From: a virus
Length of the DNA stretch: 64,000 nucleotides
Strand: one strand, 5' to 3'
IMG/VR virus record: IMGVR_UViG_3300042896_000657
Location: 32,001 to 96,000 of that record
Shown in pieces: positions 1 through 64,000 of the stretch (positions are counted from its first letter, which is position 1; every line of letters begins with the position of its first letter). The notes below the pieces were generated by a model, which did no database searches, had not been told where the DNA came from, and saw only the letters and a list, made by a program, of their open reading frames with translations. Both the position numbers and the translations under genes were made by a program.

Positions 1-822
1 GCTAGAGGTATTGATTTAAAAAATAAAGAACAATGTATTAAAGCTACATTAGAAATAGCTACTGAAATACAAAAAGTATCAAATAAATTTATTGGGGAAT
101 TTGCTTTGAAAGCATTTAATATTCCTAATGATAGAAATCATTTTTTTGAATTAAAACAAGAAGTAGTAATTGAGAGGGGATATTTTTCAGGAAAACGTCG
201 TTATGCAATGTATATTGTAAATAAAGAAGGTGTTGATACTGAAGAATTAGTAATGATGGGACTAGATTTAATGAAATCTAATATGCCTGTAACTTACAAG
301 AAATTTGGTGAATCAATTATTCAAGAAATTATGTTTGGTAAAACTAGAGATGATATTAATAAACGTATTGTTGAATTTAAAAAATATCTTAAAACCCAAT
401 CTTGGGAAGTAGTAGCAAAACCAACAGGAGTAAAACAAATACGTAAATATATTAAACGTTCTCCTCGTAACGGAGAAATATTTAGTGAATTAGAATTAAA
501 ATGCCCTATTAATACTAAAGCTGCTATATACACTAATGATCTACTTAGATTTAAAAAACTTGATAAACAATATTCATGTTTTGTAGAAGGAGATAAAATG
601 AAATATGTTACATTAAAGAAAAACCCATACAATATTAGTGTAATTGGATTTAAAGGAAATAGTGAGGATCCTCCATTCATTACTTCATTAATTGAAGAAT
701 TTGTAGATAAAGATGAAATATTTAATTCAGTATTATTAAATAAATTAGAAACAATTTATCAAGATTTAGGTTGGGAATTTATATCTTTAAATGAAAATGT
801 AGCTAAATTCTTTTCATTTTGA
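1..822 (+). CDS. Family B DNA polymerase, C-terminal part (5' truncated by the window)
   Basis: Frame is open from base 1; PolB C-terminal motifs GKRRYA and MGLDLMKSN; next to clamp and clamp loader genes. Confidence 0.85.
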   Translation, partial: ARGIDLKNKEQCIKATLEIATEIQKVSNKFIGEFALKAFNIPNDRNHFFELKQEVVIERGYFSGKRRYAMYIVNKEGVDTEELVMMGLDLMKSNMPVTYKKFGESIIQEIMFGKTRDDINKRIVEFKKYLKTQSWEVVAKPTGVKQIRKYIKRSPRNGEIFSELELKCPINTKAAIYTNDLLRFKKLDKQYSCFVEGDKMKYVTLKKNPYNISVIGFKGNSEDPPFITSLIEEFVDKDEIFNSVLLNKLETIYQDLGWEFISLNENVAKFFSF

Positions 823-873
823 AAATCACAATAAAATTAATATATTAAATACAAATTATTAAAATTAAAAGTT

Positions 874-1284
874 ATGAGATTAATTAGAAACGTAAAATTT
901 AAAATCAGAAAATGGTGGAAAACTATAAATGATAGCCCAAACTCCATTAAAATTACTAAAGCACATAATACTTCATTTGCAATCTTTAGAGTTGCTCTTA
1001 AAAACCCCAAATCAGAATTAATTCTTATGCCTATTGCTAATAAAAGGATTATAAAATTGGAAAAACAAGGTCTTTATATTAAATTGGAGAGATTTAGTAT
1101 TTCTATTACTAACCACAAATATAATTATATGATTGAAATTCCATATACTTTATATGAAAAATTAGTTAAGATGTTTGATAGTAAAATAGATAACAATTAT
1201 TACCAAGAAGAAGCCCAAATGATAAATCAGCTTGAAGCTGGAATTGATAATGTATTAAAAACAATAATGAAAAATAATGGATAA
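874..1284 (+). CDS. hypothetical protein
   Basis: 136-aa ORF; promoter-like motif at ~825-850. Confidence 0.7.
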   Translation: MRLIRNVKFKIRKWWKTINDSPNSIKITKAHNTSFAIFRVALKNPKSELILMPIANKRIIKLEKQGLYIKLERFSISITNHKYNYMIEIPYTLYEKLVKMFDSKIDNNYYQEEAQMINQLEAGIDNVLKTIMKNNG

Positions 1285-1999
1285 ATTACACTTAGTATCA
1301 ACACTAGAAAAATATTACCTTAACGGTATAGTTGAAAAAATAAAGTTACAAGTTAAGGATAAAAATATAACAATTAAATTTGTTGCCCCTAATAAAGATT
1401 TAGTAGGATATGTTAATGCTTCTGAATTTGATTTAGAAGATATTGAGGTTGGGATATATGATACTTCCCAGTTATTAAAATTAATTAATATTACTAATCA
1501 TTTTCTAACATTAGATACTGTTAAACAACATAATATTCCTACTAAATTATTGATTGCTGATAATGAATATAATTTAGAATATGTTTTAGCAGATACTACA
1601 ATGATTCCAAATGCTCCTACAGTAACTGAACCTGAATACGCTATTGAATCTAATATTGATTTAGAATTTATCAATAAATTTATTAAAGCTAAAAAAGCAA
1701 TCGATAATGAAATAGTTTCAGTAGATGCAAATTATGATGAAAATAATACTAAAGTAGTACGATTTACATTGGGTGGAAATGAAGGATATAATAATAAAAT
1801 ACAATTCAATATTCCAGCAACGTATGAAGGAATCCATCCTCAACAATTACAATTTAATGTAAATTATATACGTGAAATATTAGATAATAATAAAGATCTA
1901 ACTTTGGGTAAATTACGTATTAGTGGTGAAGGATTAATGCGATTAGATTTTACATCAGAGAAAGGAACTTCATTTTATCTTTTAGTTGCTAAAGAGTAA
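1277..1999 (+). CDS. DNA polymerase sliding clamp (gp45/PCNA-like)
   Basis: 240 aa; GIYDTSQLL resembles the gp45 IYDL motif; PCNA-like C-terminus (GLMRLDF..SFYLLVAKE); replication context. Confidence 0.75.
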   Translation: MDKLHLVSTLEKYYLNGIVEKIKLQVKDKNITIKFVAPNKDLVGYVNASEFDLEDIEVGIYDTSQLLKLINITNHFLTLDTVKQHNIPTKLLIADNEYNLEYVLADTTMIPNAPTVTEPEYAIESNIDLEFINKFIKAKKAIDNEIVSVDANYDENNTKVVRFTLGGNEGYNNKIQFNIPATYEGIHPQQLQFNVNYIREILDNNKDLTLGKLRISGEGLMRLDFTSEKGTSFYLLVAKE

Positions 2000-2101
2000 A
2001 AGCGATATATTTATATACGATAATAAAGAGATACATGATAGGTCTCCATTATTAACAATTATTTATTAACCGCTACCTTAGGGAGCACAAACGACAAAAA
2101 A

Positions 2102-2746
2102 ATGAAAAACAAACAAACTACAGACGTGTTCGTAGTATTTGAAGATTTATCTGGTACAGTAACAACTGGGTACACAACTGGATTATCACTTACAAGCGGA
2201 ACATCCAATTCAGGTACGATCACTACAACAAATGGTACAACAGGTTATGTAACAGATACCTTTTTAGGACATACTACTACAGGTACTACAACTCTTTGGC
2301 AACAGCCTTATTATCCACCCCAAACCTATAATGAATATTGGAACTTTGATGAAGGTATGGATTTATTATGGAAGTCTTTCTTTGATAAAAATGCTCATTA
2401 CAGACCAATTTCAGAAAAAGCAGTTCAACATCCCGTTGATATTCAAGAAACCGATAACGGTTTAAAAATTGAAATTGCTGCTGTTGGACTAGAAAAATCA
2501 GATATAGATATTATTGTAGATTCAGAAACTCTTAGAGTTGCTTATCGTAAAGATAAGGAAGAAAAAGATAATGAAGATTACAGATATTTACATCGTTCAA
2601 TTAAAAAAGCAGGTTTTGATATTGCTTGGAAGGTATCTTCTAAGTATGAATTATCTAAATTAGAAGCTGGTTTAGATAAAGGTTTATTAACATTGAATAT
2701 TCCATTCGCTAAAGAAAATAAACCAAAGAAAATCGAAATAAAATAA
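2102..2746 (+). CDS. Small heat-shock protein (Hsp20/alpha-crystallin) with Thr/Gly-rich N-terminal extension
   Basis: PVDIQETD..IEIAAVGLEKSDIDI..AGLDKGLLTLNIP..KKIEI. Confidence 0.9.
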   Translation: MKNKQTTDVFVVFEDLSGTVTTGYTTGLSLTSGTSNSGTITTTNGTTGYVTDTFLGHTTTGTTTLWQQPYYPPQTYNEYWNFDEGMDLLWKSFFDKNAHYRPISEKAVQHPVDIQETDNGLKIEIAAVGLEKSDIDIIVDSETLRVAYRKDKEEKDNEDYRYLHRSIKKAGFDIAWKVSSKYELSKLEAGLDKGLLTLNIPFAKENKPKKIEIK

Positions 2747-2815
2747 TTTCGATATAGTTTTGAAACCCGGAGACCTATCATTATATTCAAGTAAACAAAT
2801 TTAAACATATAAAAT

Positions 2816-3109
2816 ATGAAAGTTATACCTTTGCACAGCAATGTGCTTATTAAACAACAAGACGAAACAGAAACAATGTATGGAAACATTATTGTACCAG
2901 ATGCTGGAAAAGAGAAAGTTATGATAGGAGAAATCATAGCAATAGGGCCAGGAGCATATAGTGTCACTGGTGAAGTATTTTTAGAAACTAAATTAAAAGT
3001 AGGTCAAGTAGTAACATTTCCTTCATTTGGTGGACAACGCATTACAATAGAAGGTGAAGATTATTTAATATACAAAGAACAAGACATATACGCAATTTTA
3101 GAAAAATAA
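2816..3109 (+). CDS. groES: Co-chaperonin GroES
   Basis: PLHSNVLI, GNIIVPD, GEIIAIGPG, EQDIYAIL; immediately upstream of groEL. Confidence 0.95.
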   Translation: MKVIPLHSNVLIKQQDETETMYGNIIVPDAGKEKVMIGEIIAIGPGAYSVTGEVFLETKLKVGQVVTFPSFGGQRITIEGEDYLIYKEQDIYAILEK

Positions 3110-3112
3110 GAA

Positions 3113-4738
3113 ATGAGTAAAATTATTAGTTTCGATAGAGAAGCAAAAGAAAAATTACAAGCTGGTATTGATAAAGTAAATAAAGCAGTATCAGTAACAA
3201 TGGGTCCTTATGGACGTAATGTATTAATTGAAAAAGAACATGGTCAAGTAACATCAACAAAAGATGGTGTAACGGTTGCTAAATCTATTACATTAGAAGA
3301 TTCTATTGAAAATATGGCAGCAACAGTAATTAAACAAGCAGCATCTAAAACAGTTGATGCAGCGGGAGATGGTACTACAACTTCAACAGTATTAGCTCAC
3401 GCTATTGCTTCTGGAGCATTAAGTACTACATCTTACCCATCAACAAATGCTACTCAGGTAAAACGTGGTATAGAGGATGCTGTAAAAGAAGTGGTTGCTG
3501 AATTAAAAAAGATGTCTATTGACATTACTGATGAAAAGCAAATTAAACAAATTGCTACATTATCAGCAAATGGAGATGAAGAAATTGGAAATCTAGTTAC
3601 CGAAGCATTAGATAGAGTTGGACGTGATGGTGTAGTTACAGTAGAGGAATCTCGTACTGGAGAAACTTCATTAGAAGTAGTTGAAGGTTTACAATTTGAT
3701 AGGGGATATAAATCTCCATATTTTGTAACTGACAATAGCACGATGCAAGCCGTATTAAATGACGCTTTAATATTGTTATTCAACGGTAGAATCAGTGCTG
3801 TTAAGGACTTATTGCCTCTATTAGAATCCGTTTCTCAACAAAATAAATCACTATTGATTGTTGCTGAGGAATTAGATGGAGAAGCATTAGCTACTCTAAT
3901 TGTAAATAAAATGCGTGGATCACTTAAAGTAGCTGCTGTAAAAGCACCTGACTTTGGAGAACGCAGATTGCATATTCTAGAGGATATGGCAACTTTAACT
4001 GGAGGTCAAGTTGTATCAACTGATAAAGGTATGAAGTTGGATAAATTCAATACAGATTGGTTTGGTAATGCACGTGTTGTAACTGTAGGTAAAGAAACTA
4101 CTACAATTGTTGATGGTAAAGGAGATGCAGATATAATTGAGACACGTATTCTAGATTTAAAACAACAATTAGATAATTCAAAATCACCATATGAAGTTGA
4201 AAAACTACAAGAACGTTTAGCTAAAATGGTAGGTGGAGTTGCAATTATTAATGTTGGTGGTGGTACTGAAATTGAAATGAAAGAGAAAAAAGACCGTTTA
4301 GACGATGCTTTGCAAGCTACAAAAGCTGCTCTTGAAGAAGGTATTCTACCAGGTGCTGGTGTTGCATTATTACATGCTAGAAAATCTATTAATTTAAAAG
4401 GTGAAAATGATAAAGTAAAAGGTGCACAAATTGTATTCCAAGCTTGTGCTACTCCATTTAAACAAATTTTAAATAATGCTGGAGAAGATCCTCAAGAATG
4501 GTGGGATAAAATTTACAATAATCATTTCTCTAGTATGGTACCAGAATTATCAACTGGAGAAGTAACAGATGCTTTCAAATCAGGTATTATTGATCCTACT
4601 AAAGTGGTACGTTGCGCTTTAGAAAATGCAGCAGCGGCCGCAGTAACACTATTAATGACTGAATGTGTAATATATGATAAACCTGAGGATAAAAAATCCA
4701 ATGGTGATGGAGTAGATATGTCACAATTTGGAATGTAA
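3113..4738 (+). CDS. groEL: Chaperonin GroEL
   Basis: TMGPYGRNV, TKDGVTVAK, AGDGTTT, GLQFDRGY, KAPDFGERR, GIIDPTKV. Confidence 0.98.
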   Translation: MSKIISFDREAKEKLQAGIDKVNKAVSVTMGPYGRNVLIEKEHGQVTSTKDGVTVAKSITLEDSIENMAATVIKQAASKTVDAAGDGTTTSTVLAHAIASGALSTTSYPSTNATQVKRGIEDAVKEVVAELKKMSIDITDEKQIKQIATLSANGDEEIGNLVTEALDRVGRDGVVTVEESRTGETSLEVVEGLQFDRGYKSPYFVTDNSTMQAVLNDALILLFNGRISAVKDLLPLLESVSQQNKSLLIVAEELDGEALATLIVNKMRGSLKVAAVKAPDFGERRLHILEDMATLTGGQVVSTDKGMKLDKFNTDWFGNARVVTVGKETTTIVDGKGDADIIETRILDLKQQLDNSKSPYEVEKLQERLAKMVGGVAIINVGGGTEIEMKEKKDRLDDALQATKAALEEGILPGAGVALLHARKSINLKGENDKVKGAQIVFQACATPFKQILNNAGEDPQEWWDKIYNNHFSSMVPELSTGEVTDAFKSGIIDPTKVVRCALENAAAAAVTLLMTECVIYDKPEDKKSNGDGVDMSQFGM

Positions 4739-4745
4739 AATAATG

Positions 4746-4770
4746 AGGGACGAAAGTCCCTTATTTTAAT
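4746..4770 (+). terminator. Hairpin after groEL, likely intrinsic terminator
   Basis: AGGGAC-GAAA-GTCCCT followed by a T-rich tract. Confidence 0.6.
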
Positions 4771-4779
4771 TTAAAATAT

Positions 4780-5028
4780 ATGCCTTTAACCCCCCAATCA
4801 ATTAGAAAAACAGTTTCTATTTACGTAAATGGAGAATTAGTAGAAAAACAAACAGTACTTGATTTAAGTAATGATTGGAGTGAATCTCAAATCAATTTCT
4901 TTAAAAAGATGATTAAACAAGGGGGTTCATTTAAAATTAATGGAAATTCATTTGAAATTAAACCTGCAGAACCTTTATTAACATCAAAGGGAGAAAAGGA
5001 CCAAGGCATTATTGTTTATCCAGAATAA
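4780..5028 (+). CDS. hypothetical protein
   Basis: 82-aa ORF. Confidence 0.65.
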   Translation: MPLTPQSIRKTVSIYVNGELVEKQTVLDLSNDWSESQINFFKKMIKQGGSFKINGNSFEIKPAEPLLTSKGEKDQGIIVYPE

Positions 5029-5046
5029 ATTTATTATATTATAGTT

Positions 5047-5970
5047 ATGAAGAAACAACACACATTATGGATTGAACGTTACCGTAGTGAAAATCTAGAC
5101 CAATACATAGGCAATGAAGTAATTAAATCTCGTATTGAAGATTGTATAACTCAAAACGATATCCCTCACTTTATATTCAGCGGTACGGCAGGAACAGGAA
5201 AAACTACATTAGCTAAATTAATTGTAAATAACATTAAATGTGATTACATTTATTTAAATGCTAGTGATGAGAACGGTATTGATATGATTAGAGAGAAAGT
5301 AAAGGGATTTGCCTCTGCTGCATCATTTCAACCAATTAAAGTAGTAATACTAGATGAAGCGGATTTTCTAACACAACCTGCTCAAGCAGCATTACGTAAT
5401 ATAATTGAAGAATATTCAGCATCAACACGATTCGTATTGACTTGTAACTATATTGAACGCTTAATTGAACCATTAACATCTCGTTGCGAAATCCATATAT
5501 TAAAACCACCTTCAATGGGAGAGGTTGCAAAACATGTTTGTACTAATATTTTAGATGTAGAAAAAATAGAATATGATATTAAAGAAGTAGCAGCTTTAAT
5601 TAAAGATTCATATCCTGATATTCGTTCAATCATTAAAAATCTACAAGCAGGAACTAAAGATAATCAATTTAAATTTAATGTATCAAGTACTGATTGGTTA
5701 AATAAATTAGTTACTATGTTGGCAAGTAGAGATAAAAAAGCATGGTATGATATTCGTCAATTAGTAGCTGATGCTCAAGTTGATGATTTCCAAACAGCAT
5801 ATCGCTTTCTATTTGATAATTTAGATAAATATTCATATGGACATGATGCTGAAATATCAGTAGTATTAGATGATTTTATTTGGAGAGCAGGTGTAGTACC
5901 TGATAAAGAAATTAATTTTGCTGCTGCAATAAGTAAGATATTAGAATTAAATAAAAAACAAGTATTATAA
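5047..5970 (+). CDS. Clamp loader AAA+ subunit (gp44/RFC-small-like)
   Basis: LWIERYR, Walker A GTAGTGKTT, LNASDENGID, Walker B ILDEAD, SRC motif. Confidence 0.95.
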   Translation: MKKQHTLWIERYRSENLDQYIGNEVIKSRIEDCITQNDIPHFIFSGTAGTGKTTLAKLIVNNIKCDYIYLNASDENGIDMIREKVKGFASAASFQPIKVVILDEADFLTQPAQAALRNIIEEYSASTRFVLTCNYIERLIEPLTSRCEIHILKPPSMGEVAKHVCTNILDVEKIEYDIKEVAALIKDSYPDIRSIIKNLQAGTKDNQFKFNVSSTDWLNKLVTMLASRDKKAWYDIRQLVADAQVDDFQTAYRFLFDNLDKYSYGHDAEISVVLDDFIWRAGVVPDKEINFAAAISKILELNKKQVL

Positions 5971-5971
5971 A

Positions 5972-6187
5972 ATGGAACAACAACTAAACATCAGTCTAGA
6001 TAAAACCACCGCAGCATCGTGTGATGAATGTCAAAACGAAGTATTCCAAGAAGGAGTATTATTACGTAAAGCATCAAGGTTCTTAACAGGTACTTCCCAA
6101 GATGCTGTTATCCCCATTCCAGTATTTATGTGTTCTAAATGCGGACATGTAAATGAAGAATTCTTACCTAAAAATTTACCTAAATAA
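5972..6187 (+). CDS. Small zinc-ribbon protein
   Basis: CDEC and CSKC pairs. Confidence 0.7.
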   Translation: MEQQLNISLDKTTAASCDECQNEVFQEGVLLRKASRFLTGTSQDAVIPIPVFMCSKCGHVNEEFLPKNLPK

Positions 6188-6189
6188 TC

Positions 6190-6477
6190 ATGGTAACGAC
6201 AATTATAATTCTTTTAACATTATGTGTTGGACTTGTTTTTATATTTATGGCTTCTCTTGAAAATGTTTCTAGAGATATTAAAAAACTTGAAAAACAACAT
6301 AAAAATGAAATGGAAGTTGTCAATCATAGATTTAATCTTGTTTACGATCATGAAGGAGAATATAAAACAAAATTTTTTAAATTAGAAGAAAAAAATACAT
6401 TATTAGAAAAACGTATTTCTAAATTAGAAAAAGAAATATTACAATTAAAAAGTGGTGATAATTCCAAATTTTATTAA
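6190..6477 (+). CDS. Membrane-anchored coiled-coil protein
   Basis: N-terminal hydrophobic helix followed by heptad-rich tail. Confidence 0.6.
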   Translation: MVTTIIILLTLCVGLVFIFMASLENVSRDIKKLEKQHKNEMEVVNHRFNLVYDHEGEYKTKFFKLEEKNTLLEKRISKLEKEILQLKSGDNSKFY

Positions 6478-6489
6478 TATATTCATACT

Positions 6490-6864
6490 ATGAATATTTT
6501 CGATCACTTAAAAAATATCACAATAACTAAAGGTCCTTATTTAGGGGAGGAAGGTTGGAATAATTGGATGATTAACCGCTTCCTCTCAATGAATCAAGAC
6601 TATATCGAAGTTGTAAATATAGTACAGAAGAATACTTGGCAAATGAAAGGAGAATATCTATATAATCTATATAGAGATATAATACCAAAACAATATGTGT
6701 ATTTAAAATATATTAAATCAAATACAAAACAAGACTATAGTATAGAGGAAATAGAAGCGGTACAGCAATATTTTGAAGTATCTAAAAAAGAGGCTAAAGA
6801 ATATATTGATATGTTACCTAAAGAAGAATTAGAAATAATAACTCAACAAATAAATGGAAAATAA
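6490..6864 (+). CDS. Clamp loader small subunit (gp62-like)
   Basis: WMINRFLSM, YLKYIK and QQYFEVSKKEAKEYI resemble gp62 family patterns; near gp44-like gene. Confidence 0.7.
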   Translation: MNIFDHLKNITITKGPYLGEEGWNNWMINRFLSMNQDYIEVVNIVQKNTWQMKGEYLYNLYRDIIPKQYVYLKYIKSNTKQDYSIEEIEAVQQYFEVSKKEAKEYIDMLPKEELEIITQQINGK

Positions 6865-6870
6865 GTTTAT

Positions 6871-7287
6871 ATGGGATATATTAATAATTCTGGATATTAT
6901 AAACAATTTACATTAGAAATAGAAAAACAAATGGAAAATAAACAATCTCATGATTTTATTAAGGATTTCGAAAATGAATATCCTGAATTATCAAAACAAT
7001 TTAAATTAATACAAAAAGAACAATATGAACTATTTGCTAAAAAGATGTTATCATATGGTTTAGGTAATATTGCTATGGGATCTAACTTAGATACTAAAGA
7101 AGATGTTAATTTATCTTTAACAGGTATTTGGATTAGGTCAATGGATAAAATGCAACGTTTAAAACAATTAGTATTATTAAATAAAACTAATTCATTAGAT
7201 AATGAACCCGTAGAAGATGCTTATATAGACCTATCTAATTATTCAATTATTGCTCTGCTTGTTAAAGCAGGAATGTGGAAAAAATAA
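6871..7287 (+). CDS. Nucleotide-modification-associated domain protein (Nmad1/DUF1599-like)
   Basis: KKMLSYG, RSMDKMQRL, EPVEDAYIDLSNYSII. Confidence 0.65.
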   Translation: MGYINNSGYYKQFTLEIEKQMENKQSHDFIKDFENEYPELSKQFKLIQKEQYELFAKKMLSYGLGNIAMGSNLDTKEDVNLSLTGIWIRSMDKMQRLKQLVLLNKTNSLDNEPVEDAYIDLSNYSIIALLVKAGMWKK

Positions 7288-8229
7288 ATGAATAAAAATA
7301 AATTGAGTGAAATAGAATTAAAAGTTCTTCACCATCGCCTTCCTGAATTAAATTATGCTTATCAAAAAGCAATATCATATTCTCAATACTCAATATATGC
7401 TACTTGCCCACATCAGTGGTATAATAGTTATGTACTTAATTTAAACCCTTATTCTAACAGTATTCATACTTTATTTGGAACTGCTATGCATGAGACTCTT
7501 CAGAATTATCTGACAGTAATGTATGAAAATTCTGGTGTGTTTGCAGATCATACTATTAAATTAGATGAATATTTTCAAAATCGGTTTGTTGAGTTGTATC
7601 AAGATCATTATGATAAAACTAAAGAACATATCTCAAATGCAGTAGAAATGAGAGAATTTTATAATGATGGTAAAGCAATTTTAGAATGGTTTAAAAAGAA
7701 ACGTAGTAAATATTTTTCAAATAGAGGATGTAAATTAGTAGGTATTGAAATACCACTGTTAGTCAACGTTTCAAACAATATTTTCCTGAAGGGGTTTATA
7801 GACGTTGTAATATATGATACTGATTTAGATAAACTTTATATATACGATATAAAAACATCTACTCGTGGATGGTCTGATAAAGAAAAGAAGAGTGAATTAA
7901 AAGTAGCTCAAATATTACTTTATAAAGAATTTTTTGCTAAACAATATAATTTTGATGTTGAAAAAATTGAAGTAGAATTTTTTATTGTTAAACGTAAAAT
8001 ATATGATACTGATGATTTCATAATCCCTAGAATACAACAATTTAAACCAGCAAGTGGTAAAGGTAAACGTAGAAAAGTTGTTGATAATCTTGAAAATTTT
8101 ATTAAAGACTGTTTTGATTCGCTTGGAAAACCAATAGAAAAGCAATATATTAAAAATATAGGAGAAAAATCATGTAAATGGTGTCCATATGCTAATACTA
8201 TTCATTGTGATCAAATTGCATCTTCTTAA
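7288..8229 (+). CDS. PD-(D/E)XK nuclease, RecB/AddB/Cas4-like, with probable Fe-S cysteines
   Basis: SYSQ..CP, FGTAMHE, GFID, IYDIKT, Q..LY, C-terminal CKWCP..C. Confidence 0.85.
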   Translation: MNKNKLSEIELKVLHHRLPELNYAYQKAISYSQYSIYATCPHQWYNSYVLNLNPYSNSIHTLFGTAMHETLQNYLTVMYENSGVFADHTIKLDEYFQNRFVELYQDHYDKTKEHISNAVEMREFYNDGKAILEWFKKKRSKYFSNRGCKLVGIEIPLLVNVSNNIFLKGFIDVVIYDTDLDKLYIYDIKTSTRGWSDKEKKSELKVAQILLYKEFFAKQYNFDVEKIEVEFFIVKRKIYDTDDFIIPRIQQFKPASGKGKRRKVVDNLENFIKDCFDSLGKPIEKQYIKNIGEKSCKWCPYANTIHCDQIASS

Positions 8230-8275
8230 GTTTGTATATATTTATATATAGTAATTAAATTAAAATATATAAATT

Positions 8276-8467
8276 ATGACAAAGCAACAATTAACAAGTG
8301 TAAAAGTACCTGAAGATTTATTTGAAGAATTCAAAATATCATGTATAAAGTATAAATTTAGTATTCAAAAATTAACAGAAAGATGTATGTACTTATATCT
8401 AACAGATGAAAAATTCAGAATAAATATTCATAATCAACTAGATACACAATTACCAGAAAATAAATAA
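8276..8467 (+). CDS. Small ribbon-helix-helix-like DNA-binding protein
   Basis: LTSVKVPEDLFEEFK beta-alpha-alpha pattern. Confidence 0.55.
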   Translation: MTKQQLTSVKVPEDLFEEFKISCIKYKFSIQKLTERCMYLYLTDEKFRINIHNQLDTQLPENK

Positions 8468-8482
8468 AAATTAAATAACGTT

Positions 8483-9943
8483 ATGAATAAAGAAGGTTAT
8501 ATTCCTAGAGAACAACGTAAAAAAATCCTATTAATGTGTGATGATATTAGAATGACATCTGGTATATCCACTATGGCTCGTGAAATAGTAATAGGTACTG
8601 CTCATCGATTTAATTGGGTAAATATGGGGGGTGCTATTCAGCATCCTGATCAAGGTAAACGTTTTGATTTAAACGATGATACTAATAAACAAACAGGCCT
8701 TACAGACACTAGTGTTTATTTGTATCCTCTTAATGGATATGGAGATCCTACTATCTTAAAACAAATAATGGATATAGAAAAACCAGATGCTATTTTGATA
8801 TTTACAGATCCAAGATATTGGATATGGTTATTTCAAATGGAGCATGAAATTAGAAAAACAATTCCATTAATTTATCTTAATATTTGGGATGATCTTCCTT
8901 ATCCAATGTATAATAAACCATATTATGAATCATGTGATGGATTATTAGCTATATCAAAACAAACAGAAAATATTAATCGTGTTGTATTAGGTGATAAAGC
9001 AAAAGATAAAACAATTAAATATGTTCCTCATGGAATTAATGAAGATCAATTTTATCCCATCACATCAGATCAACCAGAGTATCTAGCATTACAAGAATTC
9101 AAAAAATCATTATATAGTGGTAAAGAATATGATTTTTCTCTATTATATAATGCTCGTAACATTAGACGCAAATGTGTTCCTGATTTAATGTTAGCATGGA
9201 AAATATTTGTTGATCAATTACCACAGGATAAAGCAGAAAAATGTGCATTAGTATTACATACTCAAATAGTTGATGAAAATGGTACAGATTTAAATGCTGT
9301 TAAAGATATGTTATTTGGATATAATGAAAAATATAACATTATATTTGATCAAAATAGATATCCAACACAACTAATGAATTTACTTTATAATGCTACAGAT
9401 GGTTGTGCTTTAATTAGTTCAAACGAAGGTTGGGGATTATCATTAACTGAAGCAATGATGTGTGGTAAACCAATTATTGCTACTGTAACTGGTGGAATGC
9501 AAGATCAAATGGCATTTAGAGATGAAAATGATAAAATAATTAAATTCACTGAAGAATTCGGATCAAATCATAAAGGTAAATATAAAGAGCATGGACCATG
9601 GGCACTACCAGTATTTCCAAGTAATATAAGTATTGTAGGTTCAGTCCCTACACCTTATATATTTGATGATAGAGCATCTTCTGAAGATATTGCTACTCAA
9701 ATAAATGAACTTTATAAAATGAAAACCTTAAGTCCTAGAGTATACAAGATAATGTGTAATGAAGCTCGTAAATGGGTTACATCAGATGAATCAATGCAAT
9801 CTTCTAGATGGATGTCTAAAAATATTATAGATGGTATTGAAGAAACATTAGATAAATTTAAACCAAGACATTCATTTGAATTGATTAAAGTAGAAACACC
9901 TAATCAACCATTACATTACGTTAAAACAGTTATATCAAAATAA
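8483..9943 (+). CDS. Glycosyltransferase, GT-B/GT4-like
   Basis: YVPHGI, ARNIRRK, NEGWGLSLTEAMMCGKPII. Confidence 0.9.
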   Translation: MNKEGYIPREQRKKILLMCDDIRMTSGISTMAREIVIGTAHRFNWVNMGGAIQHPDQGKRFDLNDDTNKQTGLTDTSVYLYPLNGYGDPTILKQIMDIEKPDAILIFTDPRYWIWLFQMEHEIRKTIPLIYLNIWDDLPYPMYNKPYYESCDGLLAISKQTENINRVVLGDKAKDKTIKYVPHGINEDQFYPITSDQPEYLALQEFKKSLYSGKEYDFSLLYNARNIRRKCVPDLMLAWKIFVDQLPQDKAEKCALVLHTQIVDENGTDLNAVKDMLFGYNEKYNIIFDQNRYPTQLMNLLYNATDGCALISSNEGWGLSLTEAMMCGKPIIATVTGGMQDQMAFRDENDKIIKFTEEFGSNHKGKYKEHGPWALPVFPSNISIVGSVPTPYIFDDRASSEDIATQINELYKMKTLSPRVYKIMCNEARKWVTSDESMQSSRWMSKNIIDGIEETLDKFKPRHSFELIKVETPNQPLHYVKTVISK

Positions 9944-9945
9944 AT

Positions 9946-11223
9946 ATGAAACCATTATTAGTTATAAGTTGCCCTTTAGATACTTTCAGTGGCTATGGTG
10001 CTAGAGCAAGAGATATAGTTAAAGTATTATTAAAATCAGATAAATATGAGGTTAAAATATTATCTCAACGTTGGGGAAATACTCCATTTGGATTTCTAAA
10101 ATCAGATAATCCTGAACATAAACAAATGTTAGATTGTATATTAAATTCTCCTCAATTACCAAAACAACCTGATGTATGGATTCAATTAACTGTTCCAAAT
10201 GAATTTCAAAAACTTGGAAAATTTAATATTGGTATAACAGCAGGTATTGAAACTACAGTTTGTGATGCCTCTTGGATTGAAGGATTAAATAGAATGGATT
10301 TAAATTTAGTATCTTCAAATCACGCTAAAACAGTATTTCAACAGTCTAAATTTGAAAAACGTAATTCCCAAACAAAAAATATTGAAAGTATAGTTGAGTT
10401 AACAAAACCTTGTGAAGTATTATTTGAAGGTGTTGATGTAAATATTTACAAAAAGATTGATGAATTCCAATCCAAAGATCTATTTAATCAATTAAATAAT
10501 ATTGAAGAAAAATTTAATTATTTATTTGTTGGACATTGGCTTCAAGGTGAAGTTGGTCAAGATAGAAAAGATGTAGGAATGTTAATTAAAACATTTTTAG
10601 AAACATTTAAAAATAAATCAACTAAACCAGGATTAATAGTAAAAACACAATCAGCTACATCCTCAATTATGGATAGAAATGAAATGCTATCTAAAATTCA
10701 AGCAATAAGAGTTGCTGTTGGAGGTGATAATTTACCAAATGTTTATTTATTACATGGTGAATTTACAGATGAAGAAATGAATGAATTATACAATCATCCC
10801 AAAATAAAAGCATTTGTATCATTTACTAAAGGTGAAGGTTATGGTCGTCCTTTATTAGAATCAACTATTTCCCAAAAACCAGTTATTGCTTCTAATTGGA
10901 GTGGTCATTTGGATTATTTATCTCCTAATATGTCTACATTATTACCAGGAGCTGTAAACCAAATCCACCCAAGTGCTGTAGTGCAAAATATGCTAATACC
11001 AGAATCAGGATGGTTTACTGTTGATTATAAACAAGCATCTATTATATTAACAGATGTTTATAATAACTATAAGAAATACATTGATGGAGCAAAGAAACAG
11101 TCGTATCGTTCCCGTACAGAATTTAATTTAGATAAAATGGGAGAATTATTGATTAATATATTAGATAAAAATATCCCAAAACCCATAGAATTAAAATTAC
11201 CAACACTTAAAAAAATAGGATAA
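9946..11223 (+). CDS. Glycosyltransferase, GT4-like
   Basis: SGYG, DRKDVG, GEGYGRPLLE, NWSGHLDY. Confidence 0.88.
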   Translation: MKPLLVISCPLDTFSGYGARARDIVKVLLKSDKYEVKILSQRWGNTPFGFLKSDNPEHKQMLDCILNSPQLPKQPDVWIQLTVPNEFQKLGKFNIGITAGIETTVCDASWIEGLNRMDLNLVSSNHAKTVFQQSKFEKRNSQTKNIESIVELTKPCEVLFEGVDVNIYKKIDEFQSKDLFNQLNNIEEKFNYLFVGHWLQGEVGQDRKDVGMLIKTFLETFKNKSTKPGLIVKTQSATSSIMDRNEMLSKIQAIRVAVGGDNLPNVYLLHGEFTDEEMNELYNHPKIKAFVSFTKGEGYGRPLLESTISQKPVIASNWSGHLDYLSPNMSTLLPGAVNQIHPSAVVQNMLIPESGWFTVDYKQASIILTDVYNNYKKYIDGAKKQSYRSRTEFNLDKMGELLINILDKNIPKPIELKLPTLKKIG

Positions 11224-11654
11224 TGACTGAAAAATTAGTAAATTGTAAAAGATGTGGATCTAATGCCTGCTCTGAAATGTCAGATGATAAAATAACTATA
11301 TGGGTATGTATGGGATGTGGTTTTACTACTAACACATTTATGAATTTAGATAATACTCCTAAAGCAGAAGATGTAATGCCTAATCTATATAAAGATTTAA
11401 AATTTACTGACGATACTGGATTAAATTGGTACCCGAATTCCGTAACATTAGACGATAAATCAATGGTATTTGCTGATGGTACATCAGTAGATGACTGGAA
11501 ATGGGCCGCTGTTAAATCAATTGAAATAACGGATGAAGAAAAGGAAAAATTTCCTAATTCCACTCATAGAGCCGACATGAGTACTATACAATATTTTGAA
11601 GAAAAAGATTTTATGGATGCTTTAGAGTATGTAGGATATTTTACCAGAAAATAA
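11223..11654 (+). CDS. Hypothetical protein with zinc ribbon
   Basis: CKRC and CMGC pairs. Confidence 0.65.
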   Translation: MTEKLVNCKRCGSNACSEMSDDKITIWVCMGCGFTTNTFMNLDNTPKAEDVMPNLYKDLKFTDDTGLNWYPNSVTLDDKSMVFADGTSVDDWKWAAVKSIEITDEEKEKFPNSTHRADMSTIQYFEEKDFMDALEYVGYFTRK

Positions 11655-11657
11655 AAT

Positions 11658-12284
11658 ATGAAAATTAGTTATGCAATTACTATAAGTTCCGAAATAAATG
11701 AACCTATTGATTTAATTCATTTTATTCATAAACATAAACAATCTCAAGATGAAATATGTGTATTGTTAGATAAACCTAAAATTCATCATTGGACGTTAGA
11801 CCAATTATATCGTTTTTCTTCTTCAAATTGGATTACATTAAAAGAATCAGCATTCCAAAACAATTTTGCTGAATGGAAGAATGAATTAAATAGTATGTGT
11901 AATGGTGATTATATTTTTAACATAGATGCTGATGAAATTCCATCAGAAACTTTCATAAATAATATTCATGAATTAATTGAACTTAATCCTGAAATAAAAG
12001 CATATGCTCTTCCTAGAGTAAATACAGTAGAAGGATTAACTCAAAAACATATTCAAAAATGGGGATGGAGGATTGATGATAAAAAAAGAATAAATTGGCC
12101 TGATTATCAAGTTCGTATCTATAAAAATACTCCTGAGATATATTGGGAAGGTAAAGTGCATGAGACTTTGAATATTAGAGATAAAGCCGTATCTTTACCT
12201 ATAGAAACACAGGATTGGGCTTTGCATCATCCTAAAACAATAGAAAGACAAGAAAAACAAAATAACTATTATGATACATTATGA
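11658..12284 (+). CDS. Glycosyltransferase family 2
   Basis: YIFNIDADE, PDYQVRIY, GKVHE. Confidence 0.85.
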   Translation: MKISYAITISSEINEPIDLIHFIHKHKQSQDEICVLLDKPKIHHWTLDQLYRFSSSNWITLKESAFQNNFAEWKNELNSMCNGDYIFNIDADEIPSETFINNIHELIELNPEIKAYALPRVNTVEGLTQKHIQKWGWRIDDKKRINWPDYQVRIYKNTPEIYWEGKVHETLNIRDKAVSLPIETQDWALHHPKTIERQEKQNNYYDTL

Positions 12285-13141
12285 TTACAATTAAACAAAA
12301 CAATTTGTATTTAATTACAGGGGGAAGTGGATTTTTAGGAGAGCCATTAACAGAGTATATATTATCACAAGGTGGAAGAGTAAGAATAATAGCTAGAGAT
12401 GAAGGTAAATTAATAAGAATTAAAGAAATGTTCCCCTCTGTTGAAATATTTCCAGGTGATATTTCTGATGTATTTGAAGTACAACAATCTATGAAAGAAG
12501 TTGTAGGTGTTTTTCATTTAGCTGCTTCTAAACATGTTGGGTTAGCAGAAAAATTTGTTCGAGAAAATATAAAAACAAATATATTAGGATCTTTAAATAT
12601 TTTGGAACAATCTATAAATCATCCCACTCTTGAATTTGTATTATCTATCTCAACAGATAAAGCAGCACAAGTAGCTGGAGTATATGGAGCTACTAAACTT
12701 TTAATGGAAAGATCTATTAAACAATATGAAGAATTAAATCAAAATGTTAAATATCGAATAGTACGTTATGGAAATGTTTTATATTCAACTGGATCTGTTC
12801 TATGTAAATGGAAAGATCTAATACAACAAGGAAAATCTGTAATAGTTACAGAACCTGAAGCTACAAGATTTTTTTGGACGGTTGCTGATGCTATACAATT
12901 GATAGAAGATTGTATGCAAAACTCAACAGATAGTACTCCATATTGTCCTACTATGAAATCAATGCGTATTAAAGATTTATTAAATGCTATGATTTTAAAA
13001 TATTCTAATGATCAAAATATAGAAATTAAAATTATTGGACTGCAACCTGGAGAAAATATGCATGAAAAAGTACTTGAAGAAGGTCCTTATTCAAATGAAG
13101 TTGAACATTTTACTGTAGAAGAAATTTTAACATTAATTTAA
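12281..13141 (+). CDS. NDP-sugar 4,6-dehydratase (CapD/PseB-like)
   Basis: ITGGSGFLG, STDKA, YGATK, RYGNV, GLQPGENMHE. Confidence 0.9.
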   Translation: MITIKQNNLYLITGGSGFLGEPLTEYILSQGGRVRIIARDEGKLIRIKEMFPSVEIFPGDISDVFEVQQSMKEVVGVFHLAASKHVGLAEKFVRENIKTNILGSLNILEQSINHPTLEFVLSISTDKAAQVAGVYGATKLLMERSIKQYEELNQNVKYRIVRYGNVLYSTGSVLCKWKDLIQQGKSVIVTEPEATRFFWTVADAIQLIEDCMQNSTDSTPYCPTMKSMRIKDLLNAMILKYSNDQNIEIKIIGLQPGENMHEKVLEEGPYSNEVEHFTVEEILTLI

Positions 13142-13150
13142 AAATTAATT

Positions 13151-13801
13151 ATGAATAATAATAAAGACCTATCAGTTTTAATAGGATCCTGTGATAGTTA
13201 TAATTCTTTTTGGAAAAATTTTGATATATTATTTAAACGATATTGGAATGTTAATACAGAAAATATTTTTATAGGAGAAACTATCCCTATACCATATACA
13301 GGATACACTAATATACTCCCTGGAAAAATTTCTTGGGGTGAAAGAATATTAATTGCTCTAGAAAATATAAAAACAGAATATATATTTTTTATATTAGAAG
13401 ATTATTATTTAACAGAATCAATAACTTCAGAAATTATATCAGAACATATATCAACTTTAGAAGAATATTCAGCACATAAAATTATGTTGGATATAGTAAC
13501 TCATTCTGATTATAGATTAACAGAGATTAAACCTAATCTTTTTAAATTTAATTCAAATAGTATGTATCTAAATTCAGTACAACCAGCGATATGGAAAACC
13601 TCTTATTTAAAACAGGTATTACGTCCTGAATATAGTCCTTGGGATTTTGAATTAAAGGGTAATCAATTTGCATCAACATTAAATAATACTTTACTTATAC
13701 AAGCAAGAAATAAACCAATTTATTTTAATTATGTTAGAGTTGGAGGTAGAATATCAGAAGGATGGGAAGATGTTTTTAAAAAAGAAAATTTAACAAACTA
13801 A
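13151..13801 (+). CDS. Putative glycosyltransferase (GT-A-like)
   Basis: SCDSY, FILEDYYL, QPAIWK, SPWDFE; glycosylation island context. Confidence 0.6.
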   Translation: MNNNKDLSVLIGSCDSYNSFWKNFDILFKRYWNVNTENIFIGETIPIPYTGYTNILPGKISWGERILIALENIKTEYIFFILEDYYLTESITSEIISEHISTLEEYSAHKIMLDIVTHSDYRLTEIKPNLFKFNSNSMYLNSVQPAIWKTSYLKQVLRPEYSPWDFELKGNQFASTLNNTLLIQARNKPIYFNYVRVGGRISEGWEDVFKKENLTN

Positions 13802-13804
13802 AAA

Positions 13805-14587
13805 ATGGAAACACAATTTAAAGGTGTATGGGTCTACGAAAAAGAAGCTATAGTAGATGGGTTTAAAGAAGTATGCATATCAGCAATAGAAAATGATAGC
13901 GTATTTTCTACCTTTAAGCAAAATAGTAAATTTTGCCCAGTAATAGGAAATGATGTACTTAATAAAGATATTTCAGATAAAATATATAATAGTCTTTTTG
14001 AAGATAATCTAATAACAATAGAAGAACTTCAAAAATATAAGTCAAATGATATAATAGGTGGACCAAACTTATATGATTATAATCCTGTAGGATTAATTTC
14101 CCCAGGTACTATATATTTTGTTAATGTGTTAAAAGAACTTAGAAAATATTTTGGAAATTTAACCAATCATAATATCGTGGAAATTGGTAGTGGATATGGG
14201 GGGCAAGCTAAAATATTATTAGATAGTGGAGTAAAATCTTATACTGTAGTAGATATATATCCTACTTTACAATTATGTCAAAAATATTTATCTTATTTTT
14301 CATATAATAATATAGATTTTATAAAATCAGATAATATTACACCTAAAAAATATGATACTGTAATATCTAATTGGTGTTTAAGTGAATTTGATGAGGAAGG
14401 AATGTCATTTTATATAGAAAATATAATTAAATATTGCTCTCAAGGTTATTTTTTAATGAATACTTGGGATAGTAGAAGAGATTATCTTTTAAATGAATTA
14501 AAAAAATATTTTGTATATGTAGAAACTTTTCAAGAAAATCCAAAAACACATCAAAATGATAATTGGGTATTAATAATTAAAAAATAA
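13805..14587 (+). CDS. Putative sugar O-methyltransferase
   Basis: VEIGSGYGG SAM motif; ISNWCLSE. Confidence 0.8.
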   Translation: METQFKGVWVYEKEAIVDGFKEVCISAIENDSVFSTFKQNSKFCPVIGNDVLNKDISDKIYNSLFEDNLITIEELQKYKSNDIIGGPNLYDYNPVGLISPGTIYFVNVLKELRKYFGNLTNHNIVEIGSGYGGQAKILLDSGVKSYTVVDIYPTLQLCQKYLSYFSYNNIDFIKSDNITPKKYDTVISNWCLSEFDEEGMSFYIENIIKYCSQGYFLMNTWDSRRDYLLNELKKYFVYVETFQENPKTHQNDNWVLIIKK

Positions 14588-15174
14588 TGGAAATACAAGC
14601 TTATATAATAAACATCTCAACAAGAGAAGATAGGCGCATTCATATTATTAATGAAGTTAGTAAATTACCATTTATAAAACCTACCATTGTAGAGGGAATA
14701 GTTGATGGTACTGGAACATGCTTTCATTCTCAAAGAAAATGCATACAAAATGCTAAGGAATTACAATTAGAATATGTACTAGTATTAGAAGATGATGCCC
14801 TATTTACAGATAATTGTGAGGAAATTTTAAAAAAATCATTTTTAGAAATACAAAATATAGAATGGGATATGTTATTTCTTGGAGCTAATCTATTTAGTCC
14901 CGCTTATAAAGTATCAGAGCATTTACTTAAACTTACAGGAGCTTGGTGTGCTCATGCATATATTGTTCATAATAGATTTTATGATACAATACTTTCATTG
15001 CCACCTAATAAAGAGATGGATACTCATTATGGAGAATTGATGGATAAACACAATGTTTATATGTCAAATCCTATGATAGCATATCAACTTCCATCATATT
15101 CTAATCTTCAAAATGGATTTAGAGATTATAATGAAGCAATAGATAGAAACTTTTTAACATATGTAAAAATATGA
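14587..15174 (+). CDS. Glycosyltransferase family 25
   Basis: YIINI..REDRR, LVLEDDA, WDMLFLG, AHAYIV. Confidence 0.85.
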   Translation: MEIQAYIINISTREDRRIHIINEVSKLPFIKPTIVEGIVDGTGTCFHSQRKCIQNAKELQLEYVLVLEDDALFTDNCEEILKKSFLEIQNIEWDMLFLGANLFSPAYKVSEHLLKLTGAWCAHAYIVHNRFYDTILSLPPNKEMDTHYGELMDKHNVYMSNPMIAYQLPSYSNLQNGFRDYNEAIDRNFLTYVKI

Positions 15175-16043
15175 AAATACTTTTAGGGTGTTTAAATGCA
15201 AATGGATTAGGGGGTAGTGAATTATATCACTATGAATTAGCTAAAGAATTATATAATAATAACATAGATATTACATTATTTACTTTAAGAGAAATTGATG
15301 ATAAAGATCAAATAAGAATAAAACTTAATGATATTGGTATTAAACAAATTAGTTCTAAAAATATAAATAATAAAGAACAATTTGATATTATAGTAGCAAG
15401 TCAGCCTCAAGTAAATGATTTTCTTCTTAATATATATCCTAATACTCCCATCATTAGCATAATCCATTCAGAAATTAGATCTGAAGATCCAATATTAGAT
15501 CCAAGAATATCTCATTACATTGGTATAAGACAACCAATTATTGATATGTTAATTAATGAATATAACATTGAGTCAAGTAAAGTATCATTAATTTATAACC
15601 CAATTGACACTAGTAGATTCAATTCGAATAACAAAGAATCTTACGAAAAAACAACAGGAATATTCGTGGGTGAAGTATTAGATAATATTAGATTTGAAGC
15701 TATATCTCATTTAGTAAACGAATGTATTCAAAATGATTGGGATCTATTATTAATGAGTGAATCTCGTTATGATTTTAAACACCCCAATATAAAATATATT
15801 GATAAACGATGGGATAATGAAACAATAGTTAAAAATGTTGATTTTACCGCTGGAATTTTATTAGGAAGAACTACATTAGAAGGATTATGTTGTGGAGTAC
15901 CGGGATATGTTTATTATATTAATAAAAATGGTAATGTAACTGGGATTGATTTAATTGAACCCGATAATATTCAACAATTTGATAGTAAATATGTAGCACA
16001 ACAACATATAAAATTATATAATAAAATAATTAATAATAACTAA
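15171..16043 (+). CDS. Glycosyltransferase, GT4-like
   Basis: GGSE, IYNPIDTSRF, GRTTLEGLCCG. Confidence 0.75.
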   Translation: MKILLGCLNANGLGGSELYHYELAKELYNNNIDITLFTLREIDDKDQIRIKLNDIGIKQISSKNINNKEQFDIIVASQPQVNDFLLNIYPNTPIISIIHSEIRSEDPILDPRISHYIGIRQPIIDMLINEYNIESSKVSLIYNPIDTSRFNSNNKESYEKTTGIFVGEVLDNIRFEAISHLVNECIQNDWDLLLMSESRYDFKHPNIKYIDKRWDNETIVKNVDFTAGILLGRTTLEGLCCGVPGYVYYINKNGNVTGIDLIEPDNIQQFDSKYVAQQHIKLYNKIINNN

Positions 16044-16046
16044 AAT

Positions 16047-16769
16047 ATGATATTTAGAACACAAAATGAACCTACTGTTACATTTTATAAAAATGAACAA
16101 TTTAAAAATCAATTTGGTAATGATAACGAATGGGTAGATGAAAGTAAAGAATTAGGAATTGAAGAAGAATGTAGAATTGATATTCCTAGCTGGCAGAATA
16201 GATATAACTATGAATGCCAAATATTAACTGATATTATTAACGTTAATAATTATAATAAAATTATTGAGTTAGGATCAGGACCTGGAGAATTAGGTCAAAA
16301 AATATTTAAAAACAAAACAGATTTAAATTATACCTTTATTGACCAACCCGGAGCAAAGCAAATTTTTGATTCAAGAGGATATAAGGGTAAATTTCTAGTA
16401 AAAGATTTAATGAATAAATTTGATGTTTCTGATTTAGATAAAGATTATGATTTTTTAATTACTAATGATTTTTTAGAACATATATATAATCCATCTATAG
16501 TAGTACAAGAATGTTATAATATTGTAAAAGATGGAGGAAAAATGTTTGTAAGTGTTCCTAATTGGAGAATGGGGCATACCTTTATATATAGAGGATTATT
16601 TGATTATGATAATTTTATATATTTTATGTATACTCATGGTTTTTCAATTAGTGGAATATTTGATTCTCCTTTAAAATGCTCACATTCCCCCAAATTATCT
16701 TCTGAATCAGAAATGGATAATCAATTAATAAATAGTTGGAATTGGTATATGTTATTTGATAAAATATAA
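16047..16769 (+). CDS. Class I SAM-dependent methyltransferase
   Basis: IELGSGPG, DFLEHI, GGKMFVSVPN. Confidence 0.85.
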   Translation: MIFRTQNEPTVTFYKNEQFKNQFGNDNEWVDESKELGIEEECRIDIPSWQNRYNYECQILTDIINVNNYNKIIELGSGPGELGQKIFKNKTDLNYTFIDQPGAKQIFDSRGYKGKFLVKDLMNKFDVSDLDKDYDFLITNDFLEHIYNPSIVVQECYNIVKDGGKMFVSVPNWRMGHTFIYRGLFDYDNFIYFMYTHGFSISGIFDSPLKCSHSPKLSSESEMDNQLINSWNWYMLFDKI

Positions 16770-16775
16770 ATAAAT

Positions 16776-17921
16776 ATGAATATATCATTATTAGTAGGAT
16801 TAAAAAATAATTTAGATTATAATAAACACTTCTACTCCACTACCCGAGCATTATATCCAGATGTTGAAATATGTTTTGTTAGTTATGGTTCCACAGATGG
16901 AACACATGAATGGCTTGATTCATTAGAAGATAATAATGTTAAATACTTCTATTCACCTGAAAATAAAACATTCTCAGATACATTTAATAAAGCTACAGAA
17001 TTAGCTACTAAAGAATATGTAGCATATCTTCATAATGATATTGTTTTAGCTCCTGGGTTTTTGGAGAATTTAGAAAAACATGTATCTTCTAATAATGTGG
17101 TATCATATACTACTATTGAACCCCCTATATTTGCGGGACATGAACGTCCTGGAAAATTAATTTACGATTTAGGAACTGATTTAGAAACATTTGATAAAGA
17201 TAAATTATATCAATTTGCTAAGGAAAAACAATCTGAATATAAAGATAAAATAGAACAAGGTATTACATTCTTTATGTGTTTACGTAAAGAAGTACTATTA
17301 CAGATTGGGGGAATGGATAATTTATTTAATCCTATGTTCTGTGAGGATGATGATTTAATATTAAGACTTAAACTATATGGTTTAAATCAATTTACTTCAT
17401 TAGATGCTATATGTTATCACTTCGTTAGTAAAACATCAAGATTTTCAGAAGAATATGTGAATAAAACACGAGAAATAGAACTTAATTCAAATGCAAATTT
17501 CATTAGAAAATGGGGATTCAGACATTCTAAATATAATAAACGTTACAATATTGCATATGTTGTTGATAAATGTAATTATGATATGATGGCTGCCTTAGAA
17601 CCATGGTGTGATAGATTATACATTGATGATGAAATGGGGGTATTACAAGCAATGTATTATGAAAATGAACATAAAAATACATCTTATAATCTTAAAAAAC
17701 GTATTTTAACTACAAAATATAATGATGCAATTGGAGAAAATGATATTATAGTAGAATTTGATGGAACTAAATTAAATAATAATTCATTTGATATTCTAAC
17801 TAATCTATCAGATATTATAACTGAATCAGGAGAAGTTGGTACATTTGAATTAGATATATTTAAAATTACCATTAATCAAATCGAATCAAATACAAAACCA
17901 TTAATATTTATACCAAAATAA
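16776..17921 (+). CDS. Glycosyltransferase family 2
   Basis: GSTDGT, YLHNDIV, IGGMD, FCEDDD. Confidence 0.88.
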   Translation: MNISLLVGLKNNLDYNKHFYSTTRALYPDVEICFVSYGSTDGTHEWLDSLEDNNVKYFYSPENKTFSDTFNKATELATKEYVAYLHNDIVLAPGFLENLEKHVSSNNVVSYTTIEPPIFAGHERPGKLIYDLGTDLETFDKDKLYQFAKEKQSEYKDKIEQGITFFMCLRKEVLLQIGGMDNLFNPMFCEDDDLILRLKLYGLNQFTSLDAICYHFVSKTSRFSEEYVNKTREIELNSNANFIRKWGFRHSKYNKRYNIAYVVDKCNYDMMAALEPWCDRLYIDDEMGVLQAMYYENEHKNTSYNLKKRILTTKYNDAIGENDIIVEFDGTKLNNNSFDILTNLSDIITESGEVGTFELDIFKITINQIESNTKPLIFIPK

Positions 17922-17929
17922 TAACAAAC

Positions 17930-18220
17930 ATGGCATTAGAAAATATAAAACCAAAATTAAAAGTTGATATAAATAAAAATGAAACCAAAAAAGGTATCAA
18001 AGTACAATTTATATTACCTAATACTGTTAGTGGTGATGAAAAAGCCCAATTAACACAAAAGTTACAAAGTAAATTAAATACTGGATTAGCACCGTATAAA
18101 TTAACAGCAAATACTGATACTGATGTTCCTTATGATAATATTATTGGATTTTTAATTAGCATCCAAGACATCAGATTATTAATAAAGAATGCTTTATCAG
18201 GTGATACTTCTGAAAAATAG
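17930..18220 (+). CDS. hypothetical protein
   Basis: 96-aa ORF in operon. Confidence 0.65.
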   Translation: MALENIKPKLKVDINKNETKKGIKVQFILPNTVSGDEKAQLTQKLQSKLNTGLAPYKLTANTDTDVPYDNIIGFLISIQDIRLLIKNALSGDTSEK

Positions 18221-18236
18221 TATAAATAATTAATTT

Positions 18237-18536
18237 ATGTCAAGACAAGTCCCAATTTTTAGAATAACATTGGATAATACTGCTACATATCAAGATGTAG
18301 AAAAAAATCCATATATTAGGGAAATAGTAATGAATGAATTAATATGTGCTGTAAAAGATGGCCTAAAAAAGAAAAAAAGAGATATATCATTATTTATAAT
18401 AAATGATAGTGAATATATGGTTAGTTTAGATAAAAAACAATGGAAACCATCTTTAGAATCAGCTTTAACACATTATGAAAATTTAGAAGAATACCATAAA
18501 TGTTTTGAAATAAAAAATATAATAGATTCGTTATGA
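18237..18536 (+). CDS. Hypothetical protein with UVR-like C-terminal helix
   Basis: ALTHYENLEEYHKCFEIK. Confidence 0.55.
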   Translation: MSRQVPIFRITLDNTATYQDVEKNPYIREIVMNELICAVKDGLKKKKRDISLFIINDSEYMVSLDKKQWKPSLESALTHYENLEEYHKCFEIKNIIDSL

Positions 18537-18961
18537 AACCAACAAATAAACTACCAGAAGATGTAGAGGGTATTAAACAATCTTTAGAAAATATTCTTAA
18601 CGCAGATTTTAAAATTAAAAGAAAAAAAAGAACCGAATTAGATATTCAACGAGATTTATTTTTTAAAATAGTACTAAGTTTAGAAAAACTAAATATGCGT
18701 TCAAATGTATTGAATGTTGATTTAGATATAGATTTAAATAAATATGACGAAGTATTTTATAATACAATTGATGATTTGTTATTATTACATTTTGGAAAAA
18801 ATATTGCTGAAATAATATTCTTTTATGTTTATGATAGAATAGATCAAGATGGAAATGTTATATATTTAAATGATTCAAATGGGAATCCTGTAATTTTAGA
18901 TAATGTAAATGATTTATGGAGTTTAATTCAGAATATAAATAAAATATATAAAAATAAATAA
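18533..18961 (+). CDS. hypothetical protein
   Basis: 142-aa ORF overlapping the upstream stop. Confidence 0.65.
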   Translation: MKPTNKLPEDVEGIKQSLENILNADFKIKRKKRTELDIQRDLFFKIVLSLEKLNMRSNVLNVDLDIDLNKYDEVFYNTIDDLLLLHFGKNIAEIIFFYVYDRIDQDGNVIYLNDSNGNPVILDNVNDLWSLIQNINKIYKNK

Positions 18962-18966
18962 GTTAT

Positions 18967-19557
18967 ATGCCTGCTAAAAAAGAATTATTTAAAGAAGATA
19001 TTCTTAGAGCAATACGTCACACCAAAAGTAATAGAGCTGCTGCTCGATACCTAGGATGTTCATATCAGCATTATAAACCATACGCTAAGTTATTTAATGA
19101 TGAAGAAACAGGACAAAATCTGTTTGATCTACATAAAAATCAGTGTGGTAAAGGTATTCCTAAATTTCTTCCTAATAGACGAAGAGAACCAAATGTTAAA
19201 TTAATATTTGAAGAAGGTGTAGGTTATGAATCATTTACTACAACAAAAATCAAAACCAGAGGCATTGCTGAAGGATTTTTAAGAGATGAATGTTATATAT
19301 GTGGGTGTAATGAACGTAGAGTAACAGATTATAAAACACCAACATTATTAAATTTTAAAGATGGTAGTAAATCTAATTATGTATTGGATAATTTAGAAAT
19401 ATTATGCTATAATTGTTATTTTCTATATGTTGCTGATCCTTTAACAAATGATGAAGTTCGTCATATCGAAACAAATCAAACACCTAAAGCAAAACCATTT
19501 GAATGGGATTTAGATGATGAAGCTTTGTCTAATATGAAAGCATTAGGATTATTATAA
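18967..19557 (+). CDS. HTH plus degenerate HNH-fold protein
   Basis: N-terminal AAARYLG; CYICG..NFKDG..NLEILCYNC. Confidence 0.65.
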   Translation: MPAKKELFKEDILRAIRHTKSNRAAARYLGCSYQHYKPYAKLFNDEETGQNLFDLHKNQCGKGIPKFLPNRRREPNVKLIFEEGVGYESFTTTKIKTRGIAEGFLRDECYICGCNERRVTDYKTPTLLNFKDGSKSNYVLDNLEILCYNCYFLYVADPLTNDEVRHIETNQTPKAKPFEWDLDDEALSNMKALGLL

Positions 19558-19578
19558 TATATCCCTTAAAAATTATTT

Positions 19579-19602
19579 AAGCTCCATTTTTGGGGCTTTT
19601 AT
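19579..19602 (+). terminator. Intrinsic terminator
   Basis: AAGCTCCA-TTTT-TGGGGCTT followed by T tract. Confidence 0.55.
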
Positions 19603-19683
19603 TGTCTATTGATATTTATCAATAAGAAATAATATATTAGTTTTATTAATTAAGGTTGTCAAACACTAACTAATATTATTAAT

Positions 19684-20178
19684 ATGAAGTACACTGTTGC
19701 AATATTATTATTGATTACCATTATTCTGGCTGGTGCAACACCAACAAATCCCCCATCAATTTACATTTTACCTATTAAAAATAGTATTAAAGTAGGTACT
19801 CTTTCTGGAAATATTAATCTTACTTTAGGTGTTAAAAATATTTTAGAAGAAGCATTAATGGATAAAGAATATAATTTATCTAATAATCAAGAATCATCAG
19901 ATTATACTCTTCAAACTGAATTAATTTATTTTGATATTATGCAGACTAATAAAAATATATCTGTATTTCATAAAAATGAAAATGAAACAATTATAAGAAT
20001 AAAAGGAATATTATATAATAAAAATAAAAAAATAAAGGAAATTATTGTTGAAGAATCATCATCAGAGATATCTTCATCAACATTAGCTATTAGTTATGAT
20101 GGTTCGTTTAATCAACAAACAGCAAGAAATGCTGTAAAAAAAGCATGTATTAAATTAATAGAAGGGATAATTAAATGA
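19684..20178 (+). CDS. Secreted protein, CsgG/LptE-like alpha-beta fold (putative)
   Basis: Signal peptide; ending resembles that of the 28245 ORF (NAVKKAC vs ATKKAL). Confidence 0.45.
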   Translation: MKYTVAILLLITIILAGATPTNPPSIYILPIKNSIKVGTLSGNINLTLGVKNILEEALMDKEYNLSNNQESSDYTLQTELIYFDIMQTNKNISVFHKNENETIIRIKGILYNKNKKIKEIIVEESSSEISSSTLAISYDGSFNQQTARNAVKKACIKLIEGIIK

Positions 20179-22304
20179 AATTAAAATTATTAATAATATT
20201 ATTATTTGTAGCATTACAATCGTATAGCCAAAATCCAATTAAATTTAAATTAAGACAGTCTCCTATCATTACTAATATAAATGGAAATACTATTAGTAGG
20301 GGTGATGAATTTGAATTGTGGATTGATGCTAATGGAAATGGAAACACTTCCACTAGACAATTACTATTTGATTTACAATATGATTATGTAAATTTTGATT
20401 TAATATCTATAAATCATACAGGTACTGGAGGAAATGGTGGAGTACTACCAGCAGGATCTAATATACAACTAACTCATCAAACATATCCAGGATATAATTT
20501 TGCTAGTAATCAACAAAATACAACATCAAATGGTACTACAAATTATCAATTTGCTAATTATCAATATTCACAAAATAATACACAATCAATTATTAGAGCA
20601 ACATTAACATGGGCTACTCCAAACGGAATGCCTTATGGGGGATATGATAGATTATTAATATTAAAATTTAGATTAAAACAATCATCAACATCTTCATCAT
20701 TTAATCCTATTAAATTAAATTTTGTAGCTGGTTGGAATGCAAATGGAGGTGGTGATGCAACATTTCAAGAAAATCCACTATCATCAACAGTTTTAATAGA
20801 TCAAAATGCTAGTAAACTAGTAACTGCTAAAGTAGATATTAATTCAAATTTACTAGCATTATCTAATGTTAAAGTATCATTTAGAGATACTATATCAAAT
20901 ATAGGACAATTATTTAATGTTCTATCTGATGGTACTGTAGATATTAATCAATCATTATTATCTGAAAATAAAGTATATCAAGTAAGTGTAATGCATGAAA
21001 TGGATAAAATGTATCAAACATATAATGGTGCAATTACTATTTCAGATTTTACAACAGCACAAAGTGAATTTACTACTATGGGATTAGATGGTTCTAATGG
21101 TCAAATTTTAAAAACAGGACAATCATTATATGCTGCTGATATAAATAGAAATAAAGTAATTGATGGTGGGGATTTACCTCAGTTATTAGCTCAAGTTGTA
21201 GGTTTAGATACATTATTTGCTTTACCTAATGGATATAATATTGGACAAGGTGGGTGGATGAGTTTACCAACTTGGAGAGCAACAAATGCAACATCAATAT
21301 CTGGTCAAGTAGAATGGGCATATATAACTCCAAATATGTACTCTCAAGGAGTAAGTAGATTAATGATTGATGTTAGAGAATTTAATGGAACTAATATTAA
21401 TCCTAATCAATTAAAAAGTATTCAAATATTTGACATATATTCAGGACCTGTAGAATTTATTAGTTCAGATGGAACATGGGCTGAATATAAAATCCCATCA
21501 TCATTAATTAAAGCAACAGATGGAACATCTTTATATCTACCATTTATTAGAAATAATAGTGGAAGTACCGATTATTCATTAAAATCAGAATGGGAATTTA
21601 ATGTTTCGCCTTTATCATCTTGGAGTTCTATAAGTACATCAAATTGGAATACTATTACATATCCTAAAACATATGTTAAAACAGGATTAATGGGAAGTAA
21701 TACAGTATTAGAATTAAAATATTTGCTTTGGGGTGATGTAAATCGTTCACATTCATCACAAGTAGTAAATATAGATAATAGTGGAGGTAGTTACGTTCAA
21801 ACAAACGCTATTAATAGTTTAAATAGTAATAAAGCATTTAAATTAATGTCATTAAATCCTTCATCATTTATTAATACTCCTAACGATATTTCTTCAATAA
21901 ATGTTAATTTATCAAATTTAACAGTATTATCTAACAACATAGAAATCCCAGTAAGTATAGATACTAAAGGTAATAATGTTGGAGGATTACAATTTGAATT
22001 TACTTTTGATCCTAATAAAATCAAATTTGAAGAATTATTATCTAGTATTCCTAATACGTGGTATGTATTCGCAAATTCAAAATCTGGAAAAATTAAATTT
22101 GGAGCATTAGATCAAAGTAAAAATCCAATAAATGGAAATAATATACCCTTTAAACTTAAATTCTCTACTATAGGAAATGGAATAGACATATTAACATCAA
22201 TAAAAGTTTCATCAACAATGGATGCAAGTGACTCTGAAGGAAAACAATTAGGGATCAATTTAAACACAACTCAAATTAAGTTAACGGGATATAAAAACTT
22301 TTAA
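20175..22304 (+). CDS. Large secreted protein with cohesin-like beta domains and dockerin/EF-hand-like motif
   Basis: Signal peptide; LFDLQYD and GLQFEFTFDP cohesin-like strands; ADINRNKVIDGGD; GDVNRS. Confidence 0.6.
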   Translation: MKLKLLIILLFVALQSYSQNPIKFKLRQSPIITNINGNTISRGDEFELWIDANGNGNTSTRQLLFDLQYDYVNFDLISINHTGTGGNGGVLPAGSNIQLTHQTYPGYNFASNQQNTTSNGTTNYQFANYQYSQNNTQSIIRATLTWATPNGMPYGGYDRLLILKFRLKQSSTSSSFNPIKLNFVAGWNANGGGDATFQENPLSSTVLIDQNASKLVTAKVDINSNLLALSNVKVSFRDTISNIGQLFNVLSDGTVDINQSLLSENKVYQVSVMHEMDKMYQTYNGAITISDFTTAQSEFTTMGLDGSNGQILKTGQSLYAADINRNKVIDGGDLPQLLAQVVGLDTLFALPNGYNIGQGGWMSLPTWRATNATSISGQVEWAYITPNMYSQGVSRLMIDVREFNGTNINPNQLKSIQIFDIYSGPVEFISSDGTWAEYKIPSSLIKATDGTSLYLPFIRNNSGSTDYSLKSEWEFNVSPLSSWSSISTSNWNTITYPKTYVKTGLMGSNTVLELKYLLWGDVNRSHSSQVVNIDNSGGSYVQTNAINSLNSNKAFKLMSLNPSSFINTPNDISSINVNLSNLTVLSNNIEIPVSIDTKGNNVGGLQFEFTFDPNKIKFEELLSSIPNTWYVFANSKSGKIKFGALDQSKNPINGNNIPFKLKFSTIGNGIDILTSIKVSSTMDASDSEGKQLGINLNTTQIKLTGYKNF

Positions 22305-22305
22305 A

Positions 22306-22674
22306 ATGAATAAAAAATTAATAACAATATTAATAATATTAGGGTTTGTAGTTGGATGTAAAAAATATGAAGAAACATATCCTGAAACCTTACAAATTAA
22401 TTTAGGTAAAACATCTGAATTAACTGCTATTAAATTAGTAAAGCAGGAAAATAATATTGTAACAGCTGTATTTTCAACTACACCTGGAGCAAAATATTCA
22501 ATTCAAATAATACCATTTGGTAGTGAAACACCAATATTAAAAGAAGGATTTACAGCAAATAATACTGAAGCATCTAGAATATTTGATTTATCTGATCTAC
22601 CTAAAAAAGATTATGATTTAATATTTATAGATATAAGTGGTAAAGAAGTTAAATATCCAATCATAATTAAATAA
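22306..22674 (+). CDS. Lipoprotein
   Basis: Lipobox VVGC followed by KKYEE. Confidence 0.7.
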   Translation: MNKKLITILIILGFVVGCKKYEETYPETLQINLGKTSELTAIKLVKQENNIVTAVFSTTPGAKYSIQIIPFGSETPILKEGFTANNTEASRIFDLSDLPKKDYDLIFIDISGKEVKYPIIIK

Positions 22675-22681
22675 TAATAAT

Positions 22682-23005
22682 ATGTCAGAAGAACAAGAAC
22701 AAGAAGGAACATGGTCTAGTGTAAAAAAAACCGTGTTAGGTACCTTAGCTACAGTCATCACAGCAGGTGGTGCATGGTTAGGATCAACATTATTTGGTGG
22801 TGGAAACGAGGAAACAACACAACAACCAGCACAATCCGCTCCAGTAATTAATATTACAAATTCAAATCAACAACAACAATCTAATAATAGTGGTACTACT
22901 ATTATTAAGGAAAGAGTAATTGAAAAACAAGCTCCATCAACAAAAAAAGAAGTAGTTAAGAAAAAAGAAGGTGATGAGTTTAAAGAAGAAGCACCAAAAT
23001 GGTAA
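22682..23005 (+). CDS. Membrane-anchored protein with Q/N-rich linker
   Basis: Single TM segment, then low-complexity region. Confidence 0.6.
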   Translation: MSEEQEQEGTWSSVKKTVLGTLATVITAGGAWLGSTLFGGGNEETTQQPAQSAPVINITNSNQQQQSNNSGTTIIKERVIEKQAPSTKKEVVKKKEGDEFKEEAPKW

Positions 23006-23036
23006 GGAATAATTAAAAACAATTAAAATTAAAATT

Positions 23037-23285
23037 ATGAAATTCTCAGACATTTTTAAAGACAGTAATGATATCAACGAAAAATCAGTAGTTGGATTTA
23101 TTGCCTTTTCAATAATGGTTATATTTGCTCTTACAGATTTAGTAACTGGATACTTTGGTAAGCATTTAGTTATTAGTGATACCATTTATAATTCATTCCA
23201 ATTATTAGTATTAGGATGTTTTGGAATTTCTGGAGTTGAAAAGATATTTGGAAGTAAGAAAAAAGAAGAAGAAGAAATAAATTAA
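23037..23285 (+). CDS. Two-TM membrane protein, holin candidate
   Basis: Two hydrophobic helices and charged tail, directly upstream of endolysin. Confidence 0.5.
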   Translation: MKFSDIFKDSNDINEKSVVGFIAFSIMVIFALTDLVTGYFGKHLVISDTIYNSFQLLVLGCFGISGVEKIFGSKKKEEEEIN

Positions 23286-23289
23286 AGAC

Positions 23290-23889
23290 ATGGTATTAGA
23301 TAAATTAAAAGGACACATACCTGATTCAGTTCTATCACAAATCCCTGATACAGCAGCTAAATTTGAATTAAATACTCCATTGCGATTAGCTCATTTCCTA
23401 GCTCAAGCAGGTCATGAATCAGGAGGATTTAAAGCAGTAAATGAAAATTTAAATTATGGTGCTAAAGGATTATTAGGAATATTTAAAAAATATTTCCCTA
23501 CAGAACAAAAAGCACTATTATATGAACGCAAACCTGAAAAAATAGCCAATCTAGTATATGGTGGTAGAATGGGAAATGGACCTGAAGTATCTGGTGAAGG
23601 TTTTAAATTCCGTGGACGTGGATATATTCAATTAACAGGTAAAGATAACTATAAAGCATTTGATGCTGTAGTAACTGAAAATATTATTGAAACCCCAGAT
23701 CTAGTTGCAACTAAATATCCACTAATGTCTGCAGCATGGTTTTTCCATAAAAATGGATTACATAAGATTGCTGATGAAGGTGCTACTGATGAAGTAGTAA
23801 CTAAAGTAACAAAAAGAGTAAACGGTGGAACAATTGGATTACCTGATAGAATTAAACATTTTAAAGAATATTACAACTTATTAAAATAA
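23290..23889 (+). CDS. GH19 endolysin (chitinase/lysozyme-like)
   Basis: AHFLAQAGHES, ENLNY, FRGRGYIQLTG, VTKRVNGG. Confidence 0.92.
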   Translation: MVLDKLKGHIPDSVLSQIPDTAAKFELNTPLRLAHFLAQAGHESGGFKAVNENLNYGAKGLLGIFKKYFPTEQKALLYERKPEKIANLVYGGRMGNGPEVSGEGFKFRGRGYIQLTGKDNYKAFDAVVTENIIETPDLVATKYPLMSAAWFFHKNGLHKIADEGATDEVVTKVTKRVNGGTIGLPDRIKHFKEYYNLLK

Positions 23890-24482
23890 TGGCAAAATAT
23901 ACTAAAGATCAAATTGAAAAAGCAATTAAAGCTAAAGGTTATGTTTGGTTTGAAGGAATTAGAAACTTTGATCTAAACATTGTAGGAGTACGTAATTCAT
24001 CAACAGGTAATGTAGTAACAAATGCATTTGATGATGTTATTACAGTATCTTTTAAAGAGGATGGTAATTGGGTATATAAAGAATGGGCTAATACAACAGA
24101 TCCAGGAACTAAAGGCGTTAAAGAATTTCACAATGCTGCTGGTGTTGCTAGATTAGTAGAAGGTCAATATAGAGGGTCTCATACTATAGGTCTACACCAG
24201 GGTAAATATGAAGCATTAAAGCAACAAAAACCTGTTAAAGTATATCGTGATGCCAATAAAGATATGACTTATGATGAATCTAAGATCCAAGAAGGAATAT
24301 TTGGTATTAATATTCATAAAGCAGGTGTTGATTCAACATATGTAGAGAATTGGTCTGAGGGATGCCAAGTATTTAAACGTGCTGCAGATTTTGAGGAATT
24401 TATGACAATATGTAGAAAATCAGCAAAAATACATGGTGCTTCATTTACTTATACATTAATTGAATCTAAAGATATAGTATAA
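23889..24482 (+). CDS. L,D-transpeptidase (YkuD)-like peptidoglycan enzyme
   Basis: GINIHKAG..WSEGCQV (His..SxGC catalytic motif). Confidence 0.65.
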   Translation: MAKYTKDQIEKAIKAKGYVWFEGIRNFDLNIVGVRNSSTGNVVTNAFDDVITVSFKEDGNWVYKEWANTTDPGTKGVKEFHNAAGVARLVEGQYRGSHTIGLHQGKYEALKQQKPVKVYRDANKDMTYDESKIQEGIFGINIHKAGVDSTYVENWSEGCQVFKRAADFEEFMTICRKSAKIHGASFTYTLIESKDIV

Positions 24483-24520
24483 TAAAAAAGTTAAAGTAAC
24501 GTAATATAAACATAATATGG

Positions 24521-24550
24521 AATCCTTACATTAATTGTAAGGATTTTCTA
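24521..24550 (+). terminator. Hairpin/terminator
   Basis: AATCCTTACA-TTAAT-TGTAAGGATT-TT. Confidence 0.5.
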
Positions 24551-24570
24551 TTTATATTAAAATCATATTC

Positions 24571-26829
24571 ATGAAGTTACTTTTATTATTACTGTTATGT
24601 GTTCCTATATTATCATTTTCCCAAGATACGATAACTTTTAAAGAACAAAATTTAACAGAATTTATTATTAAATCTGTCCCTAAAAAAATATCTGAAGTAT
24701 CAATTATTAATACAATTAGAAAATCATCAGTAATATCTGATGGTATATCTATTGATTTTATTAAAAAAACACCAGACAGAACTGTTGGAGATGCACTTAA
24801 AAGAGTAAGTGGTATTACAATTCAAAATGATAAATTTGTATTAGTAAGAGGATTAGCAGATAGATATAATTCTGCTATATTAAATAAAACCTTATTACCA
24901 TCAACTGAACCTGATAGGAGAGCATTTTCATTTGATATGATCCCAACAATATTAATTGATAACATTATAGTTTCTAAATCATCATCAGCAAACCAACCAG
25001 GAGACTGGAGTGGGGGATTAGTACAAATTACAACAAAAGAAGTATCCGATAATTTTTTCAATATCTCATTAGGAAGTGGTTGGGGTTCGGTTTCAACTTT
25101 AAAGAATTTTAAGTCAATTCAATCTACTGCCTTCCCTTCAACATTCCCCTCTACTTACAATTATCGTATTAGTGGAAATGGTGATAAAAGATTATTCACA
25201 AAACAATTTAATAATCTAATAGTAGAAGAATTTAAAACAATACCAAATTTAAATGGAGGATTATCATTTGGTTATGTAAATGGTAAATTTAATTCATTAT
25301 TTAGTTCATCAATTAGAAATACATTTACTTTAAATAATATTGAAAGAAAAGATTATCAATCATCAACTGAATTAGCATATGATTATAAGGATATATTATA
25401 TACAAAAAGATCTTCATCAAATGGTTTATTTAATTTAACTTATTTAGGTAAAAATACATATAGCTTAAAAACATTATTAAATTATCAAAAAGATAATACA
25501 TACATGGATAGAAATGGTAAAAATTATGATAATATCCAAGATGTTAATAGTAATTTATCTAATCATATTAATAATTTCATCATTAATTCCCAATTTGATG
25601 GTAAGATTAATACCTGGGATTTTAATGTAGGGTATAATTTAATGTTAAGAGAGCAACCTGATTATAGAGTTAATCCAATTACAAAATCATTAGGAATAAA
25701 CGAACCATATTCAACAGCATGGAGAGATACATATCGTTTTTGGAGTGTAATGGATGAAAATTCTTTTAATGGTAACATTAATAAATCATTTGGTAATATC
25801 AAGATTGGTGGTGGTTACTTAAAAAAGATTAGAGGATTTGACGCAAGAATATTCAGATATCTTTCAACTGATATGTTAGATGAAATAACAAATAATACGG
25901 ATAGATATACTGCTGATTTTGATTTGGGTAGTGGATATGTAATGTGGGATAAAGAATTAGGTTTATGGAAGTTAAATACTGGTGTAAGAACTGAATATAA
26001 TTTATTTAATGTTAATACTGCCGACTTCAGTGGGCAAAAAATAAATGTAAATAGAGAATATTTAGATATATTACCATCATTAAATCTTTCATATAATTTA
26101 GATAAAGTAAAGTATAGATTCTCATTAAGTAAAACGTTAGCAAGACCTGAGTTTAGAGAAGTAGCTAATTTTGCTTATTATGATTTTGTTCGTAACGCAC
26201 AATTATTAGGTAATCCTAACTTAGAAAAATCTGATATATATAATTTAGATTTAAAATGGGAGGTATATCCAAAAGCTGGGGAGAATATTTCAGTATCTAT
26301 ATTTGGTAAGAATTTTATAAAACCAATTGAGCAAGTAGTAGCAGATGGTTCAGTTCCATCTAATTTATTATTAACTTATTCAAATCCTGATAAAGCATAT
26401 CTTTATGGTATTGAATTAGAGTTTCGTAAAAAAATAACTAATTGGTTTGATGTTTATACAAACGCTTCGGTGATGAATTCTGAAGTAAATGTTAATGGAA
26501 TAAAAAGACAATTACAGGGACAATCAAATTATATATTAAATGGTGGTATTAATTTTAAAAAGAAAAACAATATATTTAATATATCATATAATAAAGTAGG
26601 AAGTAGAATATCAGCAGTAGGATTCCAAGGCTATCCAGATATATTTGAAAATAGTAGAGATATATTAGATGTAACTATTTTACATAAAATAAAAAATGGA
26701 GAAATTAAGTTAGCATTTGGAGATGTGTTTGGTCAATCATCAAAATACTATCAAAATTCACGAAATACAAATCTTATAAAAATAAATAACGAACAAACAA
26801 TTTCACTAACATTAAATTTAAATCTATGA
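24571..26829 (+). CDS. TonB-dependent outer-membrane receptor
   Basis: Plug DALKRVSGI..VRGLADRYN..FDMIP; ARPEFRE; GNPNL; C-terminal barrel strand. Confidence 0.92.
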   Translation: MKLLLLLLLCVPILSFSQDTITFKEQNLTEFIIKSVPKKISEVSIINTIRKSSVISDGISIDFIKKTPDRTVGDALKRVSGITIQNDKFVLVRGLADRYNSAILNKTLLPSTEPDRRAFSFDMIPTILIDNIIVSKSSSANQPGDWSGGLVQITTKEVSDNFFNISLGSGWGSVSTLKNFKSIQSTAFPSTFPSTYNYRISGNGDKRLFTKQFNNLIVEEFKTIPNLNGGLSFGYVNGKFNSLFSSSIRNTFTLNNIERKDYQSSTELAYDYKDILYTKRSSSNGLFNLTYLGKNTYSLKTLLNYQKDNTYMDRNGKNYDNIQDVNSNLSNHINNFIINSQFDGKINTWDFNVGYNLMLREQPDYRVNPITKSLGINEPYSTAWRDTYRFWSVMDENSFNGNINKSFGNIKIGGGYLKKIRGFDARIFRYLSTDMLDEITNNTDRYTADFDLGSGYVMWDKELGLWKLNTGVRTEYNLFNVNTADFSGQKINVNREYLDILPSLNLSYNLDKVKYRFSLSKTLARPEFREVANFAYYDFVRNAQLLGNPNLEKSDIYNLDLKWEVYPKAGENISVSIFGKNFIKPIEQVVADGSVPSNLLLTYSNPDKAYLYGIELEFRKKITNWFDVYTNASVMNSEVNVNGIKRQLQGQSNYILNGGINFKKKNNIFNISYNKVGSRISAVGFQGYPDIFENSRDILDVTILHKIKNGEIKLAFGDVFGQSSKYYQNSRNTNLIKINNEQTISLTLNLNL

Positions 26830-28028
26830 AAAAATTATTAAGTATCTTTCTAATCGTAGGATTATTCAGCTGTAAAAAAGAATTAGGCAGTGATGTAACT
26901 CCTATTAATATTCCCTCATCTACCACACTTAATGGGAATATAAACATTACAACAACTTTAACATCAGATAAAGTGTGGACATTAAAAGGTTATGTATATG
27001 TAACTGATGGTGCAAAACTTATCATTCAACCAGGAACAACAATTGTTTCTGACATCGCAGAAAAAGGTGCATTGATTATTGAAAGAGGTGCACAAATAAT
27101 TGCAGAAGGAACCGCTACAAAACCTATTGTATTTACATCAGGTAAAACAGTTGGTGATAAAGCCCCTGGTGATTGGGGAGGTGTAGTAATATTAGGTAAA
27201 GCAACTACTAATAGAACTTCTGAACCAATAATAGAAGGAGGTGTTAATAGATCTTATGGTGGAACTAATGATTTAGATAATAGTGGTATTCTAAAATATG
27301 TAAGAATTGAATACGCTGGTATAGCAGCAATGCCAAACTCAGAAATAAATGCATTAACATTAGGTGGTGTTGGTTCTGGTACTACAATTGAATACATTCA
27401 AACTGTATATGCTAACGATGATGCATTTGAGTTTTTTGGTGGTACTGTAAGTGCTAAAAACTTATACGCTTTTGCAACAGCGGATGATGATTTTGATTTT
27501 GATTTTGGATATAGAGGTTCAGTATCTTATTCAATTTCAAAAAGAGATCCACAATTCGTAGATAGTGGTGATGCTGGAAATGGTGTAGAGTGTGATAATG
27601 ATGGGAGTGGTACATTAGCACAACCATTTACACATCCTAAATTAGATAATATGATTTTAGTTGGGCCATTTGATGTGGCTTCATTAGCAAATCATAATTT
27701 GGGTTTAAGATGGAGAAGAGCAACCCAATTCACAATGACTAACTCAAAAATCATCGGATATCAAAAAGGTGCATTCTCAATGGAAAGTAACGAAACTGCA
27801 CAAGCATATAAAGATGGTGTAAGTAAATTCCAAAATAATGAGATTCAGTCTTATGACCCATTATTAAACTTTAGATCAACATCAACAGTAATTACCGCTG
27901 CTAATATGAAGATAAAGGCTTTATCAGAAGGTAATAAAGAGGTATCTTATACAAAAGCTGAAATGGAAAAATTATCCAAACCAATATGGATTAATGGATG
28001 GACTAGATTTCCAAATAAAGGTAATTAA
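26826..28028 (+). CDS. Surface lipoprotein (beta-helix-like), partner of the TonB receptor
   Basis: Lipobox LFSC; GDWGGVVILG, LKYVRIEYAG, DDAFEFFGGTV. Confidence 0.8.
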   Translation: MKKLLSIFLIVGLFSCKKELGSDVTPINIPSSTTLNGNINITTTLTSDKVWTLKGYVYVTDGAKLIIQPGTTIVSDIAEKGALIIERGAQIIAEGTATKPIVFTSGKTVGDKAPGDWGGVVILGKATTNRTSEPIIEGGVNRSYGGTNDLDNSGILKYVRIEYAGIAAMPNSEINALTLGGVGSGTTIEYIQTVYANDDAFEFFGGTVSAKNLYAFATADDDFDFDFGYRGSVSYSISKRDPQFVDSGDAGNGVECDNDGSGTLAQPFTHPKLDNMILVGPFDVASLANHNLGLRWRRATQFTMTNSKIIGYQKGAFSMESNETAQAYKDGVSKFQNNEIQSYDPLLNFRSTSTVITAANMKIKALSEGNKEVSYTKAEMEKLSKPIWINGWTRFPNKGN

Positions 28029-28065
28029 TAGTTTAATAACATATATTTATACTAAAATATAATAT

Positions 28066-28257
28066 ATGGAAAAGTTAAAACAATTCTACTTAAAAAATGA
28101 ACAAACACTACTATTTAGTAGTGTAATCATTTATCTATTTAGTTTATTATTTATACTTAATAATTCAGAATGGAAAGAAATACTATGGGTATTACAATTC
28201 GTGGGATTAGGATTTTTATTAGTTTTTAAAGGTAAACAAAAAGGATGGAAATGGTAG
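28066..28257 (+). CDS. Small two-TM membrane protein
   Basis: Two hydrophobic helices. Confidence 0.55.
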   Translation: MEKLKQFYLKNEQTLLFSSVIIYLFSLLFILNNSEWKEILWVLQFVGLGFLLVFKGKQKGWKW

Positions 28258-28982
28258 TAAATATAAAAAAATTCATATTATTATTTATTATTTGTTTAGT
28301 TGGGAATTTATCTATGGCCCAAACCATAGGTAAAACCCAAACTGAACAATATAAAGCATCTTTTGAGACTTCTATTGATATTGAAAAATATATGGATTAT
28401 GATGGTCCTCAAATTCCAATTCAAATTCTTAAGGCAGGTATATCTGATGAGATGTATGAAATGTATCCTGAATTAAAGGAAAAACGCGTAGGGTTAGGTG
28501 TTGCTAATATATCAATGGAATATCTTGAAAATCTTAATCGCTTCAAATTTACCGAAGATAAAACGGAAATTAAGAATAGAATGGTTAAACAATTCCAAGC
28601 ATCTCAAGCTGGAATTAGTGAAAATAAATTAGATGGCCGTGGCAAAATTAATTTAGCAGAATATTTCGTTACCATTGAATGTTATGATTACTCAGTATCT
28701 GAAGATGAGACTATTAATCTAAAAGATGGAGTTAAGAATATGATGATTACTCGATTAGGTTTACAAGTAAGATTCACAAATGCAGAAACTGGTGTTGTAT
28801 TTGGAGCATCAGGATTGGGTGAAGCAAAAACAACTAGAGAATTAACATTTCTATCAGATGCTGCTGTGGATGAAATGAAGTTTAATCAATCAACAATATC
28901 AATAGCTACTAAAAAAGCATTAGATATAGCCTGTGCTCGTATATTGGATAGAATGATTAAAAAAGGAATATTTACAAAATAA
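28245..28982 (+). CDS. CsgG/FlgT-like secreted protein
   Basis: Signal peptide; RLGLQVRFTNAETG, ASGLGEA. Confidence 0.6.
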   Translation: MEMVVNIKKFILLFIICLVGNLSMAQTIGKTQTEQYKASFETSIDIEKYMDYDGPQIPIQILKAGISDEMYEMYPELKEKRVGLGVANISMEYLENLNRFKFTEDKTEIKNRMVKQFQASQAGISENKLDGRGKINLAEYFVTIECYDYSVSEDETINLKDGVKNMMITRLGLQVRFTNAETGVVFGASGLGEAKTTRELTFLSDAAVDEMKFNQSTISIATKKALDIACARILDRMIKKGIFTK

Positions 28983-29071
28983 AATATTACAAACCATATT
29001 TAATATTCTATAATATAGAATATATTAATATCAGAAGGTTATGATTCAAAATTAACATTTGAATTATCATA

Positions 29072-30325
29072 ATGAAAAAATGGATTGGGATATTATTAAT
29101 TATATTATCATATAGTTTAGACACTAAATCACAGGTATTAACACAAACATACTTAGATCCTTGTGATAGTAAAATGTATGTAGTATCATTTCCATTACCA
29201 ATATCTGTTATTACAGTTGCTATTAGAAATAAAGCAAAATCATTTACATACATAGATGCTCAAAATGGAACAATGTCTCAATGGATTGTTGGGATATTAT
29301 CAACTCCATGTCCTGTACCTGTAGCCGCAGTAGTAACACAAACACAAGTAGCTACTTCTGTAGCAAGATCAGCAGCAACTGTTGCTGCTACAGCAGCAGC
29401 AGCACCACCTCCTGTAGTAGTACCAACAGCAGCACCTGCTCCTGCAGCAGCACCTTCCTCAGCTCCTGCTGCTTCTTCATCAAGTACATCCTCATCATCT
29501 TCAAGTAGTAGCTCTGAATCATCTTCAAGTAGTAGTAGTTCGTCTGAATCAAAATCTGAATCAAGTAGTTCTGAGGAATCTAAAACTGAAGAATCGTCTT
29601 CCGAAGAATCATCTTCCGAAGAATCTAAATCTGAAGAAAAAGAAGAAGAAAAGAAAGAATCAAAAAACAAAGGTGCTAAACAACAAAAAATTAATCCATT
29701 ATTAATAGCATCAGATTTAACAACTGCTCAAAATCCAGACAATACATTCTCAGCAATAATGAATGTTGGGGTATCTAAAAATTCAATGGCTGGGGATGTA
29801 TCATATGGTGTAACTGGAATGGTATGGTCTAATCTAAATCAATTTGCTGTATCAAGTAGATATACTAAAATAACATTTAATGATGCCATGGCAACAACAG
29901 TAGCTAATACTAGTTTAACCACAGCATATGCAATGGGTAGCGTATTTGTATTTTTAGGGTATAGTGAAGTAATTAGTAAACCAAAACTTGGTGTTTTAGG
30001 ATATAATGTAAATTTAGGAGCAATGTTCTTAACGGGGGGTATTCAAAGTTACTTATCGTCATTAACAATGTTCTATATGAAACCCGTAGTATTAACTAAA
30101 AGAATAATTATTACACCTTCTATGTTTGCTAGCGGGACTCCTTTATTATATTCCCAAAGTCAAACATCAGTAGATACTAATTTAGCGTTAATGGCTGGTT
30201 CAACATTTGATTATGCTATTACTAAAAAATTTAAATTTGGTTTTGATTATAAAATTAGTTTTGGAACAGCACCTAATATTCCAATATTGAATATGGTTAT
30301 GGTTGGATCTAAAATTCAACTATAA
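29072..30325 (+). CDS. Secreted/outer-membrane beta-barrel-like protein with Ala-Pro and Ser-Glu linker
   Basis: Signal peptide; long low-complexity linker; amphipathic C-terminal strands. Confidence 0.6.
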   Translation: MKKWIGILLIILSYSLDTKSQVLTQTYLDPCDSKMYVVSFPLPISVITVAIRNKAKSFTYIDAQNGTMSQWIVGILSTPCPVPVAAVVTQTQVATSVARSAATVAATAAAAPPPVVVPTAAPAPAAAPSSAPAASSSSTSSSSSSSSSESSSSSSSSSESKSESSSSEESKTEESSSEESSSEESKSEEKEEEKKESKNKGAKQQKINPLLIASDLTTAQNPDNTFSAIMNVGVSKNSMAGDVSYGVTGMVWSNLNQFAVSSRYTKITFNDAMATTVANTSLTTAYAMGSVFVFLGYSEVISKPKLGVLGYNVNLGAMFLTGGIQSYLSSLTMFYMKPVVLTKRIIITPSMFASGTPLLYSQSQTSVDTNLALMAGSTFDYAITKKFKFGFDYKISFGTAPNIPILNMVMVGSKIQL

Positions 30326-30382
30326 ATTTGGAGATGTCAGGGTAAGGCATTACATTGAATACATAAACATAAATAAATAAAA

Positions 30383-30664
30383 ATGAGTTACGATTTAGCA
30401 AACAAGTATGCGGAATTTGAAATTCCTAAAGAACTTAAACAAGTAGCACTCTCCAAACAATTATCATTAAGCGCTACTAAAATGGTATTATTTTCAGACC
30501 ATGTTCAATTAAGTAATGATGATGTAGATTACTACATGGCTTTAAAACCTGAAAGAATGGAGGATGAAAGTTTTGAAGATTACAAAAACAGACGTGTATT
30601 TACAAAACAATTATTTAAACATAGAACATTAATATTTGATTATTCAATTTACGAAACAATTTAA
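30383..30664 (+). CDS. hypothetical protein
   Basis: 93-aa ORF after a promoter motif. Confidence 0.65.
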   Translation: MSYDLANKYAEFEIPKELKQVALSKQLSLSATKMVLFSDHVQLSNDDVDYYMALKPERMEDESFEDYKNRRVFTKQLFKHRTLIFDYSIYETI

Positions 30665-30685
30665 AAACAATTTAAAAACAAAGTT

Positions 30686-30967
30686 ATGAGAAATTACGAC
30701 GATAATGAACCAGTACAAGAAATGAGCACACCATCCCAATTAACCAGAAATAGTGGAGAAAAAGAATTTATCCGTCCAAGAATAGATTATTTAAGAGATC
30801 ATGAAATAAGTATTAGATTTTTAAGTTTAGGATGTATAGTTAGAGTTGGATGTAAAGAAATAGCATTCACTTCAATTGACGAAGCAATGAAAGAAGTTAA
30901 TGCTTACGTTACTAATCCAGAAGCATCAACAGATAAATACAATAAATTATTTAACGAACAGAAATAA
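30686..30967 (+). CDS. hypothetical protein
   Basis: 93-aa ORF. Confidence 0.65.
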   Translation: MRNYDDNEPVQEMSTPSQLTRNSGEKEFIRPRIDYLRDHEISIRFLSLGCIVRVGCKEIAFTSIDEAMKEVNAYVTNPEASTDKYNKLFNEQK

Positions 30968-30972
30968 AAATT

Positions 30973-31176
30973 ATGAGATATTATCAGGTAAAAGTTGAGT
31001 TTAAAACAGAAGACGATAAAGGTAAAATTAAACGCCAAAGTTATTTATATTTAGTAGATGCTCAATCAGTAACTGAGGCGGAAGCTAGAACAGTTAAATA
31101 TCTAAGAGAGCAATCAGAGGAAGATTTTGAAATTAAATCTGCAGGAGCTTCTAAAATTCTAGAAGTTTTACAATAA
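30973..31176 (+). CDS. DUF4494-like protein (Bacteroidota family)
   Basis: YLVDAQSVTEAEAR. Confidence 0.7.
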   Translation: MRYYQVKVEFKTEDDKGKIKRQSYLYLVDAQSVTEAEARTVKYLREQSEEDFEIKSAGASKILEVLQ

Positions 31177-31221
31177 TTTACATTTTTTAAAATTTACATA
31201 TATTTATATCAAATAATAATA

Positions 31222-31344
31222 ATGAAACGATTTAGCTTACATATTCAACTTTCGATACCCGCGATTAAAACGCAAGGGGAAGGCATGGTTTGTAATTGGG
31301 ATTATAATACCACAACAGGGTTAAAAGATACAGTATTGATATAA
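31222..31344 (+). CDS. 40-aa leader peptide of the tRNA operon containing all 20 amino acids (putative attenuator peptide)
   Basis: MKRFSLHIQLSIPAIKTQGEGMVCNWDYNTTTGLKDTVLI*; A-rich start context; followed by a terminator. Confidence 0.7.
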   Translation: MKRFSLHIQLSIPAIKTQGEGMVCNWDYNTTTGLKDTVLI

Positions 31345-31368
31345 ATAAGTAACTAAAATACATAATCG

Positions 31369-31404
31369 AAAGCCCTGATCCAAAAAGTCAGGGCTTTTTG
31401 TTTT
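31369..31404 (+). terminator. Intrinsic terminator between the leader ORF and the first tRNA
   Basis: AAAGCCCTGA-TCCAAAAAG-TCAGGGCTTT-TTGTTTT. Confidence 0.85.
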
Positions 31405-31436
31405 GTCACAATAAAAATTGTACATTTAAATATAAT

Positions 31437-31507
31437 GGTTAGGTTGATCAAGGTGGTCGGTAAGTCTGCAAAACTTACTATAGTAGGTTCGATACCTATC
31501 CTAACCT
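31437..31507 (+). tRNA. tRNA-Cys(GCA)
   Basis: Acceptor GGTTAGG/CCTAACC; TAAGT-ctGCAaa-ACTTA; U73. Confidence 0.9.
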
Positions 31508-31554
31508 CAGGTGGGTTTAATATTGTTCCCCGTGCGAAAAAAACAATATAAATT

Positions 31555-31627
31555 GGTACTTAAGCTAACTAGGTAGAAGCGATAGGTTGAAGACCTATAG
31601 GATAAGGTTCGATACCTTAAAGTACCA
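31555..31627 (+). tRNA. tRNA-Phe(GAA)
   Basis: GGTACTT/AAGTACC; ATAGG-ttGAAga-CCTAT. Confidence 0.9.
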
Positions 31628-31674
31628 CATGAAAAAACAATTTGAGATGCTTTAGGTTAATTAACCTAATCATC

Positions 31675-31851
31675 ATGAAAAAGCTAAAAAGAGCAGAAAC
31701 AAACAAAGAATACAATCATGCATTAAAAAATTATAAATGTTATTGTATGATATGTAATAAAAGGGCAGGAATATATAATGCATATTGTGGTCCAAAGAGT
31801 GAAAAGAAAAATAAAAACTGGAAACAGTATAGAAAAACAAAATGGAAATGA
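31675..31851 (+). CDS. Small basic Cys-containing protein inside the tRNA array
   Basis: MKKLKRAE..CYCMIC..C; the ATG at 31675 is a more plausible start than the TTG at 31642. Confidence 0.55.
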   Translation: MKKLKRAETNKEYNHALKNYKCYCMICNKRAGIYNAYCGPKSEKKNKNWKQYRKTKWK

Positions 31852-31898
31852 AAAAGTATAAACAGTAATACCCTCTAAGTAAACGAGGGAAATAAAAC

Positions 31899-31971
31899 GC
31901 CTTCGTAGCTTAATTGGTAGAGCAATATGCTTTTAACATATGTGGTGACAGTTCGATTCTGTCCGGGGGTA
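31899..31971 (+). tRNA. tRNA-Lys(TTT)
   Basis: ATATG-ctTTTaa-CATAT; normal D and T arms. Confidence 0.9.
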
Positions 31972-31976
31972 CAAAA

Positions 31977-32049
31977 GTAAGTGTAGCACAATTGGTAGTG
32001 CAGTAGTCTCCAAAACTAAAGGCTATAGGTTCGAGTCCTGTCACTTGCG
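31977..32049 (+). tRNA. tRNA-Trp(CCA)
   Basis: GTAAGTG/CACTTGC; ctCCAaa loop; G73. Confidence 0.9.
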
Positions 32050-32073
32050 CAAAAGATTAGTTCTTTGATTTAT

Positions 32074-32562
32074 GGGGCAGTCAGGAATTGACTGGGCAAA
32101 AAAAGTATAAAACAACAAGCAGTGCGATGAATGGTATAGCACTATAAAATGTACGTTCGAACAATAAATGACAACAAGTCAACTTTCTCTTTCGAAGATG
32201 CAATGTCTTTCGTAGGAGCAGATTTCGCAGTAGCTGCTTAATCTATTCAGGTGGTAACCAACCTAGGAACAGAATGATTACAAACAGAGCCACGTTCAGA
32301 ATGCTGCTCTAATACAAGTGAATTCGTCACAGTTGCTGGTAACAATGTTAAAATAGGAACCTGATGGTGGATTAGACCGCTATAAACGGTCGGCCCTTAC
32401 TGATCAATATAAGTTAGTAGAATAACGCTGCTGCTAGTATTCTTTAAATTACGTGGGAAGATGCAGCTCTCCCAATGTAGCTAACCATTATAGATCTAAG
32501 CTTGTAATAAATTGTTTTATGGCTGCTGCAACAGGACAAGGGTTCGAATCCCTTCTGCTCCA
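32074..32562 (+). ncRNA. ssrA: tmRNA
   Basis: 5' GGGGCAG..GGAATTGAC; 3' T arm plus CTGCTCCA with G3-U70; tag frame 32170-32241 reading (A)DNKSTFSFEDAMSFVGADFAVAA*. Confidence 0.92.
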
Positions 32563-32566
32563 CTAT

Positions 32567-32638
32567 AGTTCCTTAGTTCAATGGATAGAACACTTGACTA
32601 CGAATCATGAAATACAAGTTCGAGTCTTGTAGGAACTA
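32567..32638 (+). tRNA. tRNA-Arg(ACG)
   Basis: AGTTCCT/AGGAACT; ctACGaa loop. Confidence 0.88.
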
Positions 32639-32644
32639 CAAAAT

Positions 32645-32714
32645 GCCGTGGGTTGAGGTTTAACAACATTCTCTCATAAGGAATGTCAATTCGGTTCGAT
32701 ACCGAAACACGGTA
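32645..32714 (+). tRNA. tRNA with CAT anticodon (elongator Met or Ile2), atypical D arm
   Basis: CATTCT-ctCATaa-GGAATG; T arm TTCGG-TTCGATA-CCGAA. Confidence 0.7.
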
Positions 32715-32767
32715 CTATAAAATTGGATTATCGCGATAATAATCGTATATTGAATTATAATAAGAAA

Positions 32768-32840
32768 CGGGATGTGACAAAATTGGATACGCGCTCGCTT
32801 TGGAAGCGAGAGAATGCAGGTTCGACCCCTGCCATCCCGA
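32768..32840 (+). tRNA. tRNA-Pro(TGG)
   Basis: CGGGATG/CATCCCG; CTCGC-ttTGGaa-GCGAG. Confidence 0.88.
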
Positions 32841-32892
32841 CAAAAGTATTGTGAAGTACTATAAATTGATCTTTGACATCTAGGCTAAATTT

Positions 32893-32964
32893 ACCTCCAT
32901 AGTTTAATTGGAAGAATAAGGCCCTTCTAAGGCTTTGGTAGTGGTTCAAATCCACTTGGAGGTT
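32893..32964 (+). tRNA. tRNA-Arg(TCT)
   Basis: ACCTCCA/TGGAGGT; AGGCC-ctTCTaa-GGCTT. Confidence 0.88.
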
Positions 32965-32972
32965 CATAAAAT

Positions 32973-33045
32973 GGGCTGTTGGTATAGATGGCTAACACGG
33001 TAGATTTGCATTCTACAGTCCCCGGTTCGAAGCCGGGACGGTCCA
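32973..33045 (+). tRNA. tRNA-Ala(TGC)
   Basis: G3-U70 pair; GTAGA-ttTGCat-TCTAC. Confidence 0.9.
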
Positions 33046-33051
33046 CAATAT

Positions 33052-33123
33052 AGTTCCTTAGCTCAATGGAAGAGCAATGTCTTTACATGGCAAAGGTTAC
33101 AAGTTCGAATCTTGTAGGAACTA
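33052..33123 (+). tRNA. tRNA-Val(TAC)
   Basis: AGTTCCT/AGGAACT; ttTACat loop. Confidence 0.88.
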
Positions 33124-33178
33124 CCCACAGGAGGTATTTTCTCTACTTTGTCCTGCGTCCCAATCAAAGTAGTAATTT

Positions 33179-33250
33179 GCAGGTATAGCACAACGGTTAG
33201 TGCTCTGGTCTTCCAAACCGGAGATCTCGGTTCGAATCCGAGTATCTGCT
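33179..33250 (+). tRNA. tRNA-Gly(TCC)
   Basis: CTGGT-ctTCCaa-ACCGG; U73. Confidence 0.9.
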
Positions 33251-33259
33251 CAATAATAT

Positions 33260-33331
33260 TGACCTATGGTGTAATGGTTAGCACAACTGGTTTTGAGCCA
33301 GTTTGTTTAGGTTCGAATCCTAATAGGTCAT
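33260..33331 (+). tRNA. tRNA-Gln(TTG)
   Basis: TGACCTA/TAGGTCA; ACTGG-ttTTGag-CCAGT. Confidence 0.9.
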
Positions 33332-33415
33332 CAAAGATGAATAGATTACACAAGGTGTTAGTAGCTAGCTAAAGAGTCTCATTAGGTACACAAGTCCTAA
33401 ATTCATCTTTAAATT

Positions 33416-33503
33416 GGAAGATCCCAGTTGACTGAGGTACACGCTCTTGAAAAGCGCTAGGGGTCTGTGAGGGCCTGTAAGAGTTGGACTCTCTTATCTT
33501 CCG
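33416..33503 (+). tRNA. tRNA-Ser(TGA), atypical D/T loops
   Basis: GGAAGAT/ATCTTCC; ctTGAaa loop; long variable arm; G73. Confidence 0.75.
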
Positions 33504-33540
33504 CATTCGATGTGTTTGCCGAGCTAGATCGGCTTTATAT

Positions 33541-33615
33541 GGTGTTTATAGTGTTAATGGTTAAGCACGTCAGTTTGTGATTCTGATAGTTTGAGTTCGA
33601 ATCTCAATAAACACC
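33541..33615 (+). tRNA. tRNA-His(GTG)
   Basis: G-1/C73; ttGTGat loop. Confidence 0.9.
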
Positions 33616-33671
33616 CTCCTCCAATCCTGTGTCGGCTCGAGCAGGTGAAAGTTGAGGTATCGGGCCCTATT

Positions 33672-33757
33672 GGAAAGTAAAGCAGCCAGGGTTGCTGTCA
33701 CCGCCTGCTAAGCGAGTGGTACTTTAACGGTATGAATTTCGAGTATTCTACTTTCCG
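33672..33757 (+). tRNA. tRNA-Ser(GCT), atypical
   Basis: GGAAAGT/ACTTTCC; ctGCTaa loop; variable arm; G73. Confidence 0.75.
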
Positions 33758-33768
33758 CTGTATAATAT

Positions 33769-33849
33769 ATTGGAGTACCAGTGGAATCTTATACATTCTA
33801 TATCTGTAGTGGTATGTTGAAAACATGGGTTCGAATCCCATCTCCAATA
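33769..33849 (+). tRNA. Non-canonical tRNA-Ile(TAT)-like, no D arm before the anticodon arm
   Basis: ATTGGAG/CTCCAAT plus A73; GGAAT-ctTATac-ATTCT begins only 7 nt after the acceptor; T arm ATGGG-TTCGAAT-CCCAT. Confidence 0.6.
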
Positions 33850-33855
33850 CTATAT

Positions 33856-33933
33856 TGTGACGTATCCACCCTGTCCGATACACAGGAGTAAGGTAATTGG
33901 TTGAAAATATCGGTTCAAGTCCGATCGTCACAA
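33856..33933 (+). tRNA. Non-canonical tRNA-Ile(GAT)-like, no D arm before the anticodon arm
   Basis: TGTGACG/CGTCACA plus A73; CCTGT-ccGATac-ACAGG begins 7 nt after the acceptor; T arm ATCGG-TTCAAGT-CCGAT. Confidence 0.65.
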
Positions 33934-33943
33934 CTTTAAAAAT

Positions 33944-34015
33944 GGTCTATTGGTGAAGTGGCTATCATATTACCTTGTCACGGTAGAGTAGACGGATCGT
34001 AACCGTCATAGACCG
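33944..34015 (+). tRNA. tRNA-Asp(GTC)
   Basis: GGTCTAT/ATAGACC; ttGTCac loop; G73. Confidence 0.88.
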
Positions 34016-34025
34016 CTTAAAATAA

Positions 34026-34097
34026 GTTGAGGTAGCTCAGAGGCAGAGCAGGGTCCTGTTAAGACTCATGTCGAGATATCGTAATTCTCTCTCAACG
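34026..34097 (+). tRNA. tRNA-Asn(GTT)
   Basis: GGGTC-ctGTTaa-GACTC; G73. Confidence 0.88.
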
Positions 34098-34147
34098 CAA
34101 ATTAAATGTGTATGTCACAGCTAGTGTTCGTACATTGATAATAAGAT

Positions 34148-34281
34148 AGTCAGGTGGCGGAATTGGTAAACGCAAAAGCCAACTCGTAGTTGGAAGCGAG
34201 TTTAAATAAGACAGTCCGAAGTTCGTGGGTGGCATTAGCCTCTGGCACTTTGGCTTACAGGTTCGAATCCTGTCCTGACTA
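34148..34281 (+). ncRNA. tRNA-like scaffold RNA, copy 1
   Basis: AGTCAGGTGGCGGAATTGGTAAACGC, unique core, ACAGGTTCGAATCCTGTCCTGACTA. Confidence 0.75.
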
Positions 34282-34307
34282 CAAAAAATAAATAAAAATT
34301 TAAGATT

Positions 34308-34490
34308 ATGGATTGGATAGAAATTAAAAATCAAAAACCAAAAGATGATAGTTGGGTTTTGATAAAATCTTCTCTAAAGAACGTACCGAAATATGAGGTT
34401 TGTCATTATGGAAATAATGAGTGGTATATGCCTTGTTATGATGATGCATGTCAAGAGAAGGATATTATTAAATGGTCGTACATTGAATAA
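34308..34490 (+). CDS. DUF551-like small protein between two scaffold copies
   Basis: WIEIKNQKP..IIKWSYI. Confidence 0.6.
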   Translation: MDWIEIKNQKPKDDSWVLIKSSLKNVPKYEVCHYGNNEWYMPCYDDACQEKDIIKWSYIE

Positions 34491-34496
34491 TAATAC

Positions 34497-34645
34497 AGTC
34501 AGGTGGCGGAATGAAGGCACAAAGAGTAATAGTATGTGCTGGATATGGTAGACGCTAAGAAAGAAATTAACTTCGTATCTAAGTGGAAACACATGGTGGT
34601 ACACTAAAGCATAATTTCATGCGGGTTCGATTCCTGTCCTGACTA
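34497..34645 (+). ncRNA. tRNA-like scaffold RNA, copy 2 (extra hairpin inserted in the D loop)
   Basis: Same ends as copy 1; GCACA..TGTGC insert within the D loop. Confidence 0.7.
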
Positions 34646-34658
34646 CAAGATAATATAT

Positions 34659-34730
34659 TGCGGGGTAGAGCAGAGGTAGCTCGGAAGGCTCATAACCTTT
34701 AGGTCACAGGTTCGAATCCTGTCCCTGCTA
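34659..34730 (+). tRNA. Initiator-type tRNA-Met(CAT)
   Basis: TGCGGGGTAGAGCAG; unpaired U1/U72; GAAGG-ctCATaa-CCTTT. Confidence 0.88.
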
Positions 34731-34991
34731 CAAATCATAGGATTAATTACCCTATGACTGTCAGGTTCGAAACTGACGATTGATTATGGTGTATAGGTGC
34801 ACAGGATGATAAAGTAACAACTGGTAAGTAAGCCGGAAGAGAAATTGACACCAGGAATATGGTTCGAATCCATTTAAATCAACAAAAGTAGAAGTAAGTA
34901 TTGAGCAGGCACGCCGTAAAATAGATTCACAACTATCAGAGCTGTTTACTTTCAATATGTGAAAATGTGGGCATATTGACTACTTTTAATT

Positions 34992-35075
34992 GGGAGTATC
35001 GCACAGCTGGAAAAGGCGCAGCACTGTAAATGCTGTAAGTCGCATGACTTGGAGGTTCGAGTCCTTTTGCTCCCA
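34992..35075 (+). tRNA. tRNA-Tyr(GTA)
   Basis: CAGCA-ctGTAaa-TGCTG; variable arm AAGTC/GACTT. Confidence 0.9.
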
Positions 35076-35085
35076 CTAATATAAT

Positions 35086-35157
35086 GCTCCTGTCGTCTAA
35101 TGGTTAGGATATCTCACTTTCTATGAGATGATTTCGGTTCGAATCCGTGCGGGAGTA
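35086..35157 (+). tRNA. tRNA-Glu(TTC)
   Basis: TCTCA-ctTTCta-TGAGA. Confidence 0.88.
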
Positions 35158-35250
35158 CAAAAGTAATTAGGTGGGCGTAATGAGGAACGGTTTCCAAGTC
35201 CAATAGAATGGTTGCTTATCCTGTTCGAGTCAGGCCCTAATTACTTACTT

Positions 35251-35322
35251 GCTCTCAAAGCATTGCAGGCGATGCACCTGACTTGTAATCAGGATAAATC
35301 GGTTCGATTCCGGTTGAGAGCT
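35251..35322 (+). tRNA. tRNA-Thr(TGT)
   Basis: GCTCTCA/TGAGAGC; CCTGA-ctTGTaa-TCAGG. Confidence 0.9.
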
Positions 35323-35404
35323 CAAAAAAGGTAAAAGAAATTTGGCCTAGCAAAACAACGTTTGTATATTGATAATATAGAAACAAATACGTTCTTTGAA
35401 AATA

Positions 35405-36283
35405 TTGTTATCCATTTAAGTTACATTCGACGCGAAACAGTCCGGCTGCCGATAAGATTGTAGGTTGATAAATAACACTCGGCGGCCTATAGTCGTTAAA
35501 TAAACCGTGAAAGCGGTATAAAGTGAATTAGTTTGACTGAACTAGTTTGCGCATCGTGAGATGTTAAGTAGGCAAGCAGGATATCATTTATCCTTTAGTA
35601 CCGAGGGTGACACTGTAGGGAAAGTGGATAGATGATTAGGCGATGTGGGTCGTCTGATTGAGCTCGGAAGAGCAATAAGAATAACCTGTAGAATATATGC
35701 AAGAAATATACCTCCAAGTATGTAATTGCGTTATTCAATATAAGAGAAATCTTAAAATCGAAAGGTAAGATGATGTACAGGTGGTGCTGTTATTGTCCTC
35801 AAAATTAATCTACCAAGGTTTTTATTGAGAAGATTTCTTAAAGTATGGAGGTAGGGATACTTCAGAGAGTAGTCGAGTATTTTGTTGTTCAAAAGATAAC
35901 AAAGCTTAGGGTAAGCCACTACTTTCATAATCCATAAGTCTAAACTAAATTTGCTACTATGATGCAATATCTAAAATCAAATTAAGCTTAAGCGCTTACC
36001 AGCTACGGACGAAAGATGCTTACATAGTACTGGGTTGTCCAGTGCCATTTAAGACCGCAAGTCAAGAATGATTCTTTTGAAAGACTTATAGTACCGCAAG
36101 TACGAATCAGGCTCGCAAGCTTGAATAGGGGTGAGTAGGAGGAGAGTAGTCCAATACAAGTAGCTCTAAGAGTGGTTCACTTAAATAACCAGCATTGTCA
36201 GAGTAGGGATCAAAAGTTCCTGGATAAGAGAAGAATAAATAATGTCTCAAAAGCTTTGACGTCAAGACTGTAATCTCAGGTCT
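35405..36283 (+). ncRNA. Large structured ncRNA, probably GOLLD-class
   Basis: About 880 nt with no credible ORF; GC-enriched; many GNRA-capped hairpins (GCAA, GAAA); own promoter motif and boxA; embedded among phage tRNAs; ends approximate. Confidence 0.6.
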
Positions 36284-36289
36284 TTTTAT

Positions 36290-36369
36290 GCCTCGGTGGT
36301 GGAATTGGTAGTCACGCTGGCTTTAAGCGTCAGTCCGAAAGGGTGAGGGTTCGAGTCCCTCCTGGGGTA
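36290..36369 (+). tRNA. tRNA-Leu(TAA)
   Basis: CTGGC-ttTAAgc-GTCAG; short variable hairpin CC-GAAA-GG. Confidence 0.88.
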
Positions 36370-36376
36370 CTAATAT

Positions 36377-36521
36377 TGTAGTGTGATGAAACTGGCAGAC
36401 ATTGCCCTCCTGTCTCGGGGGTGAGGATCAACTGATAAACGTAGGATAGATGGGTTGACCACAAGCTAGCAATGTCCTACAGCTAAAGTCCTCGTGAGTG
36501 GTTCGAATCCCTCCACTACAG
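36377..36521 (+). tRNA. tRNA-Asp(GTC)-like with a ~70-nt structured variable-arm insertion
   Basis: TGTAGTG/CACTACA plus G73; CCCTC-ctGTCtc-GGGGG; GAGGAT..GTCCTC stem enclosing GTAGGAT..GTCCTAC. Confidence 0.65.
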
Positions 36522-36529
36522 CAAAATAT

Positions 36530-36632
36530 AGTCAGGTGGCGTAATGGTAACGTGTCACCCTCCAGGTTGAGATAACAGCTAATGGCACTCTGTATGATAA
36601 AGAAGATACAGGTTCGAATCCTGTCCTGACTA
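36530..36632 (+). ncRNA. tRNA-like scaffold RNA, copy 3
   Basis: AGTCAGGTGGCGTAATGGTAACG..ACAGGTTCGAATCCTGTCCTGACTA. Confidence 0.75.
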
Positions 36633-36653
36633 CAATTGATTAATGGAAACTTT

Positions 36654-36727
36654 ACCTGGGTGGCGGAACTGGCAGACGCAGCGGCCTTAGAAGTCGTAAG
36701 GTGAGGGTTCGAATCCCTCTCTGGGTA
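36654..36727 (+). tRNA. tRNA-Leu(TAG), lacking the long variable arm
   Basis: GCGGC-ctTAGaa-GTCGT; variable region only AAGGT. Confidence 0.8.
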
Positions 36728-36746
36728 CTATATTAAATTTAATGTT

Positions 36747-37253
36747 ATGGAATTTAAAATTTTATCTTCTGGAAAACCTGTTATAGATATAATCTCATAC
36801 ATTAAAGATTATATTAAACAATTTGAAAATACTCACTTCATCGAAGTAATTATTGGTTCAGATTCACAAAACAGAAAGCGTAAAACACAATACGCTACGG
36901 TTATATTACTACATAAAACTGATTATGATTCAGGTATTGGAAAAGGTGGACATGTTCTATATAAAACAGAATCATCAGATAGACCATACACCATCACAGA
37001 ATCTGAGCGTAAAGACCACAGATCAAAACGTTTACTAAATGAAGCCTGGAAGTCAATCGAGGTAGCTGAAATGCTACGTACTAATGGAATAAACGTTGAT
37101 GTTATTGATTTAGATATGAATCCTGATCCTAAATATAGATCAAATGATGTACTTGCTCAAGCTACTGGTTGGGCAGAAGGAATGGGATATAGAGTAAGAT
37201 GTAAACCTGATGCTATGTCTGCTTCATATGCTGCTGATTCATTAGTTAAATAA
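36747..37253 (+). CDS. RNase H-like YkuK/DUF458 family protein
   Basis: IIGSDSQ, RLLNEAWKSIEVA, DLDMN, KPDAMSASYAAD. Confidence 0.8.
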   Translation: MEFKILSSGKPVIDIISYIKDYIKQFENTHFIEVIIGSDSQNRKRKTQYATVILLHKTDYDSGIGKGGHVLYKTESSDRPYTITESERKDHRSKRLLNEAWKSIEVAEMLRTNGINVDVIDLDMNPDPKYRSNDVLAQATGWAEGMGYRVRCKPDAMSASYAADSLVK

Positions 37254-38599
37254 AATATTTTAGTCAGGATTATTTTATTATATTTCTATATATGAAAAGA
37301 AATAAAATACCATTTATTCATCCTAACCAATATGCTGCATTCGATCAAAATATGAAAGTATTTGCAGGATATAAGGATGGTTATCCATTATGGTCTAATA
37401 ATGCAAATGATTTTAAGTATATAAATGATACATCCCATCCTAAAGCACTTAGAGATTGGTTTCCTGAAAAACAAATTGAATTAATTAAAATATAAATTAT
37501 GGCTGCAAAAAGCAAAAATAAATACGATGTATTTAATTGGATTAAAGATAAAGTTATTCCATCATGTAAAACACTCCAACAAAGTGTGGTTTGTGAAAAA
37601 TTAATTCACAATTTTCAAGAAGTATATAATGACTACGAATTAACTAGACTATTAATGTTAGACTGTGTATATTATGAAAATGTTTAAATTATTTAAGAGA
37701 GTGGATCCAATATTCGTTGTTGGGTTCCCTATGACTATAAAAGGAGATCAAGTAGATTCATTTCATGAACAATTAATGAAAGAATTGAAAGGATATCATG
37801 TTCTAGCATATAGAGATAATACAATAAAAGCTATTAAATTTGAATGCTTTAATTGTGAAATTAACGAAATTGAATTTAATGAATTGAAAGAAAAATTATA
37901 TAAAACCGTTATCAATAATGAAAGCAATATTAGAGTTTAATCTACCAGAAGATAATATAGAATATGAATTAGTAAATAATGCTGGAAAAATGCATTCAGT
38001 TTTATGGGATATGGATCAATGGTTAAGAGCACAATACAAATATATGCCAGATGAAGAATATAATGAAGTTGCATATAATACATATTTAAAATGTAGAGAA
38101 CAACTACGTGAATTATTAAATGAAAAAAATATAGATTTATAAATAATATAAATTATGAAACTAAGCAATAAACGTAAATTTTTATTCTGTTATAATCATT
38201 TTACAGAAATGATTACTATTACTTATAAAGATTCTACATTTGATAAACAAAGATTAAGACATAAAGATTGGATGCCTAGGGTGTTTGAATGTAATAGTAG
38301 TGAAGTAATGGATAATATTAGATATTATAGAAAGAAAAATCCTAATGTTTTTATATCTAAAATAACTTAAACCAATATAAATAATTTAGATAAAACAATA
38401 GAAAGTTATGAATAAAGAAGATACATATTCAATACCTATTTACGAAAATGGGGTGAAGACAAAATGGACAGTTGATGGTATAATTGGTGATGAGAGATAT
38501 TTTAAATTATTAGAGTTGGGTAATGGAAAAGATTTACCCGATATGATTCACACGACAACGAATGGTATGATACTGAAAAATCAAAAACAATAAATAAAT

Positions 38600-39157
38600 A
38601 TGAACAACCTAGATAACCAATCCACAGATTTAATTGGTGATTGCTATAAAAAGTATTATACTGAATGGAGTAAAAGCGTTCCAGGTGATGGTACATTTAG
38701 TTCTAATGAATATTCGTCACCTTCAAAATATGAAGCATGTAATTTTACAAAAGAAGAATTCATCAACAAAATTAAAACAGATGATGAGTTTGCTAAGAAG
38801 TGGGGAGTTAAAGTTGAAGTAAGAGAGTTGACAATTTACGAAAGAGCAAACCTATACGTGAAAAAAATAGTAAAAGAATATAAAGATGCTACTCCAAAAG
38901 AAATATGGGAGGGAGTTAGAGATAATTTTATATTTGGATTTTTAGGAGCAATGCTTGTAGTATTCATTGCCACCAGAACAGATCTGGCAGTTCTAGTAGG
39001 ATATATTACATATTATTTATATATGGGTAGAATTGTAAATAGACCTAAATATATTACTGATTTAGGAAGATTAATAGTATTCCCAATTCCATCATCAGTA
39101 GGTGCATTTGTAGGATATAAATTAAGTTATTTAGTACATCAATATTTATTGGTATGA
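38600..39157 (+). CDS. Hypothetical membrane protein (apparently chimeric)
   Basis: Soluble N-terminal half followed by three TM segments. Confidence 0.55.
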   Translation: MNNLDNQSTDLIGDCYKKYYTEWSKSVPGDGTFSSNEYSSPSKYEACNFTKEEFINKIKTDDEFAKKWGVKVEVRELTIYERANLYVKKIVKEYKDATPKEIWEGVRDNFIFGFLGAMLVVFIATRTDLAVLVGYITYYLYMGRIVNRPKYITDLGRLIVFPIPSSVGAFVGYKLSYLVHQYLLV

Positions 39158-39789
39158 AAATAATATTATTATCCTTATTATTAGTTGTTAGTTTTACAAT
39201 TAATGCTCAAACAGTAGTATTAAAACATAAAACATATACATCAACATATGATACTATAAAAAACTATCCAATAATGGTAGAATATTGGTTAACTAAAGCA
39301 ATGTTGGTATGTCATGTTAGAATACCTAGAGGAACAAAATTTATGCCTGATCCACTATTAAAAAAAGAAACAGATCTACAATCGAGTTATGATAAGTCTG
39401 GTTACGATAGAGGGCACAATATGAATGCTGAGGATAACAGATGTGATCAAATAGGAATGAATGAATCATTCTACTTCAGTAACATGACTCCACAAGATCC
39501 AAGATTAAATAGAGGTGTTTGGAAGTCACTTGAAACTAAAGTAAGAGAGACGGCAGCACTAGATGACAGTATTAAAGTATGGATGGGTTCAGTTGGTGAA
39601 ATTAAAAAAATAGGTAAATTATCAATTCCTACTCATTGTTGGAAAGTAATTTATGATAATAAAACTAAACAATATCAAGCTTGGATATTCCCAAACATAT
39701 CTCCAAAAATTATGGAAGTAGATAATTATAAATCAACGGTTGAAGATGTTGAGAAATTATCTAAATTAAAATTTGTAATATCAAAATAA
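39154..39789 (+). CDS. Secreted DNA/RNA non-specific endonuclease (NucA/EndoG family)
   Basis: Signal peptide; GYDRGH, SNMTPQ..LNRGVW..LE. Confidence 0.92.
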   Translation: MKIILLSLLLVVSFTINAQTVVLKHKTYTSTYDTIKNYPIMVEYWLTKAMLVCHVRIPRGTKFMPDPLLKKETDLQSSYDKSGYDRGHNMNAEDNRCDQIGMNESFYFSNMTPQDPRLNRGVWKSLETKVRETAALDDSIKVWMGSVGEIKKIGKLSIPTHCWKVIYDNKTKQYQAWIFPNISPKIMEVDNYKSTVEDVEKLSKLKFVISK

Positions 39790-39807
39790 AATTAGTATAT
39801 TAAGGTT

Positions 39808-40485
39808 ATGAAAATAATATTAATAAGTGACACACACAACAGACACAGAGAAGTAACAGTACCTAATGGTGATATTCTAATACATTCAGGAGACTTTTCA
39901 GGTAGAGGAAATCCTTATGAAGTTGAAGATTTCTTAGAATGGTTCACATCCCATCCCCACACTAATAAAATATTCATAGCAGGTAATCATGATGTGTCTT
40001 TTGAAGATAAACCAGAATGGTTAAAAGATATGTTAGATAAATTACCTCCTAATATATTTTATTTAGAAGATAGCTCAGTGATTATTGATGAAATTAAATT
40101 TTATGGATCACCATGGCAACCAGAATTTCATAATTGGGCATTTAATCTAGTAAGAGGTCCTGAATTAGCTGAAAAATGGGCTAAAATTCCATTAGATACA
40201 AATGTATTAATTACTCATGGGCCTGCTTATGGATATTTAGATTATACAATATTCGGTCATCAAAATGTAGGATGCCATGATTTGCTTGAAAGAATACAAG
40301 AAGTAAAACCCCAAATACATACTTGTGGTCATATTCATCATTCACACGGAAGTAAATACGATGAATATACAATGTATTTTAATGCTTCTATATGTGATGA
40401 AAGATATCAACCAACAAATAAACCATGGATTGTTGATTTAGATCTTGATACTAAAAAGATAATCGACTACTTCCAAGCAGATTAG
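39808..40485 (+). CDS. Metallophosphoesterase (MPPED/calcineurin-like)
   Basis: SDTH, HSGD, AGNHD, THGP, GHIH. Confidence 0.92.
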   Translation: MKIILISDTHNRHREVTVPNGDILIHSGDFSGRGNPYEVEDFLEWFTSHPHTNKIFIAGNHDVSFEDKPEWLKDMLDKLPPNIFYLEDSSVIIDEIKFYGSPWQPEFHNWAFNLVRGPELAEKWAKIPLDTNVLITHGPAYGYLDYTIFGHQNVGCHDLLERIQEVKPQIHTCGHIHHSHGSKYDEYTMYFNASICDERYQPTNKPWIVDLDLDTKKIIDYFQAD

Positions 40486-41038
40486 AGTGGGAATATCACA
40501 ATAAATTAGTTATATTGAATTTAAATAAATAGTTATATGGATGTAATAGAAAATATTATAATAGAATTTCACCAAGACGATAATGTCGTTTATGTTACTC
40601 GAGAAGATTATTTAGATAAAAATTTTAAATTAAAAACTAAGTATCTCTTTAGCTATGGTACTTTATCAGGTAATAGGAAAACACGTATAAATACCTATTA
40701 TAAATCAATAGCTGGTGTAATGAAACAATTCAATAAAGCAGTTGATGCAATTAAAAACGGAACTAAAATAAAATAAATATGGCTGATTATAGTAAACAAT
40801 GGTGCGAATTAAATGATTCAGATAGGTCTTTTGATTTTGATATTTTTAAAGAATTTGAAAAATTATCTAAAAATCATTATATTTCAATGATATGTGAGGG
40901 ATTTGGATTTATAGCAATAATGAGAGATCATGAAGATAGATGCTTATTAGCATTTGATGATGATGGTGAAATTATATGGGAAGAATATGATCAATTTATA
41001 AATAGAACTATAGAATTAAAATAATAAAATAAAACAAT

Positions 41039-41935
41039 ATGAGCAAAATAAGTCCAGATAAATTAATGATTAGTAGCGACTTCTACTCAGTACAGGGTGA
41101 AGGTCGATCAACAGGAGTACCATCATATTTCATTCGCTTAGGCCTATGTAATTTAACTTGTGGTTTTTCACGAACATTTGGAAATCAATTATTAAAAGAT
41201 AAATCATTAGAGGATGGAGAAATCTTCAAAGGTGATTTAGAATTAGAAGGTAAAGCTAGCTGGACTTGTGATAGTACAAGTCAGTGGTTATGGAGAGGTG
41301 TTGATAAAGACTTTCAATACCTAATTGATCAATGGAAAGAACAAGGTATTTATCAAGATATTTTAGATGGAGTAATTCATTTGATTTGGACAGGTGGAGA
41401 ACCAACAATTAAAGGTCATCAAGTATCTATTGTTAATTTTCATAAATACTGGAGTGAATTAGAGAAAGATAATATACAGACGAAAGTAGAATTATATGAT
41501 GGTTTAACTGGTAAGATATGGACGTATTATAAACCAATAAATGTATTTAATGAAATTGAAACTAATGGTACTATATATATTGAAGATGATTTATTTTATC
41601 AATTAGACCAAATCAATTGCTCCCCAAAATTAACAAATTCAGGTATGGCTGAAAAACAACGTATTGTCCCTGCAGCTATTAAACGTATAATGGAACATGG
41701 AAATTACCAATTTAAATTTGTTATATCAACCGAAGATGATGTTAAGGAATTATTCCGTGACTTTGTAGAACCATTTAATATACCATTGAAAAACGTAATT
41801 TGTATGCCTGGATTAGATGATCAAGCAGATTTTCATGAGCGCACTCAATTCTGTTTAGAAATGGGAAAAAAATACAAATTTACAGCCTTAACACGCTTAC
41901 ATATCTCAGCATGGAATAAAACGCTTAATGTATAA
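41039..41935 (+). CDS. queE: 7-carboxy-7-deazaguanine synthase-like radical SAM enzyme
   Basis: FYSVQGEG..G.PSYFIRL, CNLTC..WTCD, TGGEP, ETNGT, CSPK, RLH. Confidence 0.8.
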   Translation: MSKISPDKLMISSDFYSVQGEGRSTGVPSYFIRLGLCNLTCGFSRTFGNQLLKDKSLEDGEIFKGDLELEGKASWTCDSTSQWLWRGVDKDFQYLIDQWKEQGIYQDILDGVIHLIWTGGEPTIKGHQVSIVNFHKYWSELEKDNIQTKVELYDGLTGKIWTYYKPINVFNEIETNGTIYIEDDLFYQLDQINCSPKLTNSGMAEKQRIVPAAIKRIMEHGNYQFKFVISTEDDVKELFRDFVEPFNIPLKNVICMPGLDDQADFHERTQFCLEMGKKYKFTALTRLHISAWNKTLNV

Positions 41936-42092
41936 TTATGGCTACAGAAAAAATTAATCATGAAATACTAAATACAATACTTCAATTAATTGAAATATTA
42001 CATGAAATTGAGGATGTTGATACTTTAGGAAATACTATTAGTATTAAAGCAAAAATAGTAAATAAAATTGATCACTTATTAGATGATTTATA

Positions 42093-42503
42093 ATGAATAA
42101 AATTTATTTATCTTGGGATGATGTTAATCATTTAGTTGATAAATTAGCTATTGAAATTAATAGCTACCCAACACAACCAACATATGTAACAGGATTAGCC
42201 AGAGGAGGATTAATTCCTGCAGTTATGTTATCTCATAAAACAAATTTAAAATATATATCTAGTGATAAATTAAATACAGTTCCATATATTGATGTATTAA
42301 TTGTTGATGATATTGCTGATTCAGGAGAAACATTAAGCCAATATACATCTTGGAATACTGCTGTATTACATTATAAATTACAATCAGAACATATTCCAAC
42401 ATATTATGCAGAAATAGTACCTGATAATATATGGATGAGTTACCCATGGGAAAAAGACGATGCTAGACCAATTCAGGATTATTTAAAAAATGATAAAAAA
42501 TGA
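42093..42503 (+). CDS. Type I phosphoribosyltransferase (Gpt-like)
   Basis: ARGGLIPA, VLIVDDIADSGETL, YPWE. Confidence 0.88.
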   Translation: MNKIYLSWDDVNHLVDKLAIEINSYPTQPTYVTGLARGGLIPAVMLSHKTNLKYISSDKLNTVPYIDVLIVDDIADSGETLSQYTSWNTAVLHYKLQSEHIPTYYAEIVPDNIWMSYPWEKDDARPIQDYLKNDKK

Positions 42504-42757
42504 AGAATATACAGATGGATTTGAAAATTATGATCAGCGTATAGCTAATCTACTATTATTTATTAAACAACAAAATGCACAAGCGCTTCGAGAAGAAGCA
42601 TTTATAAATTGTCACAATAAAAATATTACATTTAAAACGAAAAAGAAACACAAATCAAAAGCTCAAGTAAGGAGAGAGCAATTACAAAAATTACAAAAAC
42701 AAGTGCCCAAAATGGGTAACGTTTCAAAATTTTTTAACTTTTAAACTTAAAACAGTT

Positions 42758-43306
42758 ATGATTTACAAGTACAGTAAAAAAGAATTATTATTTAAAAACG
42801 TATTTTTAAAATACGTGTCAACAACATTATTATCATTTTTATTATTAATTACAGTTACGGCATTATTATCATTTCATTATGGGAAAGAAAAAGGTGTTAG
42901 TTCATTATCAAATGAAGAAAAAACAGTTATAATTGAAAAAATAGATCCATTTAAAGTAGTGGAATTAAAAGAATATTTAGTTGATCTAAATGTTAAATTT
43001 CCTGATGTTGTTTATGCTCAAGCAAGATTAGAAACTAATGGTTTTAAATCTAAAATATTTAAAGAAAATAACAATTTATTTGGGATGAAGACAGCAACTA
43101 AACGCTCTTCAACTAATAAAGGAGAACAACATGGTCATGCTTATTATGATAATTGGAGAGAATCAGTATTGGACTTTGCATTATGGCAATGTAGATATTT
43201 GTCTACTATTAATACTAGAGAAGAATATTTAAGATATTTAAAAGCAAATTATGCTGAGGATCCTAATTATATAAATAAACTAAATAAATTATTAAATGAA
43301 GAATGA
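42758..43306 (+). CDS. Membrane-anchored glucosaminidase (GH73-like)
   Basis: AQARLET, NNLFGMK, YAEDPNY. Confidence 0.85.
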   Translation: MIYKYSKKELLFKNVFLKYVSTTLLSFLLLITVTALLSFHYGKEKGVSSLSNEEKTVIIEKIDPFKVVELKEYLVDLNVKFPDVVYAQARLETNGFKSKIFKENNNLFGMKTATKRSSTNKGEQHGHAYYDNWRESVLDFALWQCRYLSTINTREEYLRYLKANYAEDPNYINKLNKLLNEE

Positions 43307-43778
43307 TATTTCCCAAAGTATAGTCTCAGAATCTATGATTCAAGAATTAAGAATTGAATTATCTAATGATAAAAGATATAAATTAGCATTTCATGAATTA
43401 GAAAAGGAAATACAATCTTTACCATTCAGAACAACTGAAGATTTAATTAATATATCTAAATTAACATCTAAAATTAAAAATGATTTTAATATTATTTAAT
43501 ATTGGATTGTCATAGTTTGTTTCGTATCTTGATGGTATGAAAAAAGCAATAAAAATACAAGCTGAACAAATTGGAGATAAATGGTATGTAGTTGGAGATG
43601 GTTTAAAAATGCCTGTCCCTTCTCAAGAACATGCTATTGTTATATCTAATTATTTGATGACTGCTGAAGTGCCTGATCCTAATTTTAATCCTGGTAGAAG
43701 GAAAAAATCAGTGTAGTGTCACAATCCACCTCGTATATTAACGTATTAGATAATTAAAACAAATAAAACAAAAAGGTT

Positions 43779-44564
43779 ATGAAAAATCAAACATTAACAT
43801 TAGATCAAGTTAAAGAAAAATGTCCAACTGCATTTACAATGCAAGCTTCACCTGCAACCACTACTGAACGTTACACTCACATTCCAACATCAGTAGTAAT
43901 TGAGGATTTAATGAAATTAGGTTGGCAACCAACCGAGGCTAAACAAGTTAAGGCTCGTAAGAATATAGGTTATCAAAAACACTTAATCACATTTACTAAT
44001 CCTAATATTATGATTAAAGGTGAAGGTGGTGATGATGTTCAACCAACAGTATTACTAACTAATTCACATGATGGAAAAAATGCATTCCATTTTCAAGTTG
44101 GATTAATTAGATTCGTTTGTGAGAATGGATTAGTAATTAGTGATCAAGATTTCGCTAAAGTTTCAATTCGTCACACTGGTTATTCATTTGAGGAATTACA
44201 GGTAAAGATTGCTGGTGTAATTGAGAAATTACCAAATTTAGTAGAAAAAATTAATATATTTAAAACTACTGAATTAAGTGATGAACAAGTAATTGAATTT
44301 GCAACTAAAGCATCACAACTTCGTTTCAATAACGATAAATCAGAAACTGTAGTTGATATTAATGGATTATTAGTAGTTGAACGTGTTGAGGATGAAGGTA
44401 ATGATTTATGGTCTGTTTTCAATCGTGTTCAGGAAAAATTGATTAATGGTAATTTTAGCTATGGAAGAAAAAACCGTAAAGCTAGGTCAATTAAAAATTT
44501 CACTCAAGATTTAAATATTAATAAAGATCTTTGGGAAGTTGCTAATGACTATGTATTAGTATAA
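43779..44564 (+). CDS. DUF932/DUF945 family protein
   Basis: YTHIPT, NSHDG, GLIRFVCENGL, LWSVFNRVQE. Confidence 0.85.
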   Translation: MKNQTLTLDQVKEKCPTAFTMQASPATTTERYTHIPTSVVIEDLMKLGWQPTEAKQVKARKNIGYQKHLITFTNPNIMIKGEGGDDVQPTVLLTNSHDGKNAFHFQVGLIRFVCENGLVISDQDFAKVSIRHTGYSFEELQVKIAGVIEKLPNLVEKINIFKTTELSDEQVIEFATKASQLRFNNDKSETVVDINGLLVVERVEDEGNDLWSVFNRVQEKLINGNFSYGRKNRKARSIKNFTQDLNINKDLWEVANDYVLV

Positions 44565-44745
44565 CATCATAGGAGGCTCGTCAGGGCCTCCTCATTATAT
44601 TAATGTATGAGATAAAAAAGATATGAAAAATAAAATTATGAATCAACAAGAGATTAAAGAATGGATTGATAGATGGTCAAAATTAAAACCATCCTCTAAA
44701 AGGGATATGGTTATTAAGATTTGGTCAAGATTATTAAAATAATAT

Positions 44746-44852
44746 AGTCAGGTGGCGGAATGGTAGACGCTAGAAGTGAATAGATAAGTAAGTGTATTGT
44801 CGCTTAAACAACTTTGCTACTTATCATACAGGTTCGAATCCTGTCCTGACCA
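44746..44852 (+). ncRNA. tRNA-like scaffold RNA, copy 4
   Basis: Conserved ends; core closed by GATAAGTA/TACTTATC. Confidence 0.75.
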
Positions 44853-44861
44853 CACAAAAAA

Positions 44862-44961
44862 TGTGTTGTTCCCTTGAGAAAGGAAATATAAAGATTAGTG
44901 ACATTACTTGAATTATGGAAAACATAATCGTACACTACAACACAGAGGACTTCTCATCCTC
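44862..44961 (+). ncRNA. Structured RNA with possible kissing loops between scaffold copies 4 and 5
   Basis: TGTGTTG/CAACACA closing stem; loop TGAGAA complementary to loop TTCTCA of GAGGA-CTTCTCA-TCCTC. Confidence 0.5.
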
Positions 44962-44966
44962 AACAT

Positions 44967-45089
44967 AGTCAGGTGGCGGAATGGTAGACGCTAATGAATT
45001 GTCCTGAGATGAGACGATGCCTAACACCAGCAGAGACTTAATGGTGTCCGAGAAGATTAGGTGTACAGGTTCGAATCCTGTCCTGACTA
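44967..45089 (+). ncRNA. tRNA-like scaffold RNA, copy 5
   Basis: Conserved ends; core stems GCCTAA/TTAGGT and ACACCA/TGGTGT. Confidence 0.75.
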
Positions 45090-45102
45090 CAAAAAATAAA
45101 TT

Positions 45103-45216
45103 ATGAAAATTAGATTACGGACACAAAAAGAAAAGTTTTTTATAGGAAGTGTTATCATATTAGTAATTGCTGGTTTGAGTGTAGTAGTAACAATATTCTA
45201 TTCTATATTAAAATAA
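45103..45216 (+). CDS. 37-aa single-TM peptide between scaffold copies 5 and 6
   Basis: MKIRLRTQKEKFFIGSVIILVIAGLSVVVTIFYSILK*. Confidence 0.5.
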   Translation: MKIRLRTQKEKFFIGSVIILVIAGLSVVVTIFYSILK

Positions 45217-45222
45217 AAAAAT

Positions 45223-45380
45223 AGTCAGGTGGCGAAATTGGTAGACGCCTAATAAACTAACAAGTGAGGTAATTAGCACTTGGTTACGATGGGGAAAAAT
45301 TCAAAGTAATGTTTTTTAGAAAAGTGAAAAGTAAGAAGTACAATGAAAATCATTTACAGGTTCGAATCCTGTTCTGACTA
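45223..45380 (+). ncRNA. tRNA-like scaffold RNA, copy 6
   Basis: Conserved ends; longest core; CAAGTG/CACTTG stem. Confidence 0.75.
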
Positions 45381-45440
45381 CAATTTAAGGTTGGTTAATC
45401 ACAATCCTTTTCATATATTAATATATAAGATAAAAAGGTT

Positions 45441-45719
45441 ATGAAATATACAGTCACATCAATTATTCCCCCACGTTTATATTCAGGATTGGATAATAAA
45501 ACGTATGTTGTTCCTCAATGGATTGAGGTACCATCAAATACTAAACTTGAAGATATTAATTGGATTAAATTTATACCTAAACCAAAACCAGTTATTATTG
45601 ATAATGGTTATAACACTCGTTATGATGCTGTATCTAAAAAATATATATGTGGATGTCAAGGATATTGGAGAGCGAAAGGATTATGTAAGCATGTTAAAGA
45701 ATTAATGTCAAAACGATGA
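45441..45719 (+). CDS. SWIM zinc-finger protein
   Basis: CGC..CKHV. Confidence 0.75.
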   Translation: MKYTVTSIIPPRLYSGLDNKTYVVPQWIEVPSNTKLEDINWIKFIPKPKPVIIDNGYNTRYDAVSKKYICGCQGYWRAKGLCKHVKELMSKR

Positions 45720-46626
45720 AAGAAACACTTAATCTTCAACCTATATCAATAGGTAAACAGCATCTTAATACAATATACCAATCCGTTGAGACATCGTTGA
45801 ATATAACGTTATCTAGCGCAGGTAAGCGTACAATACGTCGTGATATTGATAGATATCTTTTACTTTATGATAATAAAATAGATAGAGTATTAGAATACTT
45901 TTCTAATTATAGAGATAATATTAAAAAACTATATTTGGGATATAATGAAGAGGCTTTAAATGGTATTATTAAATATTTAGCAAAATGATTATAATAATGC
46001 AAAATACATTAGAGTATATGATACAATTATCAAAGACTCCAAACAATGATCCAGCAAATATTAGTAATAACATTGCTGAATTATGGCATTATATTAAACC
46101 AGATAATGTAAGAGAAACAGCAGATGGAATTAGATACGTAAAATTAGAATTATAATGGAAACACCAAAACCAACATTAGAAAGAGCTACATTTGAATTTA
46201 GTCAAGATGCTAATTGTCTTTCAGATCAAGATGATTTTGAAACTCTAATTATTGAAGCTCAAAGTTCATTAGGTATTGATAGAGATGAGGATTGTTTCTT
46301 CATTTTAAAAACTGAAAAATGGTCCATTGATAGTGTTGAGGACTTGAAATTATTATTTGATAGAATTGAAAAAGTAATTATAAATAAAAAATGATAACGC
46401 TAACACCAAAAGAAAAAGCAAAGGAATTAGTAAATACATTTTTAAGAACTTATAAGGTTAGTCTTTATCCTCCATTTACTAAAGCATCTGATGAAGCTAA
46501 AGAATGTGCATTAATAGCAGTTGATGAGATAATAAAAGAATTTGAAAATATTTTTTCAATATTTACCGATAAAAATTCTCCAAGATTAATTTATTGGCAA
46601 CAAGTTAAACAAGAAATAGAAAAGTT

Positions 46627-46923
46627 ATGAAAAACATTTTAGGAAAAACAGAGAATTTAACATTATTTGACAAGGATGGTAGATTATTGTATAATTTTTA
46701 CAAAGGTTCAGATGGATATAGTTATGAAAGAACCTACGATTCAAATGGTAATGTGTTGACATTCAAAGATTCAACTGGATATAGTTCTGAGTACACTTAT
46801 GATTCAGATGGTAAAGAATTAACATATAAAAATTCAACTGGATTTACACGAGGTTTTGACATTCCCGAATACACAATGGAGGAACTTGTAGAGAGATTAG
46901 GCAACTTTAAAATTAAGAAATAG
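46627..46923 (+). CDS. YD-repeat-like small protein
   Basis: Repeated YDSNGNVLT/YDSDGKELT units. Confidence 0.7.
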   Translation: MKNILGKTENLTLFDKDGRLLYNFYKGSDGYSYERTYDSNGNVLTFKDSTGYSSEYTYDSDGKELTYKNSTGFTRGFDIPEYTMEELVERLGNFKIKK

Positions 46924-46930
46924 AAAAGTT

Positions 46931-47272
46931 ATGAGTAAATTAATACTAGGAATATTATTAGGATCATTAGCTCAAATAATAACGTTCTTTCAATTTCAGG
47001 GACAATTCAAGATAGAATGGATGAAGAATAATCCATTCATTGTATCATTTTTAGGAATACCAATCGCTTATATATTCTTACTATCAGTAAAACATATGGT
47101 ATCATATTACGATGGACAATTATGGCCCAGTAGATTAATTGGATTTGGCATTGGAATGGTAATATTCATTGTAATGTCTAAATTATGGTTTAATGAAGAT
47201 CTATCAGCTAAAACATTAGTATGTTTAGCATTATCTGTAGTAATTATATTAATTCAAATATTTTGGAAATAA
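46931..47272 (+). CDS. Four-TM membrane protein (DMT/SMR-like)
   Basis: Four hydrophobic helices in 113 aa. Confidence 0.6.
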   Translation: MSKLILGILLGSLAQIITFFQFQGQFKIEWMKNNPFIVSFLGIPIAYIFLLSVKHMVSYYDGQLWPSRLIGFGIGMVIFIVMSKLWFNEDLSAKTLVCLALSVVIILIQIFWK

Positions 47273-47385
47273 TAAGTTGTAAGTATTACATTAATATGAT
47301 ATTTTACTTAATATTTTTAATATGTATCTGTATCACCAATAAAATCCTATTTGCTATTTAATATTAAATTTAGCGTTAGGTGTAT

Positions 47386-47901
47386 ATGATGATTAATAAA
47401 TGTATAATAATCTTATTTATTCTGCTTCCTAGTCTAGGACTAGCACAGAACTCAACCCAGACTAATCAGTCAAAAGAACAACAAACCAAAATTGAATATT
47501 TTAATCAAATAGTAGGAGTAGCATTAGATTATACTCCATCATCATTAAGACTACATGATTTTATATTTGACTGGATCGGTAAACCTTATCGATTTGGAGG
47601 AGAATCAAAAAAAGGTATTGATTGTTCAGCCTTAGTTAGAGAACTATATAGTAAAGTATTTGAAATATCTTTACCTAGAAGTTCAAAACAACAATTTAAA
47701 TATACTGAATTAATTAATAAAAATGAATTACAAATAGGAGACTTAGTATTCTTTAAAATTAAAACCAAACAAATCAGTCATGTGGGGGTGTATTTGGGAG
47801 AAGATAAATTCTTTCAAGCAAGTAATAGTGGAGTAACTATTTCATCACTACAACACCCGTATTGGAAAAAATACTACTATAAAGGTGGTAGAGTAAATTA
47901 A
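47386..47901 (+). CDS. NlpC/P60 peptidoglycan endopeptidase (Spr-like)
   Basis: GKPYRFGG, GIDCSA, LPRSS, GDLVFF, HVGVY; start codon uncertain. Confidence 0.92.
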   Translation: MMINKCIIILFILLPSLGLAQNSTQTNQSKEQQTKIEYFNQIVGVALDYTPSSLRLHDFIFDWIGKPYRFGGESKKGIDCSALVRELYSKVFEISLPRSSKQQFKYTELINKNELQIGDLVFFKIKTKQISHVGVYLGEDKFFQASNSGVTISSLQHPYWKKYYYKGGRVN

Positions 47902-48069
47902 AATAATATGGAAGATTTAAAAAATAAAAACGATAAATTAGTTGACGAAGTACTTCACTTAGTAGATATAATTGAAGAAAGAGATAAAAAAATAGAAGAA
48001 CTTGAGAATGAATTAAATAAAATAATTATCCCTAGTGGATCATCAGGATAAAATTAATATATTAATATT

Positions 48070-48702
48070 ATGAAATTAAAATACGAAGATTCAGTACTTG
48101 AAAAGATTGTGGATTTTTTCTGGTACGATTGTAAACTATGGAAAATTAAAGATGTCTTAACTATAGGCATACCTAACTTCTTTAAAAACATTTGGCGTTT
48201 TCGTAAAGAACTATATCAACACCAATGGTGGGATTATCATTTCACATTACAAATGATGTATCGTTCCTTAAGTATTATGGTTGTTAAATTAGAGAAGGAT
48301 GGCATTGAAATAGATTCACATCGCTTAAAAAAAGTTAATGCAATTAAAAGAGCATTAACAATACTTAAATCTAAAATTGATGGAGATTATATTGAACGTG
48401 CTGAATTAAAATATGGAGAAATACATTTAAGACCATTTCAATTTGAACCTATAGAAAATAGTAATTTATATAGAATGGTTGATGATGATACTCCAGCAGA
48501 AAAGAAACATAATTCAAAGGTATATTCATATGCTAATAAATTAGAAGAAGATGAATGGAAAGAACTTTGGAAAATCTTTGAAGGTCAAGATATTAAACAA
48601 TATTCTAAATTATTAAAATCAAAAACAAAAGAAGAACAACGAAATAATGATGTTTGGGGAGAATGGTTTGACGGATCAGGTATGAGAAGCTGGTGGGATT
48701 AA
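48070..48702 (+). CDS. Conserved phage hypothetical protein
   Basis: 210 aa; Trp-rich, ending GMRSWWD. Confidence 0.7.
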   Translation: MKLKYEDSVLEKIVDFFWYDCKLWKIKDVLTIGIPNFFKNIWRFRKELYQHQWWDYHFTLQMMYRSLSIMVVKLEKDGIEIDSHRLKKVNAIKRALTILKSKIDGDYIERAELKYGEIHLRPFQFEPIENSNLYRMVDDDTPAEKKHNSKVYSYANKLEEDEWKELWKIFEGQDIKQYSKLLKSKTKEEQRNNDVWGEWFDGSGMRSWWD

Positions 48703-48868
48703 TCAGAATCCAAATCGTATATTAATGTATTAAATAAGAATAATATGAAAGATAAAAAAGATGAACTAATTGCATTAGTATTATTTATTATTACTATGTT
48801 AATAGTAATTTGGATATTATAAGTAAAATAAAGGTTATGAAAATTACATTAAATAGAGGTCAGAAATT

Positions 48869-49252
48869 ATGGTAGAATTTAAAGATTTATTAGGCAAAAC
48901 ACTTACAAAAATAGATATAGATCATGGTAAGGATACAATTACATTCCATTGTAATGATGAGACTGTATATCAACTATTTCATCAACATGATTGTTGCGAA
49001 TTAGTAACAATTGATGATATTGTTGGTGATTTAGAGGATTTACTTGAAAATCCAATTTTATTAGCTGAAGAAGTCTCAAACTACGAACCAACTTCTGAAG
49101 AAGATATTAAAAGAACCAAAGAAATAAATGTATGGGGTTCATGTACTTGGACATTCTATAAATTAGCAACTGTAAAAGGATATGTCGATATTAAATGGTT
49201 TGGTGAATCGAATGGATACTATAGTGAATCTGTAGATTTTAAACAATTGTAA
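48869..49252 (+). CDS. Phage hypothetical protein (DCCE / SNGYYS motif family)
   Basis: HDCCE, TWTFYKL, SNGYYSE. Confidence 0.7.
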   Translation: MVEFKDLLGKTLTKIDIDHGKDTITFHCNDETVYQLFHQHDCCELVTIDDIVGDLEDLLENPILLAEEVSNYEPTSEEDIKRTKEINVWGSCTWTFYKLATVKGYVDIKWFGESNGYYSESVDFKQL

Positions 49253-49261
49253 ATAAAGGTT

Positions 49262-49900
49262 ATGAAAATTACATTAAATAGAGGTCAAAAATTATGGTTC
49301 ACTAGTGATACACACTACAACCATTCAAACATCTGTTCATCCACTACTCAATGGACTGATCCTGTAACTTGTAGAGAATTTAAATCATTAGAATATATGA
49401 ACACTACATTGGTAAATAATATCAATGAAGTAGTAGGTCAAGATGATATTTTATTCCATTTAGGTGATTGGTCATTTGGTGGCTTTGAATTCATCCAATT
49501 ATTCAGAGATCAAATAGTATGTCGTAATGTTCATATCATCACTGGTAATCATGATCATCACATCGAGAGAAACAGAGATAATATTAAATCAATATTCAGT
49601 TCAGTAAACAAATATTTGGATTTAGATGTAAAGTGGGATGCTGGTAAGCAGAGATTCGCTTTAATGCACTTTCCAATCGCAAGTTGGGATAATATGGCTA
49701 GAGGTGCTATTCATTTACATGGTCATGTTCACTTTGAAGCTAATGCAAGAATTGGAGTTGGTAAGATGATGGATGTGGGATGTGATGGAAACGGATTATA
49801 CCCAATTGAAATGAATGAAGTATTAAGATTAATGAATAAACAACCAATCAAAAGTATGTTTAAATTTGATCATCATGAGATTGTTGAAAATTATAAATAA
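49262..49900 (+). CDS. Calcineurin-like metallophosphoesterase
   Basis: TSDTHYNH, HLGD, GNHD, HGHVH. Confidence 0.9.
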   Translation: MKITLNRGQKLWFTSDTHYNHSNICSSTTQWTDPVTCREFKSLEYMNTTLVNNINEVVGQDDILFHLGDWSFGGFEFIQLFRDQIVCRNVHIITGNHDHHIERNRDNIKSIFSSVNKYLDLDVKWDAGKQRFALMHFPIASWDNMARGAIHLHGHVHFEANARIGVGKMMDVGCDGNGLYPIEMNEVLRLMNKQPIKSMFKFDHHEIVENYK

Positions 49901-49901
49901 T

Positions 49902-50312
49902 ATGAATACAATTATATTTCTTCGTGGACTTCCAGGCTCTGGAAAGTCAACATTCGCTAATTATATGTTTTCAAATAATATATTTGAAGCAGATCAATAC
50001 TTCTATGATGAGGATCGAAATTATAATTTTGATGCTTCTAAATTATATGAAGCTCATAAATGGTGTCAACTTAGAGTTGAACATGCTATGGAAGATAACT
50101 TAGAATCTAATGGTATGTATTTTTCAGAAATTGTAGTATCTAATACATCAACAACAGAGAAAGAATTAGAACCATATTTGAAATTAGCTAAAAAATATGA
50201 TTATCAAGTTGTATCATTAATAGTGGAGAATAGACATGGTAACAAATCAGTTCATAATGTGCCTGAAGAAACATTATTAAGAATGAAGAATAGATTTTCA
50301 ATAAAGTTGTAG
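49902..50312 (+). CDS. P-loop kinase, polynucleotide-kinase-like (AAA_33)
   Basis: RGLPGSGKST, EADQYF, VSNT, HNVP. Confidence 0.8.
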   Translation: MNTIIFLRGLPGSGKSTFANYMFSNNIFEADQYFYDEDRNYNFDASKLYEAHKWCQLRVEHAMEDNLESNGMYFSEIVVSNTSTTEKELEPYLKLAKKYDYQVVSLIVENRHGNKSVHNVPEETLLRMKNRFSIKL

Positions 50313-50361
50313 TATCATAATTTATTCCGTATATTAAGGTATAATAATTAAAATAAAGGTT

Positions 50362-50718
50362 ATGAAATATAATAAACAAGACATTATTCAGTTAATTGAA
50401 GATAGAATATTATCAGAATATAAAAAACATTCAGCATCATTACCTAATGAGTGGGCTAAAATAGCAGCTTATAAAATTTATAAATCAATTTCAGATAAAG
50501 AGGAAATTGGGTTACTACAAATAGAGCTTAACCACACTAAAACACTTTTGCAAAGTTGTGAAAAAGCATTAGAAGAAAGGGATAATCAAGATGAAAGAAT
50601 GTATAGTGATGAAGAAGTAATGAATGCTTTACATAGTGTAGAGTTAAAGTACAACAAAGACTTTACTAAAATCTATGAGGGTATGAAAGAATGGTTTGAA
50701 CAATTTAAAAAGAAATAA
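50362..50718 (+). CDS. Hypothetical protein with shared ERMYS..EQFKKK C-terminal module
   Basis: C-terminus duplicated in the 52896 ORF. Confidence 0.65.
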   Translation: MKYNKQDIIQLIEDRILSEYKKHSASLPNEWAKIAAYKIYKSISDKEEIGLLQIELNHTKTLLQSCEKALEERDNQDERMYSDEEVMNALHSVELKYNKDFTKIYEGMKEWFEQFKKK

Positions 50719-50721
50719 GAT

Positions 50722-51330
50722 ATGATAGATAATTTAGAATTAATAAAACCATTACTCAACTTCGATAACGAAGATGATTTCTATATGTTATATATTTTTA
50801 AACGCAAGAAGGATCAAACTGAAGGCGAGAGAGATAATCATCAATCAGTAAGAACTATACGTTCATATTGTATTTCTAGTATTGAACAACTAGAGAAACG
50901 ATATGATGAGATTATCCAATTATGTGAAATGTTTAAAGCAAGAGCATATATTCATATCCAAAAACAAAATCATAAAGATGTATCTTTAGATATGATGGTT
51001 GATCTTGCTCAACGAATTAAAAGCGGACAACATCAACAACAAAATCTATTTGATTCAGTAGTTGGTCAAATGAAAACATATGAGAAAAGATGGATTGTTG
51101 ATATTGATACTAAAGATGAAGATATTATTTTAAATATAAGATATACTATCAATACAATCCGACCTGAAGGTTTAAAAATACATCGTACTATTCCAACTAA
51201 AAATGGAGTTCATCTTATTACTGATAGATTTGATATTCAGGAATTTAAAAAAATATATCCAGAAATCGATATCCAAAAGAAAAATCCAACTCTATTATAT
51301 TATCCTGATTCGTTGGATATTCAGGATTAA
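50722..51330 (+). CDS. Hypothetical protein with AEP/PrimPol-like motifs
   Basis: WIVDID and TKNGVHL. Confidence 0.45.
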   Translation: MIDNLELIKPLLNFDNEDDFYMLYIFKRKKDQTEGERDNHQSVRTIRSYCISSIEQLEKRYDEIIQLCEMFKARAYIHIQKQNHKDVSLDMMVDLAQRIKSGQHQQQNLFDSVVGQMKTYEKRWIVDIDTKDEDIILNIRYTINTIRPEGLKIHRTIPTKNGVHLITDRFDIQEFKKIYPEIDIQKKNPTLLYYPDSLDIQD

Positions 51331-51733
51331 TTACTTATATTTAAGTATAATAAGAAATAAAGGTTATGAGTAAAGAAATCGAACAACTCCAACAAGAAAT
51401 TATAGATAATTTAAAAGAACAACTTGATATTAATCAAAATATAATATTAAATCAAGATAAATTGATTTCAAAATATGAAAAACAATTACAACTATGTTAT
51501 GCTCATATTGATAATCAAAAAGAAATTATAAGTCAATTTACTGAAATTATAAGTCAATTTTACTAATGAGAAAAAAAGCGAGAAAAAAAGCACCGAATAA
51601 AACAGTTCAAAGACTATTAGATGAAATAGATAAAGATCCATGGTATATAAAACTAAAACGATGGTTTAGATTACAAATATGGGTTTGGAAATGCTTAACT
51701 AGAAAATATAATATATTTAAAAAGAAATAAAAT

Positions 51734-52852
51734 ATGGAAAATAATAATTCAGTTTGCTACGTTGCAAAAATAAATGAAATTAAATCTATTGAGGGTGCTG
51801 ATAATATTGAATTAGCAGTAATTGGAGGATGGAATTGTATTACTAAAAAAGGAGAATACAAAGTAGATGATTTAGTAATTATAGCTACTACTGATGCTAT
51901 TATCCCTCAAAATCTATCAGACGCAATGAATGTAACTAATTACTTACGTAAAGGTGGACGTGTACGTACTGTTAAATTAAAAGGAGTATATAGTGAATGT
52001 TTAATCATCCCTAATAAATTTATATTTACAGAATATTACAAAGAAGGAAGCGATATGATGGATAAATTAAGTATCCATAAATACGAACCACCGGTTAAAC
52101 AAATTCAATTAGCATCAGGCCGTAAGATTAAATATAAGGATAATCCTAACTTCCATGTATATTATAAGTTCCCTAATTTAAAGAATGTTGATGGAATGTT
52201 TACTGTAAATGATATGGTAGAAATCACCCGTAAGATTCATGGTACTAATGCTCGTTATGGTATTGTAAAGAAAACTAAATTATCATTATTAGATAAAATT
52301 AAAAAATTCTTTGGAAATAAATGGATTGAATATGAATTTATTGTTGGATCCCATAATGTTGAAAAAGGATCTGAATCACAAGGATTTTATGATACTAACG
52401 TTTGGTATGATATTGAAAAGAAATATAATATTAAATCTAAATTATGGAATTGGGTTAGAAGACATAACCCTATAGATATAGGTGAAGGTATAGTATTATA
52501 TGGAGAAATATATGGTCCAGGTATCCAAAAAAATTATGATTATGGATTAGATGAGATTAAATTTGCTGGGTTTGATATAAAGATGAATGGAGAATATCTA
52601 AATGTAATCAGAGCTAATTTTATAATTACTCAACCCTTATCACTACCATATGTTGAAATATTACATAGAGGTGTATGGTCTCAAGAGATACAAGATAAAT
52701 TCACATTCAATAACTTCATTCCAGGAACTAAAGTACCTGAAGAAGGAATTGTAATTAAACATGTGTCTGGTGAACGCCAAAGAATAGCTAAAGTCATTAA
52801 TCCAGACTATAGTATATATAGTGAAAAACATAATGTTGGGGATAGCCACTAA
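51734..52852 (+). CDS. RNA ligase, DRB0094-like, with N-terminal OB/tRNA-binding-like domain
   Basis: IEGADNIEL; ligase motifs KIHGTN, GEIYG, FDI, EGIVI, AKVI. Confidence 0.88.
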   Translation: MENNNSVCYVAKINEIKSIEGADNIELAVIGGWNCITKKGEYKVDDLVIIATTDAIIPQNLSDAMNVTNYLRKGGRVRTVKLKGVYSECLIIPNKFIFTEYYKEGSDMMDKLSIHKYEPPVKQIQLASGRKIKYKDNPNFHVYYKFPNLKNVDGMFTVNDMVEITRKIHGTNARYGIVKKTKLSLLDKIKKFFGNKWIEYEFIVGSHNVEKGSESQGFYDTNVWYDIEKKYNIKSKLWNWVRRHNPIDIGEGIVLYGEIYGPGIQKNYDYGLDEIKFAGFDIKMNGEYLNVIRANFIITQPLSLPYVEILHRGVWSQEIQDKFTFNNFIPGTKVPEEGIVIKHVSGERQRIAKVINPDYSIYSEKHNVGDSH

Positions 52853-52895
52853 TGTGAGCTACCCCAATTAATATCGTATATTAGTGATATAGATA

Positions 52896-53207
52896 ATGAA
52901 AAATAAACTAATGGAAAAAGAACAACAAAAACAACATCTTATTGATATGATGAGGGATGATGAGAATCTAGGATTGTATGAAAATTGGGTTGAAGATGCT
53001 GAAAAAGAATCCAACCTATCAGATTTAAACGATAAAGCCAATATTTTTTGGAGTGGATTTAGAGTGGGTGTTAAATCTAAAGAAAGAATGTATAGTGATA
53101 AAGAAGTAATGAATGCTTTACATAGTGTAGAGTTAAAGTACAACAAAGACTTTACTAAAATCTATGAGGGTATGAAAGAATGGTTTGAACAATATAAAAA
53201 TAAATAA
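52896..53207 (+). CDS. Hypothetical protein with shared ERMYS module
   Basis: 112-nt near-identity with 50593-50704. Confidence 0.65.
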   Translation: MKNKLMEKEQQKQHLIDMMRDDENLGLYENWVEDAEKESNLSDLNDKANIFWSGFRVGVKSKERMYSDKEVMNALHSVELKYNKDFTKIYEGMKEWFEQYKNK

Positions 53208-53444
53208 TATGAAAAAATACTATATAGAAGTAATAGGAGCAAGTAAAGAATTATATACTGTAAAAGCAGACAACATGTTAACCAAATCAGATGGCTGTTA
53301 TGTATTTTATGATGAATATGGATCTATAATAGCATCATATCCAATTGATAAAAGTATAATTAAATCTATTGAAACAAAATAATAGTTGCTATGTCATAAT
53401 TAATATCGTATATTAAGGTATAATAATTAAAATAAATAAAGGTT

Positions 53445-54296
53445 ATGAAAAACATACACTTAATATCAACGGACAAACCAAGTAGGTTGTGGACTAATAA
53501 TCTAAAGAGAAGATTAGTATTAGATGAATTTCCCTCTCAACATCCAACCAATATTGCAAAAAACATCTACATCACATCTGATGAAGAAATTAAAGAAGGA
53601 GATTGGTGCTTAGATATTTTTTTACAAGCTATATTTCAAGCAAATAGTTTTATGGGTATAAAAACTAAAAACACAGCAAGAAAAATCATTCTAACAACAG
53701 ACCAAGACTTAATCAAAGATGGTGTTCAAGATATTAATGATGAATTTTTAGAATGGTTTGTTAGGAATCCAAGTTGTGAAAGTGTTGAGGTTATTAAAGA
53801 TTTATTTCAAGTAAATCAAAACAATCCTGTATTAAAAGGAAGTACAGCATTAGTAAAACAACATAAAATCATCATTCCACAAGAAGAACCTAAACAAGAT
53901 TTAGAAAAAGAAATGTTTGAGTTAGAACAGGAACTTGATATACCATCATCTATGAGATGGCACAATTCTAAACCTAAACAAGAAATCAAATTAGAAGATA
54001 TTTTTAATGATGAAAAGAAACAAGGTGTAAAAGATTTGATTGATGCACATAAACAAGAAACACTTGAAGAAGTAGCTAAATCAGAAGCATTTGAATTTAG
54101 TGTTGATTATAAACCATGGGAAACAGATTTAGATTATAGAGAATATGCTGAATATGGCTTTGAGAAGGGTTTTATAGAAGGTGCTAAATACCAAGCTAAA
54201 GGAATGTATAGTGAGAAAGAAGTATTAGCAATGTTATTAATTAAGCACAATGGTTTAACTCCACAATATGTTTTAGAACAATTTAAAAAGAAATAA
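53445..54296 (+). CDS. Modular phage hypothetical protein
   Basis: MKNIHL..TDKPSRL, KIILTTDQDL, KQETLEE, GMYSEKEV..EQFKKK. Confidence 0.7.
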   Translation: MKNIHLISTDKPSRLWTNNLKRRLVLDEFPSQHPTNIAKNIYITSDEEIKEGDWCLDIFLQAIFQANSFMGIKTKNTARKIILTTDQDLIKDGVQDINDEFLEWFVRNPSCESVEVIKDLFQVNQNNPVLKGSTALVKQHKIIIPQEEPKQDLEKEMFELEQELDIPSSMRWHNSKPKQEIKLEDIFNDEKKQGVKDLIDAHKQETLEEVAKSEAFEFSVDYKPWETDLDYREYAEYGFEKGFIEGAKYQAKGMYSEKEVLAMLLIKHNGLTPQYVLEQFKKK

Positions 54297-54964
54297 TATG
54301 AGTACAAATTCAATAAACAGAACTAATGACGAGGAAATAATCGACATTATGAACAGTATTTTATCAAATGGTAATATGCAAGTAGAAACAATTAACGAAG
54401 CCATTTTGGTTAAATTAATGGAACTACGAGGCACTCCAATAAAATACAGTAAAACATTAAGAAATATTGACGAGGATTATGAGCGTTGGCAAAATGGCTT
54501 ATAACTCATTGCAAACCGAACCTTTATATCGCATAGCCACTCACTAACCAAACTTAAAAAAAAATGGAAAAGCAAATTGAAAATGTGTTTGTCGAAATAG
54601 ATGGTAATCTCATACCTATAAGAGAACTATCAAAGAGTCAATATGAGACATTCTTAGAAATTATACACCGAATAAGATTAGCTTATATAACAACAATTGA
54701 TAAACCCACTAACCAAACTTAAAAATGAAAACAATAAAATTTATCTTATTTATCGAGTTCGTAGCACTATTCGTTTGTGGTGCTTGTCATTTAGTAGCAT
54801 TTTTTACCAAAACGGGATTTCCAATATCAATGTATTGGATTATACCATCAATTGTATTAATATGCTGTTTATTGGCAATTTTCATTATAGCACCTATTGG
54901 GGAGTGGTTTCTTTATTAAATTCACCATAACCCAATCACTAATCAAACATAAAAACCAAAAATA

Positions 54965-55306
54965 ATGATAAGAATAAATGAACTAAAACTAAATAATCTA
55001 ATAACATACTCAGGAACTAATACGGTGAGAGTGATGAATATTAGTAATACACATCTGGGGGTAGAGAATAATAAAATCCAGAAATATAAAAAAATAAAGA
55101 AATTTAATCCAATACCATTAACGGATGAATGGTTGATGAAATTAGGATTTAAACGAATAGTGAATGATTGGTATTATAGAGGTGTGTTTGTGCATACTAG
55201 GAAACGAGGGTATGTGGTGAGGAGGTCGATGCCACAAGTGGAGTATGTACATCAATTACAAAATGTATTTTTTGTATTGAAAGGTAAGGAATTGGATGTA
55301 GTATAA
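54965..55306 (+). CDS. Phage hypothetical protein
   Basis: PIPLTDEWLMKLGF..YVHQLQN. Confidence 0.7.
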   Translation: MIRINELKLNNLITYSGTNTVRVMNISNTHLGVENNKIQKYKKIKKFNPIPLTDEWLMKLGFKRIVNDWYYRGVFVHTRKRGYVVRRSMPQVEYVHQLQNVFFVLKGKELDVV

Positions 55307-55389
55307 TTAAATTCGTTAGAGTAATGGTAAAATAAACGTTAATTCAACGAGTGTTAATGAAATACATAGTAGTGTGCGAGAAGTGATAA

Positions 55390-56250
55390 GAGTTTTGTAA
55401 AAGTTAGCACTTTTGTGTGAAATTGCTACATAACGTATTATATGTGATGTGTGACAAACAGTGTTTTGTGTAACGAAACAAGAGTTTCGGGCGCCCGAAA
55501 CGATAGTTTAGGGTAATGAGAATGCGTATGGTATGTGGAATGTTGTTAGTGTGTGGTATTGTGCGTAAAAATATATACCCGAACTTTCCCCCGCCACTCC
55601 CCCAACTCCTCGTCGACAAAGTATATACTTCACCGCATAATCGTTGGTTTTATTGACGTCCCTACGCGATTTTGTATAAACTTGTGTTGTAAATAAGCAC
55701 TAATGTGATTATTGCTTGTCGCAATTAATTTTGTACATTAATGGTATGGAAACAAACGAATTTTTTGCATTATTATTTTTATTATTCAATTTATTTTGTT
55801 ATTTATTTAAAGATAAATACATTTTGTGTAATAAAGCGTGGTTTGTGCTAAAAGCATTCTGGATTGCATTAGCTGTTGTACTTGCAATTGGTTTTGTTAA
55901 GGATCAATTTAAAAATAAGTAATTTTTTACACAACATATTGCGCTTTCACCCGCGTCCCTAGCAATAGGTGTGTAATTTTGTGTAGGATTTTGTACAAGT
56001 GGTTTTGTATAATAATGGTTTTGTACACCAAATATGTAATATATTGCGTTTATGCGCGTTTATATAAATAAGTTTTGTGTAGAGTTTTGTATAAAGGACC
56101 CCACCGCAAAATAAATCGCGGTTTAAATGCGATTTTGTACGCGTAAATAGTTTTTTACAAAGAAAATAAAGGACCCCACCGCATTATTTTATAAGTTTTG
56201 TATAAAGAATTTTGTATAAATGGGTTTTGTCCAAATTAGTTTTGTACATT
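55390..56250. repeat. Largely non-coding region with many TTTTGT(A/G) motifs and an 18-nt direct repeat
   Basis: Over 15 TTTTGTA/TTTTGTG copies; ATAAAGGACCCCACCGCA at 56091-56108 and 56166-56183; palindrome AAGTATATACTT at 55619-55630. Confidence 0.7.
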
Positions 56251-56256
56251 AATGAT

Positions 56257-56712
56257 ATGAGAGTAATAGAAAAAGATACTAGATTTGGTCCACGTAAAGC
56301 ATACACAAACGTAGAACCATTATATAAAATGTTTACCAAAGGTATACGTGTATTACCAGCACCATATTTTGAGGATCGTAAAATTATGTTTACTTTTGTT
56401 GCACAACACGATCCAGGAACACCTGGTTGGTTAGAAGGTGGATATGAAGTGGCTGGTCCAACAGGTGATTTTAGAGCATATTATTTAGACCAGTTAATAT
56501 TACATCCAGAAATAATTAAACGTCGTCACAAAACAGATATTGAGACGAACAAGTCCGGCTTGAAGCGCGGGCGCAAAGGTGGGGAACCAAAATTCCCTAA
56601 AGTAGGTGGAACAGGAAAACGTGGTAGGCCATCAGTTGATCCAGCATTACGTAAGAATAAACCTTATGTCGCAAATGGTCTACCACGGGGAAGGCGTAAG
56701 AAAGTAGAATAA
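56257..56712 (+). CDS. Basic protein with AT-hook-like motifs
   Basis: KRGRK, KRGRP, PRGRRK; ATG directly after a promoter motif. Confidence 0.65.
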   Translation: MRVIEKDTRFGPRKAYTNVEPLYKMFTKGIRVLPAPYFEDRKIMFTFVAQHDPGTPGWLEGGYEVAGPTGDFRAYYLDQLILHPEIIKRRHKTDIETNKSGLKRGRKGGEPKFPKVGGTGKRGRPSVDPALRKNKPYVANGLPRGRRKKVE

Positions 56713-58424
56713 GTTTTGTCCAAATCAATTTTATATATTAATGGTATGGAAAAAGATATGAAAACAAAAATCGAAGAATTAAGAGAATCAATTGGTAAAA
56801 TAATGTCACACAACTACAGCCCAATACTTAGAGCAAAGTTAGTTAAAGTGAATAAAGTAACTTGTGTACTTGAAGTAACTAAAGGTGAATATGTTAAAGA
56901 TAAAGATTATACTATAGGTATGAGATTTAAAGATAATGTAAGCCATACTTGGAATGCTTTATATTATTAGTCAGAATCCCTTTAGTACATTAATGATATA
57001 GATAATTAAAACAAAACGATATGACAAACGAACAAAGCCAAATTTTAAGTAAATTAATTGATGCTAAATGGGATTCAGACCACCTAGAATCTTATCACGA
57101 ACGTGATATTGCACGTCAGAATTATTATAATTTAAAACGTGAATTAGTTGAATCAATGGGATTAGATGAATTTATAGAATTTATGAATATGGGAGCAAAA
57201 ATGTTCGCTCCGGCACAATCCTAATTGTATATTAACGTATAAGATAAAACGATATGAAAACAAATAGAGTAAAAGCATTTGATTTAAGAGAAGAATTAGA
57301 AAATAATCATGGAGTAACTCCAGAAAGTTTATTAAACTATTTAATGGATTGTTGGATGTCAGGGGATGATTCATTACAAGCAGTAGAGGATTTTAAGAAT
57401 GATGTTATAAATAATTGATTAATCAGAATCCTAATCGTATATTAACGTATTAGATAATTAAAAAACAAAGATATGAAATTTATTAGATTAACAAGCCTTA
57501 AAGATTCAAAACCAGTATTTATTAATCCAGACTTTATAGGACATATGTTTAGAGTTCCTGAAAAAATGAGTTATGGAAGTGTTGATGAAGTAGAACATAC
57601 AACTGTGGGTGTCACAACTCATAATAATGGAGGATTTAAAGTTATAGAAGATGTAAAGCAAATTCTAAAACTGATTGAATTGTCAGAATCTCACTCGTAC
57701 ATTAACGTATAAGATAATTAAAACAAAAACGATATGAAAAAATTAGATTACGACACATTAGTAATGATTGAAGGTTTAATAGATTTAAGAGATTTAGATT
57801 TATTTAAAAACGCTTTAGAAAATATTACAAACGATTTAGAAATGGAAGGTTTTGAATTAAGTGATGTCAAAGCATATTTTCAATTAATATTAAATGAAAT
57901 ATTAGGAGATCAATAGTCAGAATCCACCTCGTATATTAATGGTATAGATAATTAAAAAAAAAACGATATGAAAAAATTTAACGGTTTCGAAAGTTACAAT
58001 CTAGTAACAGGTTTAGAATTATTAAGAGAATCTTATTTAGCTGATATTAAAGCAGCTACTGATAAAGGCAAACATCACATATTTAGTGAAAGATTTGCAA
58101 ATGGTACTATTGATGATTTAATTAAGATTGTTAAAGATAATACTAAAAAGGATAAATACGTATTTAGTCATGAATGTACTCAATATAAAGAAGTTTGATA
58201 AAAAACAATAGATTATGTGGGGATTAAATTGTAAATATTATACTAAAACATTTAATTCATTAGATGAATTAATTGAGGATATTATGAGTTAGGAATGGAT
58301 CCAAATTATGAAATAGTCAGAAATGGAAAAATAACCAGCGAAATGGCTATTGATTTTATTGTATTTTAATAGTCAAAATCCAACTCGTATATTAACGTAT
58401 AAATAAATAATTAAAAATAAAGAT

Positions 58425-58784
58425 ATGACAAAAGAAGAAACATTACACACATTAAGAACCATGAATTTAGTTGGTTCAGTTTCATTAGGACTTGATAGTG
58501 TTATAGCATTGGTTGAGAGTTTAGATTTAATTGAAGTAACTACAGTTAGTGATGAATCTAAAAGTTTAGTAATTAATCAATTAATTGAAGAGTTAGATAA
58601 TGATAACATAGGAGATTTTATGTTAATGCCATCTTCTAATCAAATAATGGATTGTATTGATGATTTTGAAGTTAATATATATGATAAAAGAATTGAACTT
58701 GAAGAAATTTATATTGATGAATATAAATTAGCAGAGTTAATTCAAGATGGTGTGAAAAAATGGTTGAATGATAGATTGTCCTAA
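58425..58784 (+). CDS. Acidic hypothetical early protein
   Basis: 119-aa ORF behind a promoter repeat. Confidence 0.7.
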   Translation: MTKEETLHTLRTMNLVGSVSLGLDSVIALVESLDLIEVTTVSDESKSLVINQLIEELDNDNIGDFMLMPSSNQIMDCIDDFEVNIYDKRIELEEIYIDEYKLAELIQDGVKKWLNDRLS

Positions 58785-58990
58785 ATGCGAAGGCTCAGGC
58801 TTTCGCTCTGTAGAATCATCCAGCACATATAATGATATAGAATACAATAAACCTAATATACAGGTACCATGTATTGCCTGTAAAGGTGCTCGTCAAGTTA
58901 CTAAATTGAAGGCATTTCATATTAATAAGAAATACAAATAGTCACAATCCTAATCATACATTGACGGTATAGATAATTAAAACAAACGAT

Positions 58991-59275
58991 ATGAACAGAG
59001 AACTATTTTTAGAAAGTACATTAAGCCAAATTTCACAAGTTTATTCAGGCAAAAATCATAATTGTAGATGTGGTTGTGCAGGATCTTATACTGCAACTTC
59101 ATTTATGGATGAACCTAGAGATGATATTAATGATAAGTTAGTAGAAAGAAGATTAAAGAAAGCGAAAGCATTAATTTTAAATGGTGCTAATGTTGATTAT
59201 GCTGAAACTTATGTTAATGTTGAAACTGGAGATAATAGAGCTTTGACATTCTATTTTGATGAAGTAAGAGCTTAG
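58991..59275 (+). CDS. Hypothetical early protein with CRCGC motif
   Basis: YSGK..CRCGCAG. Confidence 0.7.
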   Translation: MNRELFLESTLSQISQVYSGKNHNCRCGCAGSYTATSFMDEPRDDINDKLVERRLKKAKALILNGANVDYAETYVNVETGDNRALTFYFDEVRA

Positions 59276-59317
59276 TCACAATCTCTCTCGTATATTAATG
59301 GTATAATAAGAAACGAT

Positions 59318-59617
59318 ATGAAAAAAACAAATAAATCAGCAGACGGAACATCATTCCACAACACAATGATTAAAACCACAATTGGTGAATTAGTAAGAGT
59401 ATTAGGTGAACCAACTTATCAACAAAATACAGGTAAAGATAAAGTGAATGTAGAATGGGTTTGTGAAACTATTGATGGTAATGTAGTGACAATCTATGAT
59501 TGGAAAGAATATATTACACTAAGTGAAAATGAAGAAATATTATTTCATTTGGGTGGTCACAGTTTAATCCATACATTGGATGGTAAGGATGAATTATTAA
59601 GATTATTAGAAAAATAG
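59318..59617 (+). CDS. Conserved phage hypothetical protein
   Basis: LGEP..DKVNVEW..TIYDWK..FHLGG. Confidence 0.7.
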   Translation: MKKTNKSADGTSFHNTMIKTTIGELVRVLGEPTYQQNTGKDKVNVEWVCETIDGNVVTIYDWKEYITLSENEEILFHLGGHSLIHTLDGKDELLRLLEK

Positions 59618-59690
59618 GGTTATGTGTTGTTGTTCAGGATACATAAATGCAAAAGTGAACATGGCGACTCGGAAAGACGAGTAACAATAT

Positions 59691-59831
59691 AGTCAGGTGG
59701 TGAAATTGGTAGACACGCTAATGTAGGCATCTTTAAGATGGACGATTGTACTCCGCAGGTTCACGTTAGTTTATTCTAAAGAGATATGAGTACACTTAAT
59801 AGAATTACAGGTTCGAATCCTGTCCTGACTA
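59691..59831 (+). ncRNA. tRNA-like scaffold RNA, copy 7
   Basis: AGTCAGGTGGTGAAATTGGTAGACAC (compensatory D-stem change GTG/CAC)..ACAGGTTCGAATCCTGTCCTGACTA. Confidence 0.75.
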
Positions 59832-59926
59832 CAGCAAATTAGAAGTGTCGCAATACGCGTTTCAATCTAATTGATAGACGTATCAATGAAATATGTTCGG
59901 AGGTGAAAATCCTTAGCTTCTAAAAT

Positions 59927-60037
59927 AGTCAGGTGGCGCAATTGGTAGCCAAAAAGGGATGTTGAAGGTAGTAGTAATACTCCGCCTCGAACAAGTGTAG
60001 GCGACTTTTACAGGTTCGAGTCCTGTCCTGACTACCA
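59927..60037 (+). ncRNA. tRNA-like scaffold RNA, copy 8 (encoded CCA end)
   Basis: Conserved ends, finishing CCTGACT-A-CCA. Confidence 0.75.
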
Positions 60038-60082
60038 GGTCGGTTGTAAGTGACATCCCAGAAGTTATGGAACTTTCAAATT

Positions 60083-60188
60083 AGTCAGGTGGCGGAATGG
60101 TAGACGCTATCTAAAAGATCATATGAAAGGGTGATATAAGACTGAAACGAATAAACCCAATCTACAGGTTCGAGTCCTGTCCTGACTA
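60083..60188 (+). ncRNA. tRNA-like scaffold RNA, copy 9
   Basis: Conserved ends; unique core. Confidence 0.75.
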
Positions 60189-60189
60189 C

Positions 60190-60345
60190 AACGCGTTTCA
60201 TATCCGCGTTACAAACGACGAAAGGTCTTCATATCACCTTAGTCACGATGACTTAGTACATGCACCGTTTCATATCCGGTTTGAGGTTGGAAAAGTCATT
60301 TATTTTAATTATCTAAAGCACCTAAGCCGCTCTCGCGGCTTTTGG
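60190..60345 (+). ncRNA. Candidate sRNA with three hairpins displaying YTTCATATC loops, ending in a terminator-like hairpin
   Basis: AACGCG-TTTCATATC-CGCGTT; AAGGT-CTTCATATC-ACCTT; ACCG-TTTCATATC-CGGT; AAGCCGC-TCTC-GCGGCTT-TT. Confidence 0.65.
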
Positions 60346-63300
60346 TGTTGGATTTAACGCATAACACCGTTTATTCAATGGTGTTCTGTCATAATCACCA
60401 TCGTACATTGACGGTATAGATAATTAAAACAAACAAAGATATGAAACTATTAACATTCCCAATCGCGCAATCAAAAAAATCAATTTCAATAATTGTAAAT
60501 TCAAACAAATTAAAATCTGAAGTAAAGATACTATATCCAAACAAAATAATTGTTGATTTAGTTGATTTATTAGTTATTGAAAAAATGTTGGATCGTAATT
60601 ACTTAAACTATAGATAATCACAATCCACCTCGTACATTAACGTATAAGATATGAATGATATGAAAACAATACAAATTACACAAGATGAAATCCGAATGGC
60701 TACAAGGCCTAATGTTTATAGAAGTAAAAAACATTATACACGTAAATCTAAACATAAAACATTATAAATAAAGATATGGAATTAACAGAACAACAAAAAC
60801 AAACAGTATTAGATATTTTATCATTTGCTGATGGTGAGGATATGGAGGAAATAATTGATAGATCTACATTTAAAGATTATTTAACAAGATCATTAATTAT
60901 GGATTGTATAGATGATATAGATTTAAAATATTACTTATCTGAACGTGATGAATTAATTAAAATCTTAAAAAATAGATAAATATGTTTGAAGAACAAGTAT
61001 TTTGGAAAGATGGAGTTGATGGTGAATTTAAGGGTGGAATATTCATTAGAGCATTTGATTTAGTAAAGTTTCTAGAGAAAGTCGAAGCTGATAGTGAAGG
61101 TGGTGAAGTTGTTGGATTAAAGTTTGATGGCAATAATCTAGAGATAATCGTTAAGTCAGAATCCTAATCGTACATTGACGGTATAGATAAAAAGATATGA
61201 ACATAGAAAAAGTAAAGCAAGCCGTAGAATTACAAAAACAAATGAATACTGATATTGATGTATTTGGATGTACTAGTGAGTATAATTGTAAAATGGTAGA
61301 GCGCTTAGTTGATAATATGAGCGATGAAGAAGGCGATTTATTTATAGAATTAATGAATGGATAATCACAATCCCCCTCGTACATTGACAGTATAGATAAA
61401 AAGATATGAATATGACCCAAGAAGAAATTTACCAAGCACAACAAGATCACAAGGAATACCAGAGGTTGATCAACACGGTTGAAATATTAACTCAAGCAGA
61501 ATATGAATTCTGTAAGGCATGGGATGATGAGGAAACTTGGAAATACCTATTCGATTTAACTGGTGGTAGATGGTTAAACACTAACGTGTATAGTGAGGCT
61601 GAGCATCACGATCATATCTATAGAATGGAATGTGGCTTGTAATGTCACAATCCATTCAGTATATTAACGTATTAGATAATTAGATAAGATATGAAACAAA
61701 ATCCAATTAATGTAAGTGAATTAAATGAAGATAGATATGAAATTATTAATAATTTAGTTAATATTGAATTAGTTAAAAAATTTATTAATGATGTCGAAGC
61801 GTTAGAAATTGATTTAATGAAATCAAATATCCAAGCAAAAGAAATATATCAATATTTGTTAACAATAATGGTTAATCAATGTTAGAATAGTCAGAATCAC
61901 CATCGTACATTAACGTATTAGATAATTAAAACAAAAACGATATGATCACAAAAACACAATTAAAAGCCGGATTACAATTCAGGTACAAAACAATGAAATA
62001 CACACTTAAAGGTGAAGAAGATCAATATTATATTATTGGAGGTGGTTTAATGGGTTATGTAGGTAATGTAGAATCAATAGGAACCAAGTCATTTACATTA
62101 TATACCTATGTAATGGGTAAAGCAGTTAAGGTAAAGGTTAATTATAGTGATTGTGAGTTGGTGGTTGAATAACCCCAATTCACCTCGTACATTAACGGTA
62201 TAGATAATTAAAACGATATGAAAAACGAAATCAATAATATTAGTATTTGTGAATTAATGGATATCATCTTTCCTGGTTATTGGGACAAGCAACTATACAC
62301 TCAGATGTCTTATGATGATGAATGTAAAGCAGTGGGTGAATGGTGTAGGATTAATAATTATGTTCTTTATGAAAAATGTAATGAAGATTACTTTGAGTGG
62401 GAAGCATTCCAACTAGCCACTACTGGTAGATATGATGGGGTGGTATTAAGTAACTTAAGTTAAATGAGTTGCCTGTCAGAATCATAATCGTACATTGACG
62501 GTATAGATAATTAAAACAAATAAGATATGAACAAGCAAACACTTTCAAAATTAATCGAAATCACATTAGCAGACACTAATGAGTTATTTAAAAACAAAAC
62601 CGAATCAGAGGCTTATATAATTGGATACCTCCAAGGTACACTAAAAACGATTCAAAAAGAATTAAATGAAGGTTTATTTTACGGTATAGAAAAATAAGAT
62701 ATGACAAAGACAGAACGCAACAAAACAATCAACAAATTAGTCTACAAATATGCTGAATCATTAGGCTATGAGGTGGATATGAGTGAGATAGATGTTAATT
62801 TCATCCCCGAATCAGGTAATATGGATGATTGTATTGAATATAGAAGATCATCACACTCAGTGGCTGCCTATAATTGGGCATGTGCAAAAACATTGAATGA
62901 TGAAAAGTTGATTGAGGATTATATTGATGATGTGAGTGTGTTAAGTGATGATGAATTAGCTGATCAAATGCGTGCTGTACAAAAATAGGCGCATCGTACA
63001 AAAAAGGTGCGATTTGTAAAAAAGGAGTCATCGCTAGCGGCCCGCTAATGGGTCGCGTGCGTTCCTCTCCCATGGCAATTGCGGTCCATCGATGGTGCGC
63101 GTGTTTGTAAAAAACACCAGGTGTATTCTCAACGCAACAACAACCTCCAACCATCGACAGTATATACGCATATACCTCCATAAATCAAATCCAAATTTCA
63201 AAATAACCCCTTTTGGACCACTTTGCGCAATCCGCAATTCAAACTCTTGAACGATTTTTTTGTCTAAAAACAAGTATATACGAAAAATGTGGCTTGGTCA

Positions 63301-63592
63301 AGATTTCTCTCGTATTTTTTATTAAAATTAAAATAATTTAAACATTTACAAACACATTTACAACTATGAACAATCACAAAGAACACTACAAATTGAAACA
63401 AGATTATTATGGTAATGAGGATTACAGAAAACGAGCATTTTGGATATTAAATTCAGATAACAAATATTCATGTAATTTTGTGTTTTTTCAAGACCTTAAA
63501 GAATGGGTTGAATGGAAAAGAGATGAAGGACACACCGTAGAAATTAAATATGCAGAAGGACATAAAAATATAATAACTTAAAAAATAAAAAT

Positions 63593-63856
63593 ATGAAAGC
63601 ATTTAAAGATTTAGAATTCAAAAAATTACCCGACTTAAGTGGAATATATTGTCGCATTATATTTGAAAATGGATTTGGTGCAAGCATTGTAAAACACAAA
63701 TTTTCATATGGTGGCGATAAAGGATTATATGAAATCGCAGTATTAGATGATATTAACGGTTCACCAATCTATTATACGTCAGTTACTGATGATGTGTTAG
63801 GACATCTTTCTGAAGATGAGGTTATGTTCCATTTAAATGAAATTGAAAATCTATAA
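63593..63856 (+). CDS. Conserved phage hypothetical protein
   Basis: FENGFGASIV..SYGG..GLYEIAVL..DVLGHLS. Confidence 0.7.
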   Translation: MKAFKDLEFKKLPDLSGIYCRIIFENGFGASIVKHKFSYGGDKGLYEIAVLDDINGSPIYYTSVTDDVLGHLSEDEVMFHLNEIENL

Positions 63857-64000
63857 TAAAAATGACAAAGCGAATATCTTTGGATGAGGCAAAACAAAAC
63901 TTTTTGCCTAAACCCTCAAACATGCCATTAAATAAAGATACATTTTTTACATTAACTCCAGACCCACTAGATTCTGTTACTAATATTATTAATTATTGGA

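Follow-up and report, generated by a model that had tools for sequence, protein, structure and literature searches.

The classical leader-peptide attenuators include trpL, hisL, pheL and leuL, with thrL and ilvL as multivalent representatives of the same type. The locus described here lies in a 64,000-nucleotide stretch of phage DNA that was analysed as a whole (the window), and it resembles the attenuators of amino acid operons in several respects. A short open reading frame (ORF) follows a promoter-like site and a terminator stands before the genes proposed to be regulated; predicted pairing that overlaps the ORF would exclude the terminator, with the position of the ribosome deciding the outcome; and the regulatory codons correspond to what is made from the downstream genes. 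It differs from them in what it would control, namely tRNAs, a tmRNA and a GOLLD RNA rather than enzymes. It differs also in its codons, which form no single-codon runs and instead sample 23 of 24 decoding classes, in its location in a phage, and in that no 1:2 anti-antiterminator was seen in leaders of the window type. Leader-peptide attenuators have been modelled (PMC1183508).

Other systems share some of these properties. In E. coli, stalling of ribosomes at different positions of toiL, a multipurpose upstream ORF (uORF) of topAI-yjhQ, re-folds the downstream RNA (PMC12121999). As would be the case in the window, one short ORF reports many translation stresses, whereas the targets of toiL are a ribosome-binding site and Rho-dependent termination; it responds to antibiotics, is not composed to sample all tRNAs and controls no tRNA genes. 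The trn operon of Anabaena sp. PCC 7120 is an inducible long tRNA array (PMC8421152) and is reported to be under the control of the transcriptional repressor TrcR (PMC10272220). It is likewise an extra, horizontally spread tRNA array that is induced when translation is impaired; unlike the present locus it relies on a repressor protein, and the abstract of that account describes no leader peptide or attenuator. T-box riboswitches also sense the state of tRNA through a terminator/antiterminator switch, but a T-box lacks an ORF and detects a single uncharged tRNA by direct binding.

To our knowledge, very little has been reported on the regulation of phage tRNA arrays. Their roles are debated, with proposals that include codon compensation, shut-off of the host and evasion of defences that target tRNA (PMC10264068, PMC11464382). 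In the literature we found no account of leader peptides before tRNA arrays. Sequence comparisons support the proposal made here, in which phage tRNA genes would be controlled by leader-peptide attenuation through a leader that samples nearly all decoding classes.

The leader unit and its tRNA array

The source phage has a genome of 113,980 bp with 29% G+C. Its GroEL is nearest to that of Flavobacterium phage immuto (59% identity), and the host therefore probably belongs to the Flavobacteriia. A comparable leader is absent from phage immuto, the closest cultured relative by GroEL, in which only four tRNA genes are annotated, one with a score under the Rfam threshold.

Directly downstream of a gene for a 67-residue DUF4494 protein (30973-31176), a promoter-like site termed P1 occupies 31177-31208 on the plus strand, where all features of the unit described below are also found. 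P1 consists of TTTA (31177-31180), 18 nt and TATATTTA (31199-31206), and was the top match of a sigma-70-type scan. Its 20-nt core is identical in the window and in two related loci (L133 and L009, see below), and the same 20-mer recurs upstream of unrelated phage genes, at 7-24 nt from their ATG. Judged by these sequence features P1 would act as a promoter, with a predicted RNA start about 10 nt before the ATG of the leader ORF, which begins 13 nt past the P1 motif; a short ORF likewise follows a promoter-like site in the six relatives described below.

The leader ORF (31222-31344) has 40 codons, an ATG start and a TAA stop. Codons 2-28 (31225-31305), in which all 20 amino acids occur together with 23 of the 24 decoding classes, are the proposed sensing part. 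Codons 32-34 contain CAGGGTT (31316-31322), designated segment 2, which is the 5' strand of a predicted antiterminator. The antiterminator interior (31323-31370) includes the leader stop codon (31342-31344) and two inner helices (31327-31329/31365-31367 and 31333-31337/31357-31361). It is followed by an intrinsic terminator (31368-31404) composed of segment 3 (31368-31379), a loop, segment 4 (31387-31398) and a T-run. An earlier note on this DNA had placed a strong terminator 25 nt after the ORF. The hairpin is indeed strong, with 12 pairs, five of them G-C, and a predicted energy of -17.0 kcal/mol (RNAfold), and its coordinates were corrected to a stem at 31368-31398 that starts 24 nt past the stop codon.

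A second promoter-like motif had been assigned to 31405-31430. We also find such a site, termed P2, but place it at 31397-31428, the best reading being TTTG (31397-31400), 20 nt and TACATTTA (31421-31428). P2 overlaps the T-run of the terminator and ends 9 nt before the first tRNA gene. The arrangement of TTTG, 20 nt and TATATTxx is also present in the related loci L001 and L133, and L156 has promoter-like repeats. From its sequence P2 may act as a promoter, and it probably gives the array a basal transcript. Conservation of P2 in three lineages means that the array need not depend on read-through, and since P2 lies beyond the terminator, gating by the leader would consist of modulating a strong upstream promoter and would not be all-or-none. 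In three other related loci (L009, L188 and L286) the first tRNA gene lies 3-12 nt past the T-run; a separate promoter would not fit into this gap, and these arrays therefore seem to need read-through.

The tRNA array that is proposed to be regulated extends from 31437 to 36728 and is the only tRNA array of the 113,980-bp genome. It opens with tRNA-Cys, whose start at 31437 agrees with the position given earlier for the first tRNA. The array had been described as carrying tRNAs for all 20 amino acids and a tmRNA. Rfam confirmed the tmRNA (32074-32565) and gave two more tRNA-like matches and a GOLLD RNA (35865-36282), but ARAGORN called 20 tRNA genes of 18 isotypes, with neither a Ser tRNA nor a canonical Ile tRNA among its calls in the array. 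All 18 array isotypes are present in the window leader. The two do not correspond fully; tRNA-Arg(TCT) is encoded in the array but no AGR codon occurs in the leader, and the leader has Ser codons but no Ser tRNA was called.

Composition and conservation of the leader

The earlier description of a 40-codon ORF that contains all 20 amino acids by codon 28 was recomputed and holds. The shortest stretch with all 20 amino acids is 26 residues long (31228-31305). It is the shortest such stretch across the six frames of the 114-kb genome, where the next best has 30 residues, and only one in 100 random genomes of the same dinucleotide make-up had a stretch of 26 or fewer. Using the amino acid frequencies of this phage, the probability of finding all 20 amino acids in 28 residues is 1.4e-5. 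Among 24,729 stretches of 28 codons taken from the long ORFs of the phage, the maximum was 19 amino acids and 21 decoding classes. The 24 decoding classes used here count each of the 20 amino acids once and add one class for each of the split Leu, Ser and Arg boxes and one for Ile-ATA. Before segment 2 the window leader samples 23 of these, AGR alone being missing, with an exact P of 1.4e-5 for the 30 codons from the ATG to segment 2 under the codon usage of the phage. A null matched to local base composition gave coverage P values of at most 2e-5, and about 1e-5 for the window. The 24-class scheme was set after the window had been inspected, and the relatives therefore provide the fair test.

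Codon choice in the leader is also unusual. Different boxes of the split families occur as reported earlier (TTA and CTT, AGC and TCG, ATT and ATA), and the earlier remark on uncommon codons holds, with relative synonymous codon usage (RSCU) values of 0.08-0.25 for AGC, TCG, CCC, GCG, ACG, GGG and GGC. Leader codon commonness falls in the lowest 0.3% of 27-codon stretches in the phage, and rare G- or C-ending codons are chosen in the four-fold families. Each class is represented by one to three scattered codons without tandem or clustered runs, and codon 28, which marks the edge of the sensing zone, is where the last class is added. RNA structure inside the ORF was considered as a reason for the GC-rich codons and rejected, with z values from +0.2 to -1.9 against shuffles. 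A tRNA remnant within the ORF, suggested by the TTCGATACC motif, was likewise rejected, as neither Rfam nor ARAGORN gave a match. A Pfam search with the 40-residue product returned no family at E up to 0.01, and its sole protein relatives are ORFs of 40-47 residues from uncultured phages.

Relatives were sought using a neighbouring protein, the leader peptide, DNA patterns and a downstream ORF as anchors. Six related DNA loci were found (L001, L133, L009, L156, L188 and L286), together with 11 further distinct peptides known as protein only (P0002-P0007 and P0009-P0013). No relative of the leader turned up among GenBank phages, whether DNA or peptide was used as the query, or in a protein-based scan of genome contigs, and short DNA patterns gave chance matches only. 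The combined pattern of segment 2 and the terminator gave more than 120 matches across 596 billion bases, spread over bacteria of every phylum, and among these matches L188 was the sole relative; with this many chance matches the pattern by itself is weak evidence. The architecture is common to the window and all six related loci, each with a tRNA array directly downstream and with differing upstream genes. The distance from the ATG to segment 2 is 90-115 nt across the seven loci, and the distance from segment 2 to the stop codon is exactly 26 nt in six of them despite differing tail peptides.

Several observations suggest that the leader ORF looks translated. Three separate in-frame insertions of one codon each in L133 leave the ORF open, the nucleotide at -3 relative to the ATG is an A in each of the five leaders read at this site, and Val-Cys is retained in L009 through synonymous changes. 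Between the window and L133, codons 1-30 have a dN of 0.077 and a dS of 0.41 (dN/dS 0.19), similar figures being obtained for a neighbouring gene (dN 0.081, dS 0.57, dN/dS 0.14). The tail past the switch segment is nearly neutral (dN 0.63, dS 0.82, dN/dS 0.77).

The earlier note expected short ORFs with complete amino acid coverage in divergent relatives. Complete or nearly complete coverage was found in L133 (24 of 24 classes before segment 2, exact P 2.4e-6), L156 (23 of 24, exact P 6.8e-6, in an ORF of 32 codons) and L286 (24 of 24, exact P 1.9e-5, in an ORF of 47 codons). L156 and L286 have about one third of residues or fewer in common with the window, and the N-terminal part of L286 is unlike every other leader. 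The expectation failed in four other cases, where 16-19 amino acids are represented: L009 has 16 and L188 has 17 before segment 2, and the complete peptides of P0011 and P0013 contain 19 and 17, respectively. Within the close family, singleton residues that are lost reappear at other positions. A lost Glu is regained through the pairing of E20Q with Q9E, and loss of Cys 24 is accompanied by a new Cys three residues earlier.

Segment 2 itself is invariably CAGGGYT in six loci; L286 has TAGGGCT instead, which retains the pairing through a wobble. The codon containing the first nucleotide of segment 2 specifies Thr, Ser or Ile in the DNA loci and Pro in one protein-only variant, and in L156 segment 2 stands in another reading frame and overlaps the stop codon. 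Retention of the segment across changes of residue and of frame indicates conservation at the RNA level.

Alternative folds and the proposed mechanism

The pairing of CAGGGTT (31316-31322) with AGCCCTG (31371-31377) in the 5' arm of the terminator was confirmed, and the inner GAT/ATC and GTATT/AATAC pairs proposed earlier were reproduced by RNAfold. The antiterminator has a predicted energy of -13.2 kcal/mol (RNAfold), which was equalled by 3% of shuffles of its interior, and no more than three copies of CAGGGYT are present on this strand of the 114-kb genome. In all homologs the minimum-energy fold of the nascent RNA, before the terminator 3' arm is included, is the antiterminator, and that of the full RNA is the terminator. 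Energies across the homologs are comparable, ranging from -10.6 to -16.8 kcal/mol for the antiterminator and from -15 to -17 kcal/mol for the terminator. Within the window family these elements are conserved without compensatory changes, so the covariation of terminator and antiterminator that the earlier note had looked for was not seen among these leaders; it was found in Cellulophaga phage phi4:1, as described below.

Folding was repeated with a ribosome footprint. The antiterminator was predicted to be free (P >0.8) with the A site at codons 2-27, and a 30-nt footprint mask was predicted to block it for A-site codons 28 to about 38. The earlier claim that a ribosome at the stop codon masks the antiterminator was not borne out, the 30-nt footprint at that position covering neither segment 2 nor segment 3. 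With both strands left bare, termination would then need a steric argument or tight timing. A ribosome at the stop codon would, in this footprint model, occupy the antiterminator loop and could sterically exclude the pairing. Folding revealed no evident conserved 1:2 anti-antiterminator or pause hairpin in window-type leaders, which means that an untranslated leader would read through. No family reached its threshold in an Rfam scan of the leader region. The best leader model was Thr_leader (RF00506) with 27.7 bits against a cut-off of 55 (E 0.055, 31333-31403), a match that spans mostly the terminator; T-box had no match in 30500-38000 at E up to 5, and no other Rfam leader model matched.

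A related architecture was detected in a cultured phage, Cellulophaga phage phi4:1 (NC_021788.1), which has two leader-terminator units after the same 38-nt repeat. The first is a 22-codon ORF that follows a promoter-like stretch and precedes the first tRNA block. Its terminator stem differs from that of the window, and a copy of the 3' arm (GGGAGGT) lies within the ORF; a large 5' structure is predicted to sequester segment 2 in this leader. The second unit has a 27-codon ORF with a probable GTG start, yet another stem and the upstream copy CTAGGGG, and its nascent RNA is predicted to fold into the antiterminator. Across units, a different terminator is thus accompanied by a correspondingly different upstream segment, as would be needed for an antiterminator. 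The two leaders also match their own tRNA blocks. Block 1 encodes tRNAs for Pro, Glu, Gln, His, Leu, Leu and Arg, and all six isotypes are present in leader 1 (P 1e-3). Block 2 encodes tRNAs for Ala, Lys, Ile, Gly, Met, Asp, Thr, Val, Arg, Met and Tyr, and leader 2 contains nine of the nine non-Met isotypes (P 6e-4). Phage phi4:1 has one leader per block and the window has one leader for one array of nearly all isotypes, where a search for a second leader-like ORF with a terminator within the array found none. A single leader before such an array would be pan-amino-acid and not written in a subset of the residues.

We consider it reasonably probable that the unit is a ribosome-mediated transcription attenuator heading the only tRNA array of the phage and working by the mechanism proposed here. 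This reading is based on sequence features, conservation, composition statistics and predicted alternative folds, from which we infer translation, promoter activity, ribosome-polymerase coupling and the regulatory outcome; transcription-translation coupling is assumed for these hosts. RNA synthesis would start at P1 and the 40-codon ORF would be translated. As the polymerase moves on, CAGGGTT (31316-31322) could pair with AGCCCTG (31371-31377) and prevent formation of the hairpin at 31368-31398. A ribosome that follows closely, with its A site between codon 28 and the stop codon, would cover CAGGGTT or occupy the loop as the 3' arm emerges; the terminator would then form and limit the product to a leader RNA of about 190 nt. 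A ribosome delayed in codons 2-27, or one that never loaded, would leave the antiterminator in place and allow P1 transcripts to read through into the tRNA, tmRNA and GOLLD genes.

Because nearly every decoding class is sampled and many of the codons are rare, shortage of almost any tRNA, of host or phage, would raise transcription of the array, and plentiful tRNA would lower it again. To judge from the leader and its switch, the phage probably boosts its own tRNAs when any one tRNA becomes scarce for the ribosomes. A more specific version of this idea can be put forward only tentatively, with a little less than even confidence. The leader may be a universal gauge of the tRNA pool, a message of 28 codons rich in rare ones, on which any limiting tRNA, for example after cleavage by a host anticodon nuclease, would turn on the whole array until supply is restored. 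It may at the same time be the pan-amino-acid extreme of a broader family of attenuators in which phage tRNA genes are controlled through codon-matched leaders. With only one or two codons per class, compared with the runs in classical leaders, sensitivity to a mild shortage may be low.

Other explanations and possible significance

The same arrangement could be a generic sensor of translation or coupling, of the pyrBI type or a multipurpose uORF, in which codon coverage is a by-product. Without a 1:2 pairing any failure of translation would give read-through, L009 and L188 have ordinary coverage, if they are functional at all, and a multipurpose uORF that senses many translation stresses is known (PMC12121999). 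Yet sampling of 23-24 of the 24 classes recurs in four leaders that have diverged strongly (each with a P of about 1e-5 to 1e-6), residues lost at one position of the peptide are regained at another, and the isotypes of each phi4:1 tRNA block are represented in the leader that precedes it. None of this is expected of a sensor that is blind to composition, and we regard such a sensor as unlikely.

Purifying selection on codons 1-30 is also what one would see if the ORF were a stand-alone gene for a small protein acting in trans, with the array driven by P2 and CAGGGTT kept for Thr-Gly-Leu. Gene callers do predict the ORF, which is a hypothetical protein in the JGI entry, P2 is conserved, and a strong terminator closes the unit. 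It is nevertheless quite improbable that the unit is such a gene. Segment 2 survives the change among Thr, Ser and Ile and, in L156, a change of frame with overlap of the stop codon, and the C-terminal tail is nearly neutral. The peptides of L286, L156 and the window are almost wholly different but retain composition and geometry, the unit always stands before a tRNA array while the upstream genes vary, and the product belongs to no Pfam family. A further possibility, that the ORF arose by chance in a non-coding leader or small RNA whose conserved signals serve processing, stability or protein binding, appears very improbable. It would account for the conservation of segment 2 and the terminator as nucleotides, a pattern that is matched by chance more than 120 times in 596 billion bases, but it fits poorly with three separate insertions of exactly one codon, with a frame that is open in seven DNA loci and represented by 11 more distinct peptides, with Val-Cys kept by synonymous changes in L009 and with a dN/dS well under 1. 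The ORF interior is, moreover, no more structured than shuffles, and no Rfam family reached its threshold.

The attenuator reading may be accessible to experiment, since the architecture is also present in the cultured phage phi4:1, which makes the idea directly testable at the bench. If true, it would mean that phage tRNA genes can be under demand-driven control, and it would extend classical attenuation from amino acid biosynthesis to the supply of tRNA. The leader would then provide a naturally occurring model for designing a sensor that responds to every tRNA.

RNA genes within the tRNA array

The tRNA gene array of this phage (window 31437-36728, plus strand) holds other RNA genes as well. 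A GOLLD RNA (RF02032) lies inside the array at window 35865-36282, directly 5' of tRNA-Leu, and matches the full-length Rfam model with 262 bits; its co-transcription with the tRNAs of the array would be expected. A phage-encoded tmRNA was identified at window 32074-32565 by Rfam (64.5 bits) and was not called there by ARAGORN, the tRNA and tmRNA caller used on the window. ARAGORN did call tmRNAs in the related loci L001, L133 and L002-L005, and the tag peptides of these differ.

Neither a Ser tRNA nor a canonical Ile tRNA was called by ARAGORN in the window phage. In relatives, the place matching window 33617-33943 carries Ser-GCT, Ser-TGA, Ile-GAT and Ile-TAT, and Rfam gave a weak tRNA match at window 33769-33849. 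Recurring tRNA-like units, which combine an acceptor-like stem (AGTCAGG...CCTGACT) and a normal T arm with large internal insertions, were detected at window positions of about 34148-34282, 34497-34646 and 36530-36632, and at about 3510-3660 in loci L002-L008. In related phages, similar units of ~160 nt lie 3' of an ORF for a small membrane protein.

Leader-terminator units in other phages

Two leader-terminator units are present in the cultured Cellulophaga phage phi4:1 (NC_021788.1), at 2393-2560 and 3335-3535 of our locus L282, and the 38-nt promoter-like repeat that precedes each of them is identical. The annotated gene gp075, whose annotated TTG start falls within the repeat, is overlapped by the second unit. 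In one clade, a tRNA-Phe-like gene starts 3-12 nt past the terminator (L009 3478-3552, L188 about 2008-2085, L286 about 1370-1445). This gene has an unusual T loop, with G where T54 is usual; ARAGORN missed it in the clade, and the L009 copy scored 42 bits with Rfam. Among the proteins matched by leader peptide searches, P0012 (4,799 residues) was matched by the leader profile in 20 separate stretches (E 3.5e-11); this very long protein is probably repetitive, its repeats sharing a short motif that resembles the leader.

Neighbouring and other phage genes

The usual upstream neighbour of the tRNA arrays in this phage group is a DUF4494 gene, seen in L001-L009 and L188; in the window it encodes 67 residues at 30973-31176. 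At the equivalent position, the Flavobacterium phage immuto, the closest cultured relative by GroEL, has a gene annotated 'YcfL'. The window itself encodes a GroEL-type chaperonin (3113-4738) and, at 51734-52852, an RNA ligase with Pfam RNA_ligase and PHA02142 OB-fold domains, which may be relevant to tRNA repair.

Follow-up and report, generated by a model that had tools for sequence, protein, structure and literature searches.

Two adjacent isoleucine tRNA genes in a phage tRNA array probably belong to a phage tRNA family with a non-cloverleaf fold

The two adjacent genes at positions 33769–33933 of the window (the whole stretch of 64,000 nucleotides analysed here, positions 32,001 to 96,000 of the IMG/VR record IMGVR_UViG_3300042896_000657) are probably intact isoleucine tRNAs of a phage family with a non-cloverleaf fold. 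Both lie on the + strand; gene 1 (33769–33849) carries the anticodon UAU and gene 2 (33856–33933) the anticodon GAU. A first-pass annotation had proposed for them a functional alternative tRNA fold. Comparison strongly supported this proposal, by way of homologues, compensatory changes, the tRNA core, the identity marks and the complementarity of the two genes to the rest of the array. The family is widespread in phages and unannotated.

Direct reading of the sequence confirmed the perfect 7-bp acceptor, A73 and the canonical 5-bp T arm in both genes, and an anticodon arm that starts 7 nt past the acceptor. With only these 7 nt between acceptor and anticodon stem, the D hairpin is absent from both genes, and none was predicted by RNAalifold. 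The segment between anticodon stem and T stem was 25 nt long in gene 1 and 22 nt in gene 2. As first described, it contains in both genes a D-loop-like A-R-N(N)-G-G and GUUGAAAA. Single-sequence minimum free energy folds were uninformative, with z-scores of −0.9 and −1.5. We defined a covariance model of the rewired layout, R1, which scored gene 1 at 84.2 bits (E = 9e-25) and gene 2 at 61.3 bits (E = 3e-17), compared with at most 24 bits for the ordinary tRNAs of the window. These E-values exclude chance as the source of the resemblance.

Gene 1 is 81 nt long and does not encode CCA. Its acceptor 5' strand (33769–33775) pairs with 33842–33848 by seven Watson–Crick pairs out of seven, and A73 is at 33849; across the family, compensatory changes were observed at all seven acceptor pairs. 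The connector U8-A9-C (33776–33778) follows, in which C 33778 pairs with the G at 33816 that opens GUUGAAAA. The 5' strand of a new helix, CAG (33779–33781), pairs with CUG (33804–33806) and encloses the anticodon arm. In alignment A1 the positions of this helix were 98% paired, with pair types GC 22/AU 14/CG 2 and GC 20/AU 11/UA 4; RNAalifold predicted the helix independently, and its mutual information was high. The anticodon arm (33783–33799) has a 5-bp stem and the loop CUUAUAC, with the anticodon at 33790–33792 and both U33 and A37 present. A sixth stem pair, U 33782 with A 33800, is possible. The D-loop look-alike (33807–33815; U, A14, G15, U, G18, G19, UAU) forms a bulge in the 3' strand of the long helix. 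Its GUA and GG are nearly invariant family-wide, and its G15 covaries with C 33824, the Y48-like partner. GUUGAAAA together with this C spans 33816–33824; the start of the motif pairs with the 5' connector, and the A run forms the junction to the T stem. The T arm (33825–33841) has a 5-bp stem (33825–33829 with 33837–33841) and the loop UUCGAAU. The pairing of the 5' linker UACC with GGUA, suggested earlier for this gene, proved wrong, because the GG within AGUGGUA corresponds to the conserved G18G19, and covariation points to CUG 33804–33806, which pairs with CAG 33779–33781.

Gene 2 is 78 nt long and represents a shorter subtype, in which UUGAAAA follows directly after GG; alignment A2 holds 13 close relatives. 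The acceptor strand 33856–33862 pairs with 33926–33932, and A73 is at 33933. In the 5' linker UAUCCAC (33863–33869), CC 33866–33867 pairs with GG 33892–33893 and AC 33868–33869 with GU 33888–33889, leaving A 33887 bulged. The register was set by relatives with AUC/GAU and ACG/CGU. The AC/GU extension covaries in alignment A2, with pair types AU 6, GU 3, CG 1 at one position and CG 6, GC 5 at the other. The UAUC:GGUA pairing first suggested for this gene was roughly in the right place, but its register was off. Another register, A9-U10-C11 with GGU, was rejected because 6 of the 14 relatives mismatched; the register favoured by the relatives lies one base further on from it. The anticodon arm (33870–33886) has the loop CCGAUAC with the anticodon at 33877–33879, and its stem is 100% paired in alignment A2. 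The D-loop look-alike U, A14, A15, UU, G18, G19, UUGAAAA and a final U, which partners A15, occupy 33894–33908. The 15:48 pair in alignment A2 was A:U in 9 and G:C in 5 sequences, with no exceptions. The T arm (33909–33925) was read directly as a 5-bp stem with the loop UUCAAGU. Gene 2 has A37 with C33, and is the sole member lacking U33 (1 of the 128 matches listed). Its enclosing helix has two clean pairs only, and this copy may be impaired. Pairing of the start of its UUGAAAA-type motif with the 5' connector is ambiguous.

The earlier suggestion of a covariation check was borne out, with compensatory changes in every helix, the new ones included. In alignment A1, 98.1% of cells were paired versus 60% after shuffling, and the covariation score was 0.98 versus 0.22; the signal collapsed when partners were slid by 1–3 columns. 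The same outcome was obtained on 141 distinct rows. RNAalifold, run without our input, returned the structure we propose, and the top mutual-information pairs were all proposed pairs. The 3-bp helix around the anticodon arm (CAG/CUG in gene 1, CC/GG plus AC/GU in gene 2) is supported by covariation. A further 1–2 bp join the 5' connector to the start of GUUGAAAA; these pairs held in 33 of 34 Arg-type and 43 of 45 Ile-type sequences, a result matched by none of 2000 shuffles. Between the Ile-type connector and the base 5' of UUGAAAA, the 43 standard pairs included C:G, G:C, U:A, A:U and U:G. Two other pairings were tried. A closed GUU-GAA-AAC mini-hairpin with a G–C closing pair was rejected by covariation, because the base before UUGAAAA covaries with the connector and the final C/U with R15. 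Pairing of the G of the conserved GUA with the final C/U gave no covariation, since this G is invariant.

R1 retrieved at least 128 distinct members (41 bits or more) in at least 99 loci, in phage tRNA arrays, whereas canonical tRNAs scored at most 35 bits overall. The homologues that had been called for thus exist, and they come from very different phages. Almost all members are on viral contigs; seven of the matches listed are on contigs of metagenome-assembled genomes, as copies on short contigs or an integrated element. Unannotated copies were found in cultured Streptomyces phages and in one crAss-like phage. The anticodons of the 128 matches listed were Ile UAU (48), Ile GAU (36), Arg (40), CAU (3) and UGU (1). 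U33 was present in 127 of these 128, and position 37 was a purine. Members are 77–82 nt long, or up to about 90 nt with an insert, and some have a small hairpin inserted between the anticodon and T arms. The loci were collected with sequence patterns, so motif conservation in the first locus set is partly by construction; this bias is offset, as the motif recurs in members found by a second pattern lacking it and in extra members of the same arrays. BLAST matches in Cronobacter phage GAP32 and Tunturiibacter phage Tunturi_5 covered the T arm only and are not members. A version of the family without the anticodon arm was seen in gut phage contigs.

The core of the molecule was conserved together with the new helices. 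U8 and A9 are invariant, the motif preceding A14 is invariant or nearly so, G18G19 is kept and the T loops are canonical. The R15:Y48-type pair was G:C in 62, A:U in 61 and another combination in 5 of the 128 matches listed, so that 123 of 128 follow the rule. The identity marks followed the anticodon, with A73 in all 84 Ile members and GGA, i.e. A20, in all 40 Arg members among the matches listed. A20 is a major determinant for E. coli ArgRS. Sequence comparison establishes the helices and the R15:Y48-type pair, the invariance of U8, A9, A14, GG and the T loop, and the identity marks of the Ile and Arg members.

In the window, ARAGORN and Rfam found no Ile tRNA besides these two genes, in agreement with the first-pass statement that a canonical GAU or UAU one is absent; the genome record is about 67% complete, and a canonical Ile tRNA could lie in the absent third. 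The accompanying claim of conventional tRNAs for the other 19 amino acids did not hold, since ARAGORN or Rfam called 18 only. The two Ser tRNAs are themselves atypical: Ser-GCU was called only at an ARAGORN threshold of 80%, and Ser-UGA was recognised only by eye. The UAU anticodon, described as rare, is so in bacteria but is ordinary in phage arrays; a canonical Ile-UAU was found at several loci as well as in two cultured phages. Of 28 rewired members in arrays with 10 or more canonical tRNAs, 23 had no canonical tRNA of the same anticodon. The other 5 did have one in their array, which means that the rewired copy is not needed in every case. One locus (L097) has 24 canonical tRNAs for 19 amino acids, with Ile absent. 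In the Streptomyces phage Mildred21 and in Kehishuvirus 'tikkala', Ile-UAU is canonical and the sole Ile-GAU in the locus examined is rewired. Rewired members usually fill the anticodon slots left empty by the ordinary tRNAs of the array. Ile accounts for 86 per 1000 codons in the open reading frames of the window and AUA for 34 per 1000, at 29% GC. Both genes are spaced 6–10 nt from their array neighbours, as are the other tRNAs. A tRNA-like repeat that carries hypervariable inserts is also present in the window, in at least eight and probably nine copies.

In the fold that we propose, the acceptor stem and T arm are canonical. After U8-A9, the connector and the next three bases form the 5' strand of a helix that continues into the anticodon stem. 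The 3' strand of this helix is broken by a bulge with the D-loop signature A14, R15, G18G19 and resumes at the G (or GU) that opens GUUGAAAA, after which the A run and the final pyrimidine lead to the T stem. As the D hairpin is replaced by a helix enclosing the anticodon arm, the four-way junction of the cloverleaf would become a three-way junction of the acceptor, a long D-like plus anticodon helix, and the T arm. Judging from the secondary structure and the conserved nucleotides, the GG of the bulge would dock on the T loop, and through this docking the L shape and elbow would be kept. The stack from anticodon to elbow would have about the normal length; counting stems by eye gave about ten layers for each gene of the window. 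Transcripts would be cut from the array by host RNase P and 3' processing, would receive CCA from the host enzyme, and would be charged by host IleRS by way of the anticodon and A73. A search of the phage genome record (about 67% complete) for a CCA-adding enzyme, an IleRS or an ArgRS gave none. UAU would read AUA, and GAU would read AUU and AUC.

Compared with canonical tRNA-Ile(GAU) and tRNA-Ile(UAU) (RF00005), the two genes share the 7-bp acceptor, A73, the TΨC-type T loop, a 7-nt anticodon loop with A37, and U8, A9, A14, R15, G18G19 and the Y48-like base, as well as the position in a phage array and the presumed decoding role. They differ in their D-stem equivalent, a helix around the anticodon arm that the 5' connector makes with two non-contiguous segments further downstream. 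The D-loop motif is 3' of the anticodon arm, a conserved motif of 7–8 nt replaces the variable loop, and the junction is three-way instead of four-way. The tmRNA tRNA-like domain resembles the family in having an acceptor and T arm and a D-loop analogue with no D stem. In tmRNA a long helix of distant 5' and 3' segments replaces the anticodon arm, and the phage family likewise has a helix of distant segments. The D-loop analogue of tmRNA is on the 5' side; tmRNA lacks an anticodon, requires SmpB and is aminoacylated with Ala. Class II tRNAs (Leu, Ser, bacterial Tyr) are similar in having 13–25 extra nt between the anticodon and T arms, but they have a normal D arm and a self-contained extra hairpin, whereas the phage family has the D-loop motif at this place. 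The two genes fall outside class II, with the D arm absent and the extra segment pairing with the connector, not with itself.

D-arm-less tRNAs that decode are represented by metazoan mitochondrial tRNA-Ser(AGY) and nematode tRNA-Ser(UCU) (PMC7609411). As in these, the anticodon helix of the phage genes starts a few nt past the acceptor, and standard finders miss both groups. Mitochondrial D-arm-less tRNAs are about 54–65 nt long and have lost the D-loop/T-loop elbow contacts, whereas the phage family is full length, retains a canonical T arm and has its D-loop motif at a new place. The mitochondrial tRNAs rely on factors of the organelle that are adapted to them; the phage family presumably works with ordinary bacterial machinery. 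The two genes do not fall in the mitochondrial type: ARAGORN made no call in mitochondrial mode, their length is 78–81 nt, the T loop is canonical and GG is conserved. Allo-tRNAs and tRNA-Sec-like tRNAs, which are metagenomic and in some cases found in phages, have 8/4 or 9/3 acceptor/T branches, with Ile(UAU) and Arg among their prominent anticodons (PMC5389517). Allo-tRNAs keep a cloverleaf with a D hairpin and differ in stem lengths, whereas the phage family has the standard 7/5 branch and a rewired core. A full-text literature search found no paper with this fold. Fremin et al. 2023 (PMC10690425) report unnamed tRNA-like candidates from IMG/VR, one of which overlaps tRNA-Arg calls; these candidates may overlap with the present family.

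Outside animal mitochondria, every tRNA is taken to be a cloverleaf with a D hairpin. If the rewired genes are used in bacterial cells, a second architecture of the tRNA core exists, at full length and with the elbow retained. They would then offer a natural experiment on the features that a tRNA must present to the ribosome, to EF-Tu, to RNase P and the CCA enzyme, and to two class I synthetases. As standard finders skip rewired genes, phage tRNA sets are under-counted, and arrays seemingly without Ile or without one Arg isoacceptor, for example in cultured Streptomyces and crAss-like phages, may be complete. A rewired tRNA may also serve as an orthogonal tRNA scaffold.

Our best guess for the role of the fold is that it deprives a host or rival factor of the D hairpin as a handle, with the needs of translation kept; simple descent of an unusual but workable design has about the same likelihood. 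A more specific version is possible but doubtful. In it, the fold was selected for evading a factor (a host tRNase, a rival toxin or the phage's own shutoff nuclease) by which the D arm or core of tRNA-Ile and tRNA-Arg is recognised or cut; the first-pass annotation had suggested such evasion of a nuclease or toxin for tRNA-Ile. It is consistent with the loss of the D hairpin alongside retention of all translation elements, with the almost entirely phage- or element-borne distribution, and with the anticodons carried, which are those of Ile and Arg except for three CAU and one UGU among the 128 matches listed. Phage tRNAs reportedly rescue infection from PARIS, a tRNA-cutting defence, and tRNases specific for Arg exist, such as colicin D. 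Against this, the analysis linked the family with no nuclease, toxin or defence gene, and known anticodon nucleases mostly read the anticodon loop, which is unchanged here. The restriction to Ile and Arg fits an amino-acid-specific pressure, but fits descent from one ancestor with anticodon switching equally well, or the usual rare-codon phage tRNAs. If the fold does protect from tRNA-directed defences, it would represent a new counter-defence principle. A still broader scenario, to which we give slightly less credit, is that a three-way-junction tRNA is in regular use by bacterial ribosomes, IleRS, ArgRS, EF-Tu, RNase P and the CCA enzyme. Its spread in phages that infect at least Bacteroidota and Actinomycetota would be due to its being blind to D-arm-directed host defence or modification, and it would decode the Ile and Arg codons that AT-rich phages need most.

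It is improbable that the molecules are tRNA mimics acting outside decoding, as primers, or as decoys or sponges that tie up a synthetase, a nuclease or a modification enzyme. Anticodon-less tRNA-like RNAs do occur in phages, and both the tRNA-like repeat of the window and the gut phage version without an anticodon arm would suit such a role. The anticodon loops of the family are strictly tRNA-like, however, with U33, a purine at 37 and only Ile, Arg, CAU and UGU triplets. The identity marks track the anticodon, and members fill the missing slots of near-complete arrays.

That the two genes are decayed pseudogenes with a lost D arm is very improbable. Detection results and the C33 of gene 2 lend this idea some appearance. 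As the first-pass annotation had expected, ARAGORN missed both genes in its default, intron and mitochondrial modes. Rfam RF00005 scored gene 1 at 33 bits, just above the gathering threshold of 29, in an alignment with the D arm deleted (4 nt versus 15 model positions) and 22 nt inserted in the variable region, and gave no match to gene 2 at E-values up to 10. The idea is contradicted by covariation: the layout is conserved with compensatory changes in the 128 distinct sequences listed, from very different phages. Moreover, the acceptor and T stems are perfect and a canonical substitute is absent from the array.

An ordinary cloverleaf with another anticodon deserves practically no credence as a better fit, even though ARAGORN at a 90% threshold forced gene 1 into a 'tRNA-Gln(CUG)', because this model has a D stem of one pair and a weak anticodon stem, and the alignment of relatives refutes it. 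The supposed anticodon CUG is the 3' strand of the enclosing helix. Among the relatives it is replaced by CCG, UCG, ACG or AUG together with matching changes in the strand it pairs with, whereas the UAU and GAU loops do not vary.

The tRNA array of the source record, a 114-kb IMG/VR virus sequence that is about 67% complete, extended from 31437 to 36728 on the plus strand of the window (29% GC) and included a tmRNA and a GOLLD RNA. ARAGORN called 20 tRNAs covering 18 amino acids in the array, with Ile and Ser absent. The Rfam tRNA model added a match at 33769-33849 (gene 1, plus strand, anticodon UAU) with 33 bits against a cut-off of 29, and its alignment showed the D arm deleted (4 nt against 15 model positions) and 22 nt inserted before the T arm. 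Gene 2 (33856-33933, plus strand, anticodon GAU) was missed by the Rfam tRNA model and by ARAGORN, including the mitochondrial and intron modes. The first-pass annotation had expected tRNAscan-SE/ARAGORN to miss or mis-score the two genes, and ARAGORN missed both. Direct reading of both genes confirmed 7-bp acceptors (7/7 pairs), A73, and 5-bp T stems with normal T loops. The anticodon hairpins began 7 nt past the acceptor, and the downstream segments of 25 nt (gene 1) and 22 nt (gene 2) carried A-R-N(N)-G-G and the GUUGAAAA motif.

By ARAGORN and Rfam in the window, the array had no canonical Ile tRNA, and genes 1 and 2 were the only Ile tRNAs found, as had been claimed. The companion claim of conventional tRNAs for all 19 remaining amino acids was borne out for the 18 covered by ARAGORN, but not for Ser. 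Ser-GCU (33672-33758, plus strand), whose anticodon stem is bulged and whose T stem has 4 bp, was called by ARAGORN at the 80% threshold only, and Ser-UGA (about 33414-33503, plus strand), in which the D region is odd and the T loop reads UUGGACU, was recognized only by eye; neither was matched by Rfam at E up to 10. A CAU-anticodon tRNA-like gene (32644-32715, plus strand), called solely by the mitochondrial mode of ARAGORN, had an unusual D region, and one additional base separated its T stem from the acceptor 3' strand. This gene may represent a tRNA of the Met or Ile2 type, or else a relic. Ile codons made up 86 per 1000 codons in the window and AUA 34 per 1000, and the remaining tRNA set fitted codon use (Arg-UCU, Arg-ACG, Leu-UAA, and Leu-UAG). 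CCA was not encoded in either gene, and no CCA-adding enzyme, IleRS, or ArgRS was found in the roughly two-thirds complete record, so host enzymes would be needed.

Homologues were collected by scanning IMG/VR for T arms preceded by GUUGAAAA, and more than 117 loci matched. Among the matches listed, dozens were tRNAs of exactly the layout of genes 1 and 2, with Ile and also Arg anticodons. We call these tRNAs rewired, as the D hairpin is replaced by a long-range helix enclosing the anticodon arm, with a D-loop look-alike bulged from it. Longer-type (38 sequences) and shorter-type (14 sequences) members were aligned separately. A covariance model built from the longer type scored gene 1 at 84.2 bits and gene 2 at 61.3 bits, against at most 24 bits for all canonical tRNAs of the window. 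Applied to 99 loci fetched via sequence patterns (almost all phage contigs, seven from a MAG scan), it returned 128 distinct sequences of at least 41 bits, with anticodons UAU (48), GAU (36), UCU (18), UCG (13), ACG (7), CAU (3), CCG (1), CCU (1), and UGU (1). Gene 2, with C33, was the sole member without U33. The three CAU members (L048:6052-6128, L006:11809-11885, and L286:5432-5507 in our locus numbering; A73 in two) could represent either Met tRNAs with this fold or Ile2-type tRNAs that depend on lysidine. An Arg-like member with GGA after the D-loop motif (L042:6333-6412) had the anticodon loop CCUGUAA, in which a normal reading places C at position 33 and yields the Thr anticodon UGU; the copy may be defective, or its anticodon may have changed recently. 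A second IMG/VR scan with a 5'-half pattern, the motif left out, yielded further members, most of which retained (G)UUGAAAA-C and some of which had one altered base; motif conservation is therefore not mere ascertainment. Several of these had a small hairpin inside the motif, and a third subtype had a short UCACA-type linker in its place.

Covariation gave a consistent secondary structure. In the longer-type alignment, standard pairs filled 98.1% of structure cells compared with 60% after shuffling, the covariation score was 0.98 (shuffled 0.22), and pairing fell to 34-47% when partners were displaced by 1-3 columns. RNAalifold without a supplied structure returned the same four helices with no D hairpin, and the model alignment of all 141 distinct rows gave the same pairing picture. 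The new helix around the anticodon arm (columns 12-14 with 37-40) was 98% paired, with pair types GC 22/AU 14/CG 2 and GC 20/AU 11/UA 4/UG 1. In gene 1 it joins CAG 33779-33781 to CUG 33804-33806. The UACC/GGUA pairing proposed in the first-pass annotation was unsupported for gene 1, where it takes up the conserved GG, and its register in gene 2 was off by one by comparison with shorter-type relatives.

Only proposed pairs occupied the top ranks of an APC-corrected mutual-information scan, which indicated a further contact between the base or bases after U8-A9 and the base just 5' of UUGAAAA; in members with two connector bases, the second contact was the motif's first U. Both connector pairs were standard in 33/34 Arg-type members (AC/GU, GC/GC, GU/AC, UC/GA, and AU/AU combinations), and the single pair in 43/45 of the longer Ile type (C:G 37, G:C 2, U:A 2, A:U 1, U:G 1); 0/2000 shuffles matched either value. 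The purine that follows the conserved U-A covaried with the base immediately preceding the T stem (G:C 62, A:U 61, other 5), behaving like R15:Y48 of normal tRNAs. In the resulting fold, the acceptor stem leads through U8-A9 into a long helix in which the anticodon stem is extended by the 3-bp helix and the connector pairs, with the D-loop look-alike bulging from its 3' strand and the A run and Y48 connecting it to the T stem. With stems assigned by eye, both window genes would have about ten stacked layers from anticodon loop to core, as in normal tRNA (5 + 1 + 4), and the GG would dock on the T loop to give an L shape.

A73 was present in 84/84 Ile-anticodon members. An A directly after GG (position 20) was found in 40/40 Arg-anticodon members; Ile members had mostly U or G there. 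In E. coli, ArgRS recognition depends mainly on A20. Identity marks thus track the anticodon, and since one of them sits in the relocated D-loop, this loop arguably lies where the synthetase expects it. In arrays with at least ten canonical tRNAs, 23/28 rewired members had no same-anticodon canonical tRNA in the locus, and in loci with a rewired Arg member the canonical Arg tRNAs bore different anticodons. The first-pass suggestion of a functional alternative tRNA fold is well supported by comparison of sequences (covariation, identity marks, and complementarity).

Confinement of the family to Ile and Arg may stem from a single rewired ancestor whose descendants switched anticodons, and the GUUGAAAA motif common to both groups favours such common descent. 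Alternatively, phages may simply exchange these rare-codon tRNAs most often. A pressure acting on these tRNAs in particular, as in the earlier nuclease idea, could also account for it. An evasion role for the fold seems less likely than not. Neither a nuclease nor a defence gene was found linked to the family.

The rewired family would work like tRNA, yet it fails one defining cloverleaf feature, the D hairpin. Mitochondrial tRNAs lacking the D arm differ from it in being shortened and in having lost elbow contacts, class II tRNAs in having a normal D arm together with a self-paired extra arm, and allo-tRNAs in still being cloverleaves. The nearest topological analogue is the tRNA-like domain of tmRNA, which has no anticodon. 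No description of the fold was found in full-text searches of openly accessible literature or in a review from 2020 that deals with non-canonical tRNAs (PMC7609411). Unnamed tRNA-like candidates are mentioned in a catalogue of candidate viral RNAs published in 2023 (PMC10690425). The rewired design appears undescribed in the literature covered.

In a collection of species-representative genomes, motif matches were mostly ordinary tRNA-Glu and tRNA-Gly genes. MAG contigs carried seven rewired members at 6 loci, of which four were in Saprospiraceae MAGs, two shared another MAG, and one was on a Methanosarcinales MAG contig. The member on a 2.6-Mb contig adjoined a long tRNA-Leu, tRNA fragments, and a tail-sheath gene, with ordinary host genes on both sides; these surroundings look like an integrated element. 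Among GenBank phages, the shorter GAU type matched 37 Streptomyces phages (Mildred21 and relatives), the cultured crAss-like Kehishuvirus 'tikkala', and two uncultured crAss-like records, with no annotation beneath the matches in any of these. Huge uncultured phages, e.g., LR756502, matched too. The covariance model confirmed the two cultured carriers that were fetched, Mildred21 (42 bits; NC_042008, about 73703-73779, between tRNA nucleotidyltransferase and FtsK-like genes) and Kehishuvirus 'tikkala' (40 bits; OQ198717, about 95577-95653, in a 90-nt gap from tRNA-Trp to tRNA-Met). Both fetched loci had a canonical Ile-UAU and no canonical Ile-GAU. These carriers open the family to bench testing.

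A short relative without an anticodon arm was observed at the IMG/VR loci L003, L005, and L007 and at upwards of 30 more, most of them from sample 3300045988. It runs from an 8-bp acceptor stem straight into a D-loop-like GG segment and on through GUUGAAAA to the T arm and A73, and was near-identical across many gut-type phage contigs, with variants at two further loci (L033 and L049).

The window also held a tRNA-like repeat on the plus strand in at least eight copies (34148-34281, 34497-34645, 36530-36632, 44746-44852, 44967-45089, 59691-59831, 59927-60034, and 60083-60188), a ninth (about 45223-45380) being less clear. The copies share a near-identical acceptor 5' strand, a class-II-like D arm, the T arm, the acceptor 3' strand, and A73, with a hypervariable insert of 40-85 nt in place of the anticodon and variable arms, and scored 28-49 bits with the Rfam tRNA model. 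A similar element was seen in another phage contig (L012). The phage-encoded tmRNA (32074-32565, plus strand; RF00023, 64.5 bits) is flanked by tRNA-Trp and tRNA-Arg and was unreported by ARAGORN in the window. The GOLLD RNA (35865-36282, plus strand; RF02032, 262 bits) is full length and lies in the array directly upstream of tRNA-Leu(UAA).

Follow-up and report, generated by a model that had tools for sequence, protein, structure and literature searches.

The stretch of DNA analysed here, called the window throughout, is 64,000 nucleotides long and corresponds to bases 32001-96000 of a 113,980-base IMG/VR virus contig with an estimated completeness of 67% and a G+C content of 28.7%. It holds 20 tRNA genes, and 112 of its 122 picked ORFs lie on the + strand. 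The leaders of these ORFs are 84% A+T, and an SD-like core was found upstream of just six of the 122, which argues that translation in this phage does not rely on Shine-Dalgarno pairing. Searches with Rfam models located, besides tRNAs, a full-length GOLLD RNA (35865-36282; 262 bits) and a tmRNA (32074-32565; 64.5 bits) within the phage tRNA array. Between tRNA-Arg and tRNA-Pro, at 32666-32686, there is a 6-bp hairpin (ACATTC/GAATGT, loop TCTCATAAG) that looks like the CAU anticodon arm of a tRNA uncalled by ARAGORN and Rfam. Protein matches in the window include an RNA ligase (phrog_968, 51734-52852), a GroEL-like chaperonin (phrog_5725, 3113-4738) and a QueE-like radical SAM domain (phrog_2076, 41039-41935).

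The window also contains nine tRNA-like scaffolds. The acceptor stem (7 bp), a D arm of the Leu type, the T arm and A73 are retained in each, whereas the anticodon and variable arms have given way to 40-80 nt of unrelated sequence. Directly behind the ninth copy lies the module that is the subject of this report:

60083-60189, + strand: tRNA-Leu-like scaffold copy 9, with 7-bp acceptor, D arm, T arm and A73; a cargo of ~55 nt replaces the anticodon and variable arms
60190-60210, + strand: hairpin 1, 6-bp stem AACGCG/CGCGTT, loop TTTCATATC = UUUCAUAUC; loop P(unpaired) 0.96
60222-60240, + strand: hairpin 2, 5-bp stem AAGGT/ACCTT, loop CTTCATATC = CUUCAUAUC; loop P(unpaired) 0.97
60264-60280, + strand: hairpin 3, 4-bp stem ACCG/CGGT, loop TTTCATATC = UUUCAUAUC; loop P(unpaired) 0.78
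60281-60323, + strand: A/U-rich spacer from the last seed hairpin to the terminator; counterpart in relatives UUUCUUUU
60324-60341, extending to 60349 with its T-rich tail, + strand: intrinsic terminator and putative RNA 3' end; 7-bp stem with five G-C pairs

The three hairpins are as a first-pass annotation of this DNA had described them: their stems are unrelated to one another, entirely Watson-Crick and G+C-rich within an A+T-rich genome, and all three share the 9-nt loop YUUCAUAUC. In folding of the + strand, hairpins 1 and 2 are present in the minimum-energy structure and hairpin 3 in the centroid. The terminator-like hairpin that had been noticed after hairpin 3 was recovered by a + strand scan (60324-60341, with a T-rich tail). 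The 8-mer TTCATATC occurs 26 times in the window, against 7.05 copies expected, a count reached in none of 100 shuffles; none of the remaining 23 window copies has a flanking stem of at least 4 pairs, and a scan of the whole 114-kb contig returned no further copy with such a stem.

Rfam covariance models, including C4 (RF01695) and tRNA (RF00005), gave no match at 60083-60349 at E values up to 1, and BLAST of the locus against 50,697 phage records gave none either. A sigma-70 promoter scan near the module yielded nothing convincing, and a literature search for this hairpin element found no description of it.

Conserved loops on changing stems

The feature is real and conserved. In about 20 other viral or metagenome contigs, a hairpin with a covarying stem and the loop core UUCAUA-W-C stands right after a scaffold and before a terminator, in a layout that runs from the scaffold 3' end through 0-9 nt, the hairpin and a U-rich stretch to a strong intrinsic terminator, with the same promoter type. 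The usual form in these contigs is a single hairpin with the loop YTTCATAAC. Across relatives, modules carry one or two hairpins, compared with three in the window, so that the multivalent, three-loop RNA proposed at first pass describes the window and not the family as a whole.

We aligned 14 distinct hairpins, three of them from the window, one from L472 and ten from other loci. Seven loop positions never vary (T9, T10, C11, A12, T13, A14 and C16), which leaves variation at positions 8 (C/T) and 15 (A/T) only. In the stems, 89% of cells are paired and five of the six pairs show changes on both sides, a result equalled in 0 of 500 shuffles, while slid controls collapse.

L529 is a metagenome contig that closely resembles the window. 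The two are almost identical between hairpin 3 and the following gene, the terminator sequence nearly so, and one A-U pair of hairpin 3 has become G.U in L529. Further upstream, the L529 scaffold holds a different cargo, and a single hairpin, whose 7-bp stem is new but whose loop is unchanged, takes the place of hairpins 1 and 2, for a total of two hairpins. Stem G.U pairs are present in L246, L247 and L248 as well as in L529, and are valid on the + strand only; the lack of G-U pairs remarked on at first pass thus holds for the three stems of the window but does not carry over to its relatives. The new stem with a kept loop, the covarying stems and the G.U pairs argue that selection maintains the loop on display and requires that there be a stem, and that it acts at the level of RNA and on the + strand. 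The earlier proposal of selection on the loop, drawn from identical loops on different stems, is therefore strengthened by the stem replacement in L529 and by the invariant loop core and covarying stems of the relatives.

The same G.U pairs bear on a suggestion, also made at first pass, that a transcript of the minus strand presents GAUAUGAAA and acts as a decoy for a start-region-binding factor. Within the window this is compatible with the folding, as Watson-Crick stems form on either strand and the two strands give folds of equal stability. In the relatives, however, the G.U pairs turn into C.A mismatches on the minus strand; moreover, no minus-strand terminator was found at the module when one was looked for, and the surrounding genes are overwhelmingly on the + strand (112 of 122 ORFs). 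We consider such a decoy very improbable, and a + strand transcript of the module is favoured by the relatives' G.U pairs together with the orientation of the terminator and of the genes.

A few apparent leads were set aside. L088 was rejected as a family member because it is a simple repeat, and, among the matches listed by loose pattern scans, most were due to chance. Two MAG contigs from the genome-contig scan both lack the hairpins and gave no clue to the host. In relatives, one scaffold, then the CAU hairpin and then a terminator come after a DUF932 (PF06067) gene. The window has a DUF932 homologue at 43779-44564, followed by scaffolds 4-6 (44746-45380) without a hairpin, which indicates that the module has moved; DUF932, linked to the module in relatives and unlinked in the window, was accordingly rejected as its partner. 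In G001 (locus L492), a close relative of the window, the reverse strand carries at ~2635-2667, between the DUF932 gene and the next scaffold, an 8-bp hairpin ATAAGGTA/TACCTTGT with the loop TTTCATATA, and no counterpart of this hairpin was found in the window.

Loop sequence and start context

The candidate targets surround the module:

56900-62800, + strand: block of small ORFs, candidate targets, most with their own promoter-like repeat and a GAT-ATG start
57251-57259, 57470-57478, 57731-57739, 57965-57973, 59315-59323, 60438-60446, 61688-61696 and 62215-62223, + strand: exact complements of the 9-nt loop (sequence match)
60402-60446, + strand: promoter-like repeat, then a short leader rich in A, then the GATATGAAA start of the following small ORF (60441-60617); one of ~14 such units

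In the 56.9-62.8 kb block, each of ~14 small ORFs is preceded by a promoter-like repeat of ~45 nt (GTCAGAATCC, 4 variable bases, CGTAYATT, 5 bases, TATAGATAAT; also found at 43732 and 52875) and then by a short A-rich leader and GAT-ATG. The promoter core CGTATATT...GTATAAAT is common to ~20 other phage contigs, and its spacing fits neither the sigma-70 nor the Bacteroidota consensus. The loop complements that had been listed at ATGs of the block (GATATGAA(A) sites) are real, and all eight exact sites match at 9/9 positions. Seven of the 15 called ORFs in the block have this 9/9 complement at their start, compared with 0 of 107 ORF starts in the rest of the window; the remaining exact site, that of ATG 57254, belongs to an ORF outside the 15 called.

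These counts go some way towards the earlier claim that the RNA recognises the AUG of a whole gene class. The specificity is thin, however, as 29 of the 107 other window ORFs match 7-8 contiguous nt of the loop, a consequence of TATGAAA being a common start, with AUGAAA the commonest of all, and of a CAU loop complementing AUG by definition. Discrimination between classes rests on 1-2 nt, or about 3 kcal/mol, the computed duplex energy being -7.7 kcal/mol for the cognate class and -4.5 for the other. A predicted loop/start duplex of 6-9 A/U-rich base pairs at -7.7 kcal/mol is weak, and a chaperone may be required. A second gene class in the window has GGTT-ATG starts (43-54 kb), in some cases behind the same promoter; no CATAAC hairpin that would match this GTT-ATG class was found in the 114-kb contig (~67% of the genome).

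Whether the loop tracks the start context in related phages was the test put forward by the first-pass annotation itself, and it does. Starts were defined as ORF starts behind the shared promoter core, collapsed to unique 24-mers. In phages with ...CATAAC loops (17 loci), ATG is preceded by GTT at 86 of 164 starts and by GAT at 7 of 164, while in those with ...CATATC loops GAT precedes 25 of 30 starts and GTT 1 of 30. The CATATC set is made up of the window, its relatives G001 (the contig of L139, whose end falls before the hairpin locus) and L529, and the separate L472/L534 lineage, whose hairpin stem is TACAGGA/TCCTGTA. The leaders are ~85% A, and only three positions stand out in the CATAAC and CATATC sets, respectively: -3 (G, 65% and 87%), -2 (T, 59%, and A, 87%) and -1 (T, 73% and 97%). 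Joined to the ATG, these three positions are complementary to C-A-U-A-W-C, the six bases with which the loop ends. The gene that directly follows the module lacks the GTT in several A-type relatives.

The lineages with the U-type loop share an extended promoter, so that the switch in loop and start context was probably one evolutionary event, and covariation resting on a probable single switch is weak on its own. Given a change at that loop position, a complementary base would arise by chance in about one third of cases. No third type of loop and start context, which would represent a second independent switch, was found in the viral contigs or among the ~540 loci searched. The stronger argument, in our view, is that in both clades an invariant 9-nt loop appears as the exact complement of the only conserved translation signal. 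What the window contributes to this picture is the GAT-type loop, the matched switch of loop and start context, an increase to three loops, and the arguments drawn from G.U pairs and from the turnover of stems.

The resemblance of the loop to a CAU anticodon loop, pointed out at first pass, is also real, and it overlaps the antisense reading rather than opposing it. Taken by itself, it would make the hairpins mimics of an anticodon stem-loop, copies of a CAU (Met or Ile2) loop (Y32-U33-CAU-A37-W38) that serve as decoy or ligand for an anticodon nuclease of host defence, for MetRS, for TilS or for the ribosomal P site, with the complementarity to starts as a by-product. The inner seven bases, UUCAUAW, do follow anticodon-loop rules (Y32, U33, purine 37) and are invariant except for W; UCAUAAC is common to the A-type loop and the phage's own tRNA-Met; the hairpins stand behind tRNA-like RNAs that lack an anticodon arm; and among the phage's genes is one for an RNA ligase of a type that serves in tRNA repair. 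However, all 14 aligned hairpins have a 9-nt loop and not the 7-nt loop of an anticodon arm, the outer loop bases are C.C or U.C throughout, without a 31-39 pair in any of them, and the stems run from 4 to 7 bp where an anticodon stem has 5. Mimicry of a fixed host tRNA would not predict that the A/U change at loop position 8 tracks the base at -2, nor would it explain the invariant last C of the loop, which is complementary to the unusual G at -3. On balance we regard pure mimicry as unlikely.

An identical loop on variable stems is at the same time the classic signature of a hairpin recognised by a protein, and the loop could be a site for a phage or host protein, for example in boxB/nut-like antitermination before a terminator or as a coat-protein-like operator or sponge. 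The constant position of the module directly upstream of an intrinsic terminator, which fits that of lambda boxB/nut, and its copy number of 1 to 3 are in keeping with this. Yet no partner protein is evident, the DUF932 gene found upstream in relatives being unlinked to the module in the window, and the density is no higher than one or two sites per 10-15 kb. The 9/9 complement to one conserved translation signal and the matched switch would both have to be coincidence, and a sponge of the CsrB/RsmZ type is further disfavoured in that the + strand loops are the complement of the start region and not a same-sense copy of it. We assign a low probability to a protein site.

The scaffold as a presumed processing handle

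Scaffold 9 is presumed to be a processing handle that carries the hairpin RNA as its 3' trailer. The scaffold 3' end is present in more than 120 viral contigs, and in ~20 contigs the hairpin begins 1-2 nt past the discriminator base of the scaffold, which makes release of the trailer from the tRNA-like copy plausible. A tRNA-like cut at this point would leave a trailer in which a 5' hairpin is followed by an A/U-rich spacer and then by a terminator, the customary plan of bacterial sRNAs.

Two start-like segments, CAUAUGAAA and GAUAUAAGA, lie in the cargo of the window's scaffold 9 (60108-60165), and this cargo shows complementarity of ~30 nt to hairpins 1-2 (60193-60255). The computed cargo/hairpin duplex has an energy of -28.8 kcal/mol, reached in 0 of 300 shuffles, and the minimum free energy of the unprocessed 270-nt precursor is -74.4 kcal/mol with the cargo pairing versus -67.3 kcal/mol for the modular fold. 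Such pairing in the precursor could mask the loops of hairpins 1-2.

This raises the alternative that pairing is confined to the transcript itself, the loop meeting either the start of an ORF on its own mRNA (3'UTR to 5' end) or the start-like segments of the scaffold 9 cargo, and that no trans regulon exists. Besides the strong duplex in the window, the arrangement in relatives is suggestive, where the module would form the 3' end of a DUF932 transcript whose start is GTT-ATG. But at least six unrelated cargos occupy the scaffolds that precede the hairpin across other phages, and the cargo of L261/L372, although orthologous to that of scaffold 9, is mismatched to its own hairpin, with which it pairs weakly in L261 (-12.2 kcal/mol). 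In addition, the start motif is common to dozens of genes and not to a single one. We find pairing solely in cis distinctly unlikely, and it is in any case a variant of the same chemistry. Cargo pairing was also rejected as a general cause of loop conservation, given the unrelated cargos and the failure of the orthologous L261 cargo to track its loop. A 'latch' or sponge formed by the scaffold 9 cargo is therefore at most a local addition that is specific to the window.

Several other features of the scaffolds were observed in passing. At loci L126-L245, the scaffold 3' end often lies 12-20 nt before an ORF start (e.g. ...CTGACTAC, ~14 A/T-rich bases, GTTATG), and scaffold processing may create short-leader mRNAs in such phages. 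A small recurrent hairpin motif, GACRGC-NN-GGAAAGAC-NN-GC, is often found just upstream of the next scaffold (L157, L160, L188, L196, L229 and L230; L472 at 760-790). Finally, at least 15 contigs (L237, L494-L516) have another conserved structured RNA straight after the scaffold, which starts with ACGTTTCGG-TTCATCA-CCGAA, is longer than 100 nt and is unrelated to the CAU hairpins.

A candidate RNA reader of start sites

Since the loop and the start region each differ at one matching position in related phages, the RNA probably pairs with those starts and controls their translation. Our main reading, to which we give a probability of roughly one half, is that the hairpin RNA is an sRNA made from a tRNA trailer, whose U-turn loops pair with G-W-U-AUG in a phage almost without Shine-Dalgarno sites. 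Transcribed from the + strand and ending at the intrinsic terminator, 60190-60349 would be the 3' trailer of scaffold 9, and we infer that tRNA-like cutting of the scaffold sets it free as an RNA of ~160 nt. Its loops begin with UUCA, the YUNR U-turn signature, and by analogy with anticodon loops and antisense recognition loops they would stack so as to expose CAUAUC. YUNR U-turn loops are known to speed antisense pairing in hok/Sok and pIP501 RNAIII (PMC6562991). The loops of those RNAs likewise begin Y-U-N-R (UUCA here, where the U-turn is predicted from sequence), but they are cis-encoded and have long complementarity.

The CAUAUC so exposed is complementary to GAUAUG, the -3 to +3 region common to the small promoter-proximal ORFs at 56.9-62.8 kb. 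In a phage almost without Shine-Dalgarno sequences, the start-codon region would be the sole common handle on the mRNAs of this block. The likeness to a CAU anticodon loop would reflect the same device, one that reads six bases, G-W-U-A-U-G, and not three. Pairing at -3 to +3 would put the RNA in competition with the initiator tRNA and the 30S subunit; because an occupied -3 to +3 region would exclude the initiator tRNA, we think that repression, that is, lower translation of the whole gene class, is the likeliest effect. Judging from their sequences, the unit in relatives lies behind the same promoter class as the presumed targets, often at the 3' end of the DUF932 gene transcript, an arrangement that points to a stable RNA exerting delayed negative feedback and not to a late switch.

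Several known systems share parts of this scheme. The RsaE and RNAIII hairpins of Staphylococcus are multi-loop seed sRNAs of Bacillota. LhrC of Listeria is a multi-loop seed sRNA as well (PMC4132741). All three have a short motif repeated in hairpin loops or single strands that pairs with the initiation region of many mRNAs, and an intrinsic terminator; their C-rich (UCCC) motifs, however, target the Shine-Dalgarno sequence, whereas the loop described here would target the start codon and positions -3 to -1. We found no sequence or Rfam relation between them and the hairpin RNA. The GibS sRNA of Bacteroides thetaiotaomicron is trans-acting in an SD-less setting, pairs across start codons and represses its targets (PMC7366714). 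It differs in having a long (30-50 nt) unstructured 5' seed and few chromosomal targets, in contrast to a repeated 9-nt loop that is phage-encoded and directed at a shared motif.

The c4 antisense RNA of phages P1/P7 (RF01695) is reportedly cut from its precursor by RNase P. Its short loops pair with a ribosome-binding region, differences in the RNA between P1 and P7 are matched by differences in the target, and it controls the icd-ant operon for immunity. Both would thus be phage sRNAs with short loop seeds, matched RNA/target changes and release by a tRNA-processing enzyme (inferred here), but c4 acts on one operon (icd-ant), whereas the candidate target motif here extends across a gene class; a search of window positions 31000-64000 gave no match to RF01695. 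In E. coli, 3'ETS-leuZ is said to be a functional small RNA derived from the 3' trailer of a tRNA-Leu, terminator included. Unlike the hairpin RNA, it sponges other sRNAs, has no repeated loops and does not target start codons. T4 RegA offers a likeness that is functional only: a single protein represses many early phage mRNAs by occupying the AUG region (PMC3014915), where the candidate here is an RNA. By sequence or model, the hairpin RNA is a member of none of these systems (LhrC, GibS, c4, 3'ETS-leuZ or T4 RegA).

More tentatively, the module can be pictured as a phage-private start-site reader made of RNA only. An RNA released from a tRNA-like precursor would bear one to three six-base 'super-anticodons', each a U-turn presenting CAUAWC, and would recognise G-W-U-AUG on every mRNA of its regulon without a Shine-Dalgarno sequence. 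Reader and regulon would have switched together, from GUU to GAU, in an evolvable RNA counterpart of T4 RegA, which in the window would also be checked by a start-site mimic in the neighbouring tRNA-like RNA.

Translational control and the choice of start codons without Shine-Dalgarno pairing are poorly understood in bacteria and phages. The element described here is short, conserved and easily mutated, and is tied by sequence logic to dozens of gene starts. Its natural specificity switch (A/U in the loop, U/A at -2) provides a testable model of regulon-wide control at the AUG. Should the pairing idea be wrong, the conserved loop would still mark an unrecognised RNA-protein or tRNA-mimicry system. 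If it is right, the module might be a compact orthogonal translational switch, and a function would be at hand for part of the widespread tRNA-Leu-like scaffold RNAs of uncultured phages.
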